From contig JAFGCT010000028.1 in assembly GCA_016932505.1 (NCBI GenBank), positions 2,404 through 66,403 on the forward strand: a stretch of DNA of 64,000 bases. The letters run 5' to 3'. The notes below the pieces were generated by a model. That model ran no database searches. It was not told where the DNA came from and saw only the letters and a list, made by a program, of their open reading frames with translations. A program made the position numbers and the translations under genes. The DNA is from Candidatus Peregrinibacteria bacterium. Its GTDB lineage: Bacteria; Patescibacteriota; Gracilibacteria; UM-FILTER-43-11. Within the stretch, counting starts at the first letter, position 1. Each line of letters starts with the position of its first letter. Below are positions 1-64,000 of this stretch, piece by piece.

Positions 1-1
1 T

Positions 2-1984
2 AAGAAACAACTTGATACTATAGAAAGCGATACAAATAATCGCCTCGCAGAGCTAAAAGCTACAATTGATAAAAAGAAGGATGTAGTAGCAAAATCTACT
101 GAGATCAGCCCAGAAAATTCTGAGGAAACTTCTGAAAAATTAAACCAATTAGAAAAGCCTGCAATTAAAAAGAGATTTAAGGAATATGTAGATTCCCAAA
201 ACGATTATTACCTCAATGAAAGTGTACAAGAAGCAAAAATTCAAAATCTTAGTTTTCATACAAGACGTAAGATAATGAGGCAATATAGAAAAAGTGCTGG
301 TAAGTTCCGTGAAGGAATGGAAAGAAAGGTAATGGCAAGACTTGATTTTCATCTTAGCAGAAAAGGAACAACCAAAGATACAATTCAGAAATACCGTGAC
401 TTAGTAGGATTGGAATACAAACACTTTGCTGGTTTAGATGGAAATAAGGGATTTATTGATATTAAAGACTTCCAGATTATGAGAAGTTATGCGAATCATA
501 AGTTCGATTTAACAGTATCTGTACAGAAAAATTCAAAGAAGCAAGATTATATGTATCTGGAATCGATGTACTTTATGAATTATGAAGTCTGGGAAGATTC
601 TGTTGAGAATGCTGAAATAATGATGACAAATGACTGCTATAACAGCGGTACTGAGGGATTATTCATTGCTAAAATCAACGAATACCGAGATAACTTAGGC
701 CAAAAAACAATATCTTCTTTCAAAGATGCAAAGAAAAGTTTTCATGAAATTATAAAATCCAAAATCGAAATGGGCCCAACCGCTGTATTTGATGTACTTA
801 CAGATATGAGAAATACGGTTAATGGTGACAGGGTTAAGCTTATGACAAAAGTTAAGCCAGAATCTCTTCAGTTAATGGTATTCCGTGAACGTGAATTTCT
901 ATTAAGCAGAAGGCTAACGCCAGAAACCGAACACGACAAACTCATTGTTGAGTTTATGAGTACGGGAAGAGAAGGTCGCTCAAATATTTTAAAAAACAAA
1001 AGAGCCGAGTTATTTAAAGCGATTAAGAATATAAAATATCATTATCCTAAATACATTAAGAATAATTTCAGGAATATTGCAAAAAAGCCTGGTAATTTAA
1101 GATACCAGCCGGATCTTTCTAAAAGCCCGACTAATGATGATAAGGCTGCACGAGTTCATGCGTTGTTAATGTTAGCTAGCGAGGCTGAAGGAATTGTAAA
1201 TAACTTCAGTACAACTGAAGAATTTAAAAGCCAGAACTTACAGGAACAACTAAAAAAGGTTGAGCAAGATAAAAATGCTCCGTTAATGGGACTAAAATTT
1301 CAAGATGCTTTAAAATCCAAAACTTCGCCATATATATCTGAGCTTTCCCGTGGAGGATTTAATGGACGTGACTTGGGTCTTAAGGCTTTAAAAGTACTTG
1401 GCGTTTTGGTTTTAGTAGCGAATGTTGCTAATTCCATTCAAGCAGCAGATGGTGGAGATATTTTTGAAACAACAGCTAGTGCGCTTGGCAATATTGCCAC
1501 AAACCCCGGTGTTTACGTAGGTGCTGCAGCATTTGGTGGTGCACATTTCGTAGAGATGAATCCAAAACATCTTGATTACCCTTTTGCCAGTGAACACGAC
1601 AAAATGGATATGGAGGCACATAGAAAGATGAAAGGAATAACAAAAGATGTGGGACCTGAAAATATGAAAACCTTTTTAAAGAGGGGTAATGCAATAGATA
1701 ATAATTCACCTCTTAGCAATGAATGGCTTGTTATGGATAAATTGAATCCAAGAAGAATTAAGAAACTTGTAGATAAGGCCAATAAAAAACCTCACCCTAA
1801 ATATGGTCCAATTATTTCCAATAAGGATATTGAACTTTCAATTCCTAAAGATGAGAGGCAAATTGTATTAGCTGGACTTAGTAATACTGCAGGTAATGCA
1901 CGTACAAGATTTCTTTTTTATCAAAAGTTTCTTTATGGCACAAAACCTAATATTCAACAGTTACGTGATGTTTGTACTGATTAA
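2..1984 (+). CDS. hypothetical protein, 5'-partial (frame open to window edge)
   Basis: Hand translation of the frame of ORF 275..1984 shows no stop back to nt 2 (KKQLDTIESDTNNRLAELK...). There is a hydrophobic Gly/Ala-rich stretch near the C-terminus (GLKALKVLGVLVLVANVANS...GVYVGAAAFGGAHF). No family recognised. Confidence 0.65.
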   Translation, partial: KKQLDTIESDTNNRLAELKATIDKKKDVVAKSTEISPENSEETSEKLNQLEKPAIKKRFKEYVDSQNDYYLNESVQEAKIQNLSFHTRRKIMRQYRKSAGKFREGMERKVMARLDFHLSRKGTTKDTIQKYRDLVGLEYKHFAGLDGNKGFIDIKDFQIMRSYANHKFDLTVSVQKNSKKQDYMYLESMYFMNYEVWEDSVENAEIMMTNDCYNSGTEGLFIAKINEYRDNLGQKTISSFKDAKKSFHEIIKSKIEMGPTAVFDVLTDMRNTVNGDRVKLMTKVKPESLQLMVFREREFLLSRRLTPETEHDKLIVEFMSTGREGRSNILKNKRAELFKAIKNIKYHYPKYIKNNFRNIAKKPGNLRYQPDLSKSPTNDDKAARVHALLMLASEAEGIVNNFSTTEEFKSQNLQEQLKKVEQDKNAPLMGLKFQDALKSKTSPYISELSRGGFNGRDLGLKALKVLGVLVLVANVANSIQAADGGDIFETTASALGNIATNPGVYVGAAAFGGAHFVEMNPKHLDYPFASEHDKMDMEAHRKMKGITKDVGPENMKTFLKRGNAIDNNSPLSNEWLVMDKLNPRRIKKLVDKANKKPHPKYGPIISNKDIELSIPKDERQIVLAGLSNTAGNARTRFLFYQKFLYGTKPNIQQLRDVCTD

Positions 1985-1993
1985 CTAATTCAG

Positions 1994-2080
1994 GATTATT
2001 GAGATGATTAAGATTATTGAGATGATTAAGAATTACTTATAACGACACTCCCAATAATCGCAATAATCACAATAATCCCA
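1994..2080. repeat. inverted arrays of the 9-mer gattattgN (left arm 4 units, right arm 3 reverse-complement units)
   Basis: gattattgagatgattaa occurs twice in tandem (1994-2011, 2012-2029). cccaataatcgcaataatcacaataatccca (2050-2080) is the reverse-complement array. Confidence 0.85.
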
Positions 2081-2087
2081 CAAAATT

Positions 2088-2426
2088 ATGGCAATAGACA
2101 TTCCAAAACAATCAGGCGAAAATAAACAGAATGCTGAAAAAGCTAATTCTCAGGCTAATGTTCAAGCAAAATCCGGAGCACAAGAAACCGTAAGCAGTAA
2201 CGATGAATTCCAGAGAAGATGGATACAGCAACAGGAAGCTCAACGTGAGAATCAAAAAAGGCTTGCTCAGCAGGGGGCAATAAAGAATGCAAAAGACAGA
2301 CAATCTGCTCAGCGAACCTCCACTTCTGTACCAAAGAAAAAATTTATGAAGGGAATGGCAAAATATCTTATTCCTTCAATAGCAACAGGTAGTGGAATAG
2401 TCGGAATACTGTTTGGACTCAATTAA
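2088..2426 (+). CDS. small tail-anchored membrane protein, hypothetical
   Basis: ATG ORF with a polar Q/A/K-rich N-part and a single C-terminal hydrophobic helix (YLIPSIATGSGIVGILFGL). Confidence 0.55.
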   Translation: MAIDIPKQSGENKQNAEKANSQANVQAKSGAQETVSSNDEFQRRWIQQQEAQRENQKRLAQQGAIKNAKDRQSAQRTSTSVPKKKFMKGMAKYLIPSIATGSGIVGILFGLN

Positions 2427-2514
2427 TTTATTGATTCAAGATTCAAAACTCGAAGAACGAAGAAAATCATAAATCCTAATATCTAAATTCTAAAAATTTC
2501 AAAAATCAAAACCA

Positions 2515-4785
2515 ATGAAAACAATCTTCAAAAAACTCACAAAAGGAATAATAATCAGTTTACTGCTGATATTTACACTGAATCTGACTTCGTTTCAGAT
2601 AGGTGGAAATAGCCAAGAAAATAGAATACTTACTACAAGTGTGAACGCTGATGAGATTACAGATGCGGATTTAGGGATTGGAGCTGAAACAACTGATTCA
2701 AATGCCAATGTAGTAGACCAATACTTAGCCGAGCCTGCAGGAGATACTGGCACTACAACCAACGCTACAACCAGCACTGAAGGAACTGGAAGTGGAGGCG
2801 AACCTGATCTAAGTAATGCAACGCCAGCCGCTAATGCAGAAGCAGAGCAACCAGGAGAACCTTTTGATATTGAGGAATTTATGAAGAGTATTCAGAAGGG
2901 GGCGACTTATATTCACAGACTTTTTGCTCCTTTGGTGAATTTTTTCTCATTTAATATTGGTAATTTCCTAAGTAATGACCATATTTTTGGTGGAGCTATG
3001 GGGCTTATGCTGAAAAAAATATGGATAGTCAGCAGAAATCTCGTAAATATCGCTTTCGTACTGATCCTTCTTTTTCTTGCATTAAAAGAAATATTTTGGA
3101 TTAAGGAAGAAGGCGGAACGGACCTGAAGAAAAGTTTACTTACTTTTGTACTACTTTTAATTGCAGTGAATTTTTCGTGGCTTGTTACAAAAGTTGTTTT
3201 AGATGCGGCTAACATTGCCACAAATGTCGTGTTCGCAATTCCTATGGGTGTAAGTGGTGCGGGTGCGGAACTATTGCCGAAAGATTGTGATGTTCTGGAT
3301 TGTCAAAATGACGACAGTGCTGAGACTCAGGCAGAGTGTGGTGCTGCAGATAAATATGTATTAAAAGGTTCATGTTACCCTAGTAGTATTTTTGCTGCTA
3401 ACACGGGTGACTGGAAAAGCCCCGAATACCAATATCTAGAAAAAGATCAATGTACCGATTATGATAAGAAGTATCAAGGAAATCCGGACAGTGCATTTAA
3501 TCAGGATGGTAGTGTAAATCCGAATGCGAGCGCCGATAATAAAGAGCTTCAAAATAAATCAACTTTCTGCTGGGAAACAATGGATTTTGCGAAATATGAC
3601 CAAAATACTTCCGTTATATATCTAACATACGGCATGGCTAGAATCCAGAATATTACCGGAGCAACTTCCAGAAGCAATGCTCCCGTTCAGGTTTCTATTG
3701 CAATATTGTTTTCACTGATTATTCAGGCTGCCTATACAATTGCTTTAATGGCGTTATTTATTGCCCTTGTTATTCGTATGGCCGTACTCTGGATATTTGT
3801 AGCATTTTCGCCATTTATGGTACTTATGTTATTTACTGATGTACTTGGTTCACTCGCGGAAAAAGCCAAAGGAACAGCGGATTTCTCCGGTTTCCTTAAA
3901 TGGGCTTTTGTTCCAGTTAAGGTAGCAGCTGTATTTACCATTTCATTCCTTATGGTTTCCGCTGGACAATCTATGGGAAGTACTGATGTAACAAATATAA
4001 ATACCTTTTCAGCAAGTGGAGCTAATACTACATTTAAAATATTTAATGTCGGTTCGTTATTTATGAATATGGGTGGAATTGAACAATTTATATGGCTCCT
4101 TATTACTCTTGTGGTTCTTTGGATAGGGGTATTTGCAGTTCTTGGAGATATGCCGATTATTAAATCTGTTACCGATAAGATGAAAGAATACGGTACTTCA
4201 ACTGCCGGACTTATTGCAAAAGCTCCATACTGGGCACCTATTATGCCTATGGTAGACCCAAGTACCGGTAAATTTAAATTTGGTTCTTATGCTAAGGAAT
4301 ATTCCGGACTTGATTTAAGAAAGGTATTAACAGAAGCTAAAGAAAAGGCAACTGGTGATAATTTGAAGAGTAAGGCGGAAAAGGTGACTGAACCAGTGCA
4401 AAAAGAAATTAATGATTTAGTTAAGACTGGAAATACCGAAAAAGCTTATTCTAAATTCCTTGAATCTATCGGCGGAGACAAATATTCAGTAAATAAAGAA
4501 GGTATTGAAAAACTTACTAAATCAATGGATAAGCTTGATGCAGATACAAGACGTAAGTTAATTGCTTTCCATAAAGATCAAATGAAGGGTATTGAAACGA
4601 AGAAACCTTCCACCGCTGATGTTCAGGCAGATGAAGCAGCCAGAATAGCTGAACGCGATAAGCAAAGTGGTTCAACACCTACAACGCCATCAGGAGGAAC
4701 AACTTCATCAGGAGGAACAACTTCATCAGGAGGAACAACTTCTACTGCCCAGGAAAATCCACCAGCAGATAATACCGGACAATAG
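2515..4785 (+). CDS. polytopic membrane protein, possible VirB6/TrbL-like channel component
   Basis: N-terminal signal/TM segment and at least 6 long hydrophobic segments. Cys-rich extracytoplasmic loop. Low-complexity C-terminus. Lies next to a T4CP-like ATPase. The family assignment is an inference from topology and context only. Confidence 0.7.
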   Translation: MKTIFKKLTKGIIISLLLIFTLNLTSFQIGGNSQENRILTTSVNADEITDADLGIGAETTDSNANVVDQYLAEPAGDTGTTTNATTSTEGTGSGGEPDLSNATPAANAEAEQPGEPFDIEEFMKSIQKGATYIHRLFAPLVNFFSFNIGNFLSNDHIFGGAMGLMLKKIWIVSRNLVNIAFVLILLFLALKEIFWIKEEGGTDLKKSLLTFVLLLIAVNFSWLVTKVVLDAANIATNVVFAIPMGVSGAGAELLPKDCDVLDCQNDDSAETQAECGAADKYVLKGSCYPSSIFAANTGDWKSPEYQYLEKDQCTDYDKKYQGNPDSAFNQDGSVNPNASADNKELQNKSTFCWETMDFAKYDQNTSVIYLTYGMARIQNITGATSRSNAPVQVSIAILFSLIIQAAYTIALMALFIALVIRMAVLWIFVAFSPFMVLMLFTDVLGSLAEKAKGTADFSGFLKWAFVPVKVAAVFTISFLMVSAGQSMGSTDVTNINTFSASGANTTFKIFNVGSLFMNMGGIEQFIWLLITLVVLWIGVFAVLGDMPIIKSVTDKMKEYGTSTAGLIAKAPYWAPIMPMVDPSTGKFKFGSYAKEYSGLDLRKVLTEAKEKATGDNLKSKAEKVTEPVQKEINDLVKTGNTEKAYSKFLESIGGDKYSVNKEGIEKLTKSMDKLDADTRRKLIAFHKDQMKGIETKKPSTADVQADEAARIAERDKQSGSTPTTPSGGTTSSGGTTSSGGTTSTAQENPPADNTGQ
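4690..4743 (+). repeat. 18-nt tandem repeat x3 inside the CDS (encodes SGGTTS x3)
   Basis: tcaggaggaacaacttca at 4690, 4708 and 4726 (the last copy ends in t). Confidence 0.9.
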
Positions 4786-4811
4786 AAAAACAACAAATTA
4801 TTTAAACATTC

Positions 4812-4846
4812 GTAGGGGCGTCCCGCTTAGCGGGATCCCTACTTTT
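4812..4846 (+). terminator. intrinsic terminator after the 756-aa gene
   Basis: Nested hairpin gtaggg-gcg-tcccgc-tta-gcggga-t-ccctac followed by tttt. Confidence 0.7.
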
Positions 4847-4994
4847 GTCTGAACTGTGATTTATGCGATTTAAATGATTTTCTTATGATTAAAAACAATC
4901 CATAAACTTTATTTCATAGAGTTAGTAATATGAAATATTGATACGGATAAAAATCATTATCAATCAGTACAATCAAAAATATCACAGTTCAGAC
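4847..4994. repeat. 14-bp perfect inverted repeat bracketing a ~120-nt AT-rich spacer between convergent genes
   Basis: gtctgaactgtgat (4847-4860) pairs with atcacagttcagac (4981-4994). The right arm abuts or overlaps the stop codon of the 852-aa gene. Confidence 0.7.
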
Positions 4995-7552
4995 TATTCT
5001 GCTGGTGGTGTTGGAGCTGGTGTGCCAGAAGCATTTGCCAAGTTCTGAATTGTAGCGGCTCCTACTCGACGGAAGATCTCACGTTCCACAAATTCTTTCT
5101 CACGAGCAAATTTAAGTCGGGAAAGCTGTTTGAACGCTTCCGCAGCTTCTACGTCTCCTTTACTTGGATCGTAAACCGTTGTCATAGAAAAGGCACGAGA
5201 AGTGGCATTATCTATATTCAATTTTAAATATGCCTGGTAATTAGCAATATTTATTAAATCCTGCTCACTGAAAATCGGAGCAAATTCTTTTGCCATATAT
5301 TCTGCATCCTGCGCACCTATTTTAAAACACATCATAGAACCGACGTTTCCAAATACGGCGTCGCGGATTGTATTGTCCTCGTGACTTCCCTTCCCTCCTC
5401 CGCTCATCTTTGTTATCTGACTTATATATTGATGTGCAATGCAAAGGTCGAGGCGGTATTTACGGGCTTCGGATAATATTGAGGCAAATGAATCGGTTAC
5501 GAAGTTTTGGAACTCATCCACTGTTAGATAAAAATCTTTTCTTTCTTCTTCCGGTGTATCAACACGGCTCATTGCACCCATTTGCAATTTTGCTACCATT
5601 ATCATACCAAGTAATTGAGCGTTTAAATCGCCAAGTTTACCTTTGGAAAGGTTACAAAGAAGTATTCTTCCTTCATCCATAACTTTACGAAAATCAAAAC
5701 CGGATTTCGTTTGACCAATAATATTACGTATCTGGGCGTTTGTTACAAAAGGACCGAATTTGGCACTAAAATAAGGAATCATTTCCTGCTTTTCACGCGC
5801 ACCGGTACTCGCCATTTCCTTTTCCCAGAAAGATTTAACGACCGGATTCTTTACCTTATTTACTTTGTATCTCTGCCATGAATCATCTGTAAACAATCTA
5901 GGTAAATCGATTAGTGTTGCGCCTTCTTCGTCATCATCCATTAATGTTAAACAACCATTTCTAAAATAATGCTGTAAACGAGGCCCCATAATTTCTTCAC
6001 CGAACATCTTAATAAAGATAGCCAGCGCCTCCTGTGACATATATTCCTTTTCATCAGTTGTATAGGCTTCTAGAATATTCAGCCCCATAGGTCGCCCTAA
6101 ATCACCCGGATCAAACAAAATAACATCATCCGCTCTTTCACGCGGGATGTGCGGTATTATACCTTCAACCAAGTCTCCATGTGGGTCAATAAGACATAGT
6201 CCCTCTCCATTTTTCAAATCCTGTTTAAGCATCTGTTTTAGAACTGTAGATTTACCTGTACCGGATTTACCAATCATATAAAAATGCCTCCTTCTGTCGT
6301 CTCTTTTAATATGAACAGGCTTTGTTTCACCGCGGAAGACATTATTTCCAAGAAACATTCCTTCTGTAGGAAGATTATTTGGAGCGGCCGCGATTTTAAA
6401 TTCCTGCCATTTAATAACCGGTGATTTGTTGTATTTAATGTTCGGAAAGTGAAATATTGATGCAACCTCTTCGGAACAAAGAATCATCTTTCTTGGGTCT
6501 AAAATTCTTTTAAGCAAACCACGCTTAATATCACGCATTATAAATCCCTTAAGCAGTGCCGGGCGGGAGAAATATTTTGTTTTACAAAAACCATTGTTGT
6601 TTGGTGCATTAAATTGGGCGAAAGCATCCATTGTCTCCCCGACTATCTGCTTAGCTCTATACATACTTTTAGCAGAACCTACAATACGGATAACTGTTTC
6701 GAAACCAATCTTAATATTCTTGGTCTCCATCAGCTTAACCTGTTCATCCATCAAAGGTGTTGTACGGGTTGTTCCGGAATTATCCATATTCTCTGTAAAC
6801 TTTTCATTATCCGCACCTTGTACAAGAATTCTTATCCATGTTGCTATCCAGCCAAACAAATTTAATTTACTAAACAAACTTTTTGGTTTTTTGCCTAAAA
6901 ATAAATCCTGAGCAGCCTTTCTTCCTTTTTCCTGCCAGCCGTCTCCTAATGGTCTTAACATTACCTGAATAGCCGCGCCTTCATCCGGAGCTATTTTGGA
7001 TAATGTATTTGCAATATTATTGAATGGATCCGAACCCAGGAATTGATATGTTCTAATCGGAAACATCGATTCTTTATCCAGCTTAACGTACATACCGGTT
7101 GCCTTATATCCCTGACGGAAAATATTGTAATCTTCCACCTGTTCGACAAATACATCAGGGTAAAAAGCGGTAATTTGTTTTTCAAAGAGAGATTTTAAAT
7201 TACGTGGCATTACAATAAAGAACTGAAGCTCACCATTTAATACAACATATTCGCAAGAAAAGAAATCCTGACCTGTGATTTTTTTTACAAAGTCGCTTGA
7301 ATAAACAGAGTGAATAGCTTCAAATAAATGAGTCATTACATCGTTTACCTCCTTATGACTTTTCCCTGATGAATATTGTTCACTTTCACGTTCACGGTCC
7401 TCTTTTGAATCCCGAATAGGTACGGCAACTCTAAGAAAAACCATATTAAGGGATCTGTTTAAATTTTGTTTTTTGCGGATATTCAACATTATAAGGAATA
7501 ATATAACCGCAAGAAGTAAGGAAATTCCGAAGATTTGAAGAAGTAGAGTCAC
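4994..7552 (-). CDS. VirD4/TraG/TraD-like type IV coupling protein / FtsK-HerA superfamily P-loop ATPase
   Basis: N-terminal TM helix. Walker A GKSGTGKST and Walker B-like LTVDEFQNF. ARKYRLDLCIAHQYISQ resembles the TraG/TraD C-terminal motif. GTG start. Confidence 0.75.
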   Translation of the reverse strand: MTLLLQIFGISLLLAVILFLIMLNIRKKQNLNRSLNMVFLRVAVPIRDSKEDRERESEQYSSGKSHKEVNDVMTHLFEAIHSVYSSDFVKKITGQDFFSCEYVVLNGELQFFIVMPRNLKSLFEKQITAFYPDVFVEQVEDYNIFRQGYKATGMYVKLDKESMFPIRTYQFLGSDPFNNIANTLSKIAPDEGAAIQVMLRPLGDGWQEKGRKAAQDLFLGKKPKSLFSKLNLFGWIATWIRILVQGADNEKFTENMDNSGTTRTTPLMDEQVKLMETKNIKIGFETVIRIVGSAKSMYRAKQIVGETMDAFAQFNAPNNNGFCKTKYFSRPALLKGFIMRDIKRGLLKRILDPRKMILCSEEVASIFHFPNIKYNKSPVIKWQEFKIAAAPNNLPTEGMFLGNNVFRGETKPVHIKRDDRRRHFYMIGKSGTGKSTVLKQMLKQDLKNGEGLCLIDPHGDLVEGIIPHIPRERADDVILFDPGDLGRPMGLNILEAYTTDEKEYMSQEALAIFIKMFGEEIMGPRLQHYFRNGCLTLMDDDEEGATLIDLPRLFTDDSWQRYKVNKVKNPVVKSFWEKEMASTGAREKQEMIPYFSAKFGPFVTNAQIRNIIGQTKSGFDFRKVMDEGRILLCNLSKGKLGDLNAQLLGMIMVAKLQMGAMSRVDTPEEERKDFYLTVDEFQNFVTDSFASILSEARKYRLDLCIAHQYISQITKMSGGGKGSHEDNTIRDAVFGNVGSMMCFKIGAQDAEYMAKEFAPIFSEQDLINIANYQAYLKLNIDNATSRAFSMTTVYDPSKGDVEAAEAFKQLSRLKFAREKEFVEREIFRRVGAATIQNLANASGTPAPTPPAE

Positions 7553-7590
7553 TCGTTTATTTTTAATTCAAAAATAGTATAATTAAATAA

Positions 7591-7926
7591 ATGTCCAATG
7601 TCCAATGTCCAAATTTCAAATTAACTGATTATCAGACTAGGCTTCAAAGTCTGCTTTTAAAAATTCCCAAAGGAATGGTTTCAACATATAAGGAATTAGC
7701 TAAAGCAATGGATACCCGTGGCTATAGATTTATCGGACAATTGCTTAATAAAAACCAATACCCTGACAAATACCCCTGCTATAAAATAGTAAAATCAGAT
7801 CGAAGTTTAGGTGGATTTGCCTTTGGCGCCAAGGATAAAATTAGACGTCTGAAAAACGATGGAATATCTGTAAAAAATGGAAAAATCCAGGATTTTAAAA
7901 ATGTCTTGTTTAAATTTGTGCAATAA
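7591..7926 (+). CDS. MGMT-family (methylated-DNA-protein-cysteine methyltransferase DNA-binding domain) protein with variant active-site motif
   Basis: IPKGMVSTYKELA...YPCYKIVKSDRSLGGFAFG aligns with the canonical ...IPCHRVV...G.LGGY layout of PF01035-type domains. Confidence 0.75.
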   Translation: MSNVQCPNFKLTDYQTRLQSLLLKIPKGMVSTYKELAKAMDTRGYRFIGQLLNKNQYPDKYPCYKIVKSDRSLGGFAFGAKDKIRRLKNDGISVKNGKIQDFKNVLFKFVQ

Positions 7927-7961
7927 AAAACCCCACACCGTTTAACGGAATGGGGGTTTTT
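7925..7961. terminator. bidirectional intrinsic terminator between convergent genes
   Basis: aaaaaacccca...tgggggttttt: a hairpin flanked by an A-run and a T-run. Confidence 0.6.
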
Positions 7962-7980
7962 GATAATTTATAATTTTCTA

Positions 7981-8604
7981 TTACGCATAGCGTTTTCTCG
8001 CATCTAATACTGCATTTTTAGCAAACTCTCTTAGATTACTTTTTTCTTTCTTATTTAAATATTGTAATGTATCTGCATTAGAACCTTCTTTAACCAGTTG
8101 ATCCAGTGCCACAGCACTTAAATTACCACTCCTTGCCATTGCTTCGGCACGATCAGTGATTTCAGCCTTAATTAATTCTGTTTTAGCCTGGATAAATCCA
8201 TTTTCAAATGAGTCAACAATTGTCTTCAGTTGTCTATGTGTAAACTTTTTACCTTCGACTTTAACAAAATCAAAGATAACTTCATTTGTGTAGTTTCCTA
8301 ATTTTGTTCCACCTAATTTTGCTGCAGCTCTACCACCTGTTAGTGCTTTTTCTTTTATTCCAAGCTTAGCGAATTCTTTACCACTTAAGACTTTTTTAGG
8401 TTTAGCGACTTTATTATCAAAATCATCTAGCGCTAATTCTGCTTTTTGGGCAGTTTCTTTTGCCTGTTTAGCTACTTTACCTTCGATAGATTTTCCATCT
8501 GGGCTTTTCTTTGCTGATTCAGGCTGAGCGCTTGGTTTTTCGGCTGCAAAGATAAATCTTTTATTTAGAAGTAGATCTTCTTTGTAATTATTGAAGTAAA
8601 TCAT
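7981..8604 (-). CDS. hypothetical protein (207 aa)
   Basis: ATG ORF with native AT-rich codon usage. The N-terminus MIYFNNY...EKP resembles that of the 214-aa protein at 10093..10737. Confidence 0.6.
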   Translation of the reverse strand: MIYFNNYKEDLLLNKRFIFAAEKPSAQPESAKKSPDGKSIEGKVAKQAKETAQKAELALDDFDNKVAKPKKVLSGKEFAKLGIKEKALTGGRAAAKLGGTKLGNYTNEVIFDFVKVEGKKFTHRQLKTIVDSFENGFIQAKTELIKAEITDRAEAMARSGNLSAVALDQLVKEGSNADTLQYLNKKEKSNLREFAKNAVLDARKRYA

Positions 8605-8818
8605 AGTATTTTTGTTATTAATATTTATTGATCTATTAATTATATCATTTTTACCAAATTAAATCAAGTATTTTATAATGTTTAATTGTAAGTATTCATT
8701 AATATATTGACATTTAATGTTTTATATGATTTAATATATTCCATTTGGTTAATTTAAACGTCATAATCCTATGTGCGTTTATTCTCGCCAGATAAGATCA
8801 TTACAAGGAAGGTGTAAA

Positions 8819-9298
8819 ATGAAAAAGGTTTTAATGTGTCTGACAAGCGTTTTGTTTGTCACATCCGCCCTGGCGGCACTGCCGCCCCCCACCCCGAATG
8901 AGAAGCCCGCTGAAGAAAAGAAAATCTTCTCCGGATTTTTCATTGTTTCGGAGGACAAAAGTGAGTTCGAACTCATAGACGTCGAAACTCTGAATGCCAT
9001 CTACAACGGCAAAAAACCTCCGCCCGGAACCTGCCCACTGAACAAAGTCATCGGGGTGAACGAGGAGTATTCAACCGAATACTTCGGATCCCCCTACAAG
9101 ATGACTCTCTCGAAGAACGTCAACAGCCTGGTATTCACAGGAGTCCGTCCGGATGCGACTATTGTAATGAAGCCGCTTTATGTTGGCACCGATGTCTACA
9201 ATGGATGCAACTTCTCCGGCCGACTGATGGTCGCGGCTGACGAAGAGGATTTTATCGAGATCCTTCTCGACAGAGCCAATGTGGTCGAAGAAGAGTGA
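8819..9298 (+). CDS. secreted hypothetical protein with GC3-rich (foreign-looking) codon usage
   Basis: RBS aaggaaggtg lies upstream of the ATG at 8819. Signal peptide MKKVLMCLTSVLFVTSALAA. Hand GC counts are 32/60 (8881-8940) and 30/60 (9121-9180), against 17/60 in a sampled AT-rich stretch elsewhere in the window (62101-62160). Confidence 0.7.
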   Translation: MKKVLMCLTSVLFVTSALAALPPPTPNEKPAEEKKIFSGFFIVSEDKSEFELIDVETLNAIYNGKKPPPGTCPLNKVIGVNEEYSTEYFGSPYKMTLSKNVNSLVFTGVRPDATIVMKPLYVGTDVYNGCNFSGRLMVAADEEDFIEILLDRANVVEEE

Positions 9299-9324
9299 GC
9301 ATTCATTCCTGCCTTCCTTTTAAG

Positions 9325-9351
9325 CCCCTTATGATGCAATGTCATAAGGGG
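9325..9351 (+). terminator. 10-bp perfect hairpin downstream of the GC-rich gene (no clear U-tract)
   Basis: ccccttatga-tgcaatg-tcataagggg. Confidence 0.4.
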
Positions 9352-9421
9352 TCTTGAATATGTATTTTTAAAAAACTTAATACAATATTGCTAATATTCT
9401 ATTTCCTGCACACATATATGC

Positions 9422-9727
9422 TTATACACCGGTAAGTTCATCATCAAGATTAAAATCCTCATCTTCACTAATAGCATCCTCCTGTTCCAGAATCCTGATT
9501 GTTTCTGACATTTTATCTTTAACTACCTTATTAAATTCAGCCAATGTTTTTTCCAATACTTCATTTTGCTCCTCAATAATCCTGGTGCGGGACTCCTCAT
9601 CTCCTTCATCCAGTTTCGCAATTTTTGCCTGAGCTTCCGCTGTTACCTTTTTACAATAATTATCAAACGCCTGATGCGTCCTTGCAATATATTCTTTTGC
9701 CGATATTACCTGCGGAGATTGACTCAT
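9422..9727 (-). CDS. small acidic coiled-coil protein, tandem paralog A
   Basis: Collinear similarity to the adjacent 105-aa ORF: Y(I)xR..xAFxN(H/Y)C, EGD(E/V)E(S/G)R, KTLAE(F/L), and C-terminal (D/E)FNL(D/E)(D/E)EL..V. Confidence 0.65.
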   Translation of the reverse strand: MSQSPQVISAKEYIARTHQAFDNYCKKVTAEAQAKIAKLDEGDEESRTRIIEEQNEVLEKTLAEFNKVVKDKMSETIRILEQEDAISEDEDFNLDDELTGV

Positions 9728-9763
9728 TTTATTTAATTCGTTTATAAAATCTTTTTTTGTTAA

Positions 9764-10081
9764 TTAAACACTCGCCAGCTCTTCTTCTAAATTGAATTCT
9801 TTTTCACTTAGGGCTTTTTCTGATTCTTCCATTTTCTTACGAGTCTCTCTTGTTTTAGCATTAAGAACCGTCTTAAGTTCTGCAAGAGTCTTATCCAATT
9901 CTATTTTCTGGTCTTCCAAGATCTTTTTTCTTCCTTCAACGTCACCCTCTTCAGTTGCATCAATTTTCCTGATTGTTTCTTCGTGAATCAACTCACAATG
10001 CTTATTAAAAGCCTCATACACCCTATCTATATAATCATCTGCGCTAAGCTGAGTTGTATCGCCTTGTGTTTGGTCGGTCAT
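9764..10081 (-). CDS. small acidic coiled-coil protein, tandem paralog B
   Basis: See the paralog at 9422..9727. Confidence 0.65.
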   Translation of the reverse strand: MTDQTQGDTTQLSADDYIDRVYEAFNKHCELIHEETIRKIDATEEGDVEGRKKILEDQKIELDKTLAELKTVLNAKTRETRKKMEESEKALSEKEFNLEEELASV

Positions 10082-10092
10082 AATTTTATATA

Positions 10093-10737
10093 TTACCTTT
10101 TTGCATTTCTTGCTGCACGTTGTCCTTCTTCCTGGCTAAAGTCAAAAGAACGTTGAGCTTCAGCTTTAGACATATCAATACCGGCCTTTCTGGACGCTTC
10201 TCTAAATGCTGCCTCACCTTGAGTTGCCAATGCCATTTGCAAATTCATTGCAAGATTTTGGTAAGTATTTATTTGGCTCTTTGGCATTCTTGCACCATTT
10301 GAAGATAAAAATGCTTGTTCCTTACTGCTTAAAGGCTTACACGGAGCGGGATTTAGATAATATGGATAAGTAAAGTTTCCTAAATCAATCACACCACCAT
10401 CGGCGTTCGCTGTTTTTAGCATTTGTTTCTTCCATTCTTTTTCCAATTTTACTAAAAGCTTTTTAAGATGTTTATACGCAACTGCAGGATTATCAATATT
10501 TGATGCATCTACATTTAAATGTGTTTTTAAATTATCACTTTGCTCTTCAACTGTATTCATAATATTTTTGCCCCAATCCTCATACAAATTCTTTCTAGCT
10601 TTATATTCAGCCATTTTTACTATTGTGTCTTCTGGTAACGGTGGCTTTTCTGAACTTGATTCGGGAACTTTCTCGACTCTTACAAGTCTATTTTCTAGAC
10701 CAACGTTGTAATTAAAATAATGATTAAATGTAAACAT
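10093..10737 (-). CDS. hypothetical protein (214 aa)
   Basis: ATG ORF, first gene of a three-gene minus-strand unit. N-terminus MFTFNHY...EKVP. Confidence 0.6.
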   Translation of the reverse strand: MFTFNHYFNYNVGLENRLVRVEKVPESSSEKPPLPEDTIVKMAEYKARKNLYEDWGKNIMNTVEEQSDNLKTHLNVDASNIDNPAVAYKHLKKLLVKLEKEWKKQMLKTANADGGVIDLGNFTYPYYLNPAPCKPLSSKEQAFLSSNGARMPKSQINTYQNLAMNLQMALATQGEAAFREASRKAGIDMSKAEAQRSFDFSQEEGQRAARNAKR

Positions 10738-10840
10738 GATGTTTTATTTTGTTAGTATTTATCATATTATTATAACAAATTTCTCTATAAAAATCAATCA
10801 TTATTTCTTATTTAACTAAAGTTTGGTACATATATTACTA

Positions 10841-10868
10841 TTGACATTTATGTGATATATGTTATACT
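10841..10868 (+). promoter_or_regulatory. sigma70-like promoter candidate
   Basis: ttgaca (10841-10846), a 16-nt spacer, then tatact (10863-10868). Confidence 0.45.
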
Positions 10869-10890
10869 CACACCCATATTTATGTTTTTT

Positions 10891-11568
10891 ATGTCTGAAA
10901 ATCTCATAAATCAAAGGCATGATATTACAACCGAGTCCTATGAAACTTGTGGTGTAATAAGTAAGGAACAAGCATTTTTAAGACGAATATGCATGTTGCT
11001 ATTTATAGGAAGCGTAACCTTACTTCCAGGTAATTCCCAAAGCTTGCCAATTAGTAGCCTTGAAAGCAATACAGATAGATCAGCTATGGTAGAACACGAA
11101 ATAATATCCAAAAGATTAAAGAAGCTAATTAAAATGACATGGAAAGCAATTCAGGAAAAATTGAGTAAAATGTCAAAGAATGATGCTCTTGAAATGCTAG
11201 AGACACTTTCAATTTTTAATGATGATATAGCTGAATTACTAGGAACTGATATTGATGCTAAAATAAGCAATAAAAACACATTAAATAATCAGGAAAAGAC
11301 ACTGCTCCTTAGATTGGCCAACCGATATGAGGCATCTTCAAACGGTAAGCTCTCAGCAATTCTATCAAAAAATGAGAAACCTACAGAAGAGGAATCAACT
11401 TGGCTAAAAAGCTTTTATAAAGAATTATGCCAGTCGATTATGAACAATGCTACTAAATATAGTAGTGCTCAGTCCTTCCTTCATAGTAAACAGTTTGTAC
11501 CGAATGATAATGCTGATATAGAGAAGGCAATTTCTGATTTCGGAAAATATATTGGAACCTTGAAATAA
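10891..11568 (+). CDS. hypothetical membrane-anchored protein (start uncertain: 10882 or 10891)
   Basis: The tracked GTG start at 10852 lies inside the promoter candidate, so a downstream ATG is more likely. One hydrophobic segment (ICMLLFIGSVTLL). Confidence 0.55.
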   Translation: MSENLINQRHDITTESYETCGVISKEQAFLRRICMLLFIGSVTLLPGNSQSLPISSLESNTDRSAMVEHEIISKRLKKLIKMTWKAIQEKLSKMSKNDALEMLETLSIFNDDIAELLGTDIDAKISNKNTLNNQEKTLLLRLANRYEASSNGKLSAILSKNEKPTEEESTWLKSFYKELCQSIMNNATKYSSAQSFLHSKQFVPNDNADIEKAISDFGKYIGTLK

Positions 11569-11575
11569 AACCACT

Positions 11576-11616
11576 AAAAAACCCTTACCAAAAGGGGGTG
11601 GAAGGCAAGGGTTTTT
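11576..11616 (+). terminator. intrinsic terminator
   Basis: cccttacc...ggcaaggg stem (one mismatch) followed by ttttt. Confidence 0.55.
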
Positions 11617-11700
11617 ATCCGTAAATCTAGAATGGTTTAATAATATAACATTGTATTTTTATGATGTCAAATTTATTTCCAATTAACCACCTATCGACTT

Positions 11701-11762
11701 AGTCAATTGGAAGTCAATTGGAAATATGATATCGTTATTTCGTTATTTCGTTATTTCGTTAT
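11701..11762. repeat. tandem 11-mer agtcaattgga x2 followed by 8-mer cgttattt x3.7
   Basis: Read directly from the sequence. The 11-mer recurs in reverse complement at 62288-62340. Confidence 0.85.
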
Positions 11763-11771
11763 AAATTATAA

Positions 11772-12599
11772 ATGATTGGTATATTCGATTCAGGTTTTGG
11801 CGGGCTTACAGTAATGAAGGAATACTTAAAAAAGTATCCTGAGTTTGATTATATGTATTTAGGAGATCAGGCAAATATGCCTTATGGAAGTCATTCTAAA
11901 GAAAGGTTGAACAAATTAGTTGTTCAGAATGTTGATTTTTTGGTTAATAAAGGATGTAAACTCATTATTATTGCCTGTAACACCGCTTCAGCGGATGCAC
12001 TTAGGCATGTTCAGAATATATATAAAGGTAATCCTACTATACTTGGCGTTTTGGTTCCTGCGGTAGAGAATTCCTTAAAAGAAACAAGGTTTGGTAATAT
12101 TGGTGTTATTGGTACTCGCGGAACAATCAATAGCAATGCCTATAAACGAGAAATTGAGAAATATGAAAATGACTTATATAAACCCACTGACAAACGGGCT
12201 AGAGAATCTGTAAAACTATATCAGCAAGCTTGTCCGCTATTAGTGCCCTTAGTAGAAGAGGGATTAATTAAAGCAACGGTAACCCGAATGATTTTAAAGA
12301 ACTACCTTAGACCGCTTAAAAACGCTCACATAGATACTTTAATACTTGGATGTACTCACTATCCCCTACTTCAAAAAGAAATTACTAGAATAATGGGTAA
12401 AAACTGCAAGATTATTTCTTCAGCACAGGCGGCTACTTATGCCATAGGCAGTTACTTTGAAAATCACCCAGATGTTCTGAATTTAATTACAAGGAATGGA
12501 AAACGCACCTATTATACAACAGACTGCCCAGAGAGATTTGCAGATTTAGGAAAAAGGTTTTTAGGTGAAGTGATTGTAGGTGAAAAGGTGGAGATTTGA
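11772..12599 (+). CDS. murI: glutamate racemase
   Basis: IGIFDSGFGGLTV, IIACNTASA and LGCTHYP motifs, with both catalytic Cys contexts. Confidence 0.9.
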   Translation: MIGIFDSGFGGLTVMKEYLKKYPEFDYMYLGDQANMPYGSHSKERLNKLVVQNVDFLVNKGCKLIIIACNTASADALRHVQNIYKGNPTILGVLVPAVENSLKETRFGNIGVIGTRGTINSNAYKREIEKYENDLYKPTDKRARESVKLYQQACPLLVPLVEEGLIKATVTRMILKNYLRPLKNAHIDTLILGCTHYPLLQKEITRIMGKNCKIISSAQAATYAIGSYFENHPDVLNLITRNGKRTYYTTDCPERFADLGKRFLGEVIVGEKVEI

Positions 12600-12716
12600 G
12601 ATTTGTGATTTGTGATTTGTGATTTGAGACCTGCCTGCCGGTAGGCAAGGTTTGTGATTTGAGATTTGAGATTTGAGACCTGCCTGCCGGTAGGCAAGGT
12701 TTGTGATTTGAGATTT
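12593..12716. repeat. heptamer gatttg(t/a) array containing a 49-bp direct duplication, each copy carrying a GC-rich hairpin core
   Basis: gatttga/gatttgt units start at 12593. gagacctgcctgccggtaggcaaggtttgtgatttgagattt is present at 12626-12667 and 12675-12716. The cores cctgcctgccggtaggcaagg are at 12630-12650 and 12679-12699. Confidence 0.9.
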
Positions 12717-12741
12717 GTCATTTATAAAATAAATCAGTTTT

Positions 12742-12776
12742 AAAAAAACCCTTCGATATACATCGAAGGGTTTTTT
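12742..12776. terminator. bidirectional intrinsic terminator between murI and the SLH gene
   Basis: aaaaaaa-cccttcgat-atac-atcgaaggg-tttttt. Confidence 0.8.
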
Positions 12777-12789
12777 AGTTTGTTTGGTT

Positions 12790-14232
12790 TTATTTCATAC
12801 CAAGGATTTTAACTACTATTTTCGCAACTTCTGCGCGAGTAATCCGTTTTCCAGGTCCGAATGTGCCATCTGGGTAGCCTGCAACAATGTCATATGTCTG
12901 TGCATAGCCAACGTATCTAGCAAACCATGCGTTCTCATCTACATCAGGGAAGTTAGGAATTGAGTCATCTGAACCTAAGCCAGCTGATAATAAAAGAATC
13001 TTTAAGGCTTCAGCACGGTTAACTTTTCCATTTGGACTAAATACATTATTTTCATATCCTTTAATAATTCCTTTTTCTTTAGCTGCAATTATATAAGGAG
13101 CATACCAAGATGAAGTAGATACATCCGCAAAAGGAGAATAAGTTGCAATAGGATCTATAGAAATTCCAAATGCTTTTGTAGCGATTTTTGTAAGTTCAGC
13201 TCTTGTAATTTCATCGTTTGGAGCAAATACACCTTCTGATTTACCGCTTACAATACCTAGTTCATAAATCTGTTTAATATAAGCCTCTGCCCAGTGACCT
13301 GCAATATCATCAAAGCCCATAATTGTCTTAACTGCTTTTTCTACCGGACTCTCAGTCTTTTTACTATTATCCATCCACCATGTACCGCTACCAGAGCTTC
13401 CTCCTGAAGGAGTAACAGCAGTAGTAGTTGTAGTGGTTCCACCACCAGAAGTATAAGCAGCAAATGAAGAAGCTGCACAAGTATAGATTACCAACTGACC
13501 ACCACTAGCAGTAGCGGAAGTAGCCATAGGACTTGCTACACCATTTGTACAACTGGCAGCAGGACTTGTTGAAAGACTGCTTGTTGAGAAACCTTCACCG
13601 TAATGTTTTACAGTTATATAAATTGAAGTGCCATCTGGTACACCTGGGACAGGGATTGTAATCTGAACTGGGATATTGAATAACAATTTATAACCGATAG
13701 AACCAAAATCTAATGAAGCAAGTAATGTATTACTTCCTAGCTGTGAAGATAGAATTGTACCAACCCCTGCTCCAATTGCTGAAGCGTTAAATGTTCCTCC
13801 TCCACTTTTTGTAATCTGTAAACCAGAAGGAAGTACAATAGTAGCACCACCTGAGCTAAATGCAACAGTACTCGTCATAGTAGCTGATGTTGCAGCGGTA
13901 GGAGCACCTACTATAGTTGCCTCACCTGAACCAATGCTTGTAACAGTAGTTGGATTGCTATAATTGTAATACCCTTTAGCGTTTGAAGTTGGACTATAAT
14001 TATAAGCATAACCATAACCCCAACCCCAACCTGCAGAACCATAACCATAACCATAAAGGAATGACCCTGGACTAGCTGCGCTACTGTATGGATCCGGTGA
14101 AGTAGCACGCCAAAATGCGGCAAAAGTGCCTGGAGACAGCATAGTAAAGACAAGTGCAAACATTGTAATGGTTGCAAATACTTTTCCAAGTGCCTTTTCG
14201 CTTTTGAAAAAGTCTTTAAATAACTTAGACAT
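12790..14232 (-). CDS. SLH-domain cell-surface protein (three C-terminal SLH repeats)
   Basis: N-terminal signal/TM segment. Gly/Tyr/Trp low-complexity stretch (GYGYGSAGWGWGYGYAYNY). Thr-run linker (GGGTTTTTTAV). Three SLH-like repeats (FDDIAGHWAEAYI..., FADVSTSSWYAPYI..., FPDVDENAWFARYV...TRAE). Confidence 0.85.
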   Translation of the reverse strand: MSKLFKDFFKSEKALGKVFATITMFALVFTMLSPGTFAAFWRATSPDPYSSAASPGSFLYGYGYGSAGWGWGYGYAYNYSPTSNAKGYYNYSNPTTVTSIGSGEATIVGAPTAATSATMTSTVAFSSGGATIVLPSGLQITKSGGGTFNASAIGAGVGTILSSQLGSNTLLASLDFGSIGYKLLFNIPVQITIPVPGVPDGTSIYITVKHYGEGFSTSSLSTSPAASCTNGVASPMATSATASGGQLVIYTCAASSFAAYTSGGGTTTTTTAVTPSGGSSGSGTWWMDNSKKTESPVEKAVKTIMGFDDIAGHWAEAYIKQIYELGIVSGKSEGVFAPNDEITRAELTKIATKAFGISIDPIATYSPFADVSTSSWYAPYIIAAKEKGIIKGYENNVFSPNGKVNRAEALKILLLSAGLGSDDSIPNFPDVDENAWFARYVGYAQTYDIVAGYPDGTFGPGKRITRAEVAKIVVKILGMK

Positions 14233-14358
14233 ATTGTGATGGGGTTAATTTTTTTATTTAAGTATTTATACTCTTAAGTATTTTAGCTAATTTATGGCTA
14301 AAACTCAAAAAAAATCTATTTACTAATTGCAAAATAGTTTCCTAACTCTATTTTTATT

Positions 14359-15888
14359 TTATAGTGGCTTATAAACTGGCTTAGATTGGCTTTTTTTGTT
14401 GAATAGAATTTGTGCCATAACCGCACGATTAATTGGCTGCTTTAAATCAATGGAATTAATTGAATCAATATACCCATTTTCATAAGCATAAATTATATAA
14501 TTTTCTTCAAGCGAAGGCCATCCGCTAAAAGCACCTAAGGCATTTATCAAAAATTCTTTTGTAGACTCCTGAGTTGGGATAATATAAATATTTTTTAACC
14601 CTAAATAATAAGCAGCTTTAAATAAAATATAATTTTCACTATTTCTTGGAATGTACCTAAAATAGATGTCTTTGTCATTTTCAAAATTATTTAGATTTAC
14701 ACCAAAATATGAAAATAAAATTGATACTACTTCTTCATTGCTTAAAATTTTATCAGGGAAAATATAATTATCTTCAGCAAGTAAAACACCACTTTTTTGT
14801 AAATAGCTCATTGCCGGAAAAGCCCAGTGTTCGGAGGGCAGATCTTCATAAGAAGCCATTTCTACTTCCTCTTGTATGTTATTTGTATTTCCATCTAAAT
14901 ATAAATAACCGTAATACGATACTATGAATATTCCTATCACAATTCCATAACGGAAAAGGTTTTTTAGATAACTGTTTAAAAATGCCTTACTTGACCTTCC
15001 TACTGCAACCAGACCGACTTTTCTATATATTAAGTCTTTATATACTACCCATAATGAACCCACTCCTATGAATATGGAAATAAGATAATCAGATATTATA
15101 ATTACCGGCTTTGCCAGGAGCAACATTCCGATAATGTAAGTAGGTATAAATACGTAAAGAAAAGTTTTCAGGAATGAGCCAGCCTTACCTGACAACCTTA
15201 AAAACCCTTTATACTCCCCTGCTGTATAAAAATTTATTAGTAAAAGTCCAAGGCTTATAATATAAAGAGTTATTGAGTCCTGAGCACTTACTCCTTTTAC
15301 AAAACCCATACTCGCACCGCTAATGGAAACAAAAGCGATTAGCACAATTATGGGGAAGAAGTAAATATTCAGAATATTTAAAAAATTGAAGTAATTATTT
15401 AAAAAAGATTTTTGCTTCTGCATTACTGGTTGTTTTGCCCAATCTTCCAGCTTTTTAATAGTCTCTGAATCTTTGTTTAAATCAAAAATATGTAATGTTA
15501 TATATGTTGTTGCAGAAATTCCTCCAATTATTTGTAAGATATGTTCAGAAATAATATTACTATTGTATAAAAAAATACATAGAAGGAATAATACCAGAAG
15601 AAAATATGACATAAGCCAATATAATGCTTTTACATTGTTTATCCTTTCTATAATTACCTCATCATACATGCTCTCATTATTTTCACTTAAAACATTTTCA
15701 CTTTTTGTATTAAATATATATTTACCCGTACCCCATATAAAAAGGAATATAAAAAATAAAATACATAAACCCAAAATTCCGCCAAAATGATAGGACAATA
15801 TAAGGAGGAATACACTAAATAATACTACGATATAATTATCGAAAAATGAGCAAGCCTTTTTGTATTGTTGAACAATATTTTTATTCAT
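14359..15888 (-). CDS. polytopic membrane protein with C-terminal SLH-like segment
   Basis: About 10 hydrophobic segments. YEDLPSEHWAFPAMSYLQKSGVL resembles an SLH repeat. Confidence 0.6.
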   Translation of the reverse strand: MNKNIVQQYKKACSFFDNYIVVLFSVFLLILSYHFGGILGLCILFFIFLFIWGTGKYIFNTKSENVLSENNESMYDEVIIERINNVKALYWLMSYFLLVLFLLCIFLYNSNIISEHILQIIGGISATTYITLHIFDLNKDSETIKKLEDWAKQPVMQKQKSFLNNYFNFLNILNIYFFPIIVLIAFVSISGASMGFVKGVSAQDSITLYIISLGLLLINFYTAGEYKGFLRLSGKAGSFLKTFLYVFIPTYIIGMLLLAKPVIIISDYLISIFIGVGSLWVVYKDLIYRKVGLVAVGRSSKAFLNSYLKNLFRYGIVIGIFIVSYYGYLYLDGNTNNIQEEVEMASYEDLPSEHWAFPAMSYLQKSGVLLAEDNYIFPDKILSNEEVVSILFSYFGVNLNNFENDKDIYFRYIPRNSENYILFKAAYYLGLKNIYIIPTQESTKEFLINALGAFSGWPSLEENYIIYAYENGYIDSINSIDLKQPINRAVMAQILFNKKSQSKPVYKPL

Positions 15889-16402
15889 TGATTTGCATCT
15901 TCTTTATGCGGTATTCTCTTATTTGTGCAAGTATTAATATTATAAGAAAAATGTATGCGTAATCCGCGATTGCCTTTGCCTGCATATCTTCTTTTAGTAT
16001 TAAAAAAATCAAACTATAACAAAGTAGCACTACTGCAAACAATGCAGATATACGACTATCGAGAACATAAATAAATGAAAAAAGAAAGTAAGCCCAGGGC
16101 AGAATTAATAACAAAGGAAGTTCCTTAAACCAAATAAAAAGTAATCCTACTATAATACCTATAATAAGAATAACAAATAATTTTGGTGCTTTATAATTTT
16201 TTAGCAGATAATCCACAAATACCTTCCTCTTAATTCTATTTATCACATAAGGGAGTAGTAAAAGAAGGATAAAAGAGAATAGATAAACCAATGAGTTATT
16301 ATAAAAATTTCCTCCGGCAAGAATGCCGACTACCGACTTAATCAAAAACACTACAACTGCAATACCTAAGATGATTTTTATAAAACTATTCATATTTAAC
16401 AA
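15881..16402 (-). CDS. small polytopic membrane protein
   Basis: Five hydrophobic segments. Overlaps the downstream gene by 8 nt, which is operon-style packing. Confidence 0.55.
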   Translation of the reverse strand: MLNMNSFIKIILGIAVVVFLIKSVVGILAGGNFYNNSLVYLFSFILLLLLPYVINRIKRKVFVDYLLKNYKAPKLFVILIIGIIVGLLFIWFKELPLLLILPWAYFLFSFIYVLDSRISALFAVVLLCYSLIFLILKEDMQAKAIADYAYIFLIILILAQIREYRIKKMQINE

Positions 16403-16608
16403 CGAGATGACGAGATGACGAAATTACGAAATTACGATACAACACCCTTTGGAAATTTACAATTTCTAATTACTAATTTCTAATTAAATCCCAATTAAAC
16501 AATTACTGAATTTCCAATGTATTAATTTGGCATTGGACATTGGTCATTCATTAGAAATTAGAAATTGTAAATTAGAAATTATTCTCCTATACTCTGTACC
16601 GCATAATT
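16403..16608. repeat. divergent intergenic region composed almost entirely of short tandem/inverted repeat families
   Basis: cgagatga x2 and cgaaatta x2. ttacaatttctaattactaatttctaatt versus attagaaattagaaattgtaaattagaaatt (inverted). ttggcattggacattggtcatt is the reverse complement of the tgtccaa family seen at 7595-7615. Confidence 0.85.
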
Positions 16609-18102
16609 ATGAACTTTTTAAAGAAAAACAGGTGGGCGATAATTCTTTTTACCCTGATTATATGGGGCGGCTTTTTAAGATTTGATTCTCTTGGTGAGCA
16701 GAGCTTATGGATGGATGAAGGATTTTCTGTTTCAACTGCAAATAGTATTCTTGAAAACGGTTATCCATTGATGGATTCAGGAAGCACATCGTGGAGAGCT
16801 TTTCCAGTACATTATATTATGGCTATTGGTCTATTTATAAACAATGATCCTCAAATAGGTGGTCGAGTATTTACAGCTCTTGCAGGCACATTACTAATAC
16901 TTATTTTTTACTTATTCAATTATCAGATATTTAGGTCGAGAAGGCAGGCTATTATTGCCACCGCCCTTATGACATTTATGACTTATGAGATTGGATGGAG
17001 CAGACAAGCCAGAATGTATGTGTTTCTACAATTATTTATTATTACTTCACTTTATTTTTACTATCGATTTTTGGAGCAAAAGAATAAAACATTCTTAATA
17101 TTAGCATTTATATTCAGTGTTTTGAGCGTATACACCCACCAAGCTGGTTATTTAGCTCCACTTATTATCCTTCTTACAACTTTGATTGATGTAAGTGAAT
17201 TTAAAGAATGGTGGAAGTGGATAAAGAATAATTATAAATTTTCTATTTTGTTTATTCTTTTATTTGGATTATTTGTATACTCATTATTTTTAATTAAATC
17301 AGATTCATCACTTTTAGTAATAAAAAAAGCCGCAAAAAAAAGTTTTGATACGAATTACACAGTTAGCTACTTAAAGTTTTTAATACTAGAACTTGGTCTT
17401 TTTTTACCTGTTGGAGTCATAGGTTTTTTTACATTGGCATGGAAGAAAAAATCGAAGTACATGCTTGCCTTAACTATCGGAGTAGCTTCTTACTTCTTAT
17501 TAATCAGTTTTAAAAATCCAGTGCTAAATTTTAGATATTTACTCCCAATACTACCTTTTATTTTTATTTATATTGCCTACGCCTTCAATCAACTATTTGA
17601 AAAATTTAAAAAGAACCGAATTAGTAGTTCTATCTTCCTTTCGCTTTTTATAATACTTATTTCTTTTTCTGGAAAATCTAATTTTTTACCTAATGCATAT
17701 AATCTTGGGATTAGTGCACCACAACCAGATTGGAAAGCGGGTTATGAATGGATAAAAAATGATGCAGGAGATAAGGAAATAATCACAATCTCCACATTCC
17801 CAATGTTTCATGATATATATTATGGAAAGAATATCGGAGAGAAGTTTTATCTACCTTATTCAGGAAACGGCATGCCCGGTTCGTTTAATGACGATTCAAA
17901 TTATTCTAATGCAGAAGTTATTAATAGCTTAGATGAGCTACTCTCAATAAATGGATATTTGATTTTAGATAACTATGGGCTTAGAATGCTCCGTGATGAA
18001 GATGTTAGAAATTATCTAGGACCACTAAATCCAACGGAAATAATTAAGGGAGACTTTGATTTAATGATATGGAAAATAAATAACTATGAGCTTTCTACCT
18101 AA
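16609..18102 (+). CDS. GT-C fold glycosyltransferase (ArnT/PMT, GT39/GT83-like)
   Basis: About 12 TM segments. LWMDEGFSVSTA in the first loop resembles the DE-containing first-loop motif of the ArnT/PMT_2 family. Confidence 0.65.
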   Translation: MNFLKKNRWAIILFTLIIWGGFLRFDSLGEQSLWMDEGFSVSTANSILENGYPLMDSGSTSWRAFPVHYIMAIGLFINNDPQIGGRVFTALAGTLLILIFYLFNYQIFRSRRQAIIATALMTFMTYEIGWSRQARMYVFLQLFIITSLYFYYRFLEQKNKTFLILAFIFSVLSVYTHQAGYLAPLIILLTTLIDVSEFKEWWKWIKNNYKFSILFILLFGLFVYSLFLIKSDSSLLVIKKAAKKSFDTNYTVSYLKFLILELGLFLPVGVIGFFTLAWKKKSKYMLALTIGVASYFLLISFKNPVLNFRYLLPILPFIFIYIAYAFNQLFEKFKKNRISSSIFLSLFIILISFSGKSNFLPNAYNLGISAPQPDWKAGYEWIKNDAGDKEIITISTFPMFHDIYYGKNIGEKFYLPYSGNGMPGSFNDDSNYSNAEVINSLDELLSINGYLILDNYGLRMLRDEDVRNYLGPLNPTEIIKGDFDLMIWKINNYELST

Positions 18103-19930
18103 AATTCTCTTCACACCAATGGTTATTATTCCGCTAATATTATTATGTTTGGCTGTTATTTTTTATGACAAAAAATCTATTAATAAAATATCCTTCGAAT
18201 TTGACGATGAAGAAAGTGAGGAAAAAATAAGGAATGATATATTCAAAGATAAATTCCCAACTTTAAATCGTTTATTTCTTATAGGTGGTATTTCTAGGTG
18301 GTTTTACAAACAAGGCTTATTGCACTCGGCTCTGCTTATAGTAATACTTTTTTGGAGCGGATTTCTAATCTTCCATAATCTTGGTGCAAACGATTTTTTT
18401 CACGATGAGCAATTCCATGTAAATGTAATTGAGAGCTTAAGGCATGGTGAGGGATTTAAATCATGGGATTTTGTTAATAGCGAAGCCTCTGTGCCATACA
18501 AAAGAGGCTATATAACTAGTTATATGGGGTATCTATCTTCAGAACTATTTGGATATAGTGAATTCAGTCTTAGACTTTTTGTTGCAATTGTAGGATTGTT
18601 AAATGTGCTTTTGATTTATATTGTATTCAAAAAATTTATAGGCAAATCCCCCGCCCTGCTTACCACAATGGGATTTAGCTTTAGTATTATCAGCATATTT
18701 TTAGCAAGATTTCTAAGACCGTATACTGTGTTTTTATTTTCTTATCTGATTGCTTTTTACCTTGTATATAAAATTGCAGATATTTTAATTAATAAATATA
18801 CATTTAAAAGAGCTTTATTTTATTTTCTGCTTTTTACCACATCTATTTCAATAATGTTTCAGGCTAGCCAGATAGGTAAGATTGTATTAATCCTTGTACC
18901 TTTATTTATATTTGTAGAGTTTGTTTTATATTATAAGAAAATTGTTAGTTTTATTAGAAGCAAAAGTAGACAATCAATCCTATTTTCGATATTTGTATTT
19001 TTATTACTAGTTTTTGTATTCCTATATTCTATAAACTTCCCACTGGTAATGAAACAAATCAGGGATTTTATATTGTATAACAATCTAGACGGCAAAAACC
19101 AAATTTACTTTTATTATTTATTTGAAAAATATGTTAAGTCTCCCAATATAATGTATATTTCATTCTTTTTGGGGTGCATTATTTGCTTTTATAATGGTTT
19201 AATAAAAAAGAATATTAAGTATTTGCTTCTCTTGATATACACGGTTATTCCTCTTATTTTTATGGTGTATATACTCGATAGATATGAGGATTTTAGATAT
19301 ATTTACTACTTAATACCTTTTGTTAATGCAATAGCAATGCTAGCTTTGTATTATTTTATGAAGGCATTATTTGTTTTATTCCGTTTACCTTCATCCAAAA
19401 GTTTTATTCTATCTGTTTCAGTAGCTTTTACACTAGTATTTATTTTTTATCCAGTGCTGCCTATTTCCTCAAATAACTCCTTTGCCCTGAAATCACCATC
19501 TGTTTGGTCAGGTGCTGATGGAAAAAGTAATTTGCACAGAAGGGCTGTTGTACCTGAATATAAAAAAACTTATACTCACCTCGATTCTATTCAAAAACCC
19601 GGAGATATTGTAATAGTAGCTGAAGGCCAATTTTATCTAAAACCCCTTGAAGGTGTTGATTATTACAAAATTTCTATGCGTAATAATTCGCGTTTGTTAA
19701 ATGATATTAATAATCATCCTATTGATTTTTTTAATCTAACAAATGAGATCAAAGATAAAACATTATATTTTTTAGGATTACATATGCATTTAGGAAATAG
19801 GGAAATGGCTGATTATTTACTTAATGAGTGTACAAATTTATCTGAATCACTCGGAGTTCTTAAATATAATTATAACGATTATTATCAAGATAGGTTTTAT
19901 TGGCCGAATTTATTTAAGTGCGAATTTTGA
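18086..19930 (+). CDS. second GT-C-like polytopic membrane glycosyltransferase
   Basis: Many TM segments. FFHDEQFHV loop motif. Overlaps the upstream GT-C gene by 17 nt. Confidence 0.55.
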   Translation: MSFLPKILFTPMVIIPLILLCLAVIFYDKKSINKISFEFDDEESEEKIRNDIFKDKFPTLNRLFLIGGISRWFYKQGLLHSALLIVILFWSGFLIFHNLGANDFFHDEQFHVNVIESLRHGEGFKSWDFVNSEASVPYKRGYITSYMGYLSSELFGYSEFSLRLFVAIVGLLNVLLIYIVFKKFIGKSPALLTTMGFSFSIISIFLARFLRPYTVFLFSYLIAFYLVYKIADILINKYTFKRALFYFLLFTTSISIMFQASQIGKIVLILVPLFIFVEFVLYYKKIVSFIRSKSRQSILFSIFVFLLLVFVFLYSINFPLVMKQIRDFILYNNLDGKNQIYFYYLFEKYVKSPNIMYISFFLGCIICFYNGLIKKNIKYLLLLIYTVIPLIFMVYILDRYEDFRYIYYLIPFVNAIAMLALYYFMKALFVLFRLPSSKSFILSVSVAFTLVFIFYPVLPISSNNSFALKSPSVWSGADGKSNLHRRAVVPEYKKTYTHLDSIQKPGDIVIVAEGQFYLKPLEGVDYYKISMRNNSRLLNDINNHPIDFFNLTNEIKDKTLYFLGLHMHLGNREMADYLLNECTNLSESLGVLKYNYNDYYQDRFYWPNLFKCEF

Positions 19931-19944
19931 TTTAAAATTTTAAA

Positions 19945-21210
19945 ATGTTAAAAAAAATCAAGAAGGAATTTAAACAAAGTAGTAATTTTCTGACTTTTAT
20001 GGGTATAAAGTCGGCTGGCTTAGTTATACTAGCATTAATACCTATGATTTTGGCAGGAGTTTTAGGTCCACAGAGTTTTGGCTCTTATTCACTTTGTATG
20101 ATGATTGTTTTTTTCTTTTCAACTCTTCTTATAAGATCACCCCAGTCACCTTTTATTGTTTATGGTGCAAAGGAATACAACAAGACGGGAAAAATTAACT
20201 TGGCTTTTTCAGGCAGGCTCATTCTTTTTGCTTTGGGCGTTCTGATTTTTTTTATTGTTTCTTTTTTATGTTCTGATTTAATACTAAAATTTACATCAAT
20301 AAACAAAGTTCAATTCTGGTTTTTACTTTCGGCATTTTTTGGACTCAGTTTTCAGATATTAATTCATAATATTTTTTTTATTTTAGATAAAAGAAAAACT
20401 GCTGTTGGATATAATTTACTAACCAGCACTGTATCGGCTATTATTATTTTATTTCTTTATAGATATTTAACACTTAAGCTTGAATATGTTTTTTTAATAT
20501 GGCTTGTTGCACCAGTTATTTCTGGAATTTTTATGATAAGGAATATCGATTTTAAAAAACTCATTCCCTTTGAACTAGATAAAGCACTATTGAATAAAAT
20601 GCTTAACTACACCAAGTGGGTAATGATTGGCGGTACGGCAGTGTATTTTGTAAATTGGGGTGACAATCTTGTCTTAAGATATTTCACTTCAATAAGTGAA
20701 ATTGGTGTATATAATTTGGGTTATTCAATATTCAAAGGAATAAGTACTCTTTCCGGTGCTGTTACGATGTATTTTTTCACCTCTGTTGCCAGAGCAATAG
20801 ACAATCCTAAAAAAATCAAAATATACCTATATAATAGAAGGCCAAGAATTATTGCTTTTTCAATTATATGTATTTCCGCATTATTTATTTCTCTCCCCTA
20901 TATATTCAATTTTATTTACGGAGAAGAATATATGGGGTCATCTCTAACAGCTCAAGTCTTATTACTTGCTTCGTTGTTTGCAATTTATTGGAGTATGTAC
21001 GGTCCGATTTTTAGCTCATTAGAAAGATACAGATTTATTCAGATAAGCCATATATTCTTTGTTCTTCTTAATTTGAGCTTAGATGTGGTATTTGTTAAAC
21101 ATTATGGATACATTGGAGCAGCTATAGCAACGACAATAAGTTATGCAGTAATGGGTGTTATATATGAGTTTTATTTTAGAAAGTACTGCAAAGCCCAGCT
21201 TTCTGCATAA
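19945..21210 (+). CDS. polysaccharide/oligosaccharide flippase (Wzx-like, MOP superfamily)
   Basis: 421 aa with at least 10 hydrophobic segments, in a glycan-locus context. Confidence 0.55.
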   Translation: MLKKIKKEFKQSSNFLTFMGIKSAGLVILALIPMILAGVLGPQSFGSYSLCMMIVFFFSTLLIRSPQSPFIVYGAKEYNKTGKINLAFSGRLILFALGVLIFFIVSFLCSDLILKFTSINKVQFWFLLSAFFGLSFQILIHNIFFILDKRKTAVGYNLLTSTVSAIIILFLYRYLTLKLEYVFLIWLVAPVISGIFMIRNIDFKKLIPFELDKALLNKMLNYTKWVMIGGTAVYFVNWGDNLVLRYFTSISEIGVYNLGYSIFKGISTLSGAVTMYFFTSVARAIDNPKKIKIYLYNRRPRIIAFSIICISALFISLPYIFNFIYGEEYMGSSLTAQVLLLASLFAIYWSMYGPIFSSLERYRFIQISHIFFVLLNLSLDVVFVKHYGYIGAAIATTISYAVMGVIYEFYFRKYCKAQLSA

Positions 21211-21219
21211 AGCATAATT

Positions 21220-22065
21220 TTATTTCCATCTGGATAAGTCCCTATCGATTAACTTCTCAAGCCTCTCAATGTCTTCTCTGAATATTTTTTTGAAGCCTTT
21301 TCTTGTCTCAGGATTCATTTCAGGATACTTATATGGAACCGTTGTTAATTTCAATAACAACTTTTTTAAACCAATTTTTTTTAAAAATTTAATTAAAAAA
21401 TTTAATCTCAAATCAATAAGTGTCTTTGATAAGAAACGTAATATTTCTATAAAAGATCTATATCTTATTTTTTTTGATGTATTTGACTTCCCTTTTATTA
21501 GGGAATGCGCAATATCAGAATCAACATTTAAAAAATCAAGCAATTCTTTTAATACATTTTTTGGACTGCTTTTAATGTCTTCCAACAGAATAATATGTAT
21601 TTTATCTCCCGAAAAATATCTTAAATAATTCTTTATATAAGTGTAATACATCCCAGATCTTATAAAGCATCCTTCTTTTAATAAATTTTCAAATGTGTCA
21701 TTAGGTTTATATGAATAATATTCTCTAGCCATCCAATATTCAGAGTATGCCCTATCAACCGGATTCCTTAAGCATATTATAATTTTTACTTCAGGAAAAA
21801 ATTTTTTTATCAATCTAGGCGCATCACTGTCATAAAGGTATTTTGTAGAAAATTCACCTTTTATCTGACCTTTTTTGCAATGAATAAAATGTTTTTTATA
21901 CCAAGAAAGCTTCTTCTCTTTATTTTCGTCAAAATACCGTACCTCTTTTGGTTCAGACATACATATGTCAGGATGTTTATCCAGGCAATCAGTTATCCAT
22001 GTAGTAGCAGCCTTAGGCACACCTACACCAATAAAATCCACTTTAAAATCATTCTTACCAGTCAT
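21220..22065 (-). CDS. sulfotransferase family protein
   Basis: 5'-PSB-like GVPKAATTWI and 3'-PB-like RNPVDRAYSEY motifs. Confidence 0.75.
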   Translation of the reverse strand: MTGKNDFKVDFIGVGVPKAATTWITDCLDKHPDICMSEPKEVRYFDENKEKKLSWYKKHFIHCKKGQIKGEFSTKYLYDSDAPRLIKKFFPEVKIIICLRNPVDRAYSEYWMAREYYSYKPNDTFENLLKEGCFIRSGMYYTYIKNYLRYFSGDKIHIILLEDIKSSPKNVLKELLDFLNVDSDIAHSLIKGKSNTSKKIRYRSFIEILRFLSKTLIDLRLNFLIKFLKKIGLKKLLLKLTTVPYKYPEMNPETRKGFKKIFREDIERLEKLIDRDLSRWK

Positions 22066-22067
22066 AA

Positions 22068-22880
22068 TTATTGTTTATGTTTTCTTAGCTTGCGAACCTT
22101 ATTATATAGCATACAATAATAACAAGTTCTAGATATATGCCACGACAAGAACCCTCCTATATCTAGAAATCTAAATCTAAAAATATCAAATAAAATATCT
22201 TTTATAGGAAAGAGTAATAAGGTTATTGGATACTTAAATCTTAAACGAACCCACCTTAATTTATATTCTGGTAATTTATTATAAGTTCGTATTTCATCGG
22301 TTTTTTTAAGAAAAAGCTTTGCGTGAATATCCACCCACTTTTTATGTTTCGATTTAAGTGTCGAAAAAGAAAAATTATTATAGTCAGGCCTATGCCCTAG
22401 CATGTAATCCGTTTCTTTTGTTTTACCAAGTGGTACAAAATTTATATGAGGCATTTCCATAAAACTGATTTTGTTTTTTCTGAACAAAGCTTTTTTTATA
22501 GGCCATTTTGATGTTAAGTACCTTTTACCATTCCACAAAGGCCAGATAAATGAATAACAGTCATATTCTTCTGTTTTTACCATTTCCCTTAAATTGTCTC
22601 TGATTCCTTCAGAAAGGTATTCATCAGCATCTATTTTAAAAATCCAATCTCCTGTGCACTTATTTATGGCGTCTATGTAGTGGTAATCAGATAATCCTTT
22701 TCTTGAACCAACAATTATTTTATCTGTGTATTTCTTTGCAATTTCCAAAGACTCATCCTTGCAAGGACCATCGTGGATTATAATAATTTCATCAACACAG
22801 TCTTTCAAGGACTCAAGGCATCTTTTTATCATCTTTTCCTCATTGTATATTATCAGCATTACGCTAATTGTATTTCTCAT
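22068..22880 (-). CDS. glycosyltransferase family 2 (tandem paralog 1)
   Basis: ISVMLIIYNEE...IIIIHDGPCKD...KIDADEYL. Confidence 0.8.
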   Translation of the reverse strand: MRNTISVMLIIYNEEKMIKRCLESLKDCVDEIIIIHDGPCKDESLEIAKKYTDKIIVGSRKGLSDYHYIDAINKCTGDWIFKIDADEYLSEGIRDNLREMVKTEEYDCYSFIWPLWNGKRYLTSKWPIKKALFRKNKISFMEMPHINFVPLGKTKETDYMLGHRPDYNNFSFSTLKSKHKKWVDIHAKLFLKKTDEIRTYNKLPEYKLRWVRLRFKYPITLLLFPIKDILFDIFRFRFLDIGGFLSWHISRTCYYCMLYNKVRKLRKHKQ

Positions 22881-22886
22881 TCTTTT

Positions 22887-23684
22887 TTATTTGTTTAAAT
22901 GACGTAGTTTTATAAACAAGTGAATACTATAATAAATTTTATATTTGTGATATGCGAAGAAACCTCTAATATCTATAAATTTGAATTTTATCAAATCCAA
23001 GAGAAGGCTTTTAACTGAAAAAAGGACTAATATAATGGGATATTTTTTTCTGATATTGACTGATTTAATTTTAAACTCAGGTGGATTGTTGTATACGCGT
23101 ATTTTACTCTTCATCAAGCTATTTGCGTGTAAATCTATCCACTTTTTATGTTTTTCACTGAAAATACCTATAGAATAATTATTATATTCTGGCTGATGAT
23201 GCAATATGCAATCAGTTGCTTTGATTTTTCCTTTTGATTGAAAGTTCATATGAGGAAGCTCAATAAAGCTGAAAGTGTTTTTTCTGAATAATGCATCTTT
23301 TCTTGGCCACTTCTTTGTTATGTATTTTTCCCCATCCCAAATCGGCCAAATAAATGAATAACAGTCATATATTTCTGAATCAGTCATTATTCTAATGTTT
23401 TCTCTGATTTCTTCTGAAAGATATTCATCGGCATCAATTTTTAGTATCCAGTCACCATTGCACTCATTAAGCCCTTCTATATAATGATAGTCTGCCATGT
23501 ATTTTCTTTCTAATACGAAAATTTTATCGGTATATTCCCTTGCTATCTCAAGTGTTCTATCTGTACATGGTCCATCGTGAATTATTATAATTTCATCCAC
23601 AACATCCTTTAGTGATTCCAAACACCTTCGTATAAGATTTTCTTCATTGTATATAGGCACAAGTGCACTAATTCTTTGTTTCAT
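22887..23684 (-). CDS. glycosyltransferase family 2 (tandem paralog 2)
   Basis: ISALVPIYNEE...IIIIHDGPCTD...KIDADEYL, collinear with the neighbouring gene. Confidence 0.8.
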   Translation of the reverse strand: MKQRISALVPIYNEENLIRRCLESLKDVVDEIIIIHDGPCTDRTLEIAREYTDKIFVLERKYMADYHYIEGLNECNGDWILKIDADEYLSEEIRENIRIMTDSEIYDCYSFIWPIWDGEKYITKKWPRKDALFRKNTFSFIELPHMNFQSKGKIKATDCILHHQPEYNNYSIGIFSEKHKKWIDLHANSLMKSKIRVYNNPPEFKIKSVNIRKKYPIILVLFSVKSLLLDLIKFKFIDIRGFFAYHKYKIYYSIHLFIKLRHLNK

Positions 23685-24771
23685 TAACCATATTAATTAT
23701 ATTTTCCGCTGTCTTTTCCCAACTAAATCTTTTTAAATTCTCATACCCCTTCTTAATAAGATTATCCGAATAAGCTTTATCCTGAAGAATCTTAAGCATT
23801 TTACTAGAAATATCTGTCACTGAATACGGATTTACTATCCCTGCGCCTTCTCCTGCTACCTCTGGACAACTGGTAACATTTGAAGTAAGTACAGGACACC
23901 CGCAAGCTTGTGCCTCCAAAATTGGCAAACCAAACCCTTCGTATAATGATGGATAAACAAATAAATCAGATGATGAGTACATCGCAATAAGTTCATCTTC
24001 CTTTATATGCCCAATCAGTACCACACGACCGATTAAATTTTTATCAATGTAATCCATAATATTTTCATTCCCCCAACTCCTACCCCCCGTTATATAGAAT
24101 TTATGTGGAATTTTATCTTTTATCTCATTAAACCCCTTTAGAGCACGCAGTAAGTTCTTTCTTGGATTGATAGTGCCGCAATAAAAAATATAAGGTGTTT
24201 GTACTTCAAGTTTTTTTAGTAAATTTGGATTAATTGTCTTTTTAAAACTGCCTTCCACACCTTCATATATTACCTTTATTTTTGATTCCGATATCTTTAA
24301 TATTCTGTGAATGTCATTTTTTGTACTCTCTGAAACTGCCAATACCTTTTTTGCTATTTTGCATGATATCTTCATCAGACTTTTCATATATATAGAATCC
24401 CAAAATCTGTAAGCATTTAGTTTTTTTTCAAAATGAGCTAGATCATGGATAATATTTATTTTTTTTGCTGAATTGAAGATAAAAGAAAATGGAATAATGT
24501 TCTTAGGAAATAATAGATAATCCAAATTATACCTTTTGGCTTCCATCGGATACTTGATATAATCCCAGATCAATTTACTTTTGCCTTTTATATATATTTT
24601 TTTTGCGTAGCCAAATTTATCTTTTAATCGCTTATCGTTATAAAAAATATAAAAATCAAAATCTTTTGAATGTTTTTCAAATTCTTTCAGTAAACTAAAA
24701 ATAAACCGGGTTACCCCGCCTTTTGTAAGCCCTCTTAGGCCAATACCTATTTTTAACTTATTTTTTTTCAA
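23668..24771 (-). CDS. glycosyltransferase family 4 (GT-B, group 1)
   Basis: FVYPSLYEGFGLPILEAQACGCPVLTSN. Confidence 0.85.
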   Translation of the reverse strand: MKKNKLKIGIGLRGLTKGGVTRFIFSLLKEFEKHSKDFDFYIFYNDKRLKDKFGYAKKIYIKGKSKLIWDYIKYPMEAKRYNLDYLLFPKNIIPFSFIFNSAKKINIIHDLAHFEKKLNAYRFWDSIYMKSLMKISCKIAKKVLAVSESTKNDIHRILKISESKIKVIYEGVEGSFKKTINPNLLKKLEVQTPYIFYCGTINPRKNLLRALKGFNEIKDKIPHKFYITGGRSWGNENIMDYIDKNLIGRVVLIGHIKEDELIAMYSSSDLFVYPSLYEGFGLPILEAQACGCPVLTSNVTSCPEVAGEGAGIVNPYSVTDISSKMLKILQDKAYSDNLIKKGYENLKRFSWEKTAENIINMVNETKN

Positions 24772-25384
24772 GTAAAAATAAACAATGATATTTATCTAAT
24801 TTAGGCCTAAATTCTTCCAATATTTTAAAATGCCTTTTTATTTTTTTTCTAACGACTTTTGCAGGATGATTTTTACGCCCCATTTCCCAATAATGTTCTC
24901 CTGCAAATTCTATTTTCTTCAATGGAAAAGGCCACTGAAAGAAAAAATAGATGCTTTTAATTATTGGGAAATGAATAATTATTTCACAATAAATAGATGG
25001 ATAAGGAATTGAAATCAATATATGTTTTTTTGAAACTCTATTCAATTCTTTTAATGCTTTATCTAGGTCTTCCCATGGTAAATGCTCAAGTATTTCACAT
25101 GCCATAACAACATCATATGATTCGTCTTTAAATGGTAACTGTCTTATGTCCGCAACATAATCCGGCTCAAGATTTTTATCAAAATCACATGTATCTGTTT
25201 TTATACCAGTCTGTTTTAGATAATTGGAGACGGTTTTATTCCCAATTCCAATCTCAAGAACATTTTTCGGCTTTAATTTTCTTACAAAATCAATCTGGTA
25301 ATAATAAGATATAAACCTTTCAAGATAATCATAGTTTTCATAGTAATGCCCTTTTGGAACCTGAATTTTGAATTTATTATTCAA
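24758..25384 (-). CDS. class I SAM-dependent methyltransferase
   Basis: Motif I VLEIGIGNKTV and YDVVMACEILEHL. Confidence 0.75.
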   Translation of the reverse strand: MNNKFKIQVPKGHYYENYDYLERFISYYYQIDFVRKLKPKNVLEIGIGNKTVSNYLKQTGIKTDTCDFDKNLEPDYVADIRQLPFKDESYDVVMACEILEHLPWEDLDKALKELNRVSKKHILISIPYPSIYCEIIIHFPIIKSIYFFFQWPFPLKKIEFAGEHYWEMGRKNHPAKVVRKKIKRHFKILEEFRPKLDKYHCLFLLEKK

Positions 25385-25394
25385 TTTTTTGTAG

Positions 25395-26564
25395 TTATGA
25401 AATAGCTTTTAATAACTCTAGACTATTTTTTTTGATGTCATGTGTTTCCCTTACATAATTATAAGCGTTTTCGGACATCTCTTCATATAATTTATTGTCT
25501 TTAATTAGCTCTCTAAGATATTCACCTAATAGCTCTTCTTTATTATAGCAACAAAAACCACATTTCTTATCTTTTAATATATTGCCGTAATCCAGCGTAT
25601 AAGAAATTATTGGCAATTTATGAGCCATCGCCTCCAATACTGTCATAGGCCAGTCGCCTTCTTTTAATGAAGTAATACAAAAAACCTTGGAATTTCTTAA
25701 ATATTCATAAACTTCCTCATTTGATACAAAATCACAGAAATCTAGATTAGATATCTGTTCAGCTTCATTTTTTATTTTCTCAAAACTACTATTTCCGGCA
25801 TTACTTGTGCATACCATTGCAAAATTTAGACTTGGATTGCCTTTTGCCATTTCTAAAAATATTTCTCCTTTTTTCCACACTTCACATCTGCCAACCCAAA
25901 TTGCATCCCATTTTTTCTTTATTGTAGAATGTTGTATACTTTGAAAATCAATACCTTTTTTAACAATAACTAATTTGTTTTTAGGTAAATATGTTTTTAG
26001 GTTATGATATTGATTTATGTTTTGACATACAACTAATTGAAAGTATTTACTTGTAATTTTAAAAATAAGCTTAGAAATTTGATACCTAATATCAGCCTTT
26101 TTAAATAAACAAGCCTTAGCGACTCTTATAAAAATTTCAGTGCCAAGTCTATTGAGATTCTCTGCCTCATCGTCATGAGCAAGCATAAAAATGAATTTCT
26201 TCTTTTTAAGCCTGCAATATAAGGTAATAAAAAAAGATAATGAAGATAATATACCTATCCCCCTTGTAATATATGCATCTGCATCAATTTTTTTAATTAC
26301 ACTAAAAAGAATAAGATTTTTTTTAATAAAACCAGTGTTCACTCTGTATGCCTTCCATACATTTACTAAATCATATTTCTCAACTTTATTTTGTCCGTGA
26401 TCATATACCACGAAATGTACATCTAAATCTTTTTTTTTAGCTAATATCTTAGCTAATAAGCTGAGTTGTACTTCCGCACCACCAAATGGAAATTTATTTT
26501 TTTTATTAAATAGTGGATAAGCCCCTGGTAATATAAAACAAATTTTCAAATTATTTTTTTTCAA
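25395..26564 (-). CDS. GT-B glycosyltransferase (GT4-like)
   Basis: C-terminal FCITSLKEGDWPMTVLEAMAHKLPIISY resembles the E(x7)E region. Confidence 0.6.
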   Translation of the reverse strand: MKKNNLKICFILPGAYPLFNKKNKFPFGGAEVQLSLLAKILAKKKDLDVHFVVYDHGQNKVEKYDLVNVWKAYRVNTGFIKKNLILFSVIKKIDADAYITRGIGILSSLSFFITLYCRLKKKKFIFMLAHDDEAENLNRLGTEIFIRVAKACLFKKADIRYQISKLIFKITSKYFQLVVCQNINQYHNLKTYLPKNKLVIVKKGIDFQSIQHSTIKKKWDAIWVGRCEVWKKGEIFLEMAKGNPSLNFAMVCTSNAGNSSFEKIKNEAEQISNLDFCDFVSNEEVYEYLRNSKVFCITSLKEGDWPMTVLEAMAHKLPIISYTLDYGNILKDKKCGFCCYNKEELLGEYLRELIKDNKLYEEMSENAYNYVRETHDIKKNSLELLKAIS

Positions 26565-26638
26565 AATATTCTGAAATCATAATATCAAAGGAGCTACTTA
26601 GTACAAGCAATTAAAATATTATTTTTACCTAAAGCCCC

Positions 26639-26667
26639 TTGAATTCATAAAATAAAAAATATATGAT
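26639..26667 (+). promoter_or_regulatory. sigma70-like promoter candidate
   Basis: ttgaat, a 17-nt spacer, then tatgat, about 30 nt upstream of the ATG at 26697. Confidence 0.4.
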
Positions 26668-26696
26668 TATTGTACATTTATAAAGAATAATAAAGC

Positions 26697-27614
26697 ATGA
26701 CAATTAATAAAATATTAGTAACTGGTAGTAGTGGTACTATTGGTACTCATTTATGCAATAATCTATTAAGAAAAGGTTATGATGTTGTTGGAGTAGACTG
26801 GAAACCAAATGAATGGAGTAAGGAAGTTGACAGGCTTACAATCAACATTGATTTAAGGAATAAAGACGATGTTTTAAGTAAATTACCCAAGGATGTTGAT
26901 TTAGTGATTCATTTTGCTGCAAATCCGAGAGTATATAATTCTGTTGTTGACCCATCTATTGCTCGAGATAATTTTGAAACCCTATTCAATACCCTTGAAT
27001 ATGCACGGCAGAATAATGTTAAAAGATTTATGTTCTCTTCATCTAGAGAAGCCTATGGCAATTCAGATAAAATTATTCATAATGAGGATGAAGCTTATGT
27101 AAAAAACGCCGAGAGCCCTTATACTGCGACAAAAATTGCTGGAGAAGCCATTGTTCATTCGTATCAGCAATGTTACAATATGGACTTTGTTATTTTTAGA
27201 TTTTCAAATGTATATGGAATGTATGACGGTAGCGATAGATTGATTCCGCTTTTTATTAAACAATGCAAAGAGGGTGAAGATATGACTGTATTCGGCGATG
27301 AAAAACTATTGGACTTTACTTATATTGATGACACTGTAAACGGAGTAATGCTTTCTATTGAAAAATTCAATGAAGTAAAGAATGAAGTATTTAATATATC
27401 CTGTGGCAAAGGTTCAACAATTCTGGAAGTAGCTGAAATGACTAAAAAATTAATGAATTCAAATAATAATATTATTCTTAAAGAGAACAGAACTGGTGAA
27501 GTGGTTAAATTTATTGCTGACATAACTAAAGCAAAAGAGAAATTGGGCTACAACCCGCAAACTAGTATTGAGGATGGTTTAAAAAAATCCATCGAATGGT
27601 ATAGTTTATCTTAA
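26697..27614 (+). CDS. NAD-dependent epimerase/dehydratase (extended SDR), tandem paralog 1
   Basis: VTGSSGTIGTHL, SSSREAYG, YTATK. Confidence 0.85.
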   Translation: MTINKILVTGSSGTIGTHLCNNLLRKGYDVVGVDWKPNEWSKEVDRLTINIDLRNKDDVLSKLPKDVDLVIHFAANPRVYNSVVDPSIARDNFETLFNTLEYARQNNVKRFMFSSSREAYGNSDKIIHNEDEAYVKNAESPYTATKIAGEAIVHSYQQCYNMDFVIFRFSNVYGMYDGSDRLIPLFIKQCKEGEDMTVFGDEKLLDFTYIDDTVNGVMLSIEKFNEVKNEVFNISCGKGSTILEVAEMTKKLMNSNNNIILKENRTGEVVKFIADITKAKEKLGYNPQTSIEDGLKKSIEWYSLS

Positions 27615-27617
27615 TTG

Positions 27618-28535
27618 ATGTATATAAAAAAAATATTAGTAACAGGTAGTAGTGGTACCATAGGAACACGTTTGTGCGAAATTCTTTTGCAAAAAGGATA
27701 TACGGTAATTGGTACGGATATTAAGCCTAATAAATGGTATAAGGGAGTAGATGCAATAACGACAATTGTTGATTTAATGAACAAGAGTGAAACACTGAAT
27801 AATCTTCCTGGGGATATTGATATGGTTATTCACCTTGCTGCAATTGCCAGAGCTGTTGATTTAAGCAAAAATCAGTCAATCGCAAATAATAATGTATTAA
27901 CCACATCAAATATTCTTGAATATGCAAAACTCAATAATATAAATAAGTTTATATTTGCATCATCAAGAGAGGTCTATGGAGGTTTTAATAAATCAATTGA
28001 AAGTGAGAACGAATTATCTACCACAAGTCGTGATAACCCTTATGCTTCATCTAAAATTGATGGTGAATTGCTTGTTAAAGATTTTCAAAAAAATTGTGGT
28101 ATAGATTATGTAATACTACGATTTTCAAATACATATGGAATGTATGATACTACTGACAGGTTAATCCCCCGTTTCATAGAACTATGTAAGGAATGTAAGG
28201 ATTTACCTGTTTTTGGTCAGGACAAAATACTGGATTTTACATATATTGACGATATTATCAACGGAATAATTCTAAGTATTGAAAAATTTGATTCAGTAAA
28301 AAATGATACCTTTAATCTATCAAGCGGAAAAGGCTGTTCAATTTTCCATGTAGCTGAAATTATTAAATCTAATTTTAATTCTGACAATCAAATTGTAATC
28401 GAAGAAAACAAAAGAGGAGATGTACTCAAATTTGTTGCAGATATAACAAAGGCAAAAGAAAATCTAGGATACACCCCCCAAACTTCAATTGAAAACGGCA
28501 TAAAAAAAGCTATTGAGTGGTATAAGAAAATTTAA
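27618..28535 (+). CDS. NAD-dependent epimerase/dehydratase (extended SDR), tandem paralog 2
   Basis: VTGSSGTIGTRL, ASSREVYG, YASSK. The ATG at 27618 lies 3 nt after the upstream stop. Confidence 0.85.
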   Translation: MYIKKILVTGSSGTIGTRLCEILLQKGYTVIGTDIKPNKWYKGVDAITTIVDLMNKSETLNNLPGDIDMVIHLAAIARAVDLSKNQSIANNNVLTTSNILEYAKLNNINKFIFASSREVYGGFNKSIESENELSTTSRDNPYASSKIDGELLVKDFQKNCGIDYVILRFSNTYGMYDTTDRLIPRFIELCKECKDLPVFGQDKILDFTYIDDIINGIILSIEKFDSVKNDTFNLSSGKGCSIFHVAEIIKSNFNSDNQIVIEENKRGDVLKFVADITKAKENLGYTPQTSIENGIKKAIEWYKKI

Positions 28536-28623
28536 TCCAATCAACCTAGTTAAACTGCACAGTCTTTCTCAACTCGATTTAAATAACTTTAAATAAGATT
28601 TTTATTATTGGACATCACAATAA

Positions 28624-29259
28624 TTAAAAGTCATATTTAAATAATTCAATATCTTTTTTATAATATTTATCTACTAGCTTCTTAGCTTCCTGAGAATATA
28701 AATTTTTATATTCGGAATGTATTGTTTTGTTCATATGTGGTAAATTCTTAGCTTTAATGCCAATTATTTTACAAATTCTATTAAAATCATTCTGCAAATT
28801 TTCAAATCTGCCAACAAAATCTACTAATAAACTACCATCTTCTGAATATGCGAATGGATGCTGGTAATACCCCTCGTTATCGTCTGACTGATCAAAGATT
28901 TTCAACATATACCAAATCGCATCCACGTGGACATCCTCAAACTTAAGTGTTTTGTTAATTAAGTATTTATAATTATAACAAAATTGTGAATATACCCAAT
29001 CCCAAGGATTTCTAACAAATGTAAATTTAAAATACTCATCCCATATTTCCTTATCTACATACTTTTTTACAAAAGAGGGTCTTACATGCTTTAAATGATA
29101 TGGTTTACTATTTTGTTTTCTTAATAGCTCCAATTCCTTTTCAATATTTTCCACAATAAACTTATCGTCATGATATTTTTTTAGTATTTTTTCAATTGAA
29201 GTAGTACCTGTTTTACCACATGCAAAGAAAATAAATTTTTTTTTGTGAGATATAATCAT
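28624..29259 (-). CDS. sulfotransferase family 2-like protein
   Basis: KKFIFFACGKTGTTSI N-terminal PAPS-binding-like loop. Size and context fit. ATG at 29259 preferred over the TTG at 29268. Confidence 0.65.
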   Translation of the reverse strand: MIISHKKKFIFFACGKTGTTSIEKILKKYHDDKFIVENIEKELELLRKQNSKPYHLKHVRPSFVKKYVDKEIWDEYFKFTFVRNPWDWVYSQFCYNYKYLINKTLKFEDVHVDAIWYMLKIFDQSDDNEGYYQHPFAYSEDGSLLVDFVGRFENLQNDFNRICKIIGIKAKNLPHMNKTIHSEYKNLYSQEAKKLVDKYYKKDIELFKYDF

Positions 29260-29275
29260 AGTAAGCAATTTATTA

Positions 29276-29800
29276 TTATAAAAACTTCAAATACTCCTTA
29301 ATAACAACCCTCCAATACAACTTACTTTCCAGCCCTTCCCTCAATTTTTTCTGCATTAATTCTAATCGATTAGGGTTTTGAATTAAATCAATAATTTTTT
29401 CTTTCAGATCTAGAGCGTCCGCAGGTTTTACTAATACCCCTGCATCACCTATAGCCTCTGGGTAACCGGATATATTATATATTAGTTGTAATCACTGAAC
29501 AACCCGCACTCATGGCTTCCAGAAGAGCTACGCTAGCATTTTCTTTAAGTGAAGGAAGTACATATATAGAAACTGATTCTAAAAGCTCTTAATATTCGAG
29601 TGATTTATTATCTAACCAACCGTGTAACACGACTTTTGTTTTCGAATTTTTCTGAAGATATTTTAATTTTTCCATCATTGGACCATTACCACAAATATGT
29701 ATTTCATATCCAATTTCCTTATCCATACATGCACTGATGAGATACTGAAAAACAACTAATACTTTTCCTAATACTTGTTTAACTGGTTTTTTAAGAGCCT
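29276..29800 (-). pseudogene. decayed, N-terminally truncated GT4 glycosyltransferase
   Basis: Hand translation gives ...HICGNGPMMEKLKYLQKNSKTKVVLHGWLDNKSLEY*ELLESVSIYVLPSLKENASVALLEAMSAGCSVITTNI*. A frameshift in the atataatatat run then leads to SGYPEAIGDAGVLVKPADALDLKEKIIDLIQNPNRLELMQKKL...KFL*. No N-terminal Rossmann half is present. Confidence 0.75.
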
Positions 29801-29822
29801 CTTAATCTTTTTTATCATATTC

Positions 29823-30626
29823 TTATTTAATTGCCGACCAAAATATATTTATGGGTCTTTTTATATAGTACAAAATCATAAGTAATAAATATACAAGAAT
29901 TCCTGAATAATTATTTATATTTTTATTTGGTGTATACTTCCTTTGTATTTTTCCCAACAGAGTCCATGAAGGTAAATATGTTTTTTTATTTATTCCTTTT
30001 TTTAGAATTATTTCATTCCATAAATGAAGAGTTTCGGAAGATCTAGGAATAGAGCCGTTCTTAATTAATTTTATTGTTTCCCAATGTTTTACTGGATAAT
30101 AGACTTCTGAAGGAAGTATATATTTTTCTAATTCTAGTTTTTTTATTGTTTTTGTTAAAAGTGTAGGTCCCGTCTCACCCCAATAATTCTGATGAGTAAC
30201 ACCTTTCGATTTATTATAAAGCTCCAGCATAAGCTTACTTTTTGGCTCCGCGTAAATTACCGCATTTCCTACAACCCCTCGCCCTTGGCTTCCAAACATA
30301 TATTTACCTCTAATTATTAATTCTTTTAAGCAAATCACATCCATATCTACCCAGAATCCCCCTTTTTCATAAAGCAGTTTATATCTAAATAGATTCGCAA
30401 ATGCAGTATATGTCTTTTTTCCTAGATTGTTTCTGAATATATCTCTCTTTTGAATAATTTGGCTGGCATCTTTTTTTATAGTCCTATCCGGTACGTTTAA
30501 ATCGGCACTATACACATACAAATGAAATTCATACCCATTTTGGATAAATGAATTAATACACATCTCTTCAAATAATGAAAGTTTCTCCCCTATCCACAAT
30601 GATTGTACGATTTTTGTGTTATTCAT
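29823..30626 (-). CDS. GT32-like glycosyltransferase (DXD sugar-binding region)
   Basis: IVQSLWIGEKLS...FANLFRYKLLYEKGGFWVDMDVICL. Confidence 0.7.
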   Translation of the reverse strand: MNNTKIVQSLWIGEKLSLFEEMCINSFIQNGYEFHLYVYSADLNVPDRTIKKDASQIIQKRDIFRNNLGKKTYTAFANLFRYKLLYEKGGFWVDMDVICLKELIIRGKYMFGSQGRGVVGNAVIYAEPKSKLMLELYNKSKGVTHQNYWGETGPTLLTKTIKKLELEKYILPSEVYYPVKHWETIKLIKNGSIPRSSETLHLWNEIILKKGINKKTYLPSWTLLGKIQRKYTPNKNINNYSGILVYLLLMILYYIKRPINIFWSAIK

Positions 30627-30628
30627 AT

Positions 30629-30829
30629 TCACTTCTTTGCGTATATTATAAAACCACAAGGATTATTTGTTTTTTCACTGGTTATACGTGCAATTATTGG
30701 ATTAAAAATATTAAAAATCATCTTTAATATTCCATTACTTGTTACAAAAATGTGCCATATAGACTGAAGTGTATTTCCATGATGGTATATCTCAGTTTTT
30801 TTCTCATATACATTTATTTTTTCTGTCAT
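30629..30829 (-). CDS. small hypothetical ORF (66 aa)
   Basis: Tightly packed between two glycosyltransferase genes (2-3 nt gaps). No recognisable motif. Confidence 0.3.
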   Translation of the reverse strand: MTEKINVYEKKTEIYHHGNTLQSIWHIFVTSNGILKMIFNIFNPIIARITSEKTNNPCGFIIYAKK

Positions 30830-30832
30830 CTA

Positions 30833-31939
30833 TTAATATAATTTTAAATACTTTTCTGCAACAACAGACCATTTCATCTGTTCTGCTGTTTTAAGATTTG
30901 ATTGTCCTATTTGCTGACATAATTCAGGACTATTTTTAAGCTTATTTAAAACTTCAAAAATCGATTCTGAATCCTGCTTCCTAATTATCATATCATTATC
31001 CAGTAGTTCTTTCATTCCTCCTGTATCTGTTGTTACAACAGGTATTCCTGATGCCATTGCCTCTAAACATGAATTACTCATACCTTCATACAAAGAAGGA
31101 AGAACAAATACATCGCTACTTCTGTATGACTTGGGGATTTCTTCTTTTGAAACAGCTCCCAAAAATTCAATTGACTTATCAACACCTAGATCTTTTGCCA
31201 GGTTTTTAAGTTCTATTTCCCTATTTCCTCCTCCGACAATTGTAAGAACGCAGTCATTTGTACTATTAAGTTTTGCAAAAGCCTTTATCAAAAAACTAAT
31301 CCCTTTTCGGGAAGTTAAACGACTAACACATAAAATAGTAAATTTATCTCTTTTAGAACTTGGAACATTTTGAAAAGTATCAACATCAACACCATTATGA
31401 ATAATATCAATTTTCTGGTTAGGATGAGATTTTAGTGCAAGTGCTTTTAATTCTTCAGAATTAGCGATAACTGCCTTTGCTTTTTTCCAGATTTTGCCGC
31501 TCAGCCTTTTAAAAATAAGCCTATCAAGAAGAGTATATCTTTCATTAAAAAACGGCACATCGCTTCCTCGTAGGCTTACAATGTAAGGAAGTCCGAGCTT
31601 CATTGCAATATAACCACAGGGTATTCCAAAAAAAGCATGCACTATATTGTAACTTTTCAGCTTCATTAGTTTTTTAGCGTGTCTATATGCCTTCCAGCTG
31701 TATAACAGAAGATCTTTTATTGACTGAGAGTGCATTTTTTCATTCTTTCCTATATCCAGATAATAGATTTTTATGTTATCTGCAAATTTCTCTTCTTTAT
31801 ATTCCCCAGTTGATGATGTAATTAAATCAATTTCAATATCTTTTTTCTTTGAAAATTCTTTTAACAAAAAATATGTAGCATTAGCAGCTCCACCTCCAAG
31901 CGGAGGAAATTCGTAATTTAGCAGTAAGACTTTTTTCAT
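30833..31939 (-). CDS. glycosyltransferase family 4
   Basis: FVLPSLYEGMSNSCLEAMASGIPVVTTDTGG. Confidence 0.85.
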   Translation of the reverse strand: MKKVLLLNYEFPPLGGGAANATYFLLKEFSKKKDIEIDLITSSTGEYKEEKFADNIKIYYLDIGKNEKMHSQSIKDLLLYSWKAYRHAKKLMKLKSYNIVHAFFGIPCGYIAMKLGLPYIVSLRGSDVPFFNERYTLLDRLIFKRLSGKIWKKAKAVIANSEELKALALKSHPNQKIDIIHNGVDVDTFQNVPSSKRDKFTILCVSRLTSRKGISFLIKAFAKLNSTNDCVLTIVGGGNREIELKNLAKDLGVDKSIEFLGAVSKEEIPKSYRSSDVFVLPSLYEGMSNSCLEAMASGIPVVTTDTGGMKELLDNDMIIRKQDSESIFEVLNKLKNSPELCQQIGQSNLKTAEQMKWSVVAEKYLKLY

Positions 31940-32779
31940 CTACTTATTTAATATTATTTTCAGTTCACCAATATCAATGTCCTTCTTATTATTATACTTT
32001 TCATTCAATTTAATATTTTTAAGACTGTATTTAACTGTTTTTTCTGATGAGGTTTTAATACCGCTATTTCTGAAAGCTTCTTTAAAATCATCATAACGCC
32101 ATCTGTTTGTATAGGAGGCACCTTCTTTTGTTAGATATTTATCCCATGTGCTATCGGAGTATTTGTAGAACAAAAAAGGATTATTGAAATTAAAATGGTC
32201 GCGCATATCGATACTATGATACATATGACCGCCTTCTTTAAGTATTTCCGACATTTTCCTGATGTTCTCTTCAATCGATTTAATATGCTCAAGAACACTT
32301 ATGGAATATATAAAATCAACTTGCAGGTTTTTTACCTCTGTTAAATCCTGACTTATAAATTCAATATATCCAGGCTTCAGCTTAAAACCCTCGAAAAAGA
32401 AGAAATCTGCCCCACTGTTTTTTTCTCTAATAAATCTGATTTCATCTTCTGCGTACTTCTTTTGCTTAGCAGTTTTTAGACTCCTTGGAAATTTATCAAC
32501 TAGTATAACTTTTTTTGCTCCAAGCAGAAGAAAGTTATAGGCATTAATGTTTGAATTTCCAGGACCAAGTTCCAATACCACTTTTCCCATTAAGTCGATG
32601 TTATTTTCCTTTAACACCTCATTCATTTCCTGAAACTTTCTATCGAGCTTATTATAATCACTTGAATACAGCTTCCAGAACATCAGTTTTCTTAATAATC
32701 CTGCTCTGCAGTATATAAAACGGATAGGCGCATCCAACAAATTATACAGAAATGAAATGTATTTATTATTAATCCTCAC
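31940..32779 (-). CDS. class I SAM-dependent methyltransferase
   Basis: VVLELGPGNSN and FIYSISVLEHI. GTG start, so the start position is uncertain. Confidence 0.7.
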   Translation of the reverse strand: MRINNKYISFLYNLLDAPIRFIYCRAGLLRKLMFWKLYSSDYNKLDRKFQEMNEVLKENNIDLMGKVVLELGPGNSNINAYNFLLLGAKKVILVDKFPRSLKTAKQKKYAEDEIRFIREKNSGADFFFFEGFKLKPGYIEFISQDLTEVKNLQVDFIYSISVLEHIKSIEENIRKMSEILKEGGHMYHSIDMRDHFNFNNPFLFYKYSDSTWDKYLTKEGASYTNRWRYDDFKEAFRNSGIKTSSEKTVKYSLKNIKLNEKYNNKKDIDIGELKIILNK

Positions 32780-32976
32780 AATTAAACAAAAAATTATGTG
32801 TTTATTACTTCTTTATTTTTGATATTTTCAACAAGTTTAATATTATTTTCTGAATTGATAACTTTGTTAAATACTGATTAACATACAAGTACTTTACCAC
32901 TTTTTGTTCAATTTTTTTAATTGTATTTTCAATTCAAAAAATTCAATACCAGTATTTTAGTTCTATACCTGTAATC

Positions 32977-34821
32977 TTAATAATTGTTGCAATCTCTTTT
33001 TGAGATATAATCATTTTCAATCAGATAATCCATTACCTTTTGCAATGATTCATCTTTCGTTTCTTCATGTGTTTTTAGCTCTATATTCGGATTAATCGGC
33101 GGTTCGTAAGGGTCGGAAATGCCTGTAAATTCCTTAATTTCTCCATTTCTGGCTCGTTTATATAAACCTTTTACATCCCGTTTTTCACAAACTTCCAATG
33201 ATGTATTTACATAAATTTCTATAAAATTCTCCGTTTCGGATTTTAGCCTATCCCTTTGCTCACGATATGGGGAAATAAATGACCCAATGGTTATTATTCC
33301 ATGTTTGGATAGTGTTTTAGCCAAAAAACCAGCACGTTCAATATTTTTATAACGGTCATCTTTGGAAAACCCAAGATCTTTACATATAGACCCCCTTAAA
33401 ACATCGCCATCAAGCTTTTCACATTTAATATCATTCTTTTTAAATAAATCATATAATTTATCCGCAATAGTGCTTTTTCCAGATCCAGATAAACCAGTAA
33501 ACCATAATACGGCACCTTTTTTTGATCTCAGACTTGAATTCTTTATGTCGGCATCTGATGTTTTCTTTTTATCAACAATAATACCAGCACCTATTGTATT
33601 ATTTGTGAATTCATCAATTATAATAAAACTGCCTGTACTTCGATTCTGTGAGTAATTATCTATTGATAATAGTTCTGAAGTTTTTACATTAACCCTGCCT
33701 ATCTCATTAAAACCAAGCGTATCGGCACCTTCTCTGTGCAAGCTGTCAATGTCCATTCTATAACTTACATTATTTATGTAACATCGAGTTGATTTAGTTG
33801 TATGTTTAATTATATAGCTTCTGTCTTTTTCAAGAGGCTCATCTGAAAACCAGGAAATCATGGCTTCAAAATCGTTTGTAACTTCCGTTCTGTTGTTTTC
33901 TCTTACAATCATATCCCCGCGACTAACATCCACTTCATCCTCTAAAGAAATAACAACGGACTCTGGATTGAACGCATAATCGCATTCTTTTTGATTTTTG
34001 ATAATTGTTTTAATTGTAGTTTTTTGCCCAGACGGCAAAATTATTACCTTTTCACCTTTTTTAATTATCCCACCTTCAACTGTGCCTGCATAACCTCTAA
34101 AATCCTGATTCGGACGAATAACATACTGAACTGGGAAACGAAAATCTATTAAGTTTCTATCTATAGATACCTGCAAATTTTCTAAATATCCAAGAGTTGT
34201 ATCTCCCGTATACCAATTCATGTTCTTACTCCTCTCCACAACATTATCACCCTTAAGAGCAGAGACGGGTATGAATTGAAGATCTTTTAAATTTAGCTTC
34301 GCCGCATACTCACTGCATTCCTCTTTTATCTTATTGTAAACATTCTGATCGTAATCAACTGAATCCATTTTATTAACAATAATTACAACATGGGGTATTT
34401 CGAGCAATGTTGCTATAAACAAATGTCTTTTGGTTTGAGTTAAAAGCCCCTTTCTTGCATCTATCAGAATCATTGCCAAATTTGCATTAGATGCGCCTGT
34501 TACCATGTTTTTTGTATATTGCTCGTGACCTGGCACATCCATAACTATAAAGCGTCTTTTCGGTGTAGAAAAATATCTGTAAGCAACATCAATAGTAATC
34601 CCCTGTTCTCTTTCGGATGTAAGTCCATCTAAAAGTAATGCCAAATCTGCCTCATCACCCCCCTTCTTATTGGCTTTTTCAATTGCAGAAAATTGGTCTT
34701 CATATATTGCATTGCAACCAAATAAAATCTGACCAATCAGAGTTGATTTGCCATCATCAACACTGCCGGCTGTAGCCATTCTAAGAAGATCTGTGCTTTT
34801 ACTTATTGTAATTGTATTCAT
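32977..34821 (-). CDS. cysNC: bifunctional sulfate adenylyltransferase subunit 1 / adenylylsulfate (APS) kinase
   Basis: GTPase G1 GSVDDGKST and DVPGHEQY. C-terminal APS-kinase P-loop FTGLSGSGKSTIA. Confidence 0.9.
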   Translation of the reverse strand: MNTITISKSTDLLRMATAGSVDDGKSTLIGQILFGCNAIYEDQFSAIEKANKKGGDEADLALLLDGLTSEREQGITIDVAYRYFSTPKRRFIVMDVPGHEQYTKNMVTGASNANLAMILIDARKGLLTQTKRHLFIATLLEIPHVVIIVNKMDSVDYDQNVYNKIKEECSEYAAKLNLKDLQFIPVSALKGDNVVERSKNMNWYTGDTTLGYLENLQVSIDRNLIDFRFPVQYVIRPNQDFRGYAGTVEGGIIKKGEKVIILPSGQKTTIKTIIKNQKECDYAFNPESVVISLEDEVDVSRGDMIVRENNRTEVTNDFEAMISWFSDEPLEKDRSYIIKHTTKSTRCYINNVSYRMDIDSLHREGADTLGFNEIGRVNVKTSELLSIDNYSQNRSTGSFIIIDEFTNNTIGAGIIVDKKKTSDADIKNSSLRSKKGAVLWFTGLSGSGKSTIADKLYDLFKKNDIKCEKLDGDVLRGSICKDLGFSKDDRYKNIERAGFLAKTLSKHGIITIGSFISPYREQRDRLKSETENFIEIYVNTSLEVCEKRDVKGLYKRARNGEIKEFTGISDPYEPPINPNIELKTHEETKDESLQKVMDYLIENDYISKRDCNNY

Positions 34822-34824
34822 ATT

Positions 34825-35730
34825 TTAAAAGTAACCTTCTTTTTTCTTCTCTTCCATAGATGCTTCCGAGCCTTGATCGATAGCCCTTGTTTGCCTTTCT
34901 GACTTTTTAGCCAATAAAACTTCACTGATAATATCATCAAGACAAACTGCATTAGATGGAATAGCTCCTGTTGATGGTGAACAACCAAGTGTTCTGTATC
35001 TGCACATAATCTTTTCAACCTGATCCTCTTTTTTTGGCTGTGTAAACCTATCAATTCTTAAATAAACACCGTTCCTCTTAACTACATCACGTTCCTTTGC
35101 ATAATAAAGTGGCACTATCTCGATATTTTCACGCTGTATATACATCCAAATGTCTGCTTCTGTCCAATTGGAAAGAGGAAAAACACGCATAGTATGCCCC
35201 TCCGATAATCTTGTATTATAAAGATGCCACAACTCAGGACGTTGGTTTTTTGGATCCCAAACGGAAGTTTCATTTCTTACGGAAAATATTCTTTCTTTTG
35301 CACGGGATTTTTCTTCGTCTCTTCTTGCGCCCCCAAAGGCTGAATCAAAACCATGCATCTTAATTGCTTCCAACAATGGCTTTGTTTTTTTAAGGTAAAT
35401 GTAGTTATCTGTATGTGATTCTTCCGGACCTAATGACAATGCTCTTTGTTCTGTGTTTTTATGCACGATTAATTTTGCTCCGATTTTATTTGTGTAATAA
35501 TCGCGAAATTCAATCATTTCATCAAACTTAAACCCTGTATCGATATGAAGCAATGGGAAAGGAATTTTCCCCGGATAAAATGCTTTTTCTGCTAATTTCA
35601 ACATTACTGATGAATCTTTTCCGACAGAATAAAGAAAAACTGGATTCTTAAATGTAGCTGCGGCTTCACGAAAAATATGGATACTCTCCGCCTCAAGTTG
35701 TGATAAGTGATCTAAATTATATTTATTCAT
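34825..35730 (-). CDS. cysD: sulfate adenylyltransferase subunit 2
   Basis: LSQLEAESIHIFRE...YSVGKDSSVML...GGARRDEEKSRAKERIFS. Confidence 0.9.
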   Translation of the reverse strand: MNKYNLDHLSQLEAESIHIFREAAATFKNPVFLYSVGKDSSVMLKLAEKAFYPGKIPFPLLHIDTGFKFDEMIEFRDYYTNKIGAKLIVHKNTEQRALSLGPEESHTDNYIYLKKTKPLLEAIKMHGFDSAFGGARRDEEKSRAKERIFSVRNETSVWDPKNQRPELWHLYNTRLSEGHTMRVFPLSNWTEADIWMYIQRENIEIVPLYYAKERDVVKRNGVYLRIDRFTQPKKEDQVEKIMCRYRTLGCSPSTGAIPSNAVCLDDIISEVLLAKKSERQTRAIDQGSEASMEEKKKEGYF

Positions 35731-35733
35731 AAC

Positions 35734-36516
35734 CTACTCGGAAAATTCATTTATTACAGTAGAATGTAGTATACCATTTGTAGCCACAAGCCCAAATGGG
35801 TTTTTTATGTTTTCCTGATTATAAATAATCACTTCACCATGAATACCCGTAACTATACCCCCAGCCTCCTCTACTATAATCTGAGGTGCACAGCAATCCC
35901 ATTGCCCAAAGCGATTTGTTGGATTAAAGAACAAGTCAGCCTTTCCTTCTGCTACAAGACCCATCTTCACACCATTACTTCCACATTTAACCATTTCACC
36001 GATGTTCAGATGCCTTGCTACATCTTCAATTGCACGGCTTAAATGATTACGACTAACAATTAGCTTTGATTTTGTAATATCAGATTCGTCGGACACATGT
36101 ATTTTTTTTGGTTCGCTATCTCCCACCTGAACAAATGAACCTTTTCCTTTTTCGGCAAAATAGAGCTTATCCTGTACTGGTAAATATACCAACCCAAGAA
36201 TAGCATGACCCTTTTCTGACAACCCTATCATAATGCAGAATTCATCGGTTTTATCCAAAAAATCCTGTGTACCATCCAGCGAATCAACTATCCATACTTT
36301 TTCGGAGCGCATACGGCTTAAATCATCTTGTGATTCTTCGGAAAGAATCGGAAAACCAAAGGATTTTAAGCCTTCAATAATTATTTTATCGGAAAGAATA
36401 TCGGCTTCTGTAACAGGAGATTTATCTTCTTTTTTAAAGACTTCATAATCTTTATTATAAAGACTGAGTATCTCTTTCCCGGCCTTCTTGATTAGTGGAA
36501 TGACTTGAGTGAGCAT
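35734..36516 (-). CDS. cysQ: 3'(2'),5'-bisphosphate nucleotidase (inositol monophosphatase family)
   Basis: LSEES..., WIVDSLDGTQDF and GSNGVKMGLVAEGKADLF motifs. Adjacent to cysD and cysNC. Confidence 0.8.
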   Translation of the reverse strand: MLTQVIPLIKKAGKEILSLYNKDYEVFKKEDKSPVTEADILSDKIIIEGLKSFGFPILSEESQDDLSRMRSEKVWIVDSLDGTQDFLDKTDEFCIMIGLSEKGHAILGLVYLPVQDKLYFAEKGKGSFVQVGDSEPKKIHVSDESDITKSKLIVSRNHLSRAIEDVARHLNIGEMVKCGSNGVKMGLVAEGKADLFFNPTNRFGQWDCCAPQIIVEEAGGIVTGIHGEVIIYNQENIKNPFGLVATNGILHSTVINEFSE

Positions 36517-37537
36517 GGGTTTCTTTTGATGGGCTAATTGATGGGCTTATTGATGGACTTATTGATGTTACTTTCAATTGCCCTTCAATTGCCCTTCCAT
36601 CAGCCCCTCCATTAGTTATTACCTCCTTAATAATATAAACTTTATCTTTAGAACTGTTATAATAAGTTTTACTAATCATATCCGCAAGAATTCCCCCTAT
36701 GAACATAGCGAAACCTGCAAAGAACAAGAACATGGTAAGAACTGTAAAAGAGGTGTCAGATAAATCTATTTTACCAAAAATTTTCAAATACAAAGCCCAC
36801 ATTCCACTTGCCACACCTATAAACATCATTAGTATTCCTGCTGTACCAAGTAAATGAAGTGGACGATTTGCGAATTTTTTCCAAAACCAAACAGAAATCA
36901 TATCCAAAAAACCTTTTATTATACGGCTTGCGTTATATTTTGTCTTTCCATGAATTCTTGGATGATGAGTTACTTCTAACTCACCTGTTTTAAAACCTTT
37001 CATCTTTAAAATCGCAACAATAAAGCGATGCATTTCTCCAAATAAATCCACGGTATCAAAACATTCACGTCGATATGCTTTTAATGTACATCCTGAGTCA
37101 TGAATATCATCTTTTATAAGAATATCTCTTAAAAACTTAGCACGCTTTGAAACAAATCGTTTTAAAAAGGGGTCCTTTCTATCTTTTCTCCAACCTGAAA
37201 CTACGTCTAAATCATCCGCTTTCATTTTTACAAGTAGACGAGGGATGTCAGATGGGTCGTTCTGAAGATCTCCATCCATTGTTACGATAATCTTACCGAC
37301 GGATGCTTTAATTCCGGCATCCATTGCAGCTGTTTGACCGCAGTTTTTTCTAAAGCGAATTATTTTAACTGGATTTAATGTCTTTAATTGTTCAAGAGTT
37401 CCATCGTCCGAACCATCATCCACAAAAATAATCTCAAATGGCCTGTTGAACTGTTTACATACATCTAAAATACGCCTGTGAAGCTCTGCCACATTATCTT
37501 TTTCGTTGTAAACTGGGATTACTATTGAAAGATCCAT
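36455..37537 (-). CDS. polyprenyl-phosphate glycosyltransferase (GT2, GtrB/ArnC/DPM1-like) with repeat-encoded C-terminal extension
   Basis: LSIVIPVYNEKDNV...IIFVDDGSDDGT...DGDLQNDP, then two C-terminal TM helices. The last ~47 codons run through a 12-mer repeat array and overlap the cysQ start by 62 nt. Confidence 0.8.
   Translation of the reverse strand: MDLSIVIPVYNEKDNVAELHRRILDVCKQFNRPFEIIFVDDGSDDGTLEQLKTLNPVKIIRFRKNCGQTAAMDAGIKASVGKIIVTMDGDLQNDPSDIPRLLVKMKADDLDVVSGWRKDRKDPFLKRFVSKRAKFLRDILIKDDIHDSGCTLKAYRRECFDTVDLFGEMHRFIVAILKMKGFKTGELEVTHHPRIHGKTKYNASRIIKGFLDMISVWFWKKFANRPLHLLGTAGILMMFIGVASGMWALYLKIFGKIDLSDTSFTVLTMFLFFAGFAMFIGGILADMISKTYYNSSKDKVYIIKEVITNGGADGRAIEGQLKVTSISPSISPSISPSKETHAHSSHSTNQEGRERDTQSL
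36517..36612. repeat. 11-12-mer arrays (ttgatgggctaa-type x4, tcaattgccct x2) lying inside the GT2 ORF tail
   Basis: Read directly from the sequence. Translated on the minus strand they give SISPSISPSISPS. Confidence 0.85.
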
Positions 37538-37589
37538 TTTGTAATAATTAGCGGAATATAGATTACAATGAAATTGAGTGAAAAGCAAA

Positions 37590-37755
37590 TACTAGGTGGG
37601 ATTTCTCGACTCACTCCGTTCACTCGAAATGACGATGCCTTCCTGGGTGGGAAGTAGGATTTTGCTACGCAAAATCCGACTTCCCCATAAAAGGAAACAC
37701 GTCATTCCGACCAAAGCGAAGGAATGAACACATTTTTTACTCTTGTACAATTTTT
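37590..37755. repeat. cluster of GC-richer palindromic units downstream of metK
   Basis: gggaagt-a-ggattttgc-tac-gcaaaatcc-g-acttccc forms 16 bp of stem. cattcc-gaccaaagcgaa-ggaatg is a second hairpin. The ctcgactcactccgttcactcgaaatgac unit is also present. Confidence 0.65.
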
Positions 37756-38907
37756 TTACTCAATCTCTGCCTTTATTTCATCTACTTTATCCACCTGCTC
37801 CCATGGGAATTCATTTCTTCCAAAGTGTCCATAACATGCAGTTTGTTTATAGATAGGACGTTTTAAATTTAATGTTTTTATAATTCCTGCCGGAGTCATA
37901 TCAAATACCTTTTTAACTACTTCTTCAATTTTTTCATCGCTTACCTTGCCTGTGTCAAATGTTGTAATATGTACGGAAACAGGCTCAGGATAACCGATTG
38001 CGTAAGCGAGCTGAATTTCACATTTATCTGCAAGACCTGCTGAAACAACATTTTTGGCTATGTATCTAGCCATATATGCCCCACTTCTATCCTGCTTGTT
38101 AGGGACTTTACCGCTAAATGCTCCACCACCATGACGCCCCATTCCCCCGTATGTATCGACAATTATTTTTCGGCCAGTCATACCAGTATCCCCCTGAGGT
38201 CCACCAACAACAAACTTACCTGTTTCGTTAATTAAAAACTTAGTTGATTCACGAAGTAAATCTCCGCAGACAGGTTTTATTACATTCTCGATTATATCAG
38301 AGCGTAGCTGATTATATTCAACATCTGGGTCATGCTGTGCGGCAATTACAACTGCTTCTACTCCGATTGGTTTTCCATTCTCATATTCCACAGTAACCTG
38401 ACTTTTGCCATCTGGTCGAAGATAGTTAAGAGTTCCGTTTTTACGGACTTCAGCGAGTCTTTTTGCAAGTTTATGAGCAAGGGTAATTGGAAGTGGCATT
38501 AATTCTTCAGTCTCGTTGCAAGCATACCCCATCATAATACCCTGATCCCCTGCCCCCTGTGCTTTGTGCGTCCCCTCTTCTTCTTTTTCACCCATTGCAA
38601 TATCTGCAGACTGCTCATGGATTGCGTTAAGAACACTGCAGCTTTTGTAATCTATTCCGTAATCGGCATTATTATAACCGATTTCTTTCAAGGTATCGCG
38701 CACGATCTGCTGAACATCCACATACGTTGTGGTTGTAATCTCTCCTCCAACAACAACCAATCCAGTTGTTGTATAACATTCACAACAACAAGCTCCATTT
38801 GGATCTTTTTCTAAAACTGCATCAAGTACTGCGTCACTAATCTGATCGCAGATTTTGTCAGGATGACCCTCTGATACGGACTCAGAAGTGAAAAAATATT
38901 TAGACAT
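37756..38907 (-). CDS. metK: S-adenosylmethionine synthetase
   Basis: [25 protein letters not shown]...[12 protein letters not shown]...GGGAFSGK. The start is set at the M that precedes the conserved N-terminus. Confidence 0.95.
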
Positions 38908-38920
38908 TATAAATTGAGTT

Positions 38921-39056
38921 AAAAAATAGACTTCATAATGAGAAGTCAGTGACTTTCTCATCTTATCCTAGTTGGCGCACCTTTTCCGATTGTCATATCG
39001 GAATGGTTGCGGGACAGGTCATGGAGCTAAGCCTCTATCTGTCACTCTTGATGAAT
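38921..39056 (-). promoter_or_regulatory. SAM riboswitch candidate (SAM-I clan, SAM-I/IV- or SAM-IV-like) with terminator expression platform
   Basis: The minus strand reads ttcATCAAGAGtgacag...ctgtccCGCAACCattccgat-atgaca-atcggaaaaGGTGCgCCAActaggataaga. This is followed by gacttc-tcattat-gaagtc-tatttttt, which ends 13 nt before the metK ATG. Confidence 0.6.
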
Positions 39057-39100
39057 GATGTTTTCGTAGTTAGTTTACTATTATTTTTTGAAAAAGCAAT

Positions 39101-39322
39101 TTAATTTTGGATTATCTCTACCCCTTGTAGCCTCATTCTACACATTACATCTTCCATATCTTGTTTTGGAATTCGCTTAATATTAATCACATCCGAGCCT
39201 GGGACATTTACAATTGATATACAATTAGCCCATCTTGCTAATGTAACTGCAATCAAGTCACGATAAAGAGCAGGATATTCACCTTCTGGAGTTTGAACTC
39301 TTAATGAATTAATACTTCCCAT
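39101..39322 (-). CDS. small hypothetical protein, paralog of the upstream ORF (start at 39322 or 39370)
   Basis: From the internal ATG the protein starts MGS... and ends ...GVEIIQN, with INIKRIP. This mirrors MGS..., IEIKRVP and ...GGTIIEN in the neighbour. Confidence 0.5.
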   Translation of the reverse strand: MGSINSLRVQTPEGEYPALYRDLIAVTLARWANCISIVNVPGSDVINIKRIPKQDMEDVMCRMRLQGVEIIQN

Positions 39323-39344
39323 ACCAAAACAAATAAAAAATAAT

Positions 39345-39584
39345 TTAATTTTCAATAATTGTTCCGCCATTCTTTATTATCAATTCTTTAACCCCAAGCA
39401 CCTCACATAATGGCACTCTTTTAATTTCAATAAGCCTGCATAAGCCTTCAGCCTGCTCACTTGAGTCAGGTTCAATAAACTCAACGCCATCTGGTAGGTG
39501 TGGAACGATTAAATCACCGAATATTCTGCCGTGCATACCTTCGGCACCTTCAGCTTTGATAGTAGTAAACTCTTCTGAACCCAT
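39345..39584 (-). CDS. small hypothetical protein (79 aa)
   Basis: ATG ORF located between ahcY and metK. No family recognised. Confidence 0.55.
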   Translation of the reverse strand: MGSEEFTTIKAEGAEGMHGRIFGDLIVPHLPDGVEFIEPDSSEQAEGLCRLIEIKRVPLCEVLGVKELIIKNGGTIIEN

Positions 39585-39635
39585 AACTATTATTTAATAA
39601 GTAAGGGCTTATTGTTTCACTTTATCTGGATAAAA

Positions 39636-40916
39636 TCAATATCTGTAATGATCCGGTTTAAAAGGACCTTTAATAGAAACACCGATATACTTTGCTTGTT
39701 TTGGAGTTAATGTATCCAAAACAACTCCAATTTTTTCCAAGTGTAAACGTGCAACTTCTTCGTCAAGATTTTTAGGAAGCATATAAACGCCTGCGGGATA
39801 TTGACCGAATTTTGTATACAGTTCTATTTGAGCGAGAACCTGATTAGTGAATGAATTGGACATCACAAAACTTGGATGACCAGTTGCACAACCAAGATTA
39901 ACAAGACGACCTTCAGCAAGGAGGATTATCTCATTTTTCCCAATTAAATATTTATCAACCTGAGGCTTAATGTTAGTCTTTTTATATTTTTTAAGCGACG
40001 CAACATCAATTTCGCTATCAAAGTGTCCAATGTTACAAACAATTGCCTGATCAGGCATTTTAGTAAGATGACTAGCATTAATTACGTGATAATTTCCTGT
40101 AGCGGTAACAAATATATTTCCAATTTTACATGCGTCATCCATTTTCATAACCTGATATCCTTCCATTGCTGCCTGAAGTGCGTTAATAGGGTCTATTTCT
40201 GTTATAATAACGCGTGCTCCCATTCCACTCATGGAACGTGCACAACCTTTTCCAACATCGCCATAACCAGCTACTACTACCACCTTACCTGCAACCATTA
40301 CATCGGTCGCACGTTTGATTCCATCAGCTAGAGATTCACGGCAGCCATACAGATTATCAAATTTGGACTTGGTTACTGAATCGTTAACATTAATACAAGG
40401 GGTAACAAGCGTCCCCTCTTTCATCATTTCATAAAGGCGATGAACTCCTGTAGTTGTTTCTTCTGTAATTCCTTTTAAGTCTTTTAGAAGTTTTGGATGT
40501 TTTTTGTAAAGAACAAGTGTTAAGTCACCACCATCATCCAAAACCATATTCGGGCCCTTTCCACCTTTAAACTTAAGAGTCTGCTCCACGCACCACCAAT
40601 ACTCTTTTTCAGTCTCACCCTTCCATGCAAATACAGGAATTCCTTTTTTGGCGATTGCAGAAGCGGCATGGTCTTGGGTTGAAAATATATTACAACTGGA
40701 CCATCGCACCTCAGCACCAAGTTCGATTAGTGTTTCTATTAAAACAGCAGTTTGGATTGTCATATGAATACAACCCGCAATACGCGCTCCTTTAAGCGGT
40801 TTTGATTTTCCATATTTTTTACGCACGGACATCAATCCTGGCATTTCTTTTTCTGCAATTATAATTTCCTTACGGCCGAATTCGGCAAGCTTGATGTCTT
40901 TTACTTTGTAATCCAT
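39636..40916 (-). CDS. ahcY: adenosylhomocysteinase (SAH hydrolase)
   Basis: Full-length 426 aa with an NAD-binding [10 protein letters not shown] motif and the family-typical ...[11 protein letters not shown].... Confidence 0.95.
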
Positions 40917-40926
40917 ATTAAATTAT

Positions 40927-40989
40927 CGTTATGCGTTATGCGTTATGCGTTATGCGAAGTGCGCAGAACGCAAATCGCAAAGCGAAATA
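40927..40989. repeat. nine consecutive heptamers phase-locked on a leading CG
   Basis: cgttatg x4, then cgaagtg, cgcagaa, cgcaaat, cgcaaag, cgaaata. Confidence 0.85.
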
Positions 40990-40991
40990 AA

Positions 40992-41930
40992 TTATATCTT
41001 TTTAAGGAATTTTTGAAAGTCAGTTTTCACTATTCTATGATTCTGAGTACCTGCCCTGGATACCGCTTTTGACGCAATCCATGCGCCTATATTGGCGGAC
41101 TGTTCGATTGAATATCCGTTTACGATTCCATACATCAACCCAGAACGATATGCATCACCACAACCTGTTGGGTCAACAACGTTTTTAGTTTTGACTATCG
41201 GGACATCAACAACGGTAGCACCTCCACTTTTCCATATTTTTGAACCACTTTCACCGTATGTAATTATTAAATAATCAACATTAGAAAGTGCTTCAGGCAG
41301 CCCAAATCCTGTTTTTTCCTGAATCATATCCCACTCGTAATCATTACAGATTAAAATATAAGCATTTTTGATGAATGCTTTCATGTCTTTTGCAGAAAAA
41401 CCAGGAATCGCTTGGCCTGGATCTGCGATAAATTTGATTCCGTTTTTTCGGCATTCATCTGCATATTGAAGCATTGCACCTATATCGTTTGGAGCGATTA
41501 TTGCTAAATCACTTTGCGATGTGAGTTGTGCGATGTGCGAAATTTTAGTCTTACTCGCCTCACTCATAGCCCCCATATAGAATGAAGTGATTTGGTTATC
41601 ATCCATATCTGTCATTATTGTAGCATGAGCAGTGAGTTTGGTTTTGGACTTATAAAGATAATCACAATCAATTTTGTGCTTTTTTAAATGTTTTATATAA
41701 TCTCTAGCATCATCACCAATCGAACCTAAAAGAATTGGTTTTTCACCCATTAAGGCTAAGCTGTAAGCAATATTTCCCCCAGTTCCACCATAATTTATGG
41801 TCATTTTTTCAACAGTAAAAGCAACATTCAACTTGTGAACTTTTTCTGGCAAAATATGATTTGCAAAACGGTCATGAAAAACTGATATGCGGTCTATTGC
41901 TATCGAGCCTGTGACTAATAAATTTTTCAT
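40992..41930 (-). CDS. PfkB-family carbohydrate/nucleoside kinase (adenosine kinase suggested by context)
   Basis: The GGTGGN region and DPTGCGDAYRSG are the PfkB signatures. The gene lies upstream of ahcY. Confidence 0.8.
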   Translation of the reverse strand: MKNLLVTGSIAIDRISVFHDRFANHILPEKVHKLNVAFTVEKMTINYGGTGGNIAYSLALMGEKPILLGSIGDDARDYIKHLKKHKIDCDYLYKSKTKLTAHATIMTDMDDNQITSFYMGAMSEASKTKISHIAQLTSQSDLAIIAPNDIGAMLQYADECRKNGIKFIADPGQAIPGFSAKDMKAFIKNAYILICNDYEWDMIQEKTGFGLPEALSNVDYLIITYGESGSKIWKSGGATVVDVPIVKTKNVVDPTGCGDAYRSGLMYGIVNGYSIEQSANIGAWIASKAVSRAGTQNHRIVKTDFQKFLKKI

Positions 41931-41936
41931 AATTTT

Positions 41937-42028
41937 CGTATTGGGGATCGTATTGGGGATCGTATTGGGGATCGTATTGGGGTTAAGTCATTCCATTCGA
42001 GCGCCCATTCGAGCACCCATTCGATTTT
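41937..42028. repeat. two 12-mer arrays: cgtattggggat x3.8 and cattcgagc(g/a)cc x2-3
   Basis: Read directly from the sequence. The array runs up to the stop codon of the downstream epimerase gene. Confidence 0.9.
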
Positions 42029-42982
42029 CTATTCGACAGTATTTAAGTACCACTCCACGAACTTCTTCATTCCCTCTTCTGTTGTTACAGAAGGTTTATA
42101 ACCAAGTAGCTTTTCGGCCTTAGAAATATCTGCGTAAGTTATATCGACATCACCCGGTTGCATAGGAAGCTGTTCTATAATAGCTTTTTTTCCGAGTAGC
42201 TTTTCAATTAAGGCAATAAAATCGTTGAGTGAAGTTGTTTCACTATTCCCAAGATTTATAACTTCAAATGATAAGTTTTTTTCTAGTGAAGAAATTATCC
42301 CCTGAACAATATCGTCGACATATGTGTAATCACGCTCAGATGTTCCGTCACCATATTTAGGTAAAGGTTCGCCCTTATAAATTAAGTCTGTAAATTTATA
42401 TGGTGCCATGTCCGGGCGACCGCTAGGCCCGTAAACTGTAAAAAATCTCAAACATGTAATGGGAATATTATTTAAATGGTGATATGTATAACAAAGATTT
42501 TCACCAGCCTTTTTGGTAGCTGCGTAAAGAGAGATAGGTTCTTCAACAATATCGGTTTCAGAAAATGGAGTCTTACTTTGATTACCATAAACGGATGAAG
42601 ATGATGCGAATACAAAATTCTCAATTCCATGTTGCTTTGAAAGCTCAAGCAAATTTATAGTTCCACCAAGATTTACTTTTTCATAAAGAAGAGGATTTTT
42701 TATTCCATCGCGTACACTGGCACGTGCGGCTAAATGTATTATTTTATGCGGTTTTTCTTGAACAAATATTTTGTTCATAGCTTCAAAATCACAGATGTCT
42801 TCACGATACAATTTAAACCTTTCATTATCCAAAAAAGGTAGAAGATTTCTTTCTTTAATAGCCGTATCATAAAAATCATTGAGAATATCGATACAAACAA
42901 CATCGTAATCGGTACTATCTAGCAGGTATTTTATTACGTTTGACCCGATGAATCCGGCACCGCCGGTTACAAGGATTTTCAT
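42029..42982 (-). CDS. UDP-glucuronate 4-epimerase-like NAD-dependent epimerase
   Basis: VTGGAGFIGSN, YAATKKAGE, RFFTVYGPSGRPDMAPYKF. Overlaps ugd by 4 nt. Confidence 0.8.
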   Translation of the reverse strand: MKILVTGGAGFIGSNVIKYLLDSTDYDVVCIDILNDFYDTAIKERNLLPFLDNERFKLYREDICDFEAMNKIFVQEKPHKIIHLAARASVRDGIKNPLLYEKVNLGGTINLLELSKQHGIENFVFASSSSVYGNQSKTPFSETDIVEEPISLYAATKKAGENLCYTYHHLNNIPITCLRFFTVYGPSGRPDMAPYKFTDLIYKGEPLPKYGDGTSERDYTYVDDIVQGIISSLEKNLSFEVINLGNSETTSLNDFIALIEKLLGKKAIIEQLPMQPGDVDITYADISKAEKLLGYKPSVTTEEGMKKFVEWYLNTVE

Positions 42983-44370
42983 TTTTTAATTCTTATTACT
43001 TCCTCAACAGCTGGCTTATTAATTTTTACTTTTATATTGGAGCTGCTTTCAACTCTTTTTACAGCCCTTCCGATTCCAACATAATTGAAACCTGCTGAAA
43101 TCGCCTCTTCCGGCTCAAATATATTTCTTCCATCAAAAAGGTAATTACCCCTCATTACTCTATTCAGCTCATTTAAATCAACTGTACGGAATTCATCCCA
43201 TTCGGTTAATACAAGTAATGCGTCAGCATCTTTCGCTGCATCCATTGCATTTTTTGTATAAACAAGATTAACATTTGCAAAACTACCTTTAGCAACTTTC
43301 ATAGATACTGGATCAAATGCTTTAACCTTGGCACCTTCTGCCTGCATACGCTTAACAATTCTAATAGATGGAGCATCGCGCATATCATCAGTCCGAGGTT
43401 TGAAAGCAAGCCCCCAAACTGCAATCGTCTTTCCTTCCAGATTCGGAATATGACTATGAAGTTTTTCAAAAATTCGCTCTTTCTGGCGATCATTAACATC
43501 CACCACTGCCTGAAGAATTTTAAAATCAAAACTAAATTCCTTTCCTTTTTGAATTAAAGCGCGAACGTCTTTTGGAAAGCAACTACCACCGTATCCTATG
43601 CCTGCATGCAAAAATCTTGAACCTATTCTTTTATCAAGTCCGATTCCTCTTGCAACCTGAGTTACATCTGCACCAGTTTTTTCACAAAAGTTTGCGATTT
43701 CATTAATGAAACTTATTTTTGTCGCCAAAAAACTATTAGCCGCGTATTTAATCATTTCCGCAGTTTTAATATTTGTATTTACAACAGGACTGCCAGTACG
43801 AGTTATTGGACGATATAATTTTATCATAAACTCCTCGGCTCTTTTGGATTCTGTTCCTACTACTATACGATCTGGGTTTAATGTGTCTTTAATTGCCGCT
43901 CCTTCACGCAAGAACTCAGGATTACTGACAATATCAAACTCCGCATTTACCCCCCTCCTATCAACCTCGTTCTGGATTATTTTTTTACATATTTCCCCTG
44001 TACCAACCGGTACCGTAGATTTGTTTACGAATATTTTATAACCATTAGTAGATTCACCAAATGATTTTGCAACAGCCTTAACCGCGCTTAAATCCGCTTT
44101 GTGGTCTTTATCCGGAGGAGTACCTACCGCACTGAAAATTATATCCCCAAATTCAATCCCTTTTTGAATATTAGTTGTAAATTTAAGACGAGATTTATTC
44201 TTTTTAATCAAATCCTCCAATCCTGGTTCATAAATTGGAACTTCTCCATTGTTGAGTTGCGCTATTTTCTTATCGCAAATATCAATTCCCATTACTTCGT
44301 ATCCCATCTCTGCGAAACAAACCGCAGAAACCAACCCAACATATCCTGTGCCAATTACTGTAATATGCAT
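42979..44370 (-). CDS. ugd: UDP-glucose 6-dehydrogenase
   Basis: VIGTGYVGLV and the catalytic GGSCFPKD motif. Confidence 0.9.
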   Translation of the reverse strand: MHITVIGTGYVGLVSAVCFAEMGYEVMGIDICDKKIAQLNNGEVPIYEPGLEDLIKKNKSRLKFTTNIQKGIEFGDIIFSAVGTPPDKDHKADLSAVKAVAKSFGESTNGYKIFVNKSTVPVGTGEICKKIIQNEVDRRGVNAEFDIVSNPEFLREGAAIKDTLNPDRIVVGTESKRAEEFMIKLYRPITRTGSPVVNTNIKTAEMIKYAANSFLATKISFINEIANFCEKTGADVTQVARGIGLDKRIGSRFLHAGIGYGGSCFPKDVRALIQKGKEFSFDFKILQAVVDVNDRQKERIFEKLHSHIPNLEGKTIAVWGLAFKPRTDDMRDAPSIRIVKRMQAEGAKVKAFDPVSMKVAKGSFANVNLVYTKNAMDAAKDADALLVLTEWDEFRTVDLNELNRVMRGNYLFDGRNIFEPEEAISAGFNYVGIGRAVKRVESSSNIKVKINKPAVEEVIRIKK

Positions 44371-44467
44371 AACTAAAAAATTTAAGTGCCTGTATATTAA
44401 AGCAAATATAACCTTTTATTTCAAATAGAAATTGAGGATTAAAGATAAAGATTGAAAATAATAAATT

Positions 44468-45709
44468 CTACTCTTTCATTTCCATAATCTTCACAACAAT
44501 TTTTGCAACTTCGGCACGGGTGATATTTTTTTCTGGTCCGAATGTGCCATCTGGGTAGCCAGCAACAATTTTGTTGTTATAAGCAAAAGCAACATATTTG
44601 GAATACCATGCCGATGATGGAACATCTGTAAATTCATCTACCGATCCCATTAATACATCAAAACCAGCGGCTTCGATTAAAATCTTCATTGCTGCAGCAC
44701 GATTAATGTATTCATTAGGTCCGAATCCCCCACTTGGATAACCACTTACAATTCCCTCATTTTTTGCCTCTTCCACGTAAGGTGCAAACCATGAGTTTTT
44801 TGGCACATCAGAGAAAGGATGTTCTTTTACAGTTGCGTTTACGGAATATCCAAATGCCAGTAATGCGATTTTAGTAAGTTCGGCACGCGTTATATATTTG
44901 TTTGGCTCAAATGTTGTTTCGGTTTTTCCACTAACTACTTCATCATCGTAAAGAGTCTGAATATAACCTTCAGCCCAATGCCCCTTTGTGTCTTCAAAAA
45001 ACATCTGAGATGAGGTAACAAGCTCTGGCTCTTCTTCAATTACCGGCTCAGGTAAATCTACCACCTGACGTATCACTGCCTGTACAGAAGACCCCTCGCC
45101 TCCACTTTCATATTCTGCTGAAATATTAAAGCGATTAGTTTTATTCTGTTCAAGCTGAACTGTAACCTGAAACAAGCCTGTAGCACTGGATGCATGCGTA
45201 CTGCCTACAACATCCCCCTGAGTATTCCTTACATATATATTAGTGTCAGGCTCCGCGTTTCCGGATAATATATACTGAGCTGTATCAACAGTTTCAGGAA
45301 TTGGTTTTAAAGTAGGGGCATCCGGTACATTTTTTTCCCCCTGACTAACACTGCTACCACTTTCATTACTAATAGCCTGCTCCTCGTTAATTGTAATTAA
45401 AATTGAACTACTTGTTACACCATCTTTTTCAGCGGTAATAGAAAACACATTTTCAGTATTCTGCGCTAGTCCTACGTCAAAATGTATAATGCCATCTTCT
45501 TCATCACCAACGCCATCGGTAATAGGTGCAAGAAAACTCGGACCACCTAAAACGGAAACAGTAGCTCCGGGTTCTGTATGTATAGTAAGCGTGTATATAT
45601 CGGCATCAACACTGGAAGGCACGGAATTTACAGTTGGCGCACTTATAGCAAAAACGCTAACAGGAAAAATCAATGCGAATAAAATTGCGAAGAATAATTT
45701 AGTTTTCAT
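44468..45709 (-). CDS. SLH-domain cell-surface protein (paralogous C-terminus to 12790..14232)
   Basis: Signal peptide and three SLH-like repeats. It shares a 34-nt stretch with the other SLH gene, identical except at one position (ggtccgaatgtgccatctgggtagcc[a/t]gcaacaat). Confidence 0.85.
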   Translation of the reverse strand: MKTKLFFAILFALIFPVSVFAISAPTVNSVPSSVDADIYTLTIHTEPGATVSVLGGPSFLAPITDGVGDEEDGIIHFDVGLAQNTENVFSITAEKDGVTSSSILITINEEQAISNESGSSVSQGEKNVPDAPTLKPIPETVDTAQYILSGNAEPDTNIYVRNTQGDVVGSTHASSATGLFQVTVQLEQNKTNRFNISAEYESGGEGSSVQAVIRQVVDLPEPVIEEEPELVTSSQMFFEDTKGHWAEGYIQTLYDDEVVSGKTETTFEPNKYITRAELTKIALLAFGYSVNATVKEHPFSDVPKNSWFAPYVEEAKNEGIVSGYPSGGFGPNEYINRAAAMKILIEAAGFDVLMGSVDEFTDVPSSAWYSKYVAFAYNNKIVAGYPDGTFGPEKNITRAEVAKIVVKIMEMKE

Positions 45710-45823
45710 GATGTGTTTTTTTATTTTATGTGATTATTCTACTACAAAAAATTTTATATTACAAAATTACAAAATTAATTTGTGATTGGTTTTATTGTAG
45801 TATTAACAATCATCATATAAAAT

Positions 45824-45858
45824 AATCTTGTAATAACTAATCTTGTAATCTTGTAATA
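45824..45858. repeat. aatcttgtaat 11-mer units (x2.7) directly upstream of trmD
   Basis: The same unit, or its reverse complement attacaagatt, occurs at 59946-59956, 61055-61100 and 61216-61257. Confidence 0.85.
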
Positions 45859-46509
45859 ATGCAATTCCACATTCTCACCATCTTCCCCGAAATGTTTAAA
45901 GGCTTCCTAAACGAATCCATATTAAAGAAAGCTCAGGGCAAAGGTGTTGTTGATATTCAGATTCACGATATTCGCGAATATTCAAAGGACAAGCATAAAA
46001 AAACTGATGACACTCCTTATGGTGGTGGTGCGGGCATGGTGTTTACACCTCAACCGCTTTTCGACTGTATTGAGGACGTGAAGAAAATGGCGACAAAGGC
46101 TCCAGTGATATATTTAACTCCAGGAGGAAGGCGCTTAACGCAAGCTGGCGTAGAGCACTTGAACAAAAAATTTACTCAACTGATTCTTTTATGCGGACAC
46201 TATGAAGGAATAGACCAGAGAGTTATTGATGAATTGGTGGACATGGAAATTTCTATCGGCGATTACGTTTTAAGCGGTGGTGAAATACCGGCGATGGTTT
46301 TAGTGGATGCAGTTAGTAGACTTGTACCGGGTGCGCTTGGAAATGATGAATCCCATATGGAAGAATCATTCACTAAAAAGCTTGGACGCAAAAAAGAATA
46401 TCCTCATTACACAAAACCTGCCGACTTTAGAGGCTTTAAGGTGCCGGATGTTTTAATGGGTGGTAATCATGCGGAGATTGAAAGGTGGAGGAAGAATCAT
46501 TTGAGATGA
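45859..46509 (+). CDS. trmD: tRNA (guanine37-N1)-methyltransferase
   Basis: FHILTIFPEMF, PYGGGAGMV, LLCGHYEGIDQRV, SIGDYVLSGGE. Confidence 0.95.
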   Translation: MQFHILTIFPEMFKGFLNESILKKAQGKGVVDIQIHDIREYSKDKHKKTDDTPYGGGAGMVFTPQPLFDCIEDVKKMATKAPVIYLTPGGRRLTQAGVEHLNKKFTQLILLCGHYEGIDQRVIDELVDMEISIGDYVLSGGEIPAMVLVDAVSRLVPGALGNDESHMEESFTKKLGRKKEYPHYTKPADFRGFKVPDVLMGGNHAEIERWRKNHLR

Positions 46510-46573
46510 TTTAATTTGTGATTTAAAATTTGAGATTTGAGAATGAAATCAAAATTAAAAAATCACAAATCAC
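46508..46573. repeat. gatttg-family heptamers with inverted aaatcac arm
   Basis: tttgtgattt...tttgagatttgag ... aaatcacaaatcac. Confidence 0.75.
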
Positions 46574-46594
46574 TTTTGTATAAATAATTTACTC

Positions 46595-46864
46595 GTGAAC
46601 ACATTTTTTGAACAACTTAAATCGCAGTTAAAAGAAAAAAACCCACTTTACATTAAGGTAAAGGTAATTTCAAAATCACCCAAAACAGAGATAGTGGATA
46701 TAATGGAAGACGGTACTTATAAGATTAGAATTAGTGCTCAGCCAGTTCGTGGCCAGGCAAACGTAGAATTACTTAAATTTCTTAAAAAGATCACAGGTGC
46801 AAGTGATACTCAGATAGTCAGTGGCGGGAGAGATAAGATTAAGCTTGTTAGGATTACCGCATAA
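46595..46864 (+). CDS. DUF167 (YggU-like) protein
   Basis: RISAQPVRGQANVELLKFLKK...GGRDKIKLVRI. GTG start. Confidence 0.7.
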   Translation: MNTFFEQLKSQLKEKNPLYIKVKVISKSPKTEIVDIMEDGTYKIRISAQPVRGQANVELLKFLKKITGASDTQIVSGGRDKIKLVRITA

Positions 46865-46932
46865 TTAATCCTTTATTCCTAGCCTATATTATGGTATAAT
46901 AAAGAGATTATTTAACGGTTTTAGAAATTTCC

Positions 46933-48126
46933 ATGAGGGCAAAATCCACTAAAAACACAGGTGAAGATAAAAATGAAAAAAAGGAAGTTACCGTAGAAAA
47001 TGCCGAGGGAGAAAAGGAACAAATTACTGTAGAGAAGAAAGAAGTATCCGAATCTCCATTATTAAAAGATCAGATTAAAGGTGGTGACACCGCTCAACCC
47101 GATCAGATTGTAGTTACTAAGGACACTTCTTTTTTTGACAAACTTGCTTGGCTTAAGCTTTCTATTGAAGAAAAAGCATTGATTACGGAAAACATTCTTT
47201 TGGATATTAAAAACTCAGCACTATATTGGTCTCAGCTTGTTATTTCAATAATAATCGCCACGTTTGGATTACTTCAGAATTCTGTTGCTGTGATAATTGG
47301 AGCGATGCTTATTGCCCCGCTTTTAAATCCGATTAAAGGACTTGCTTTTGGCATTACAACCGGACAACACAATTACTTTTGGAAAGCTGCAAGAATGCTG
47401 ATTCTAAGTGTTATAGTTGCAATTTTTACCGCATCTTTCTTTTCATATATAGTACCTTTAAAAATTGAAACTACTGAAATTCTAGCCAGAACAGCTCCGA
47501 ATCTTTTAGACTTATTAATAGCAATTGCATCGGGAACCATTGCGATATTGTCTCTTTACTTTAAAAAGCTATCTGAGAATTTAAGTGGAGTAGCGATGGC
47601 TGCGGCAATTCTACCTCCGCTTGCAGTGGTAGGAATTGAATTATCACTTGGAAATATGTTGCTTGCGGGAAGCAGTTTCTTCCTTTTTGCGACAAACCTT
47701 TTCGCCATTCTGGCTGTCGGTGTTGTAATATTCCTTTTTTATGGATTTTTCCCAAGTCAGAAAGATACAAAACAAAGAAGCATACGTATTACAGCTGTTC
47801 TTTTCCTTTTTCTTATCTCAATTTCATTCCCTTTATATTCTTCTCTTACAAAAATTGGTGAAAAGATATCGCTGGAAAAACAAGCTAATACTATTGTCGG
47901 AAGATTATTGGATATGAAACTCGTAGGAGCTAATATTAATAAGTTACAATTAAATAGCTTTGATGATAACGTTGCAGATTTTACCGGTAGTATAAAAGTG
48001 CCTGAAGGTATAAGCTTTGATCGCAGAATTCAGGACGAAATTAGTAAAAATCTTTCTCTAACTTTTAATAGGAAAATACTTTTGGAATTTGATGTAACAC
48101 CAATAGTTAAGATTGAATCTCAATAA
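46933..48126 (+). CDS. DUF389-like hydrophobic membrane protein
   Basis: GAMLIAPLLNPIKGLAFG motif and multiple TM segments. Confidence 0.65.
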   Translation: MRAKSTKNTGEDKNEKKEVTVENAEGEKEQITVEKKEVSESPLLKDQIKGGDTAQPDQIVVTKDTSFFDKLAWLKLSIEEKALITENILLDIKNSALYWSQLVISIIIATFGLLQNSVAVIIGAMLIAPLLNPIKGLAFGITTGQHNYFWKAARMLILSVIVAIFTASFFSYIVPLKIETTEILARTAPNLLDLLIAIASGTIAILSLYFKKLSENLSGVAMAAAILPPLAVVGIELSLGNMLLAGSSFFLFATNLFAILAVGVVIFLFYGFFPSQKDTKQRSIRITAVLFLFLISISFPLYSSLTKIGEKISLEKQANTIVGRLLDMKLVGANINKLQLNSFDDNVADFTGSIKVPEGISFDRRIQDEISKNLSLTFNRKILLEFDVTPIVKIESQ

Positions 48127-48384
48127 ATCCGCCCAAGACTATTGGTAATTAGATTTGAGGATTCCTTACCTTTTGTTAAAAAAATATTAATATTAATTTG
48201 ACTTAAATTGATTTATTTGACAATATAACAATTACTTAAAGTTGCATTCTTTGTTTAAAACAAGGAATCAGCCATAATATATGGTCCTTCAAATTATTTC
48301 TAATCTTAACTCTACCTGAAAATCATTTTAGGAGAGTTTTTTAGATGACCTAGCGGTATTACCGCTAAACAAGGAGAAAATGAG

Positions 48385-48798
48385 ATGACAACAGGCGAAC
48401 TACCCGTGGTGGGTGTAGTAAAACTACATCGGAATGTTATTGCCAATCATTTTGGTGACGAAACGAAGTACACTCGTGTACTTATGTCCCAAGAGGCATT
48501 CGCTGGGCTCGTAAAGAGCAACTTTCCCAATTCCACTACTGCGGGGGAAATTCCCGGAACAACATTTGTTACTAAAGTTCCGACAGTAAACATTATGACG
48601 CCGATTGGCTTTGAGAACTCTCGGGAGCAACCGAATGAAGTAAAGGTTGTAACGCGAATCACGGGCAAAAAGGAATCCAACCCGGTTACGTTGCAAATAA
48701 TTTCCGTAGAGGCATCTGGACCCACAATCAAGCGTCCGCGACGCCAAATCAAACCTGCTCTTACAATAGTCATAGACCCCCCGCACAAAAACTACTAA
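48385..48798 (+). CDS. hypothetical protein in a GC-enriched segment (coding status uncertain)
   Basis: RBS aaggag lies 8 nt before the ATG. The region is open in three overlapping frames on both strands. Hand GC count is 29/60 for 48601-48660. Confidence 0.45.
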   Translation: MTTGELPVVGVVKLHRNVIANHFGDETKYTRVLMSQEAFAGLVKSNFPNSTTAGEIPGTTFVTKVPTVNIMTPIGFENSREQPNEVKVVTRITGKKESNPVTLQIISVEASGPTIKRPRRQIKPALTIVIDPPHKNY

Positions 48799-48829
48799 TC
48801 CCCCTCCTTGTCCCCGAAGGACACCCCCC

Positions 48830-48856
48830 GAAGGTCGCGCACCGTGCGCGACCTTC
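48830..48856. repeat. GC-rich 12-bp-stem palindrome, related to the one at 61143-61182
   Basis: gaaggtcgcgca-ccg-tgcgcgaccttc, preceded by a duplicated ccccgaagg. Confidence 0.7.
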
Positions 48857-48935
48857 ACAATCCCCAAATTCACATCTTGCGGTTGCCAATTAAATTAGGT
48901 AGACTTGTTTTACTAATGTATAAAACAAAACAGCA

Positions 48936-50225
48936 ATGATTGATTTGAAAGATTTACGTGAGAACAGAGCGCTTTACGAAGCCGGTTTCAAAAAGAAGCA
49001 AGTTAATATCGATATTGATAAGCTTTTGGATATTGATCAGAAATACCGTGAAAAACTTCAGGCAGTTGAAGCGATGCGTGGGGAAAAAAATGAAGTTTCA
49101 AAAGCAATTCCGAATCTTGCTAACGAACAAAAGAAGTCAAAGATTGAGGAAATGAAAAAGCTTGGAGAAGAGCTTGATAAAGCCGAGGATGAACTGAACA
49201 CAATTTTTGTTCAACTTAGAGAGTTAGCAGTTCAGGCACCTAACCCCCCACATGAAAGTGTACCGGAAGGCAAGAGTGATGAAGAGAATGTTCCCGTAAG
49301 AACCGTAGGAGAAATTCCTAAGTTTGATTTTAAACCAAAAGACCATATAGAACTTGGAAAACTGCTAGATATAATTGATACTGAGACAGCTGCAAAAACA
49401 AGCGGTGCCCGTTTTTATTATCTTAAAAATGAATTGGTTCTTATTGAATTTGCTCTGATTAACTGGCTACTCGCAAAATATACAGCAAAGGGATTTACTC
49501 CTGTAACTGTACCAATGTTGGTTAAGGAAGAAATGATGTACGCTACCGGATTCTTCCCTGCAGATAGAAATGAAATATATACCGTTAACCCTACAACTGA
49601 GGAAAATAGTGAGGGTGATGATTTGTTTTTAGTTGGAACTTCCGAAGTCCCACTTTCTGGACTTCATATGTTTAAGGCAGTTAATGCTGAGGATTTACCT
49701 AAACGATATGTTGGTTTTTCCAGCTGTTTTCGCCGTGAAGCAGGAAGCTACGGTAAAGACACAAAGGGAATTTTACGAGTTCATCAATTTGATAAGCTGG
49801 AAATGTTCTCATTCTGTCATCCTGAAAAAAGCTGGGAGGAGCATGAACTACTTGTAAGCATTGAAGAAGAGATACTAACCGAACTCGGTCTTCCTTATCA
49901 GGTTGTAAATATTTGCGGAGGAGATTTGGGAGCACCCGCAGCAAAGAAATTTGATTGTGAAGTATGGATTCCTACTCAGGAAAATTACAGAGAACTTACA
50001 TCATGTTCAAACTGCACTGATTTTCAGGCAAGACGCGGAGGAATTCGATATAAAGATGAGGAAGGAACAAAACTTATGCATACATTAAATGGTACTGCTA
50101 TGGCGAGCACACGGACATTGATTGCAATTCTTGAAAACTACCAGCAAGCGGATGGAAGCGTAAAGATTCCAGAAGTGTTACATCCTTATTTACCAGGAAT
50201 TACAGTTATCAAACCAAAAACCTAA
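48936..50225 (+). CDS. serS: seryl-tRNA synthetase
   Basis: N-terminal coiled-coil arm and class II motifs (FRREAGS..., GLPYQVVNICGGDLG, LNGTAMA). Confidence 0.95.
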   Translation: MIDLKDLRENRALYEAGFKKKQVNIDIDKLLDIDQKYREKLQAVEAMRGEKNEVSKAIPNLANEQKKSKIEEMKKLGEELDKAEDELNTIFVQLRELAVQAPNPPHESVPEGKSDEENVPVRTVGEIPKFDFKPKDHIELGKLLDIIDTETAAKTSGARFYYLKNELVLIEFALINWLLAKYTAKGFTPVTVPMLVKEEMMYATGFFPADRNEIYTVNPTTEENSEGDDLFLVGTSEVPLSGLHMFKAVNAEDLPKRYVGFSSCFRREAGSYGKDTKGILRVHQFDKLEMFSFCHPEKSWEEHELLVSIEEEILTELGLPYQVVNICGGDLGAPAAKKFDCEVWIPTQENYRELTSCSNCTDFQARRGGIRYKDEEGTKLMHTLNGTAMASTRTLIAILENYQQADGSVKIPEVLHPYLPGITVIKPKT

Positions 50226-50317
50226 TTGTGTTGATTGTTGTTTGTAGATCGTTTTTTGAACTATACTTGGCAAACAACTAACAACAAAGAGCTAACAACA
50301 ATTTTAATCAAATTTTT
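50226..50317. repeat. inverted ttgttg / caacaa heptamer-type arrays
   Basis: ttgtgttgattgttgtttgtag ... caaacaactaacaacaaagagctaacaaca. Confidence 0.75.
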
Positions 50318-52189
50318 ATGCAAGACCCAAACCAACACCCACCTCAACACCCAAAATTCAAACCACCAAAAAGGAATAATAGTTTTATGTATGTCCTTAT
50401 TTTCGCTTTGATTCTTACAATTATTTATTACGCGACTGGGCCAAAAAATGTTAATGAAGATACGGCTCTTACCGAAATTCCGATTAGTCAATTGGTTCAG
50501 GAATACAGAGACGGACAGTATTCAGCTATTGAGGTTAAAAATAGTAAAATATACGCGACTAATAATGAGCAAAAAGAATTTTTAGCTTATCGTCCGGAAG
50601 GAGAAAGTATTAAAGACCTTGGACTAAATGAGCAGGGCAACCCAACACCCATTACAATTATAAGCACAGAGGCAAGCGCCTTTTGGCTTAATGTTCTTTC
50701 AAGCTGGTTACCTATAATTCTATTTATTGCGCTTATTATTTTTATGGCTAAACAGCTTGGAAAAGGGGCGAACAGCGCATTTTCATTTGGCAAATCTCAA
50801 GCAAAAGTCTATTCAAAAAATGGAAAACACAAAACAACTTTTAAAGATGTTGCAGGAATGGAAGAGTCTAAAGATGATTTAGTTGAAGTTGTGGACTTTT
50901 TAAAACACCCTAAAAAATACACTAAGATTGGAGCTAAAATTCCTCGAGGAGTATTACTCGTTGGAGCTCCTGGAACAGGTAAAACATTACTTGCTCGAGC
51001 TGTTGCCGGTGAGGCAGGTGTCCCCTTCTTCAGTATTTCCGGTTCTGAATTTGTGGAAATGTTTGTCGGTGTAGGTGCTAGTCGTGTAAGAGATTTATTC
51101 CAAAAGGCAAAGAAAAATGCGCCATGCATAATCTTTATAGATGAAATTGATGCGGTTGGTCGTCAGCGTGGTTTTGGAATGGGTGGCGGACACGACGAAA
51201 GAGAGCAGACGTTGAATCAGATCCTTACAGAAATGGATGGTTTTGAGAATGAAACAAATGTAATTGTAATGGCTGCAACCAATAGGCCAGATGTACTGGA
51301 TGCCGCTTTAATGCGACCAGGACGTTTTGACAGACGTGTAATTATTGATATGCCCAATCTTGTCGACCGTGAGGCAATTCTAAAAGTTCACGCACGTAAC
51401 AAACCACTAGATAAAAGTGTAGATTTAAAGAGTGTAGCTAAACAGACACCTGGGTTTTCCGGTGCAGATATTGAAAATCTTATTAACGAAGCAGCTATTC
51501 TGGCTGCAAAAAATAATAGGAATAAAATAATGCATTCTGATTTGGAGGCTTCTATTGAAAAAGTCGGGCTTGGTCCTGAAAAGAAATCACGCAGACTTTC
51601 CGATGAAGAAAAGAAAATCACCGCTTATCATGAGGTCGGTCACGCACTTGTGGGTAAATTACTACCTGGTTGTGACCCCGTACACAAGGTTTCTATTATC
51701 AGTAGAGGCATGGCTCTTGGTGTTACTTGGTTTTTACCGGAAGAAGATAAGCATCTAAAATCAGTTTCTAAATTCAAAGATGAATTATGCTCATTACTTG
51801 GAGGTTATATGTCCGAAAAACTTACCTTTGGTGAAGTAACCACAGGAGCGAGTAGCGACTTACAACGTGCAACCGAGATTGCAAGAAGCATGGTGATGGA
51901 TTATGGAATGAGTGAAGACCTTGGACCTGTAATTTTTGGTCAAAAATCAATGGCCAGATTCTTAGGTGCAGACCTTGGCTCAAAACCAAATTATAGTGAG
52001 GAAGTAGCAGCAAAAATTGATAATGCTGTTTCCAAAATTCTTACTGATGCTCAGGAAAAAACTGAAAACCTTCTTATTAAAAATAAAGCGCTTCTTAAAG
52101 AGATTGCGGAATCACTACTTAAGAAAGAGGTTTTGGATAAAAAAGAGTTTGATAGTTTTTTTCCTAAAGAAAAGACGAAGAAGAAATAA
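50318..52189 (+). CDS. ftsH: ATP-dependent zinc metalloprotease FtsH
   Basis: [16 protein letters not shown], the SRH region and the HEVGHAL zinc site. The N-terminus ([18 protein letters not shown]) is encoded by a cacc/caa-type repetitive stretch. Confidence 0.95.
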
Positions 52190-52229
52190 TTTGTGATTTG
52201 TGATTTGTGATTTGTGATTTGTGATTTGT
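52188..52229. repeat. pure direct heptamer array: aatttgt + gatttgt x5
   Basis: Read directly from the sequence. It starts at the ftsH stop codon. Confidence 0.95.
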
Positions 52230-52252
52230 AAATTTTGGTTTAATATAACTAT

Positions 52253-52690
52253 ATGAAAACAATTTTCAAAAACAAAACAGAGGAAAATGTTATATCTCTT
52301 GCTATTGGCAATGAGTTAGAGGAAAAACAAATAGGAGAAGCTCCTGCGGGCTTTGGTCAACTTCCTATTGATGTGCTTGAAAATGATAAAGAGATTTTAG
52401 TTATTGCACCTTTGGCAGGCGTGGATTTAGATAATGCGGAAGTTATTATTAATAATGACGTACTAACAATCCGAGGAAGACGCGAGGTGGATGAGGATCT
52501 TTTTGGATTCAAAAGAAAGGATTATTTTGTGCAAGAATGTTATTGGGGTGAATTTTCGCGTTCAATTATTCTTCCGCCTAATGCAGATTCTTCCAAAATA
52601 GAGGCTACTCAAAAAGACCATATCCTTTATATTAAAATACCGAAAAAAGTCGAGTTTCAGATGAGAATTGTTAAGATTAAATCTAAATAG
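52253..52690 (+). CDS. Hsp20/alpha-crystallin family small heat-shock protein
   Basis: PIDVLENDKEILVIAPLAGVDLDNAEVIINNDVLTIRGRR...LYIKIPK. Confidence 0.85.
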   Translation: MKTIFKNKTEENVISLAIGNELEEKQIGEAPAGFGQLPIDVLENDKEILVIAPLAGVDLDNAEVIINNDVLTIRGRREVDEDLFGFKRKDYFVQECYWGEFSRSIILPPNADSSKIEATQKDHILYIKIPKKVEFQMRIVKIKSK

Positions 52691-52775
52691 GTAAGCAAAT
52701 TGATGAGCAAATTGATGAGCATATTGTACAATCGGCTCCTCAATCGGCTCTACAATCGGCTCTACAATATGAATC
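52691..52775. repeat. two 12-mer arrays: gcaaattgatga x2 and caatcggctc(t/c)(a/t) x3
   Basis: Read directly from the sequence. Confidence 0.85.
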
Positions 52776-53579
52776 ATGATAAAAAAAGCAATATTACCAG
52801 TAGCGGGAATCGGTACCCGATTTTTACCAGCAACAAAAGTTGTTCCAAAAGAACTACTTCCTATTGTCGATAAGCCTGTAATTCAATATTTGGTAGAAGA
52901 AGCTGTAAGTAGCGGAATTGAGGAAATAATCTTTGTTATTTCTAAAGATAAAGAACTAATAAGAGACTATTTTTCTCCAAATCCTGAACTTGAAGAAACA
53001 CTTCGAATAAAAGGGAAATCCGATGCCTTACAAAAAGTGGCAGAGCTTCATAAGATGGCAAAATTTTCTTATGTTTATCAAAACGAACCACTTGGAGACG
53101 GAGACGCAATATTAAAAGCAAAAGAACTTATAGGAAACGAACCTTTTATGGTGCTTTTTGGTGATGATATTATAAAAGGTGACGTACCTGCTTCTAAGCA
53201 ATTAATTCAGAACTATACTGGCGGAGTAATTATTGCTGTTGAGGAAGTTGATAAAAAATATGCCCCATTATACGGAATAATCGACCCCGGTGTTCAAAAT
53301 GGAAATCTTTTTGAAGTAAAGACCCTTGTGGAAAAACCGAGTCCTGAAGAAGCACCAAGTAATTTAGGAATAATTGGAAAATTCATCTGTCCGCCTGAAA
53401 TTTTTGAAGCTATAGAAAACTCCCCATCCGGCAAAGATGGTGAGCTTAGATTGGTAGATGGCATATTATCACTTTCACAATCACAAAAAATCTGGGCACT
53501 AAAAATGGAAGGTCAACGTTTTGATACAGGTAAACCTGATGGTTTGGTTAGTGCAAATAATGCTTATTTAAATGCCTAA
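52776..53579 (+). CDS. galU: UTP-glucose-1-phosphate uridylyltransferase
   Basis: AILPVAGIGTRFLPATKVVPKELLPIVDKP. Confidence 0.9.
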   Translation: MIKKAILPVAGIGTRFLPATKVVPKELLPIVDKPVIQYLVEEAVSSGIEEIIFVISKDKELIRDYFSPNPELEETLRIKGKSDALQKVAELHKMAKFSYVYQNEPLGDGDAILKAKELIGNEPFMVLFGDDIIKGDVPASKQLIQNYTGGVIIAVEEVDKKYAPLYGIIDPGVQNGNLFEVKTLVEKPSPEEAPSNLGIIGKFICPPEIFEAIENSPSGKDGELRLVDGILSLSQSQKIWALKMEGQRFDTGKPDGLVSANNAYLNA

Positions 53580-53640
53580 AAACTTATATGCTGCGTACTG
53601 TGGAAAGTAGTTTAGAAATTTTTATATTTCCAAAAAAATA

Positions 53641-53669
53641 TTGAAAAATCCCATAAAATACTGTAAAAT
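53641..53669 (+). promoter_or_regulatory. sigma70-like promoter candidate
   Basis: ttgaaa, a 17-nt spacer, then taaaat, about 27 nt upstream of the ATG at 53696. Confidence 0.45.
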
Positions 53670-53695
53670 AGGATAACATTAATTAATGTAAATTT

Positions 53696-54319
53696 ATGAC
53701 AAGTAATAAAAGAGATGATGAACAAGAGCTCGATCACGATATAGAAGAAGCTCTTAGTCATATTGAAGAATTAAAACTTAGCGGTAGCCATCAAGAGTCT
53801 ATTAAAGAGGCAGAAAAATTGTTATGCGATAACCCTAATTGCGTTCATGCACTAGAAGAAATTGCTGATAATTATGTAAGCTTGGATCAATTCGATAGGG
53901 CGGAAAAAGCTTGTGAGAGAGCTTTAAAATTAAATGAAAAAAGTTACACAGCTAAATATATTCTTGGGTTTATTTCTTCTCAAAAGCAGAACTGGCCAAA
54001 GGCTATTAGTTATTTAAAATCTTCAAACGATTTACATTCCAATAATCCTGAGATTTTAAGATGTTTAGGTTGGGCGATGTTTAATAACAGAAAAAGAACT
54101 CAAGGTATTGTGATTCTTGAAAGAGCATTAAATCTGGACCCAGATAATAGCCTTACACTTTGTGACCTTGGAATTTGCTATTTGCAGACAAAAAATTTCG
54201 ACAAATCCGTTGAGCTTTTAAAACATGCAATGGATATTGATCCAGATAACAATAGAGTAAAAGAATGTTTGAATGCCGCTAAAGGTTTTAAGGAAAGATA
54301 TTTGAAGATGAATAAATAA
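53696..54319 (+). CDS. TPR-repeat protein
   Basis: Repeated A..Y...G / A...ERAL.L.P.N patterns (for example ALEEIADNYVSLDQFDRAEKACERALKLNE). Confidence 0.7.
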   Translation: MTSNKRDDEQELDHDIEEALSHIEELKLSGSHQESIKEAEKLLCDNPNCVHALEEIADNYVSLDQFDRAEKACERALKLNEKSYTAKYILGFISSQKQNWPKAISYLKSSNDLHSNNPEILRCLGWAMFNNRKRTQGIVILERALNLDPDNSLTLCDLGICYLQTKNFDKSVELLKHAMDIDPDNNRVKECLNAAKGFKERYLKMNK

Positions 54320-54422
54320 AATTTGAAATTTGTGAATTGAGATTTGTGATTCTTTTTTGTTTATTGTATTTTTGTCATGTCCTATAAATAAATTCACAAA
54401 TCAAAAATCACAAATCAAAAAT
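54320..54422. repeat. inverted gatttgt-family arms
   Basis: aatttgaaatttgtgaattgagatttgtgattc (54320-54352) versus aaattcacaaatcaaaaatcacaaatcaaaaat (54389-54422). Confidence 0.85.
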
Positions 54423-54426
54423 AGTA

Positions 54427-54810
54427 ATGGGTTTTGGAACATTCGATGGTCTGCATCCAGGTCATATGTATTATTTAAGACAGCTTGATGCATTGGGTGA
54501 TGAGCTAATTGTTTTAATTGCGAGAGACAGAAATGTTAAAAAGACAAAAGGCAAACTACCGCAACACAATGAGAAAGAACGGTTGAGCGCAGTAAAAGAC
54601 CTTAAATTTGTTAACCGAGTTCTTATCGGGCATTCATCCGATTATTATCACTGGATACGCAAAATTCGTCCCGATATTATTGGTCTGGGATATGATCAAA
54701 TGACGAATTTGGATGGCCTTAAGAAAACTTTTCCTGATATTGAAATTGTAAGACTGGATCCGTATGAACCGGAAAAGTATAAATCTAGCTTATTGAGGGA
54801 TAAGGAATAG
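54427..54810 (+). CDS. cytidylyl/adenylyltransferase-family protein (RibL/FAD-synthase-like)
   Basis: GTFDGLHPGHMYYL, the (H/T)xGH nucleotidyltransferase motif. The N-terminus looks short by one beta-strand if the ATG at 54427 is the start. Confidence 0.7.
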   Translation: MGFGTFDGLHPGHMYYLRQLDALGDELIVLIARDRNVKKTKGKLPQHNEKERLSAVKDLKFVNRVLIGHSSDYYHWIRKIRPDIIGLGYDQMTNLDGLKKTFPDIEIVRLDPYEPEKYKSSLLRDKE

Positions 54811-54930
54811 CGCAGTAGAAACGCTTCGCAGTACATTTTTATATATGTATGAATATTTTTTAAAATTTACTCCTTTTTCTTGTATCTAATAATCCGTTCT
54901 GCTAAACTATACGCAGTAAAACAAAAATAA

Positions 54931-55899
54931 ATGCTTAGGGGAAAATTAAAAAAACAAATGACTTGGTTCATGCGCGTGCTTACAAATGCATGGCAGAGTT
55001 TAATGCGCAATAAAATCCTTTCTATTGCGACTATTCTGATAATATCTCTGATGCTTTTTATTTTTAATCTTATTCTGGCTCTAAGCTATGCTACTGAGTC
55101 TGTTATTACGAATGTCGGCGAAAAACTGGATATAAGTGTTGAAATCAATCCGGGAGTCGAAAATTATACAATTCAGACCTTTACTGATACACTCCGTAAA
55201 AATCCTGATATTAAAGAGGTTGTTTATGTAAGCAAAGATGAAGCATTAGGGCGATTCGGGTCCAAATATCCTAACGTTATTTCTTTTCTGGACTATCATA
55301 AACTTCAAAACCCCCTACCAGATATTGTTAGAATTGTTAGCACTGATGTGGAGAATAATAATCTGATTATTTCATATCTAGAGAGACCTGAGTTTGAAAG
55401 AATAGTAAATCAGCAAAAGTTAAAACTTAATCTAGAACAAAAGAGTCGTAATGAAAAAATCTTAAATATTACAAGCTTTATTAAAAAAACAGGTATTTGG
55501 ATGAATGTTATTTTTGCGCTCGTTACAATTCTGATAATTTTCAACAGCATAAATATAAATATCCATACTCATAAGAATGAAATTAGAATTATGAAACTGG
55601 TAGGTGCAACTCAGACTTTTATTCGTGCAGGGTTTATTTTTGAAGGAATAATTATTGCTGTAGTAGCGCTTTTGATAAGTGTTGGCTTTTCCAAATTAAT
55701 ATTAGGCTACCTGGCAACCAGTCTTGTTGGAATTATAAGTAACGAGAATCTGCTTGCAGGTATGAACGCTATACTTCTGCACTTTCAGGATAGGTTCTGG
55801 TTTACACTCAGCTGGCAATTACTCGCTGCGATAGGCGCAGGAATAATTAGTAGTTATTTGGCTATTGAGCTTTATCTACGTAAAAAACGTACATTTTAA
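54931..55899 (+). CDS. ftsX: FtsX-like permease (cell-division ABC transporter permease family)
   Basis: N-terminal TM helix. Extracellular domain with VVYVSKDEALGRF. Three C-terminal TM helices with KLVGAT. Confidence 0.8.
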   Translation: MLRGKLKKQMTWFMRVLTNAWQSLMRNKILSIATILIISLMLFIFNLILALSYATESVITNVGEKLDISVEINPGVENYTIQTFTDTLRKNPDIKEVVYVSKDEALGRFGSKYPNVISFLDYHKLQNPLPDIVRIVSTDVENNNLIISYLERPEFERIVNQQKLKLNLEQKSRNEKILNITSFIKKTGIWMNVIFALVTILIIFNSININIHTHKNEIRIMKLVGATQTFIRAGFIFEGIIIAVVALLISVGFSKLILGYLATSLVGIISNENLLAGMNAILLHFQDRFWFTLSWQLLAAIGAGIISSYLAIELYLRKKRTF

Positions 55900-55902
55900 G
55901 AT

Positions 55903-55995
55903 GGGATTATTAGAATTATTGAGATTATTGGGATGATTGAGATGTTTATAGCATTTCCCAATAATCATAATAATCCTAATAATCTCAATAATCAC
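55903..55995. repeat. inverted arrays of the gattattgN 9-mer (same family as 1994-2080)
   Basis: gggattattagaattattgagattattgggatgattgagatg ... cccaataatcataataatcctaataatctcaataatcac. Confidence 0.9.
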
Positions 55996-56005
55996 AACAA
56001 AATAA

Positions 56006-56752
56006 ATGAACAAAAATATAAAAACAGAAGGAATAATTCTTAGACGCATTAACCTAAATGATGCGGATCAAATTGTAACTGTACTTACAAAAGATATGGG
56101 TAAAATTGCGTGTATGGCAAAAGGTAGTAGGAGGACAAAAAGTAAATTCTGTGGAAGACTGGAAATGTTTTATCAGGTTAAAGTCGCTGCTTTTCAGGGT
56201 AGAAACTTGGGCTACTTGGATGAAGCTGAACCGATTATTCATAGAAAATTTCACGATGCATGTCTACGCTCAAAAAGCATTCTTTTCTATATTGCAGAAC
56301 TAACAAACAGGCTTATTCAGGATGAACAGCAGATTGATGGTGTTTATGAATTAATGCTTAATGCACTGGATCAAATTGAAAAGAACAATGAAAAAAGTGA
56401 TTTGGTTTTATATGCCTATACAATTAAATTACTTGGAATGCTTGGGTTTATGGCACCGTGGGATAGGTGCGCAAGAAGTAACGTATCACTTAATCTTTCC
56501 GAACCATTATTTTTAAGCCTTCATGATGGAAGCGTAATTCGAAGCGGTTATAATACTTCAATAGACCCACGCCTAACTCCCCCACTTATTAAATGGGTAA
56601 ACTATATGCAAAAGGCAAATTTTTCAGATATTGTTAACGTTGCCCCTAACAAAGGTGAAAAAGTTCAGGTTTGGTTTTTGATAAAAACAATGCTGGAAAA
56701 TATTTTGAGTAGCCCAATTAAATCAGAGGAATTTTTGAGTATGGTGGGGTAA
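56006..56752 (+). CDS. recO: DNA repair protein RecO
   Basis: EGIILRRINLNDADQIVTVLTKDMGKIACMAKGSRRTKSKF (N-terminal OB-fold region). Confidence 0.8.
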   Translation: MNKNIKTEGIILRRINLNDADQIVTVLTKDMGKIACMAKGSRRTKSKFCGRLEMFYQVKVAAFQGRNLGYLDEAEPIIHRKFHDACLRSKSILFYIAELTNRLIQDEQQIDGVYELMLNALDQIEKNNEKSDLVLYAYTIKLLGMLGFMAPWDRCARSNVSLNLSEPLFLSLHDGSVIRSGYNTSIDPRLTPPLIKWVNYMQKANFSDIVNVAPNKGEKVQVWFLIKTMLENILSSPIKSEEFLSMVG

Positions 56753-56816
56753 TATTTAGCATTTATCATTTAACATTTGATATAGCTTATAACATTTAAT
56801 TTTTAATTTCTATTTT

Positions 56817-57122
56817 ATGCAATTTGGATATATGGGGGCTGGATTTATGCCTCAAAGACTTTTCTGCCTAATCTTCTTACTTGGTGTTATTCTTTTCTTG
56901 GTATGGGCAATCCGTACTCTTAAAAAGGATGAACTAAAAAAATGGGTTATAGGCTTACTTTTAGTAGGATTACTTGGAATGATTGGCAGCTCACTTCTTA
57001 TGCACAAAGGGAATTATTTTAAAGATGGTAAAGGCCTTACGGAAGGAAAATTTCTTAGATATGGTGGATTTGGCGGATGCGAAATGTTTGAGGAAATTAC
57101 CGAAGCTACTGAAGCAGAGTAA
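56817..57122 (+). CDS. small two-TM membrane protein, hypothetical
   Basis: Two hydrophobic helices and an acidic C-terminus. Confidence 0.5.
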   Translation: MQFGYMGAGFMPQRLFCLIFLLGVILFLVWAIRTLKKDELKKWVIGLLLVGLLGMIGSSLLMHKGNYFKDGKGLTEGKFLRYGGFGGCEMFEEITEATEAE

Positions 57123-57167
57123 TTTTCTTAAAAGCTGATAATATAATGTTTTATTTTAAAAACAATC

Positions 57168-57195
57168 TTGCAAAAAGATTGTGGTTTGATAAAAT
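57168..57195 (+). promoter_or_regulatory. sigma70-like promoter candidate for tRNA-Gly
   Basis: ttgcaa, a 16-nt spacer, then taaaat, ending 13 nt before the tRNA 5' end. Confidence 0.45.
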
Positions 57196-57208
57196 TCCAT
57201 AGCACCTT

Positions 57209-57285
57209 GCGGGTGTAGCTCAGTTGATTAGAGCGCTGCCTTGCCATGGCAGAGGTCGAGGGTTTGAGTCCCTTCACCCGCTCCA
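57209..57285 (+). tRNA. tRNA-Gly (anticodon GCC), CCA encoded
   Basis: Hand-folded cloverleaf: acceptor gcgggtg/cacccgc, D stem gctc/gagc, anticodon stem ctgcc/ggcag with loop ttGCCat, T stem gaggg/ccctt, discriminator t, then cca. Confidence 0.9.
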
Positions 57286-57330
57286 GAAAAATTAAATTAC
57301 AAATATTTAATATTCGTAATTTTTTTAGTT

Positions 57331-57912
57331 TTAATTTTTACACCTCTTTCCTGCTTTCTTATAGTTGGCTTTTCTTTTATGGCTATATTTTTCTTCGCAT
57401 AGACACTTTGATATAAGTGCTCTACCTACATCAATGCCATTTGGCAAATGAACGTATGCTAATTTTCTTCCATATTTATCGTTATGGAAAGGACCTTGCA
57501 GTGTAATTCGTCCTTCTCCAAGCATTTGTCTAATTTCACGCTTGGCATTATTACCCTCTCTAATTTCATCTGCAGTTCTTGGACCTCCATTTTTAGTCTT
57601 CTTTTTACTATGTGCTGTTTCTGGGCAATCAATACCCTGAATTCGCACACGCATAGTCTTGCTATTATGTTTTTTTCCTAGTCTAACATCAATAGTATCT
57701 CCATCTACTACACATTGAACTTGAGCTTTATCTCCATCATCTATAAAAGGCCCCTCTGCTGGTTTTGCCTTTCCTCCACAATAAGGTAGCAACCCCCCTG
57801 CATCGGCTTCATTTGCCGGATAACTTGAAGTGGCAATCCCAAGAACTGCTAAAATTGCTAATCTCTGATATGGATTAAGAGAATTAGGTGATGAATTTGG
57901 AGTATTTTTCAT
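57331..57912 (-). CDS. secreted thermonuclease (SNase-like) family protein
   Basis: Signal-like N-terminus. VVDGDTIDVRL...VRIQGIDCPE...YGRKLAYVHL. Confidence 0.8.
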   Translation of the reverse strand: MKNTPNSSPNSLNPYQRLAILAVLGIATSSYPANEADAGGLLPYCGGKAKPAEGPFIDDGDKAQVQCVVDGDTIDVRLGKKHNSKTMRVRIQGIDCPETAHSKKKTKNGGPRTADEIREGNNAKREIRQMLGEGRITLQGPFHNDKYGRKLAYVHLPNGIDVGRALISKCLCEEKYSHKRKANYKKAGKRCKN

Positions 57913-57969
57913 GGATATTAATTAAGTTTGGTTTATAATTAAACCAAATATAATTAGTTTTGTCAATGC

Positions 57970-58296
57970 CTACTGAGGAACCCTACTTAATTCGCAAATC
58001 AAATCATAATTATCATCTGGTGCGATGCGATTAAAAGACTTATGACCGCACTTTTGGCATAAATTAATAACACGTGTCCCCTTCTTTTTATTTACTTCAA
58101 CACCTATTGGAGCCATAAGCCCCTTACATTCATTTGCCCTGTCACCAGGAACATCTAAATCTACGTGAAGACTATACAGGCAAAAAGGGCAATGATTACG
58201 ACAACTTCCACCAGTATGCTTACCGACTTTTTTATTGCAATGTTTACAGATGAAGCCTTTGTTATTGGCAATCATGTTCTTTCGTATGTTTACCAT
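57970..58296 (-). CDS. RNHCP domain protein
   Basis: FICKHCNKKV...GGSCRNHCPFCLYSLHVD...GDRANEC. Confidence 0.7.
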   Translation of the reverse strand: MVNIRKNMIANNKGFICKHCNKKVGKHTGGSCRNHCPFCLYSLHVDLDVPGDRANECKGLMAPIGVEVNKKKGTRVINLCQKCGHKSFNRIAPDDNYDLICELSRVPQ

Positions 58297-58322
58297 ATAT
58301 TAATTATGGGTTACAAATTGAG

Positions 58323-59942
58323 TTAGTTCCACATTTTATCTAAATATTCAGATACACAACGATGGGTATTGAAGTAAGCACCCAGTGTAATGGCTTTTTT
58401 CATGTGATGTACCCATTCGGTTGGGTTATTGTAGTATATATCGATTATTTCACCAAGCTTTTTATATAGCTCATCTGCGTCAATTTCATCATGACCTGAT
58501 TCATCCGTACCAAATGTCCATCCGCTTTCTGGCTCTTTTTCAGCCGCTTCAATCCACCAACCATCTGCGATAGATAAGTTAATTCCTCCGTTCATAGCCG
58601 CTTTCATACCACTTGTACCACTAGCCTCATACGGAGGCTCAGGATTATTTAGCCAAACATCACTTCCTGCAATAAGCATCGCAGCTGTATCTAGATTCCT
58701 ATCCGGCATCACGGCAAGACGAACCTGACCACGCAGTTCTTTTTCCAATTTTCTAAGATCATTCATTATATTATTGCAGAATTCATCATTCGGACTGCAG
58801 TGACCTGAATATATAATTTGAAGTTTTTTGTATCCGATTTCCCTCAGACGGATTAAATCACGGAATAAAAGAAGTGGGCGTTTGTATGGCACAAAACGAC
58901 GGGAAAATGTAACCGTTAAAGTATCTTTATCGAAATAATCATCTTCATGCAGGCTATTTTTTGGATATGGAAAGTATGCGGTATTTTTATTTATATAATC
59001 TATTAATACCTGTTTATTCGCATTATGAGCCTTTTTCACTTCCTTTTCTGGTAAATCCATCGCCTTGGCAAACTGGTAGGGGTCTTCCTTCCAGCCTTTT
59101 AAGTTTTTATCGAATAGTTTTATCATTTCACCTTGAACCCATGTTCTGTGATGAACGCCATTTGTAATACCAATAAATTCATGTTCGGGGAACATCTTTT
59201 TACATACTTCCATGTGTTTCTGAGATACACCATTTGCTTTTCCGCTCATATTTAGAGCAAGTTTTGTCATGTTTAGATTTTTCTCTCCGCCAAGTTTTTT
59301 TGTATGCCATGGGAGTTTATCGGAAAGTATTTGATTTGCAAGGCTATACTCAAAATGGTCGTGACCAGCAGCGATTGGTGTATGCGTTGTAAATCTGCAC
59401 GACTTCTTTACTTCGCTATCAATAAAATCAGTTTCTTTGTATCTTTCCAAAGTAAGAAAAGCAGAATGCCCTTCGTTCATATGATAGTAATCAATATCAT
59501 TATAACCAAGTGCCCTAAGCATTCTTAAGCCTGCATAGCCCAAAACCGCCTCCTGTGCAAGGCGTGTATAGGCATGCCCTGGGTACAAGTTTTTAGTTAT
59601 ATCCCTGTCCCAACGTTCATTTTCCGGAAAATTGGTCGTTAAAAAATAGACAGGTACATTACCTTTTAGCCCCTTTATTTCATATTTCCATGCACCGACC
59701 TTAACCTTTCTATCTTCTATTGTGATTCCGACTGTTTCTTTTACTTTTTCAAAATATTTGGATATATCAAAAGCATGATCTGGACTATCACTTTGATGAT
59801 AAATAATTGACATTCCAACTGCCGGAATACCCATATCCGCACAAGACCTCATCATATCCGTTGCCAGTACGCCAAGTCCCCCCGCAAAATTAGGGATTTC
59901 AGGCAAGAGTGCGAATTCCATTGAGAAGTAGGCGACTTTCAT
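58323..59942 (-). CDS. glgP: alpha-glucan phosphorylase (GT35 family)
   Basis: FSMEF...GGLGVLA and the PLP-lysine context YEASGTSGMKAAMNG. Confidence 0.9.
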   Translation of the reverse strand: MKVAYFSMEFALLPEIPNFAGGLGVLATDMMRSCADMGIPAVGMSIIYHQSDSPDHAFDISKYFEKVKETVGITIEDRKVKVGAWKYEIKGLKGNVPVYFLTTNFPENERWDRDITKNLYPGHAYTRLAQEAVLGYAGLRMLRALGYNDIDYYHMNEGHSAFLTLERYKETDFIDSEVKKSCRFTTHTPIAAGHDHFEYSLANQILSDKLPWHTKKLGGEKNLNMTKLALNMSGKANGVSQKHMEVCKKMFPEHEFIGITNGVHHRTWVQGEMIKLFDKNLKGWKEDPYQFAKAMDLPEKEVKKAHNANKQVLIDYINKNTAYFPYPKNSLHEDDYFDKDTLTVTFSRRFVPYKRPLLLFRDLIRLREIGYKKLQIIYSGHCSPNDEFCNNIMNDLRKLEKELRGQVRLAVMPDRNLDTAAMLIAGSDVWLNNPEPPYEASGTSGMKAAMNGGINLSIADGWWIEAAEKEPESGWTFGTDESGHDEIDADELYKKLGEIIDIYYNNPTEWVHHMKKAITLGAYFNTHRCVSEYLDKMWN

Positions 59943-59956
59943 TATTTATTACAAGA

Positions 59957-61051
59957 TTAGACATTAAATTTAAAATGCATAATATCCCCATCTTTAACAA
60001 CATATTCCTTACCCTCCATACGCATTTTCCCTTTTTCTTTGGCTGCAACTTCACTTCCACAATCTACAAAATCCTGATAACTAATTGTTTCCGCTTTTAT
60101 AAAACCTCTTTCGAAATCCGTATGAATAACACCTGCGGCCTCGGGAGCTTTTGCGCCTATACGAACTGTCCATGCTCGGTTTTCCTGCTCACCAGCAGTA
60201 AAGTAAGTTTGCAGACCAAGTAAGCGGTAGGCGGATTTTATTACTGCATTTAATCCACTTTCTTTTAAACCTAATTCTTTCAGATATTCTTTTGCTTCTT
60301 CGTCTGAAAATGAGACCAAATCCTCTTCTACTTTAGCAGAAATAGGCAATATTTCTTCAAAATTACCTAAATTAAGGTCTTTTTTTACCTTTTCTGCATC
60401 AAAATCAGCTAATTGGCTTTCTTTTAGGTTTGCAATATATAAAAACGGCTTATTTGTAAGCAAAAACAATGATTTTACAAATTTTTTCTCCTCATCTGTG
60501 AATTCCATGTTAATCACGAGTTTTTCGGCTTCCAGAGCCTCTTTTAACCGACTTAACGTACTAGTATTCTTTATAAGCTCTTTGTCACCGCTTTTGGCCT
60601 TTTTCTCGGTCTCAGAGAGCTTCCTTGAAACAGTATCCAAATCTGCCAATATTAACTCCAAATGAATAACGTCCATATCAAGTTTTGGGTTTATTCCACC
60701 ATGAACATGAATAACATCCGGATCTTCAAAAAAGCGAATTACCTGAGCGATTGCATGACATTCACGTATATTTGCGAGGAATTTATTACCAAGCCCCTCC
60801 CCTTCTGATGCGCCTTTTACAAGCCCTGCAATATCTACGAACTCAACAACGGCTGGGATAGTTTTTTTTGGCTTAACAAGCTCTTCCAGCTTCTTTAGGC
60901 GTTCATCTGGAACCTCTACAATACCCACATTAGGATCTATTGTACAGAATGGGTAGTTTTCCGCTTGAGCGCCTTTTGTACGTGTTAAAGCGTTAAAAAG
61001 TGTTGATTTTCCTACGTTTGGCAGACCGACGATACCGATTTTTAGGGACAT
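59957..61051 (-). CDS. ychF: redox-regulated ATPase YchF (Obg-like)
   Basis: [19 protein letters not shown]...TIDPNVG... and the C-terminal TGS-like region. Confidence 0.95.
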
Positions 61052-61262
61052 AAATTATTACAAGATTAATTATTACAAGATTAGTTATTACAAGATTATT
61101 TTATATTATGATTGGTGATACTACAATTGAAACCGATTATTTCCTTCCGAAGGCGCGGTGCCGGCACCGCGCCTTCGGAAGGTTTGTTTATTTGATGTAT
61201 AACCAATCACAAATAAATCTTGTAATCTACTAATAAGCGAAGTGTTAATCTTGTAATAATCC
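61052..61262. repeat. composite element: attacaagatt x3 arm, a central perfect 40-nt GC-rich palindrome, and an inverted aatcttgtaat x2 arm
   Basis: Left arm 61055-61100. Palindrome ccttccgaaggcgcggtgccggcaccgcgccttcggaagg at 61143-61182. Right-arm units at 61216-61226 and 61247-61257; the latter encodes the last codons and stop of aroD. Confidence 0.9.
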
Positions 61263-61952
61263 CCAAGCCTCTTTCAACTCCCCCACTGTTAATTGACCCG
61301 GTGCGGATGATTTGGATTTGGATATTGGCGCAAACATAATTGTACCACCAAGGGTAGGAGTAAGAATTCTGGAAAGGGCGCCTTTTTTACCCATAGCAAT
61401 GATTATATGCGGGATTTTTTCGGCTTGTAGATGCTTTGCCAATGAAATTGCCTGAATAGTATCTGCGTAAGTTTTTGCCATAACCGAAATCTTGACGATA
61501 CACGCCCCGGCGCGCAGGTCTGCGCCCTTTTTCTTCATTTCTTTAGCTTTTTTTAAAAGGACGGATAGTGAAGGTGTTTTTTTGAAGTTATGATATGAAA
61601 GAATGATTTTTGATTTTTGATTTGTGAATTGTGATTTTAAATCAGAAATCCCAAATCTCAAATCACAAATGTCCAAAGGTAAATCTATATATTCGGCTCC
61701 GTTCTTAGATGATTCAGTAAGTAATTTTAAGACTTCTTTATCACTTCCTTTAAAGCATCCCATTTCGTTAGGTTTTTTACATACACAAATTACCGGTAAG
61801 GGCTTGTTTTTAAGCAATTCAGCTATATCCAAATCCTTAATATAATCCAGCCAGATTTCCGCCATGTCGGCATGTTTTTTTGCCAAGACCATAGCCTTTT
61901 TTGCCTCTTTCATTGTTTTTGCCTGAATTGGAATACATAATTTAATTTTCAT
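61245..61952 (-). CDS. aroD: type I 3-dehydroquinate dehydratase
   Basis: LCIPI..., AEIWLDYI, ILSYHNFKKTP, KISVMAK (Schiff-base Lys context), IIAMGKKGALSRIL, SAPGQL. Confidence 0.85.
   Translation of the reverse strand: MKIKLCIPIQAKTMKEAKKAMVLAKKHADMAEIWLDYIKDLDIAELLKNKPLPVICVCKKPNEMGCFKGSDKEVLKLLTESSKNGAEYIDLPLDICDLRFGISDLKSQFTNQKSKIILSYHNFKKTPSLSVLLKKAKEMKKKGADLRAGACIVKISVMAKTYADTIQAISLAKHLQAEKIPHIIIAMGKKGALSRILTPTLGGTIMFAPISKSKSSAPGQLTVGELKEAWGLLQD
61606..61672. repeat. intragenic inverted heptamer array (gatttgt family) inside aroD
   Basis: gattttt gattttt gatttgt gaattgt gatttta | aatc agaaatc ccaaatc tcaaatc acaaatg. It is translated in frame as ...ICDLRFGISDLKSQFTNQKSK.... Confidence 0.85.
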
Positions 61953-62042
61953 TTATCATTTTTCAATTATCATTTAATGAGAACAATATTAATATTAAAT
62001 GTTAAATGACAATTATTAAATGACAAATGTGTTTTTATTCAC

Positions 62043-62071
62043 TTGACAAAATACCGATTATACGATACAAT
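62043..62071 (+). promoter_or_regulatory. near-consensus sigma70-like promoter
   Basis: ttgaca (62043-62048), a 17-nt spacer, then tacaat (62066-62071). Confidence 0.55.
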
Positions 62072-62287
62072 TCACATCCAAACATCACGTTTGGGTGCCT
62101 GTTATTTGGGCACTATTGATCATTTAAAACATTGGAAGTAAGGGAAATCTTTACAATATTCCGCTTAAGTAAGCCTGTTCTGATTTTTTACCTATGGTAA
62201 GAAAAACCGGAAACGGGCGCTTGTGAATATATAAATACTTCCCTACGCAATTACTAAGTTGATTGGCAATACCAAGTAAAATACCCC

Positions 62288-62340
62288 CCATTGACTTCCA
62301 ATTGACTTCCGTAGACCTAGTCAATAGGACGTCAATCGGA
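62288..62340. repeat. inverted arrays of the attgacttcc / gtcaat unit (reverse complement of the 11701-11722 family)
   Basis: ccattgacttccaattgacttcc-gtagacc-tagtcaataggacgtcaatcgg. Confidence 0.85.
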
Positions 62341-62451
62341 AATTTATAGGGAAAAAAGTATCTTATTTAGTATTGCCATCAACAAATAAACAAACCTGCT
62401 TGCGTGCAAGTGGGAACTGACCCGGAAACGGGAAAGGAAAGGAATTTAGTC

Positions 62452-63390
62452 ATGAAAAAATGTAACAACAAAACAGGAGGAGGAGCCATGTTTACGAAAC
62501 TCTCAACCGCGGTCTTTTTGGCCGCAATGTTCTTCGCGTTCAGCAACTCTGCCAGCGCCGCCTACTGCGACCGCTACGAAGGAGGCGAGGCAGACAAATG
62601 CGGTAGCGGAATGTCGCAAGCCAAAGCCCTCCCGGGCTACGGCGCTATGACCTCAGCCACAGCCAAAGCCCCCTGCGAAGCGGCGAGAGCCAACGCGCTG
62701 GACCAATGTACCATGAAAGCCGGCGGGTCTGATGCCTTTATTGGCGGCTGCAAGAAAACCGTCAAAGCCTACAAGTGCCCCGATGGCGGACCTGTTACAG
62801 TTTCCGCAGTCTGTGGAAACGGGAAGTGCGAAAAGGGCGAGACCAAGAAGAATTGCCCGAAAGACTGCGGTTCGACACCTCCCCCAGTGGTGAGGAAGGG
62901 CAAAAAGTGCGGAAACGGGGTATGTGACGCAAGCGAGGATTTCGCCACCTGCCCGGAGGACTGCCACTGCGGTGACGGCACGTGCGACCCCACGATCGAC
63001 GAAACGTTCTGCACCTGTGCAGACGACTGCAAAGATTGTCCCGAAGGCTGTGAGGGGGCCGAGCCCCCGCCGTGCAGCGACTGCATGGAAGAAGCATTGA
63101 AGAAGTTCTGGGAAGAACACGTTCAGTGCCAGGACAGCACGAGTACCTATCATACGGTTCTCAAGACCATGGGATGCGAGGGCTTCTTCAAAGCCAACAA
63201 GCTGACTTTCTACTCACCCCCGAAAGTCGATATGGAAGCCATCGCCAAAGCAAGTGCCGGCAACGGCTCCATCCCCAGATGGTTCGTCATCTTCGTCACA
63301 GTCGCTCTTTCCCTCAGCTTCCTCTGCCTGCTCATCCTCGTCTTCCGTAAAAAGAAGAACCCGAACACCACCGGCGGTAGCAACCGGTAG
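62452..63390 (+). CDS. GC-rich gene: secreted Cys-rich repeat protein with C-terminal TM anchor (start 62452 or 62488)
   Basis: RBS-like aaggaaagga / ggaggagg upstream of the two ATGs. Signal peptide FTKLSTAVFLAAMFFAFSNSASA. Three CG(N/D)GxC...C(P)xDC modules. C-terminal WFVIFVTVALSLSFLCLLILVF-RKKK. Hand GC count is 37/60 (62521-62580) against 17/60 (62101-62160). Confidence 0.7.
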   Translation: MKKCNNKTGGGAMFTKLSTAVFLAAMFFAFSNSASAAYCDRYEGGEADKCGSGMSQAKALPGYGAMTSATAKAPCEAARANALDQCTMKAGGSDAFIGGCKKTVKAYKCPDGGPVTVSAVCGNGKCEKGETKKNCPKDCGSTPPPVVRKGKKCGNGVCDASEDFATCPEDCHCGDGTCDPTIDETFCTCADDCKDCPEGCEGAEPPPCSDCMEEALKKFWEEHVQCQDSTSTYHTVLKTMGCEGFFKANKLTFYSPPKVDMEAIAKASAGNGSIPRWFVIFVTVALSLSFLCLLILVFRKKKNPNTTGGSNR

Positions 63391-63482
63391 TAATTGCGTT
63401 TCCGCGCTTTAAACGCGGATACGTTCAATGTTCTAATGTTAACGTGGGGCAAGGCCAAGTGCCTTCGCCCCCTCTAACCCCT

Positions 63483-63521
63483 CAGGGATCATCGCTTTAC
63501 GCTTTGGTCCCTGTTTTTTTT
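63483..63521 (+). terminator. intrinsic terminator after the GC-rich gene
   Basis: caggga...tccctg stem followed by 8 T. Confidence 0.7.
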
Positions 63522-63530
63522 GTCTGGATT

Positions 63531-63692
63531 GCGATTAACGATTAACGATTTACGATTTACGTTGTACGGGGGGGGTTGTGATGGGTGGATTGGAATTACA
63601 TCAAATACACATTTATCAGTAGAGACGCGATTAATCGTGTCTCTACGGTATTAAATCGTTAATCGTACAACGTTAATCGTAAATCGTATAAC
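63531..63692. repeat. composite element: CG-anchored heptamer arm, a central hairpin, and an inverted arm
   Basis: gcgattaacgattaacgatttacgatttacgttgtacg (63531-63568). gtagagac-gcgattaatcgt-gtctctac (63619-63646). attaaatcgttaatcgtacaacgttaatcgtaaatcgtataac (63651-63692). Confidence 0.9.
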
Positions 63693-63725
63693 AAAAAACC
63701 CCTCACATTCCTGCAGGGGGTTTTT
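63693..63725. terminator. bidirectional intrinsic terminator
   Basis: aaaaaacccct...agggggttttt. Confidence 0.6.
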
Positions 63726-63750
63726 ATCTAAATATTAAACTTACTTTCTA

Positions 63751-64000
63751 CTATTCATATTCGTTGCCATCTAGCAAACTTGCAAAAAAGCCTTTCTTTT
63801 TTTGGGGCGCAGATGGCGCTTGTGAAGCACCAGAACCTCTTAATTGTGCTAATAATTCATCAATTGTTTTTGACTGAGTTGCATTTTGAAGCTCAAGTTC
63901 TCTTACTCTATCCATATTTTCCACAGCAAGCTTTTTCTGCTCTGCTTTTGTAGATTCTAATTGTTCAATTTTACGCTCAAGTGCCACTTTTTCGTTTTCC
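63751..64000 (-). CDS. coiled-coil protein, 5'-partial (frame open to window edge)
   Basis: The frame of ORF 63751..63987 stays open to nt 63999 (…ENEKVALERKIEQLE…). Heptad-like charged sequence. Confidence 0.55.
   Translation of the reverse strand, partial: ENEKVALERKIEQLESTKAEQKKLAVENMDRVRELELQNATQSKTIDELLAQLRGSGASQAPSAPQKKKGFFASLLDGNEYE

Follow-up and report, generated by a model that had tools for sequence, protein, structure and literature searches.

In a Candidatus Peregrinibacteria bacterium, the gene for AroD, a biosynthetic enzyme of the shikimate pathway, carries, within its reading frame, a hairpin made of heptanucleotide repeats. This segment is probably the ordinary repeat DNA of the lineage, lodged at a tolerant site of a functioning enzyme and carried along as a translated passenger. 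The array likely represents neither a conserved protein feature nor a selected RNA structure. All coordinates given here refer to the window, i.e., the whole stretch of 64,000 nt that was analyzed.

The aroD gene (61245-61952, reverse strand) is an intact open reading frame (ORF) for a type I 3-dehydroquinate dehydratase of 235 amino acids, identified by Pfam, PDB matches, AlphaFold2 and Foldseek. Residues 6-229 match PF01487 (DHquinase_I) over positions 1-229 of the 230-position model (E 3.6e-46), and beyond this family the Pfam scan returned only a sub-threshold match to Phage-MuB_C. The AlphaFold2 model that the earlier note had called for reaches a mean pLDDT of 93.7, and its comparison by Foldseek with 2o7q, 3m7w, 1qfe and 2yr1 (TM 0.83-0.86) assigns it to the (beta/alpha)8 barrel fold. 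In the PDB alignment, Lys154 (codon 61491-61493, reverse strand) faces the Schiff-base Lys170 of Salmonella AroD and His121 (61590-61592, reverse strand) its catalytic general base, His143; together with R195 and Q220, both residues are invariant in 99 homologues. Judged from its sequence and predicted structure, the protein is apparently an intact type I dehydroquinase, and we infer its translation and activity from the intact ORF and the conserved catalytic residues. A Logan assembly of run SRR13394437 (L124), which may share its sample with the window, is identical to positions 61153-62952 over 1800 nt.

An inverted heptamer array in frame inside aroD had been described in the earlier note, and inverted-repeat detection, Tandem Repeats Finder and simulations all bear it out. 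Read on the mRNA, the 5' arm (61639-61670, reverse strand) is made of GATTTnn units (ATTTGTG ATTTGAG ATTTGGG ATTTCTG ATTT) and encodes ICDLRFGISD(L). The 3' arm (61606-61637, reverse strand) is made of inverse units (AAATCAC AATTCAC AAATCAA AAATCAA AAAT), encodes KSQFTNQKSK and leads straight into the codons of strand beta5 (IILSYH). With about 4.5 units followed by their inverse, the whole forms an imperfect palindrome whose 32-nt arms are 81% complementary and lie 1 nt apart, and in which Tandem Repeats Finder recognizes two period-7 arrays (61604-61638 and 61639-61670; 5.0 and 4.6 copies). In 200 first-order Markov simulations of aroD, arm complementarity never exceeded 22 positions, vs. 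26/32 observed, and lag-7 self-identity peaked at 0.68, vs. 0.86 observed; the palindrome and the period-7 signal are beyond chance. The predicted folding energy of the RNA is -16.6 kcal/mol for the sense strand (z -2.1) and -17.4 kcal/mol for the antisense strand (z -2.7). The 63 nt of the array amount to nine heptamers or 21 codons, hence to three 7-residue periods (ICDLRFG / ISDLKSQ / FTNQKSK).

The resulting peptide, ICDLRFGISDLKSQFTNQKSK (residues 95-115; 61608-61670, reverse strand), stands in place of helix alpha4, the position to which alignments with homologues and solved structures assign the array. The segment between beta4 and beta5 is 3 residues longer than in Arabidopsis DHQ (2gpt), aligns to Salmonella AroD (3m7w) with a few short gaps and no appreciable added length, and counts 24 residues vs. 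the 22 of the non-repetitive segment MPEKLSKKIVQQARKKKCK found at this site in deeper-branching orthologues. These three comparisons agree with the earlier proposal that the array replaces a native segment rather than being added to one. In the AlphaFold2 model, residues 95-115 fall in a region of short helices (93-96 and 102-109) with a pLDDT of 68-78. This local confidence, together with orthologous segment peptides that range from putatively helical to proline-rich (PVTRHQPPGT, NSKLPTPNSK), suggests that the site is permissive. Almost any linker of 15-30 residues could be tolerated there, since alpha4, one of the outer helices of the barrel, is remote from the catalytic His121 and Lys154, and since three 7-nt units make exactly 7 codons.

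The window genome has a GC content of 35%, and its spacers are filled with hairpins, each arm of which consists of a short tandem array; most of these arrays have period 7, and many adjoin start codons. One of them (46510-46575, no strand assigned) has the unit family and architecture of the aroD hairpin; the two are colinear over 46508-46578, with 49/70 identical positions (70% over 70 nt of low-complexity sequence). The ATTTGnG and nAAATC units recur at 12591-12723, 52189-52229 and 54320-54426. The first of these loci (forward strand) consists of ATTTGAG/ATTTGTG arrays enclosing two GC-rich hairpin cores, GACCTGCCTGCCGGTAGGCAAGGT (12628-12651 and 12677-12700); the last (no strand assigned) consists of inverted ATTTGTG and AAATCA arrays, the right arm of which stops 4 nt ahead of the start codon at 54427. 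All four sister arrays are intergenic, and the copy in aroD lies within an ORF. The colinearity with the hairpin at 46508-46578 and the units common to the other arrays support the earlier view that the aroD array is of intergenic type. Repeats also surround aroD. Inverted heptamer arrays of ATTTATC type occupy its 5' leader and overlap its start codon (61945-62030, no strand assigned). The aroD-ychF spacer (61052-61244, no strand assigned) contains three copies of a 15-mer adjoining the ychF start, an inverse partner near the aroD stop and, at its apex, an 18-bp GC-rich terminator-like hairpin (61143-61182). Two other coding stretches were considered and set aside. The array at 41515-41540 in a PfkB/adenosine kinase gene aligns without gaps to M. 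tuberculosis AdoK and is at most a weakly repetitive stretch of the same length. The GC patch at 42410-42432 (GPSGRPD) of an NAD-dependent epimerase lies within VYGPSGRPDMAP, which we take to be a conserved motif of these enzymes, and was treated as native rather than as a further insertion.

Orthologous aroD genes of Peregrinibacteria bear on the history of the site. In 22 of 32 distinct genes, the strongest short-period signal of the entire gene is lag 7 in the beta4-beta5 segment, with scores of 0.68-0.93 vs. 0.43-0.61 in array-less orthologues and outgroup genes. The units vary with the lineage (CACGTCG, CCAACTC, CACCAGG, GGATTCA, TTCGATT, AAATTAA). Deeper-branching orthologues, like the solved structures, have a non-repetitive helix at the site, intermediate orthologues retain the helix, with an array immediately ahead of beta5, and every member of the clade of the window has some array, with no empty site; this ordering follows a crude, midpoint-rooted neighbor-joining tree. 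The arrays themselves take several forms. Perfect four-copy arrays are found in L046, L039 and L002, and L010, L018, L046 and L002 possess a direct array that lacks an inverse partner. In L039, the four units of the left arm now all read ATTTCAG, a case of concerted evolution through which pairing was lost. In L002, CACTACAG is present 4.5 times within aroD and 5 times directly ahead of the ychF start, and L001 has an inverse array upstream of aroD. In the comparison of orthologues proposed earlier, period-7 arrays occupy the hairpin site in most orthologues, with differing units, and the second repeat-like segment of aroD is mostly absent.

This second segment, which encodes GADLRAGAC (residues 143-151; 61500-61526), had been described as a GC-rich mini-palindrome amounting to an insertion of about six residues ahead of the strand of the catalytic lysine. 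The insertion stands: exactly 18 nt, CTGCGCGCCGGGGCGTGT (61500-61517, reverse strand), encode LRAGAC (residues 146-151), located after helix alpha5 and ahead of strand beta6, and they are missing in 97/99 homologues. The palindrome fares less well, as its stem of 6-7 bp makes use of native codons for Gly-Ala-Asp, and its folding is not stronger than that of shuffled sequence (z +0.66 and -0.36). The insertion can also be parsed as CCTGCGCGCCGGGGCGTG (61501-61518) placed in a native GA^TATC. It is an event separate from, and more recent than, the heptamer array, and, since the alpha5-beta6 loop is located at the barrel bottom, six additional residues in it are expected to do little harm. Among the fetched loci, L038 is the only one to share CTGCGCGCCGGGGCGTGT. 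The 18 nt are 100% identical in the two genes, which are otherwise 62.5% identical at the nucleotide level and whose longest exact match (23 nt) runs across the insertion, the next longest being 13 nt. No further copy of CTGCGCGCCGGGGCGTGT was detected in the window with up to 3 mismatches, and no source was found in the window, the fetched loci, or genome or viral contigs. The 77 matches in genome contigs (43-74% GC, median 64%) belong to unrelated taxa at about chance level, and the single viral match lies in a contig of 67% GC.

The closest relatives of the insertion may be the GC cores of the intergenic arrays. Its 13-nt motif, ACCTGCNNGCCGG, has 3 matches in the 64 kb, namely the two intergenic cores and the insertion, vs. 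0.12 expected. We define here a CCTGCCTGCCGGnAGGCAGG family by this motif, a place between GA and T, and a length that is a multiple of 3. In the insertion, the motif is present and readable at GA^T, the 3' arm has diverged and the hairpin is not significant. The insertion is probably a diverged member of this family of GC-rich mini-hairpins of about 21 nt set between GA and T(T), an assignment made on the sequence through the 13-nt motif, together with a hairpin that is itself weak (z about 0). The 21-24-nt core itself, represented twice in the intergenic arrays of the window, is found as an identical 24-nt sequence in frame in aroD of L003; going by its flanks within arrays, it is inserted into a heptamer unit after GA and before TT. 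The 24-nt core occurs in 88 stretches over many phyla, against an expectation of about 0.02, and 31 of 82 copies fall within ORFs without breaking the frame, including housekeeping genes of several phyla. A phage origin was dismissed, as 2.9 million viral contigs yielded only 3 matches. Our literature search found no paper containing the core sequence or its peptides.

How the aroD array took shape can be proposed from these comparisons. An ancestral period-7 array would have arisen, or been copied in, at the Lys/Ser/Gln-rich end of alpha4, before beta5. Replication slippage and homogenization would then have altered the unit sequence in each lineage, and fold-back template switching would have added inverse copies, giving rise to the palindrome with 32-nt arms seen in the window, while GC-rich hairpin cores would have been added in several lineages. 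Selection would have removed only frame-breaking variants, so that the native helix alpha4 would have been overwritten step by step. Such a scheme would imply, we infer, that a single ancestral array drifted to units as unlike as CACGTCG and ATTTGTG. Repeated independent insertion, or copying from other arrays, would yield the same pattern among orthologues, and L002, L001 and L003 favor copying. The identical 18 nt in two distant orthologues count against the passenger explanation.

The rather unlikely alternative that the hairpin and the 18-nt patch are mobile elements akin to MITEs or RPEs, transposed into aroD independently in different lineages, with neither origin nor turnover in place, draws on this identity at one site in two orthologues and on several other observations: the aroD unit family is present at five loci in the window, the core is shared between its intergenic arrays and aroD of L003, its abundance across phyla is far above expectation, and it is set at a fixed place in the heptamer unit. 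As in RPEs, a hairpin-forming sequence lies in frame and the fold is kept in the predicted structure. Against transposition, the flanks of the aroD hairpin showed no target-site duplication, no terminal inverted repeats and no conserved full-length element; in the window only the 7-nt unit family recurs, rather than a multicopy element of defined length. Moreover, the site is constant while the units are lineage-specific, homogenization as seen in L039 acts locally, a transposase was not identified, and the 18-mer has no second copy in the window, its matches in the collections being chance matches in GC-rich DNA. It is distinctly improbable that the array is instead maintained as a selected nucleic-acid structure, for instance one that RNase III cleaves, that pauses translation between the two half-barrels, that serves as an internal promoter or leader, or that terminates antisense transcription. 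Several orthologues do have predicted hairpins, the lowest z being -6.6 (L045), the sense strand of the array contains a promoter-like TTGAGA-16-TAAAAT, on the antisense strand the GC patch followed by CTTTTTCTTC resembles a terminator, and the hairpins of cyanobacterial short tandemly repeated repetitive sequences (STRRs) were proposed to stabilize transcripts or couple translation (PMC2670836). Yet none of the 20 predicted pairs is compensatory among five close orthologues (covariation term +0.68), many orthologues have the direct array only, pairing was erased in L039, AT-rich arrays are expected to match such consensus sequences by chance, and an Rfam search at permissive threshold around aroD and the 12.6-kb arrays returned nothing near any gathering score.

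A contingency locus, in which slippage by single units would toggle aroD on and off, is less probable still. The 7-nt unit is not a multiple of 3, perfect four-copy arrays exist in three orthologues, and heptanucleotide repeats are slippage-prone according to Mrazek 2007, which PMC4679880 cites. Nevertheless, the units of the window are imperfect, with about 4.5 copies per arm, aroD is in frame in 32/32 orthologues, and ten 90%-identity clusters (28 sequences) revealed no difference in segment length, the length differences within them coming from start-codon calls; aroD is also a biosynthetic gene, unlike the surface genes that are usually phase-variable. Finally, low-complexity palindromes are prone to misassembly, but an artefact or pseudogene, be it a misassembled repeat or a decaying gene, is hardly credible here: the sequence is identical in a second assembly, related arrays occupy the aroD site in contigs from many other samples, and the ORF is intact with its catalytic residues conserved. 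A translated passenger remains our preferred explanation.

Known systems offer partial parallels. Ogata et al. reportedly described, in 2000, how Rickettsia palindromic elements (RPEs) are accommodated within protein-coding genes without disturbing the reading frame. RPEs in protein-coding genes are summarized in PMC10969869. As in RPEs, the aroD array is palindromic intergenic-type repeat DNA translated in frame within a conserved housekeeping enzyme of a small, reduced genome, at the protein surface and in a manner that agrees with fold and function. Each RPE is a conserved element of about 100-150 bp from a defined family; RPEs code for a conserved peptide and lengthen many different genes, whereas the aroD array comprises 63 nt of 7-nt units, has no conserved peptide, replaces a helix, and occupies one fixed gene site across the lineage with units that change between lineages. 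The intergenic arrays of the window match cyanobacterial STRRs, which are tandem 7-bp units in spacers capable of forming hairpins, and for which roles in transcript stability and translational coupling were proposed (PMC2670836). STRRs were described as intergenic, in filamentous cyanobacteria and with few fixed units (PMC2670836); in contrast, the host of the window is a CPR bacterium, units vary by locus, and one array pair is translated in an enzyme. Period 7 is the commonest class of long simple sequence repeats (SSRs) in prokaryotes, as stated in PMC4679880, which cites Mrazek 2007. The same paper describes TAACTGA arrays directly upstream of start codons, translated heptamer arrays that give 7-residue heptad-like peptide repeats, and a cross-phylum distribution suggestive of horizontal spread; it depicts nearly all heptanucleotide arrays as intergenic direct repeats of one unit, and non-triplet units as rare in coding DNA (PMC4679880). 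The arrays of the window share their period and their vicinity to start codons, and differ in that one site of a conserved enzyme has retained a period-7 array throughout a lineage, a situation of which our literature search found no description; nor did it find any paper on repeats of this type in Peregrinibacteria or Peribacteria. PARCELs likewise combine dyad symmetry with coding capacity, encode amphipathic repeat peptides and spread horizontally, but these are 25-residue motifs in long tandem tracts of ORFs of surface or unknown function, unlike the housekeeping aroD. REP/BIME sequences are short GC-rich imperfect palindromes at gene ends of enterobacteria; REPs lie outside genes, are species-specific and have been tied to RAYT transposases. 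They resemble the 21-24-nt GC core and the terminator-like hairpins of the window, whereas the core is identical across phyla and often located in ORFs, and we know of no transposase for it. The aroD case is akin to RPEs and STRRs. The earlier note called it unusual, and it is uncommon; precedents do exist in the RPEs and in heptanucleotide repeats.

More tentatively, the aroD hairpin and insertion could belong, as local representatives, to an as yet undescribed class of very small insertion elements that extends across phyla. This class, equally conjectural in its makeup, would consist of a GC hairpin of about 21 nt (CCTGCCTGCCGGnAGGCAGG and variants) between GA and T(T), usually in GATTnnn heptamer arrays. 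If so, both element lengths (21 nt and 3 x 7 nt) would preserve the reading frame, and the elements would spread in and between Patescibacteria, Bacteroidota, Ignavibacteria, Gammaproteobacteria and others by a site-directed mechanism and be routinely translated in AroD, TIM, Dus, Fmt, GltX, LeuRS and aldehyde dehydrogenase; the identical 18 nt in two distant aroD genes would then be two targeted insertions. A hairpin of 21-24 nt that is identical across phyla, and that many housekeeping genes carry in frame, could be the sign of a new mechanism of insertion.

For annotation and homology modeling, aroD is a warning that repeat-derived peptides (ICDLRFGISD, KSEIRNPKS, DLPAGRQG) can occur in real enzymes, and its array offers a marker for strain and lineage typing of uncultured Peregrinibacteria. 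The orthologues constitute a natural experiment on how much of the outer shell of a (beta/alpha)8 barrel is dispensable. Ultimately, a hairpin of 7-nt microsatellite that overwrote an outer helix of a TIM barrel would illustrate a route from non-coding repeat DNA to protein, in which repeat DNA kept changing inside aroD throughout a CPR lineage and the gene was not destroyed.

The aroD gene (61245-61952, minus strand) lies in a window of 34.7% GC and encodes a 235-aa protein that Pfam DHquinase_I covers end to end (E 3.6e-46). Sequence comparison matches it to solved type I dehydroquinases, best to Arabidopsis DHQ-SDH and Salmonella AroD, and an AlphaFold2 model with 99 homologues as input (mean pLDDT 93.7) superposes on solved enzymes of this type with a TM of 0.83-0.86. 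H121 and K154, which align with the catalytic His143 and the Schiff-base Lys170, respectively, as well as R195 and Q220, are unchanged across all 99 homologues, which belong to Patescibacteria, chiefly Peregrinibacteria/Peribacteria MAGs. Given the family and structure matches, the model and these invariant catalytic residues, aroD looks functional. Its sequence is also independent of any single assembler, since positions 61153-62952 are identical in the Logan assembly of run SRR13394437, possibly from the same sample.

The earlier note had claimed that intergenic-type repeats are translated in frame inside this enzyme, and the observation was confirmed. Two arms of 32 nt (61606-61637 and 61639-61670), 1 nt apart and 81% complementary, form an inverted array, which Tandem Repeats Finder resolves into two arrays of period 7. 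On the coding strand, the nine units (63 nt, 21 codons) are ATTTGTG ATTTGAG ATTTGGG ATTTCTG ATTTAAA ATCACAA TTCACAA ATCAAAA ATCAAAA, and they encode residues 95-115, ICDLRFG ISDLKSQ FTNQKSK. Arm complementarity (26/32) and lag-7 identity (0.86) both exceed the maxima reached when the gene was simulated 200 times under a first-order Markov model (22 and 0.68, respectively). The fold energies of -16.6 kcal/mol in sense (z -2.1) and -17.4 kcal/mol in antisense (z -2.7) are only modestly low relative to shuffles, because shuffles of such simple sequence fold too. A promoter-like TTGAGA-16-TAAAAT lies within the array on the minus, i.e., sense, strand (61634-61661), as a consensus match only.

The array replaces a native segment and does not add one, as had been proposed: the beta4-beta5 segment is 3 residues longer than that of Arabidopsis DHQ, and relative to Salmonella AroD it shows a few short gaps and no appreciable added length. 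AlphaFold2 models the repeat-coded segment as two short helices (93-96 and 102-109, pLDDT 68-78) at the site occupied by helix alpha4 in other AroDs. The residues LRAGAC, encoded by a second, GC-rich segment, lengthen alpha5 and its loop in the model (pLDDT about 78). Both sites are distant from the catalytic residues, and TIM-barrel geometry would place the alpha5-beta6 loop at the barrel end opposite the active site.

In many spacers of the window, long imperfect hairpins have arms built of tandem repeats, the unit being specific to each spacer and the periods being 7, 8, 9, 12 and 15. They include arrays of 7-mers (16403-16608, 40917-40991, 46510-46575 and 54320-54426), 9-mers (1985-2087 and 55900-56005) and 12-mers (41931-42028 and 52691-52775), together with hairpins at 45710-45858, 61052-61244, 61953-62030 and 63532-63688. 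The next start codon often lies only a few bases past an A/C-rich arm, with no Shine-Dalgarno sequence evident where such arms adjoin start codons in the window; the arrays might conceivably act in initiation that is SD-independent, or in the processing of transcripts. ATTTGnG units like those of aroD recur at 12591-12723, 46514-46542, 52189-52229 and 54323-54422, and the hairpin at 46508-46578 is colinear with that of aroD (49/70 identical); the description of the aroD repeats as intergenic-type is therefore correct. Outside aroD, all strong period-7 arrays of the window are intergenic, the sole other coding case being weak and located in a PfkB/adenosine kinase gene (40992-41930, minus strand). 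This in-frame TGCGATG-type array (41515-41540, 3.7 copies) encodes KISHIAQLTSQS, with which M. tuberculosis AdoK aligns gap-free. Other repeats occur near the 3' ends of a 756-aa ORF without Pfam match (18-mer CATCAGGAGGAACAACTT x3, 4688-4742) and of a family 2 glycosyltransferase gene (12-mer x3.5 and 11-mer x2.3, 36526-36597). A Cys-rich 328-aa ORF at 62404-63390, of 50-67% GC in a 35% GC genome, has no match in Pfam and shows, by eye, an apparent N-terminal signal/TM and a C-terminal TM segment; its product is perhaps a surface protein that is foreign or of unusual composition, and Cys-rich exported proteins were reported in Peribacteria (PMC4736985).

Across the lineage, this site of aroD is a hotspot for such arrays. 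Among 46 loci (L numbers) fetched from GTDB genomes, JGI metagenomes and contigs encoding the closest proteins, the best short-period self-similarity of the whole gene is at lag 7 in the beta4-beta5 segment, about 10% of aroD length, in 22 of 32 distinct orthologous genes. One further gene carries an 8-mer array there, and the scores of array-less orthologues and of outgroup genes, from Firmicutes and others, stay at 0.43-0.61. The unit varies by lineage: CACGTCG x4 (L046), CCAACTC (L010), CACCAGG (L018), GGATTCA (L021, L027), GGAATCA and its inverse (L004), TTCGATT (L020, L038), AAATTAA (L017), CACTACAG x4.5 (L002), and ATTTGnG with its inverse (window, L039-L045), the encoded peptides ranging from possibly helical to Pro-rich. 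In deeper-branching orthologues (L006, L030-L032, L022/L023), the helix is of the MPEKLSKKIVQQARKKKCK type and free of repeats; this helix is kept in L019, L024, L026 and L028, where the array stands solely just before beta5. In the tree, members of the window's clade with an ICDLRF-type array form a paraphyletic group, and those nested among them carry quite different arrays, which implies repeated replacement or remodelling. All four left-arm units of L039 are now ATTTCAG and pairing with the right arm is lost, the mark of an array homogenised through slippage or conversion. The array upstream of aroD in L001 is inverse to the one inside. L002 has two directly oriented copies of its octamer array, separated by about 395 nt: one within aroD (3283-3319) and one, x5, that directly precedes the GTG start codon of ychF, the next gene (3714-3753); recombination between the two would remove the 3' half of aroD. 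In L033, a 39-nt GC-rich hairpin unit, PLVIPHTDAESHP, stands x2 in tandem in the variable segment as a recent in-frame expansion, with one copy in L009. In the protein of L005 (P0045), 14 extra residues, GSRHVVTEGVGNRL, are inserted in another loop, after residue 218 (window numbering) and just before the conserved GQLT motif.

Compensatory changes affect 0 of 20 predicted hairpin pairs in five close orthologues, where the covariation term is unfavourable (+0.68) and constant GATTT/AAATC cores account for the pairing; Rfam has no match for the region. Across ten 90%-identity clusters (28 sequences), the segment shows point differences only and no change of unit number, which argues against a fast phase switch. 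Our conclusion is that conservation here concerns neither the peptide nor the structure but the presence of a period-7 array at this permissive position.

Codon-level alignment of 30 orthologues places the GC-rich insertion, of which the earlier note had estimated about six residues, at exactly 18 nt (CTGCGCGCCGGGGCGTGT, 61500-61517), between an Asp codon and the Ile of the IVK strand that bears the catalytic lysine, in only 2 of 99 homologues. The mini-palindrome seen there (GADLRAGAC, residues 143-151) stands as a 6-7 bp stem; it borrows the native Gly-Ala-Asp codons, and its stability as a hairpin does not exceed that of shuffled sequence. On the antisense (plus) strand, the stem (61509-61526), followed by a T-run (CTTTTTCTTC), scores as terminator-like by consensus match only. 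The other carrier, L038 (P0015), comes from a different sample and is identical base for base over the 18 nt in a gene sharing 62.5% DNA identity; the longest exact match, 23 nt, spans the insertion, and the next reaches 13 nt. Since L038 and the window fall in different clades of the tree, an insertion inherited vertically and lost by all other lineages is unlikely, and the simplest reading is a recent shared origin, whether through transfer or through targeted insertion. In a genome of 35% GC, the inserted codons stand out as GC-rich, and no source of the 18-mer was found in the window, the fetched loci, or the genome and viral contig collections.

A GC-rich hairpin that occurs across phyla may connect the two features of aroD. 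In L003, the alpha4 site of aroD carries an in-frame hairpin flanked by short arrays, whose 24-nt core, GACCTGCCTGCnGGTAGGCAAGGT (2541-2564), occurs twice in intergenic arrays of the window (12628-12651 and 12677-12700). A scan of one genome per species found the exact core pattern in 88 stretches (about 0.02 expected by chance) from many classes of Patescibacteria, Bacteroidota, Ignavibacteria, Elusimicrobiota, Omnitrophota, Gammaproteobacteria, Planctomycetes and Bdellovibrionales, some MAGs carrying several copies. Among viral contigs, only 3 have the core. About a quarter of copies, by eye, lie inside heptamer arrays, between the GA and TT of a GATTnnn unit, so that 21 nt, CCTGCCTGCCGGTAGGCAAGG, preserve the 7-nt phase. 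In-frame copies within long ORFs (31/82) are translated as DLPAGRQG, TLPTGRQV or NLAYRQAGL; Pfam confirms as real the ORFs for triosephosphate isomerase, Dus, aldehyde dehydrogenase, Fmt and GltX, LeuRS and PheT also carry the core by eye, and four Chitinophagaceae MAGs share one aldehyde dehydrogenase insertion site. Variants of the core exist. With one mismatch allowed, motif ACCTGCNNGCCGG matches in the window only the two cores and the 18-nt insertion (0.12 expected), which is also readable as CCTGCGCGCCGGGGCGTG placed into native GA^TATC; from this short motif, we think that LRAGAC may be a diverged member of the family. Rfam has no family matching the core, and no paper in the searchable library contains it or its peptides.

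The aroD array is probably a tolerated, translated passenger repeat, which slippage and template switching would generate and turn over. The main rival, insertion of a mobile element into aroD, is not fully exclusive of such a passenger repeat. Known comparable cases are the Rickettsia RPEs, described as the classic palindromic repeats found in frame in housekeeping genes (PMC10969869), and the PARCELs, which are palindromic coding repeats (PMC2996958). The aroD repeat works as RPEs do; unlike them, it replaces a segment, and it falls outside the RPE definition because it has no conserved element. Heptanucleotide arrays are cited as the commonest long simple repeats in prokaryotes, perhaps through a mode of DNA polymerase slippage (Mrazek 2007, as cited in PMC4679880). 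In Beggiatoaceae, cyanobacteria and Bacteroidetes, TAACTGA arrays directly precede start codons (PMC4679880). The window spacers fit the class of such heptamers and of cyanobacterial STRRs, hairpin-forming 7-bp repeats between genes (PMC2670836).

The finding gains weight from the hotspot seen across the lineage, from the 18-nt insertion that two orthologues share unchanged and from the hairpin recurring in many phyla; it loses weight because RPEs and STRRs are precedents and no sign of function is seen. Three aspects are new: the fixation, throughout a lineage, of a non-triplet array at a single site in a conserved enzyme, the turnover of its unit between lineages, and its link to a mini-hairpin found across phyla.

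Follow-up and report, generated by a model that had tools for sequence, protein, structure and literature searches.

The only strongly GC-rich gene in the 64,000-nucleotide stretch of DNA analysed here (the window) looks like a gene whose composition is kept up by its lineage rather than a recent foreign insertion, because the same arrangement recurs behind the same conserved leader in relatives. We put the chance somewhat above even that it is a native, fast-evolving surface-protein gene of Peribacteria-class CPR bacteria with a maintained composition, for which an armoured, long-lived mRNA is our preferred mechanism. The genome belongs to Candidatus Peregrinibacteria (Peribacteria): its YchF is 74-84% identical to those of Peregrinibacteria/Peribacteria MAGs, and the gene order GalU...FtsX-RecO...RNHCP-phosphorylase-YchF-DHquinase is kept among relatives. 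The neighbours of the gene are aroD, ychF and an uncharacterised short ORF. The gene and its product are composed of the following parts.

62452, forward strand: alternative in-frame start, yielding 312 aa (P0001)
62475 to 62485, forward strand: Shine-Dalgarno sequence AGGAGGAGGAG, 11 nt, ending 2 nt before ATG 62488, read from the sequence
62488 to 63390, forward strand: CDS of 300 aa for a predicted secreted, Cys-rich, single-pass membrane-anchored protein; GC 0.58, GC3 0.70, C3 0.48
62488 to 62559, forward strand: putative signal peptide MFTKLSTAVFLAAMFFAFSNSASA, residues 1-24, ending ...ASA/A, read from the translation
62560 to 62790, forward strand: orphan N-terminal six-Cys domain, 51% identical to P0002
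62812 to 63030, forward strand: three CG(N/D)GxC...C(P)xDC modules, CGNGKCEKGETKKNCPKDC (62812-62868), CGNGVCDASEDFATCPEDC (62908-62964) and CGDGTCDPTIDETFCTCADDC (62968-63030)
63028 to 63084, forward strand: CxxC-containing Cys cluster CKDCPEGCEGAEPPPCSDC, read from the translation
63280 to 63387, forward strand: C-terminal TM helix WFVIFVTVALSLSFLCLLILVF (63280-63345), then the basic tail RKKKNPNTTGGSNR (RKKK)

The GC and GC3 of the CDS compare with 0.35 and ~0.27 for the window, of which the mean GC is 0.347 with a standard deviation of 0.062 in 200-nt windows. The gene is the sole stretch of the window with GC of at least 0.48 over ~1 kb, and every other ORF has a GC3 of 0.59 or lower. The strong GC-richness described in an earlier reading of the DNA (the sequence-only reading) is thus real, the codon usage is atypical for the genome, and the hand counts of that reading (37/60 G+C at 62521-62580, 17/60 at 62101-62160) were exact when recounted. 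Its four spurious ORFs on both strands were found as three antisense frames (166, 105 and 100 aa) and one on the sense strand (92 aa), along with shorter ones. The GC3 bias that it considered common to the gene and island 1 (8819-9298) is also present, with a GC3 of 0.59 and a C3 of 0.37 for island 1, the protein of which is an orphan without relatives in the protein search.

The gene start, previously placed at GTG 62404, needs to be revised. The ORF from that codon to 63390 has a GC of 0.566 and a GC3 of 0.687, but the likely start codon is ATG 62488, since AGGAGGAGGAG precedes it and the 12 in-frame codons from ATG 62452 that lie upstream have a host-like GC3 of 0.33, against 0.68-0.83 for all CDS segments after 62488. 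The GC excess is confined to the CDS, from ATG 62488 to the stop codon: GC is 0.37 in the leader, 0.40 in the spacer and 0.58 in the CDS, and the corresponding values at a related locus, L001, are 0.33, 0.29 and 0.57.

L001, from an independent ENA assembly, carries an ortholog with 41% identity by BLASTP (51% in the N-terminal domain and 43% across the full alignment). The ortholog has a GC of 0.57-0.58 and a GC3 of 0.67, in flanks of 0.29-0.39 GC. An assembly chimera is ruled out by the same junctions in that assembly. Where the two proteins share an amino acid, 11 of 39 four-fold third positions agree (0.28), and composition predicts 0.26; synonymous sites are saturated between the two genes. 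The codon preference has outlasted this saturation, so that inheritance from a donor does not explain it and some force on the coding region seems to keep it in place.

At the syntenic site beside aroD-ychF, three further Peribacteria with 47-53% GC (L086, L002 and L004) carry genes for Cys-rich surface proteins, with GC3 of 0.74-0.93 (0.65 in one shortened copy) against 0.5-0.65 for housekeeping genes. The individual values are 0.81 versus ~0.5 for the neighbours in L086, 0.83-0.93 versus 0.55-0.65 in L002, and 0.74-0.79 versus 0.53-0.57 in L004, which has the shortened copy. The L086 protein contains 30 Cys residues and two CGNGICEKGERTTCPKDC modules, has RRRD directly after its TM helix, and matches the Cys modules of the window protein (E = 2e-12). 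The aroD-adjacent genes of L002 (L002a) and L086 have a promoter and the 5' part of a leader colinear with those in the window. Sequence comparison does not demonstrate homology among all of the proteins found at the syntenic site: BLASTP of the window protein against L002a was not significant, and the N-terminal domains of L002 and L004 show no relationship to the window type (hhalign probability 4%). A word-index search with the L002/L004 domain alignment gave no match.

Atypical GC and codon usage are routinely taken as a sign of horizontal transfer, and the sequence-only reading saw a domesticated foreign gene, recently acquired from a GC-rich donor and fitted with host signals afterwards. 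One part of this stands, namely a GC-rich gene for a secreted, Cys-rich, anchored protein amid native signals and repeats; the foreign origin, thought to be common to island 1, is not supported. Besides the composition and codon usage themselves, acquisition would account for the CGNGxC modules, which are common to proteins apparently from GC-rich bacteria, including the TIGR03382 (Myxococcales-type) protein P0006, and for the raised G-ending Lys, Glu and Gln codons, as in GC-rich genomes. However, the GC excess ends at the start and stop codons next to a host-like leader and spacer. The locus has no insertion scars, tRNA sites or mobility genes, and is bordered by a leader and a 3' UTR that relatives have kept. 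Homologues of the same GC-rich composition, which the sequence-only reading had itself named as grounds against its view, are present in the lineage, as the L001 ortholog and as syntenic counterparts in L086, L002 and L004. Since synonymous sites are saturated, an old insertion would have ameliorated. The gene therefore resembles horizontally acquired islands in its atypical composition and surface-protein cargo, and differs from them in the CDS-only anomaly, the synteny in relatives, and the lack of mobility machinery and of amelioration.

The search for homologues of the product, advised by the sequence-only reading, had a divided outcome. The Cys modules match the repeat arrays of P0003-P0012 (E = 6.5e-21 to 5e-4), whereas the N-terminal domain, in a profile search of 1.84 billion representative proteins, has P0001 and P0002 as its only true relatives; three further profile matches were rejected as spurious repeat translations. 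No donor is visible, because this domain has no relatives beyond two genomes. We regard the acquisition reading as largely refuted already and very improbable.

A different kind of import would be recurrent cassette replacement, in which GC-rich alleles, for example from GC-richer Peribacteria (up to 58% GC), are brought in repeatedly by recombination in the conserved leader and 3' UTR and have no time to ameliorate. Consistent with this, a conserved leader and 3' frame surround very divergent or non-homologous CDSs, and the L004 locus has signs of recombination and duplication. The GC of close relatives also spreads widely, from 36% to 53%, reaching 58.5% in Ca. Peribacter riflensis, and strain variation of Cys-rich extracellular proteins has been reported (PMC4736985). 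Against it, in the relatives with 47-53% GC these genes exceed the background GC3 by 0.2-0.3 and also surpass any known Peribacteria genome average; the N-terminal domain is known from two AT-rich genomes only; and the borders of the anomaly are the start and stop codons, not the conserved blocks. We consider this explanation unlikely, even if it is the one among the alternatives that we would take most seriously.

A surface-antigen locus that recombines at a very high rate could in principle also gain GC locally, by GC-biased gene conversion or by another bias linked to recombination. L002 and L004 contain tandem paralogues, duplicated leaders and shortened copies, and the protein evolves fast (41-51% identity, compared with 84-90% for the leader). 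The window, however, holds no second copy or silent cassette, as blastn and tblastn of the CDS find the gene itself only, and the adjacent non-conserved spacer is untouched by the bias. In L002, a lipoprotein gene with a short leader and a GC3 of 0.44 is interleaved among the GC-rich genes. This AT-richer gene, together with the host-like spacer and upstream codons, implies that the effect operates gene by gene and is not regional. Moreover, at four-fold sites in L002, G drops from 0.39 to 0.21-0.26 as C climbs from 0.40 to 0.64-0.67, which a strand-symmetric A/T to G/C shift would not do. We hold conversion to be highly unlikely.

The vlsE antigenic-variation locus of Lyme Borrelia is a known parallel, with ~50% GC in a 28% GC genome and conservation across species. 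Both are surface-protein genes that stay GC-rich in an AT-rich genome across a lineage, but vls has adjacent silent cassettes and a locus-wide bias, while here the bias is CDS-only and the window has no such cassettes. A search of the Borrelia literature for the GC of the vls locus found no figures.

The GC-richness may be described as a dialect of synonymous codons, in which C endings are preferred in the two-fold boxes for pyrimidines and in the four-fold boxes, and G endings are raised for Lys, Glu and Gln. In the window gene, NNC is favoured in every box with pyrimidine endings (C fraction 0.78) and in every four-fold box (0.52), and the shift is smaller for Lys, Glu and Gln, where the G fraction is 0.47. 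This pattern, along with a strong promoter and Shine-Dalgarno sequence, would fit classical translational selection, in which C-ending codons are optimal and the gene is simply the most highly expressed one. The Lys, Glu and Gln codons of the L001, L002 and L086 genes, however, are strongly G-ending (0.74-0.89), opposite to the highly expressed genes of related loci (0.06-0.22; GroES 0.46). HU, GroEL, IF3 and L20 in L085 and L089, a comparison drawn from genomes other than that of the window, favour A-ending Lys, Glu and Gln codons, and HU also favours T-ending four-fold codons. Neither these genes nor GroES have the dialect. Within the window, MetK, SAHH and FtsH use codons at background, and a likely abundant surface protein (12790-14232) lies below it, with T at 0.50 of four-fold sites. 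Plain translational optimisation is doubtful because the dialect is unlike HU, GroEL, IF3 and L20 of L085 and L089, and we give classical translational selection a low probability.

The preferred reading, a composition maintained on a long-lived mRNA, draws on the elements that surround the CDS.

61945 to 62029, strand not assigned: AT-rich block of host-type tandem and palindromic repeats, located upstream of the promoter, TRF periods 7 and 14
62043 to 62071, forward strand: predicted sigma-70-type promoter, TTGACA-17-TACAAT, 11/12 consensus matches
62078 to 62113, forward strand: two hairpins at the predicted 5' end, CCAAAC/GTTTGG and GTGCC/GGCAC, from folding
62127 to 62262, forward strand: conserved rod-like leader core, identical to L001 at 123/136 positions (90%), fold z = -3.4
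62245 to 62256, forward strand: 5' arm ACGCAATTACTA, a 12-nt perfect complement of 63388-63399 (inverted pair I17)
62263 to 62474, forward strand: non-conserved 5' UTR spacer with host-type repeats, a long hairpin (62264-62378), tandem ATTGACTTCCA and inverted pair I6
63388 to 63399, forward strand: 3' arm TAGTAATTGCGT, complement of the leader arm, including the TAG stop codon
63400 to 63521, forward strand: 3' UTR with a variable first hairpin, the conserved motif ACGTTCAATGTTCT..AACG, a second hairpin rich in GC, and a terminator hairpin with T8
63532 to 63697, strand not assigned: inverted arrays of the host-type heptamer CGATTAA on both sides of a central hairpin, pairs I1, I2, I5 and I15

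Host-type repeats on both flanks, a near-consensus promoter and a canonical terminator had all been noticed by the sequence-only reading, and each was found again. The upstream repeat block contains the inverted pairs I3, I4 and I11, with a GC of 0.17 for 61953-62042, and similar arrays occupy many other intergenic regions. CTTGACAAAA and the -10 hexamer of the promoter are kept in L001, L002a and L086. The predicted promoter lies 416 nt upstream of the likely start codon, which implies a long leader, and expression would run from it through ~410 nt, comprising the two 5' hairpins, the ~135-nt conserved rod and a freely evolving spacer. Leader and CDS would form one transcript, and the first hairpin begins ~1-2 nt past the transcription start, the position of which is a prediction. 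Compensatory changes are found in both hairpins: for hairpin 1, L002a has CCAATC/GATTGG; for hairpin 2, L001 has GTACC/GGTAC, and L002a and L086 have GGGC/GCCC.

The leader is 84% identical to that of L001 (155/185 positions), whereas the spacer is 48% identical with many gaps; the GC of 62276-62487 is 0.40. No Rfam covariance model searched over 61000-64000 overlaps the leader at E <= 1, and the L002 and L004 leaders match nothing in Rfam at E <= 0.1. The leader pattern GGAAGTAAGGGN{10,30}CTTAAGTAAGCC has 0 matches in genome contigs and in metagenome contigs, a leader 22-mer has 0 matches in viral contigs, and the leader is not repeated upstream of island 1 or island 2. Reading the sequences also led us to reject a leader peptide, as the 10-codon ORF at 62195 has only 5 codons in L001. 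We also considered a separate sRNA gene for the leader; there is no terminator after the rod, and no promoter-like site was found inside the spacer.

S-layer mRNAs of lactobacilli have 5' UTRs that are long and structured and half-lives of ~15 min, and the codon usage of the genes is biased (PMC3666127). Lactobacillus slpA resembles the gene in its atypical codons and in what we predict here from the sequence: a strong promoter, a long structured 5' UTR with a paired 5' end and an abundant surface protein. It differs in that the leader here is much longer (~410 nt) and 84-90% conserved while the protein diverges, that the codon bias opposes the genome composition, and that leader and stop codon are complementary.

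This complementarity involves two 12-nt arms that occur nowhere else in the window, and the leader segment can pair with the stop-codon region in the mRNA, judging from the complementarity itself. L001 has the same pair (I12) over 11 nt. L002a has a 10-nt complementarity with other arms (AACGACTACT / AGTAGTCGTT), and L002b and L004b have one of 9 nt (TTTCTAGCT / AGCTAGAAA); L004a, a recombinant copy, has none between leader and stop. Wherever the complementarity occurs (window, L001, L002a, L002b and L004b), the 3' arm overlaps the stop codon. Complementarity was judged by exact complements, as RNAduplex of the whole leader against the 3' UTR allows huge interior loops and is uninformative. 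By the standard of this genome it is not rare, since 5 of its 57 genes examined have at least 12 nt; in three of the five the match is A/T low-complexity sequence, and in one it comes from a host tandem repeat.

The same 12-nt inverted repeat might instead be a site of DNA inversion that switches spacer and CDS in phase variation. The perfect repeats (62245-62256 and 63388-63399) do enclose spacer and CDS and leave promoter and leader outside, the repeat is kept in L001, and the product is a surface protein. The arms, however, are short (9-12 nt) and differ between L002a and L002b of one genome, which one recombinase could not both serve; all five loci have one orientation, and no recombinase is found among the locus neighbours. 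DNA inversion thus seems extremely unlikely, and we retain pairing in the mRNA as the preferred reading of the arms. Downstream of them, the 3' UTR, laid out by folding and comparison with L001, folds into three hairpins, the last followed by T8 (z = -4.6).

The protein would begin with a signal peptide, followed by an ectodomain rich in disulfides and one TM anchor, and would end in a short basic tail in the cytoplasm. The signal peptide, three Cys modules, CxxC region and TM helix with RKKK of the sequence-only reading all agree with the translation, in which 26 of 300 residues (8.7%) are Cys. AlphaFold2 on the single sequence gives a pLDDT of 44.7, with the TM helix as the only confidently modelled part. 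Pfam and NCBIfam gave no real hit to the protein at E <= 10, only two weak matches far below cutoff in the C-terminal TM region, and their curated profile of the Myxococcus cysteine-rich repeat (TIGR02232 / Pfam DUF4215) was not matched; the module region has no match among PDB sequences. The product is probably an adhesin or envelope protein, to judge from its sequence features. Giardia variant-specific surface proteins have a Cys-rich ectodomain with CxxC motifs, one C-terminal TM helix and a very short basic cytoplasmic tail; the architecture is alike, but they are eukaryotic without sequence relationship, so that this is an analogy only.

Two sets of bacterial proteins are closer. The CGNGxCExGExxxxCPxDC arrays of P0003-P0012, which come from other bacteria and include a TIGR03382-family protein, likewise have a ~19-residue four-Cys module in tandem in secreted proteins, but with 4-12 module copies and unrelated flanking domains. 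As neither Pfam and NCBIfam nor PDB contain an entry for the module, it cannot be assigned to a curated family. The extracellular Cys-rich proteins of Ca. Peribacter riflensis, encoded by a 14-gene cluster in a 58% GC genome, contain 7.2 +/- 2.4% Cys and average ~1,655 aa (PMC4736985). They come from the same bacterial class and share signal peptides, very high Cys, strain variability, a role at the surface or in attachment that is predicted, and a weak resemblance to Cys repeats of the Myxococcus type. Here, by contrast, the protein is 300 aa long, occurs once in the window, has an orphan N-terminal domain and comes from a 35% GC genome, and the compositional contrast, leader RNA and leader/stop pairing are not described in that report (PMC4736985).

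With regard to mechanism, we favour an armoured, long-lived and heavily used mRNA, in which the structured ends, the pairing between 5' and 3' parts and a coding body poor in AU would guard the message from AU-directed ribonucleases and would also shield it from spurious AT-rich signals. The promoter, the 11-nt Shine-Dalgarno sequence, the 5' hairpins and the fold z values of -3.4 and -4.6 are signs of strong expression or stability, as far as these can be predicted, and mRNA stability, protein abundance and the selective agent are what we infer from them. Against the mechanism, synonymous shuffling of the CDS reveals no mRNA structure beyond that given by composition (z = -1.06), and the preference for C over G at four-fold sites is not obviously explained by stability selection.

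We propose, more tentatively and as a possibility that we would not yet bet on, that Peribacteria run a separate post-transcriptional regime for a set of surface-protein genes, with a conserved promoter and structured leader (a lineage-wide RNA module outside Rfam), leader/stop pairing, and a C/G-ending, CDS-only dialect kept by selection whether the genome has 35% or 53% GC. If this is true, codon composition would belong to a dedicated system of control or protection and would not be a record of ancestry. Such a system might work through armoured mRNAs with long lives, through a translation programme that depends on the state of the tRNAs, or through antitermination recruited by the leader to shield C-rich transcripts. 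Both the conserved leader and the wider AGUAGCGAG...CCCUAUUGA RNA module that accompanies it are candidates for new regulatory RNAs of CPR bacteria.

Any compositional method would flag the gene as foreign, yet it is syntenic, lies between conserved native UTRs, and has retained its composition beyond the saturation of synonymous sites in genomes of 35% to 53% GC. Island callers and binning filters may therefore throw out such segments as contamination. If the force is selection on coding RNA, the gene would be an unusually clean natural case of nucleotide-level selection beating strong AT mutational pressure in a reduced CPR genome, and it would also hint at which surface proteins uncultured episymbiont-like bacteria invest in most.

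The window has a mean GC of 34.7%, and 62401-63500 is its only stretch of about 1 kb with GC of at least 48%. The features discussed here are:

8819-9298, + strand, island 1, a smaller GC-enriched gene encoding a signal peptide
12790-14232, - strand, gene for a presumably secreted protein of 480 aa with a hydrophobic N-terminal segment
48385-48798, + strand, island 2, a small GC-enriched gene
62043-62071, predicted promoter of the target gene
62127-62262, conserved rod of the leader, the predicted 5' UTR of ~410 nt
62263-62474, spacer
62488-63390, + strand, target gene, coding for a 300-aa Cys-rich membrane-anchored surface protein

The GC-rich gene for a Cys-rich protein observed in the sequence-only reading is confirmed, and the hand counts of G+C made there (37/60 and 17/60 nt) are exact on recount. 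For the ORF listed as GTG 62404 to 63390, GC1/GC2/GC3 are 0.50/0.51/0.69, while GC3 is 0.20-0.39 in all other window ORFs except the islands 8771-9298 (0.59) and 48385-48798 (0.45). Third-position C rises from 0.12 in the background to 0.48, and third-position G from 0.15 to 0.22. Spurious ORFs do lie on both strands (antisense 166, 105 and 100 aa; a sense-strand frame of 92 aa), because stop codons become rare. The start codon is likely ATG 62488, downstream of the Shine-Dalgarno sequence AGGAGGAGGAG; GC3 is a host-like 0.33 in the 12 in-frame codons from ATG 62452 and 0.68-0.83 in every segment past 62488. Island 1 (C3 0.37) has the same C-ending dialect, in line with the shared GC3 bias noted earlier, and 5.8 billion clusters contain no homologue of its orphan protein. 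The leader of the target gene was sought at both islands and is absent from them.

The protein features listed earlier are all present in the translation: a signal peptide, three modules (CGNGKCEKGETKKNCPKDC, CGNGVCDASEDFATCPEDC and CGDGTCDPTIDETFCTCADDC), a CxxC cluster and a C-terminal TM helix with RKKK; 26 of the 300 residues are Cys. Pfam and NCBIfam searches gave no real match. Among 5.8 billion clustered proteins, the N-terminal domain is common only to P0002, the ortholog on the 2-kb contig L001 of an independent ENA assembly, and a full HMMER profile search of 1.84 billion representatives returned only the window protein (P0001) and P0002, besides three spurious repeat translations. 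The other matches (P0003-P0012) align solely in the CGNGxC...CPxDC modules, which form arrays within unrelated secreted proteins, including one TIGR03382 (Myxococcales-type) protein. The P0002 gene has GC 0.58 and GC3 0.67 within DNA of 29-39% GC. Its in-frame TAG at 1478-1480 may reflect a sequencing error, mark a pseudogene or allow read-through (contig coverage ~2x); since the frame stays open for another 127 codons, which include a TM helix and a basic tail and run up to the inverted-repeat arm, both proteins have the same architecture.

The 5' regions of the window and L001 are alignable from the promoter on, with 155/185 positions identical across 62078-62262 (84%) and 123/136 in the core 62127-62262 (90%), whereas the spacer 3' of the core has just 48% identity with many gaps. 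Protein identity is 43%. Where the amino acid is identical, 11/39 four-fold third positions agree (0.28) against 0.26 expected from composition alone, indicating that synonymous sites are saturated. From the persistence of leader identity despite this saturation it follows that purifying selection acts on the leader. The GC-rich codon usage has persisted in both lineages through a complete turnover of neutral sites, and so cannot be an un-ameliorated remnant of one old insertion. The GC excess is limited to the coding sequence in both (leader 0.37, spacer 0.40, CDS 0.58 in the window; 0.33, 0.29 and 0.57 in L001). A regional process, such as block insertion, gene conversion or replication- or transcription-linked mutation bias, was rejected, since it would leave a GC excess in the non-conserved spacer less than 200 nt away, which is host-like and lies in the same predicted transcript as the CDS.

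Around the target gene lie genes of ordinary cellular function (type I dehydroquinase, YchF, phosphorylase, RNHCP protein, RecO and FtsX). TAATCTTGTAATAA stands immediately 5' of the YchF (three copies) and phosphorylase start codons, without an obvious Shine-Dalgarno sequence, and 7-18-nt tandem arrays, often in inverted pairs, crowd the intergenic regions of the window (for example 1994-2077, 12591-12723, 41936-42024, 52189-52229, 55905-55997, 61053-61098 and 63532-63697). Window YchF is 74-84% identical to that of MAGs labelled Candidatus Peregrinibacteria or Peribacteria, in which the gene order around ychF is kept and GC ranges over 36-53% (L002-L009), implying a large shift of genome-wide synonymous composition within the clade. 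The genome of Ca. Peribacter riflensis has 58.5% GC (PMC4736985).

In three Peribacteria loci with aroD-ychF synteny (L002, L004 and L086), surface-protein genes adjoin the dehydroquinase gene on the opposite strand, and their products have signal peptides, contain Cys and are mostly TM-anchored. L086 (46.5% GC) encodes a protein with 30 Cys, two CGNGICEKGERTTCPKDC modules and, directly after its TM helix, RRRD (E = 2e-12 against the window protein); its gene has GC3 0.81, its neighbours ~0.5. L002 (53% GC) has four such genes at GC3 0.83-0.93 (housekeeping genes 0.55-0.65), and L004 (49% GC) three at 0.74-0.79 plus a truncated fourth at 0.65 (background 0.53-0.57). A short-leader lipoprotein gene with GC3 0.44 is interleaved among the GC-rich genes of L002, so the effect acts gene by gene. 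No relationship was detectable between the N-terminal domains of L002/L004 and that of the window; what stays constant at the site is the frame of promoter and leader, not the cargo.

In every GC-rich surface-protein gene a further in-frame ATG, which has a Shine-Dalgarno sequence to itself, lies 12-22 codons upstream of the signal-peptide Met (window 62452-62487; L002 near 8724, 7376 and 4367; L004 near 8288, 7001 and 4872; L086, oriented, 6428), and these extensions abound in Lys, Arg, Asn and Thr. At L004 7600-9140 (-), the leaders are duplicated and almost identical, one truncated gene has a 3' end like that of another paralogue, and an orphan 3' gene fragment adjoins the dehydroquinase gene, all of which indicates recent recombination or duplication at this surface-protein locus. 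Two-gene GC-rich units (GC3 0.77-0.93; L002 926-4367, L004 1749-4872) encode a lipoprotein-like protein and one ending in ...VLLGLRF or ...VLMGLRF. Such an ending is similar to the C-terminal signal that outer-membrane beta-barrel proteins carry, and unexpected in a CPR bacterium.

The leader start is colinear in the window, L001, L002a (an individual L002 gene) and L086: CTTGACAAAA, -10 hexamer, hairpin 1, GGGTA and hairpin 2. Compensatory changes occur in hairpin 1 (CCAAAC/GTTTGG against CCAATC/GATTGG) and hairpin 2 (GTGCC/GGCAC, GTACC/GGTAC, GGGC/GCCC). An Rfam search of the window, L002 and L004 leaders found no family match. We also observed an RNA module without an Rfam entry, consisting of (A/G/U)AGUAGCGAG, a 6-7 bp stem, an insert of 4 to ~130 nt, the closing stem strand and CCCUAUUGA (L001 293-429; L003 8672-8792; L009 2419-2540; L002 near 8990 and 4720-4879; L004 near 8550, 7381 and 5192; L083-L090). 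Its eight different stem sequences are all complementary. The short hairpin form lies just upstream of RNase P RNA (L083), infC-rpmI-rplT (L089), thioredoxin (L085) and GC-rich surface-protein genes, and long forms stand in tandem in L086. The window rod (GGAAGUAAGGGAA...UUCCCUACGCAA, 62133-62256) may be a diverged copy.

The rod carries at its 3' end ACGCAATTACTA (62245-62256), perfectly complementary to TAGTAATTGCGT (63388-63399), a segment that includes the stop codon; the window has no further occurrence of this 12-mer. The pair recurs in L001 over 11 nt, while L002a has a different 10-nt pair (AACGACTACT / AGTAGTCGTT) at the homologous leader position and stop codon, and the orthologous genes L002b and L004b a third, of 9 nt (TTTCTAGCT / AGCTAGAAA); no such pair is present in L004a, a truncated recombinant. 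Since the arms differ between loci yet remain complementary, we read them as putative RNA pairing rather than a recombinase site. Upstream/stop-region complementarity of at least 12 nt occurs in 5/57 window genes (three A/T low-complexity, one a host tandem repeat), so in this repeat-rich genome the argument draws on the recurrence of the feature and the replacement of its arms rather than on the window by itself. The 3' UTR carries three hairpins, with T8 after the final one, and shares the motif ACGTTC.AT.GTTCT..AACG with L001.

NNC makes up 78% of two-fold pyrimidine codons in the target gene (background ~26%), four-fold sites carry C 0.52 and G 0.21 (background ~0.11 each), and 47% of Lys/Glu/Gln codons end in G (background ~0.3), against 74-89% in the L001, L002 and L086 surface-protein genes. 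At L002 four-fold sites G falls from 0.39 to 0.21-0.26 as C rises from 0.40 to 0.64-0.67, which argues against a strand-symmetric A/T-to-G/C shift. On the genes compared, ordinary translational optimisation would also fit poorly, since HU, GroEL, IF3 and L20 in related loci of other genomes use A-ending Lys/Glu/Gln codons and, within the window, MetK, SAHH and FtsH do not depart from background; in the related loci GroES is also at background and HU has T-ending four-fold codons. The gene at 12790-14232 has the opposite synonymous bias, with unusually high GC2 (0.53), unusually low GC3 (0.20) and four-fold T 0.50 and G 0.04, and may represent an 'AT dialect' of a highly expressed gene.

Synonymous shuffling of the target CDS gave no sign of selection for extra mRNA structure (z = -1.06). 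The explanation left is selection acting on the nucleotide composition of the coding RNA itself. Given the dialect, the promoter (11/12 consensus), the 11-nt Shine-Dalgarno sequence and the triple-hairpin 3' UTR, together with the hairpins at the predicted 5' end and the possible 5'-3' pairing, we favor an mRNA that would be protected, long-lived and heavily used. This proposal gives no account of the preference for C over G. Such a transcript would be like in kind to those of S-layer genes, which have long stabilising 5' UTRs and biased codon usage (PMC3666127).

An assembly chimera, raised in the sequence-only reading, is excluded by the same junctions in the independent L001 assembly. The foreign origin suggested there finds no support, as GC is in excess only within the CDS, the L001 ortholog is GC-rich past synonymous saturation and GC-enriched counterparts are syntenic. 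In tests of membership the gene did not qualify as a horizontally acquired island, as an inverton or, with silent cassettes sought across the window, as a vls-like system. Neither PMC4736985 nor the literature searched describes a CDS-confined GC/C3 dialect across genomes of 35-53% GC, the conserved leader or the leader/stop-codon complementarity. Cys-rich extracellular proteins with weak Myxococcus-repeat similarity, thought to be attachment-related and strain-variable, are a described hallmark of Peribacteria (PMC4736985); the target gene is a small member of this kind, differing by its orphan N-terminal domain. We take it to be native to the lineage and conserved there, with a composition that is kept up actively.
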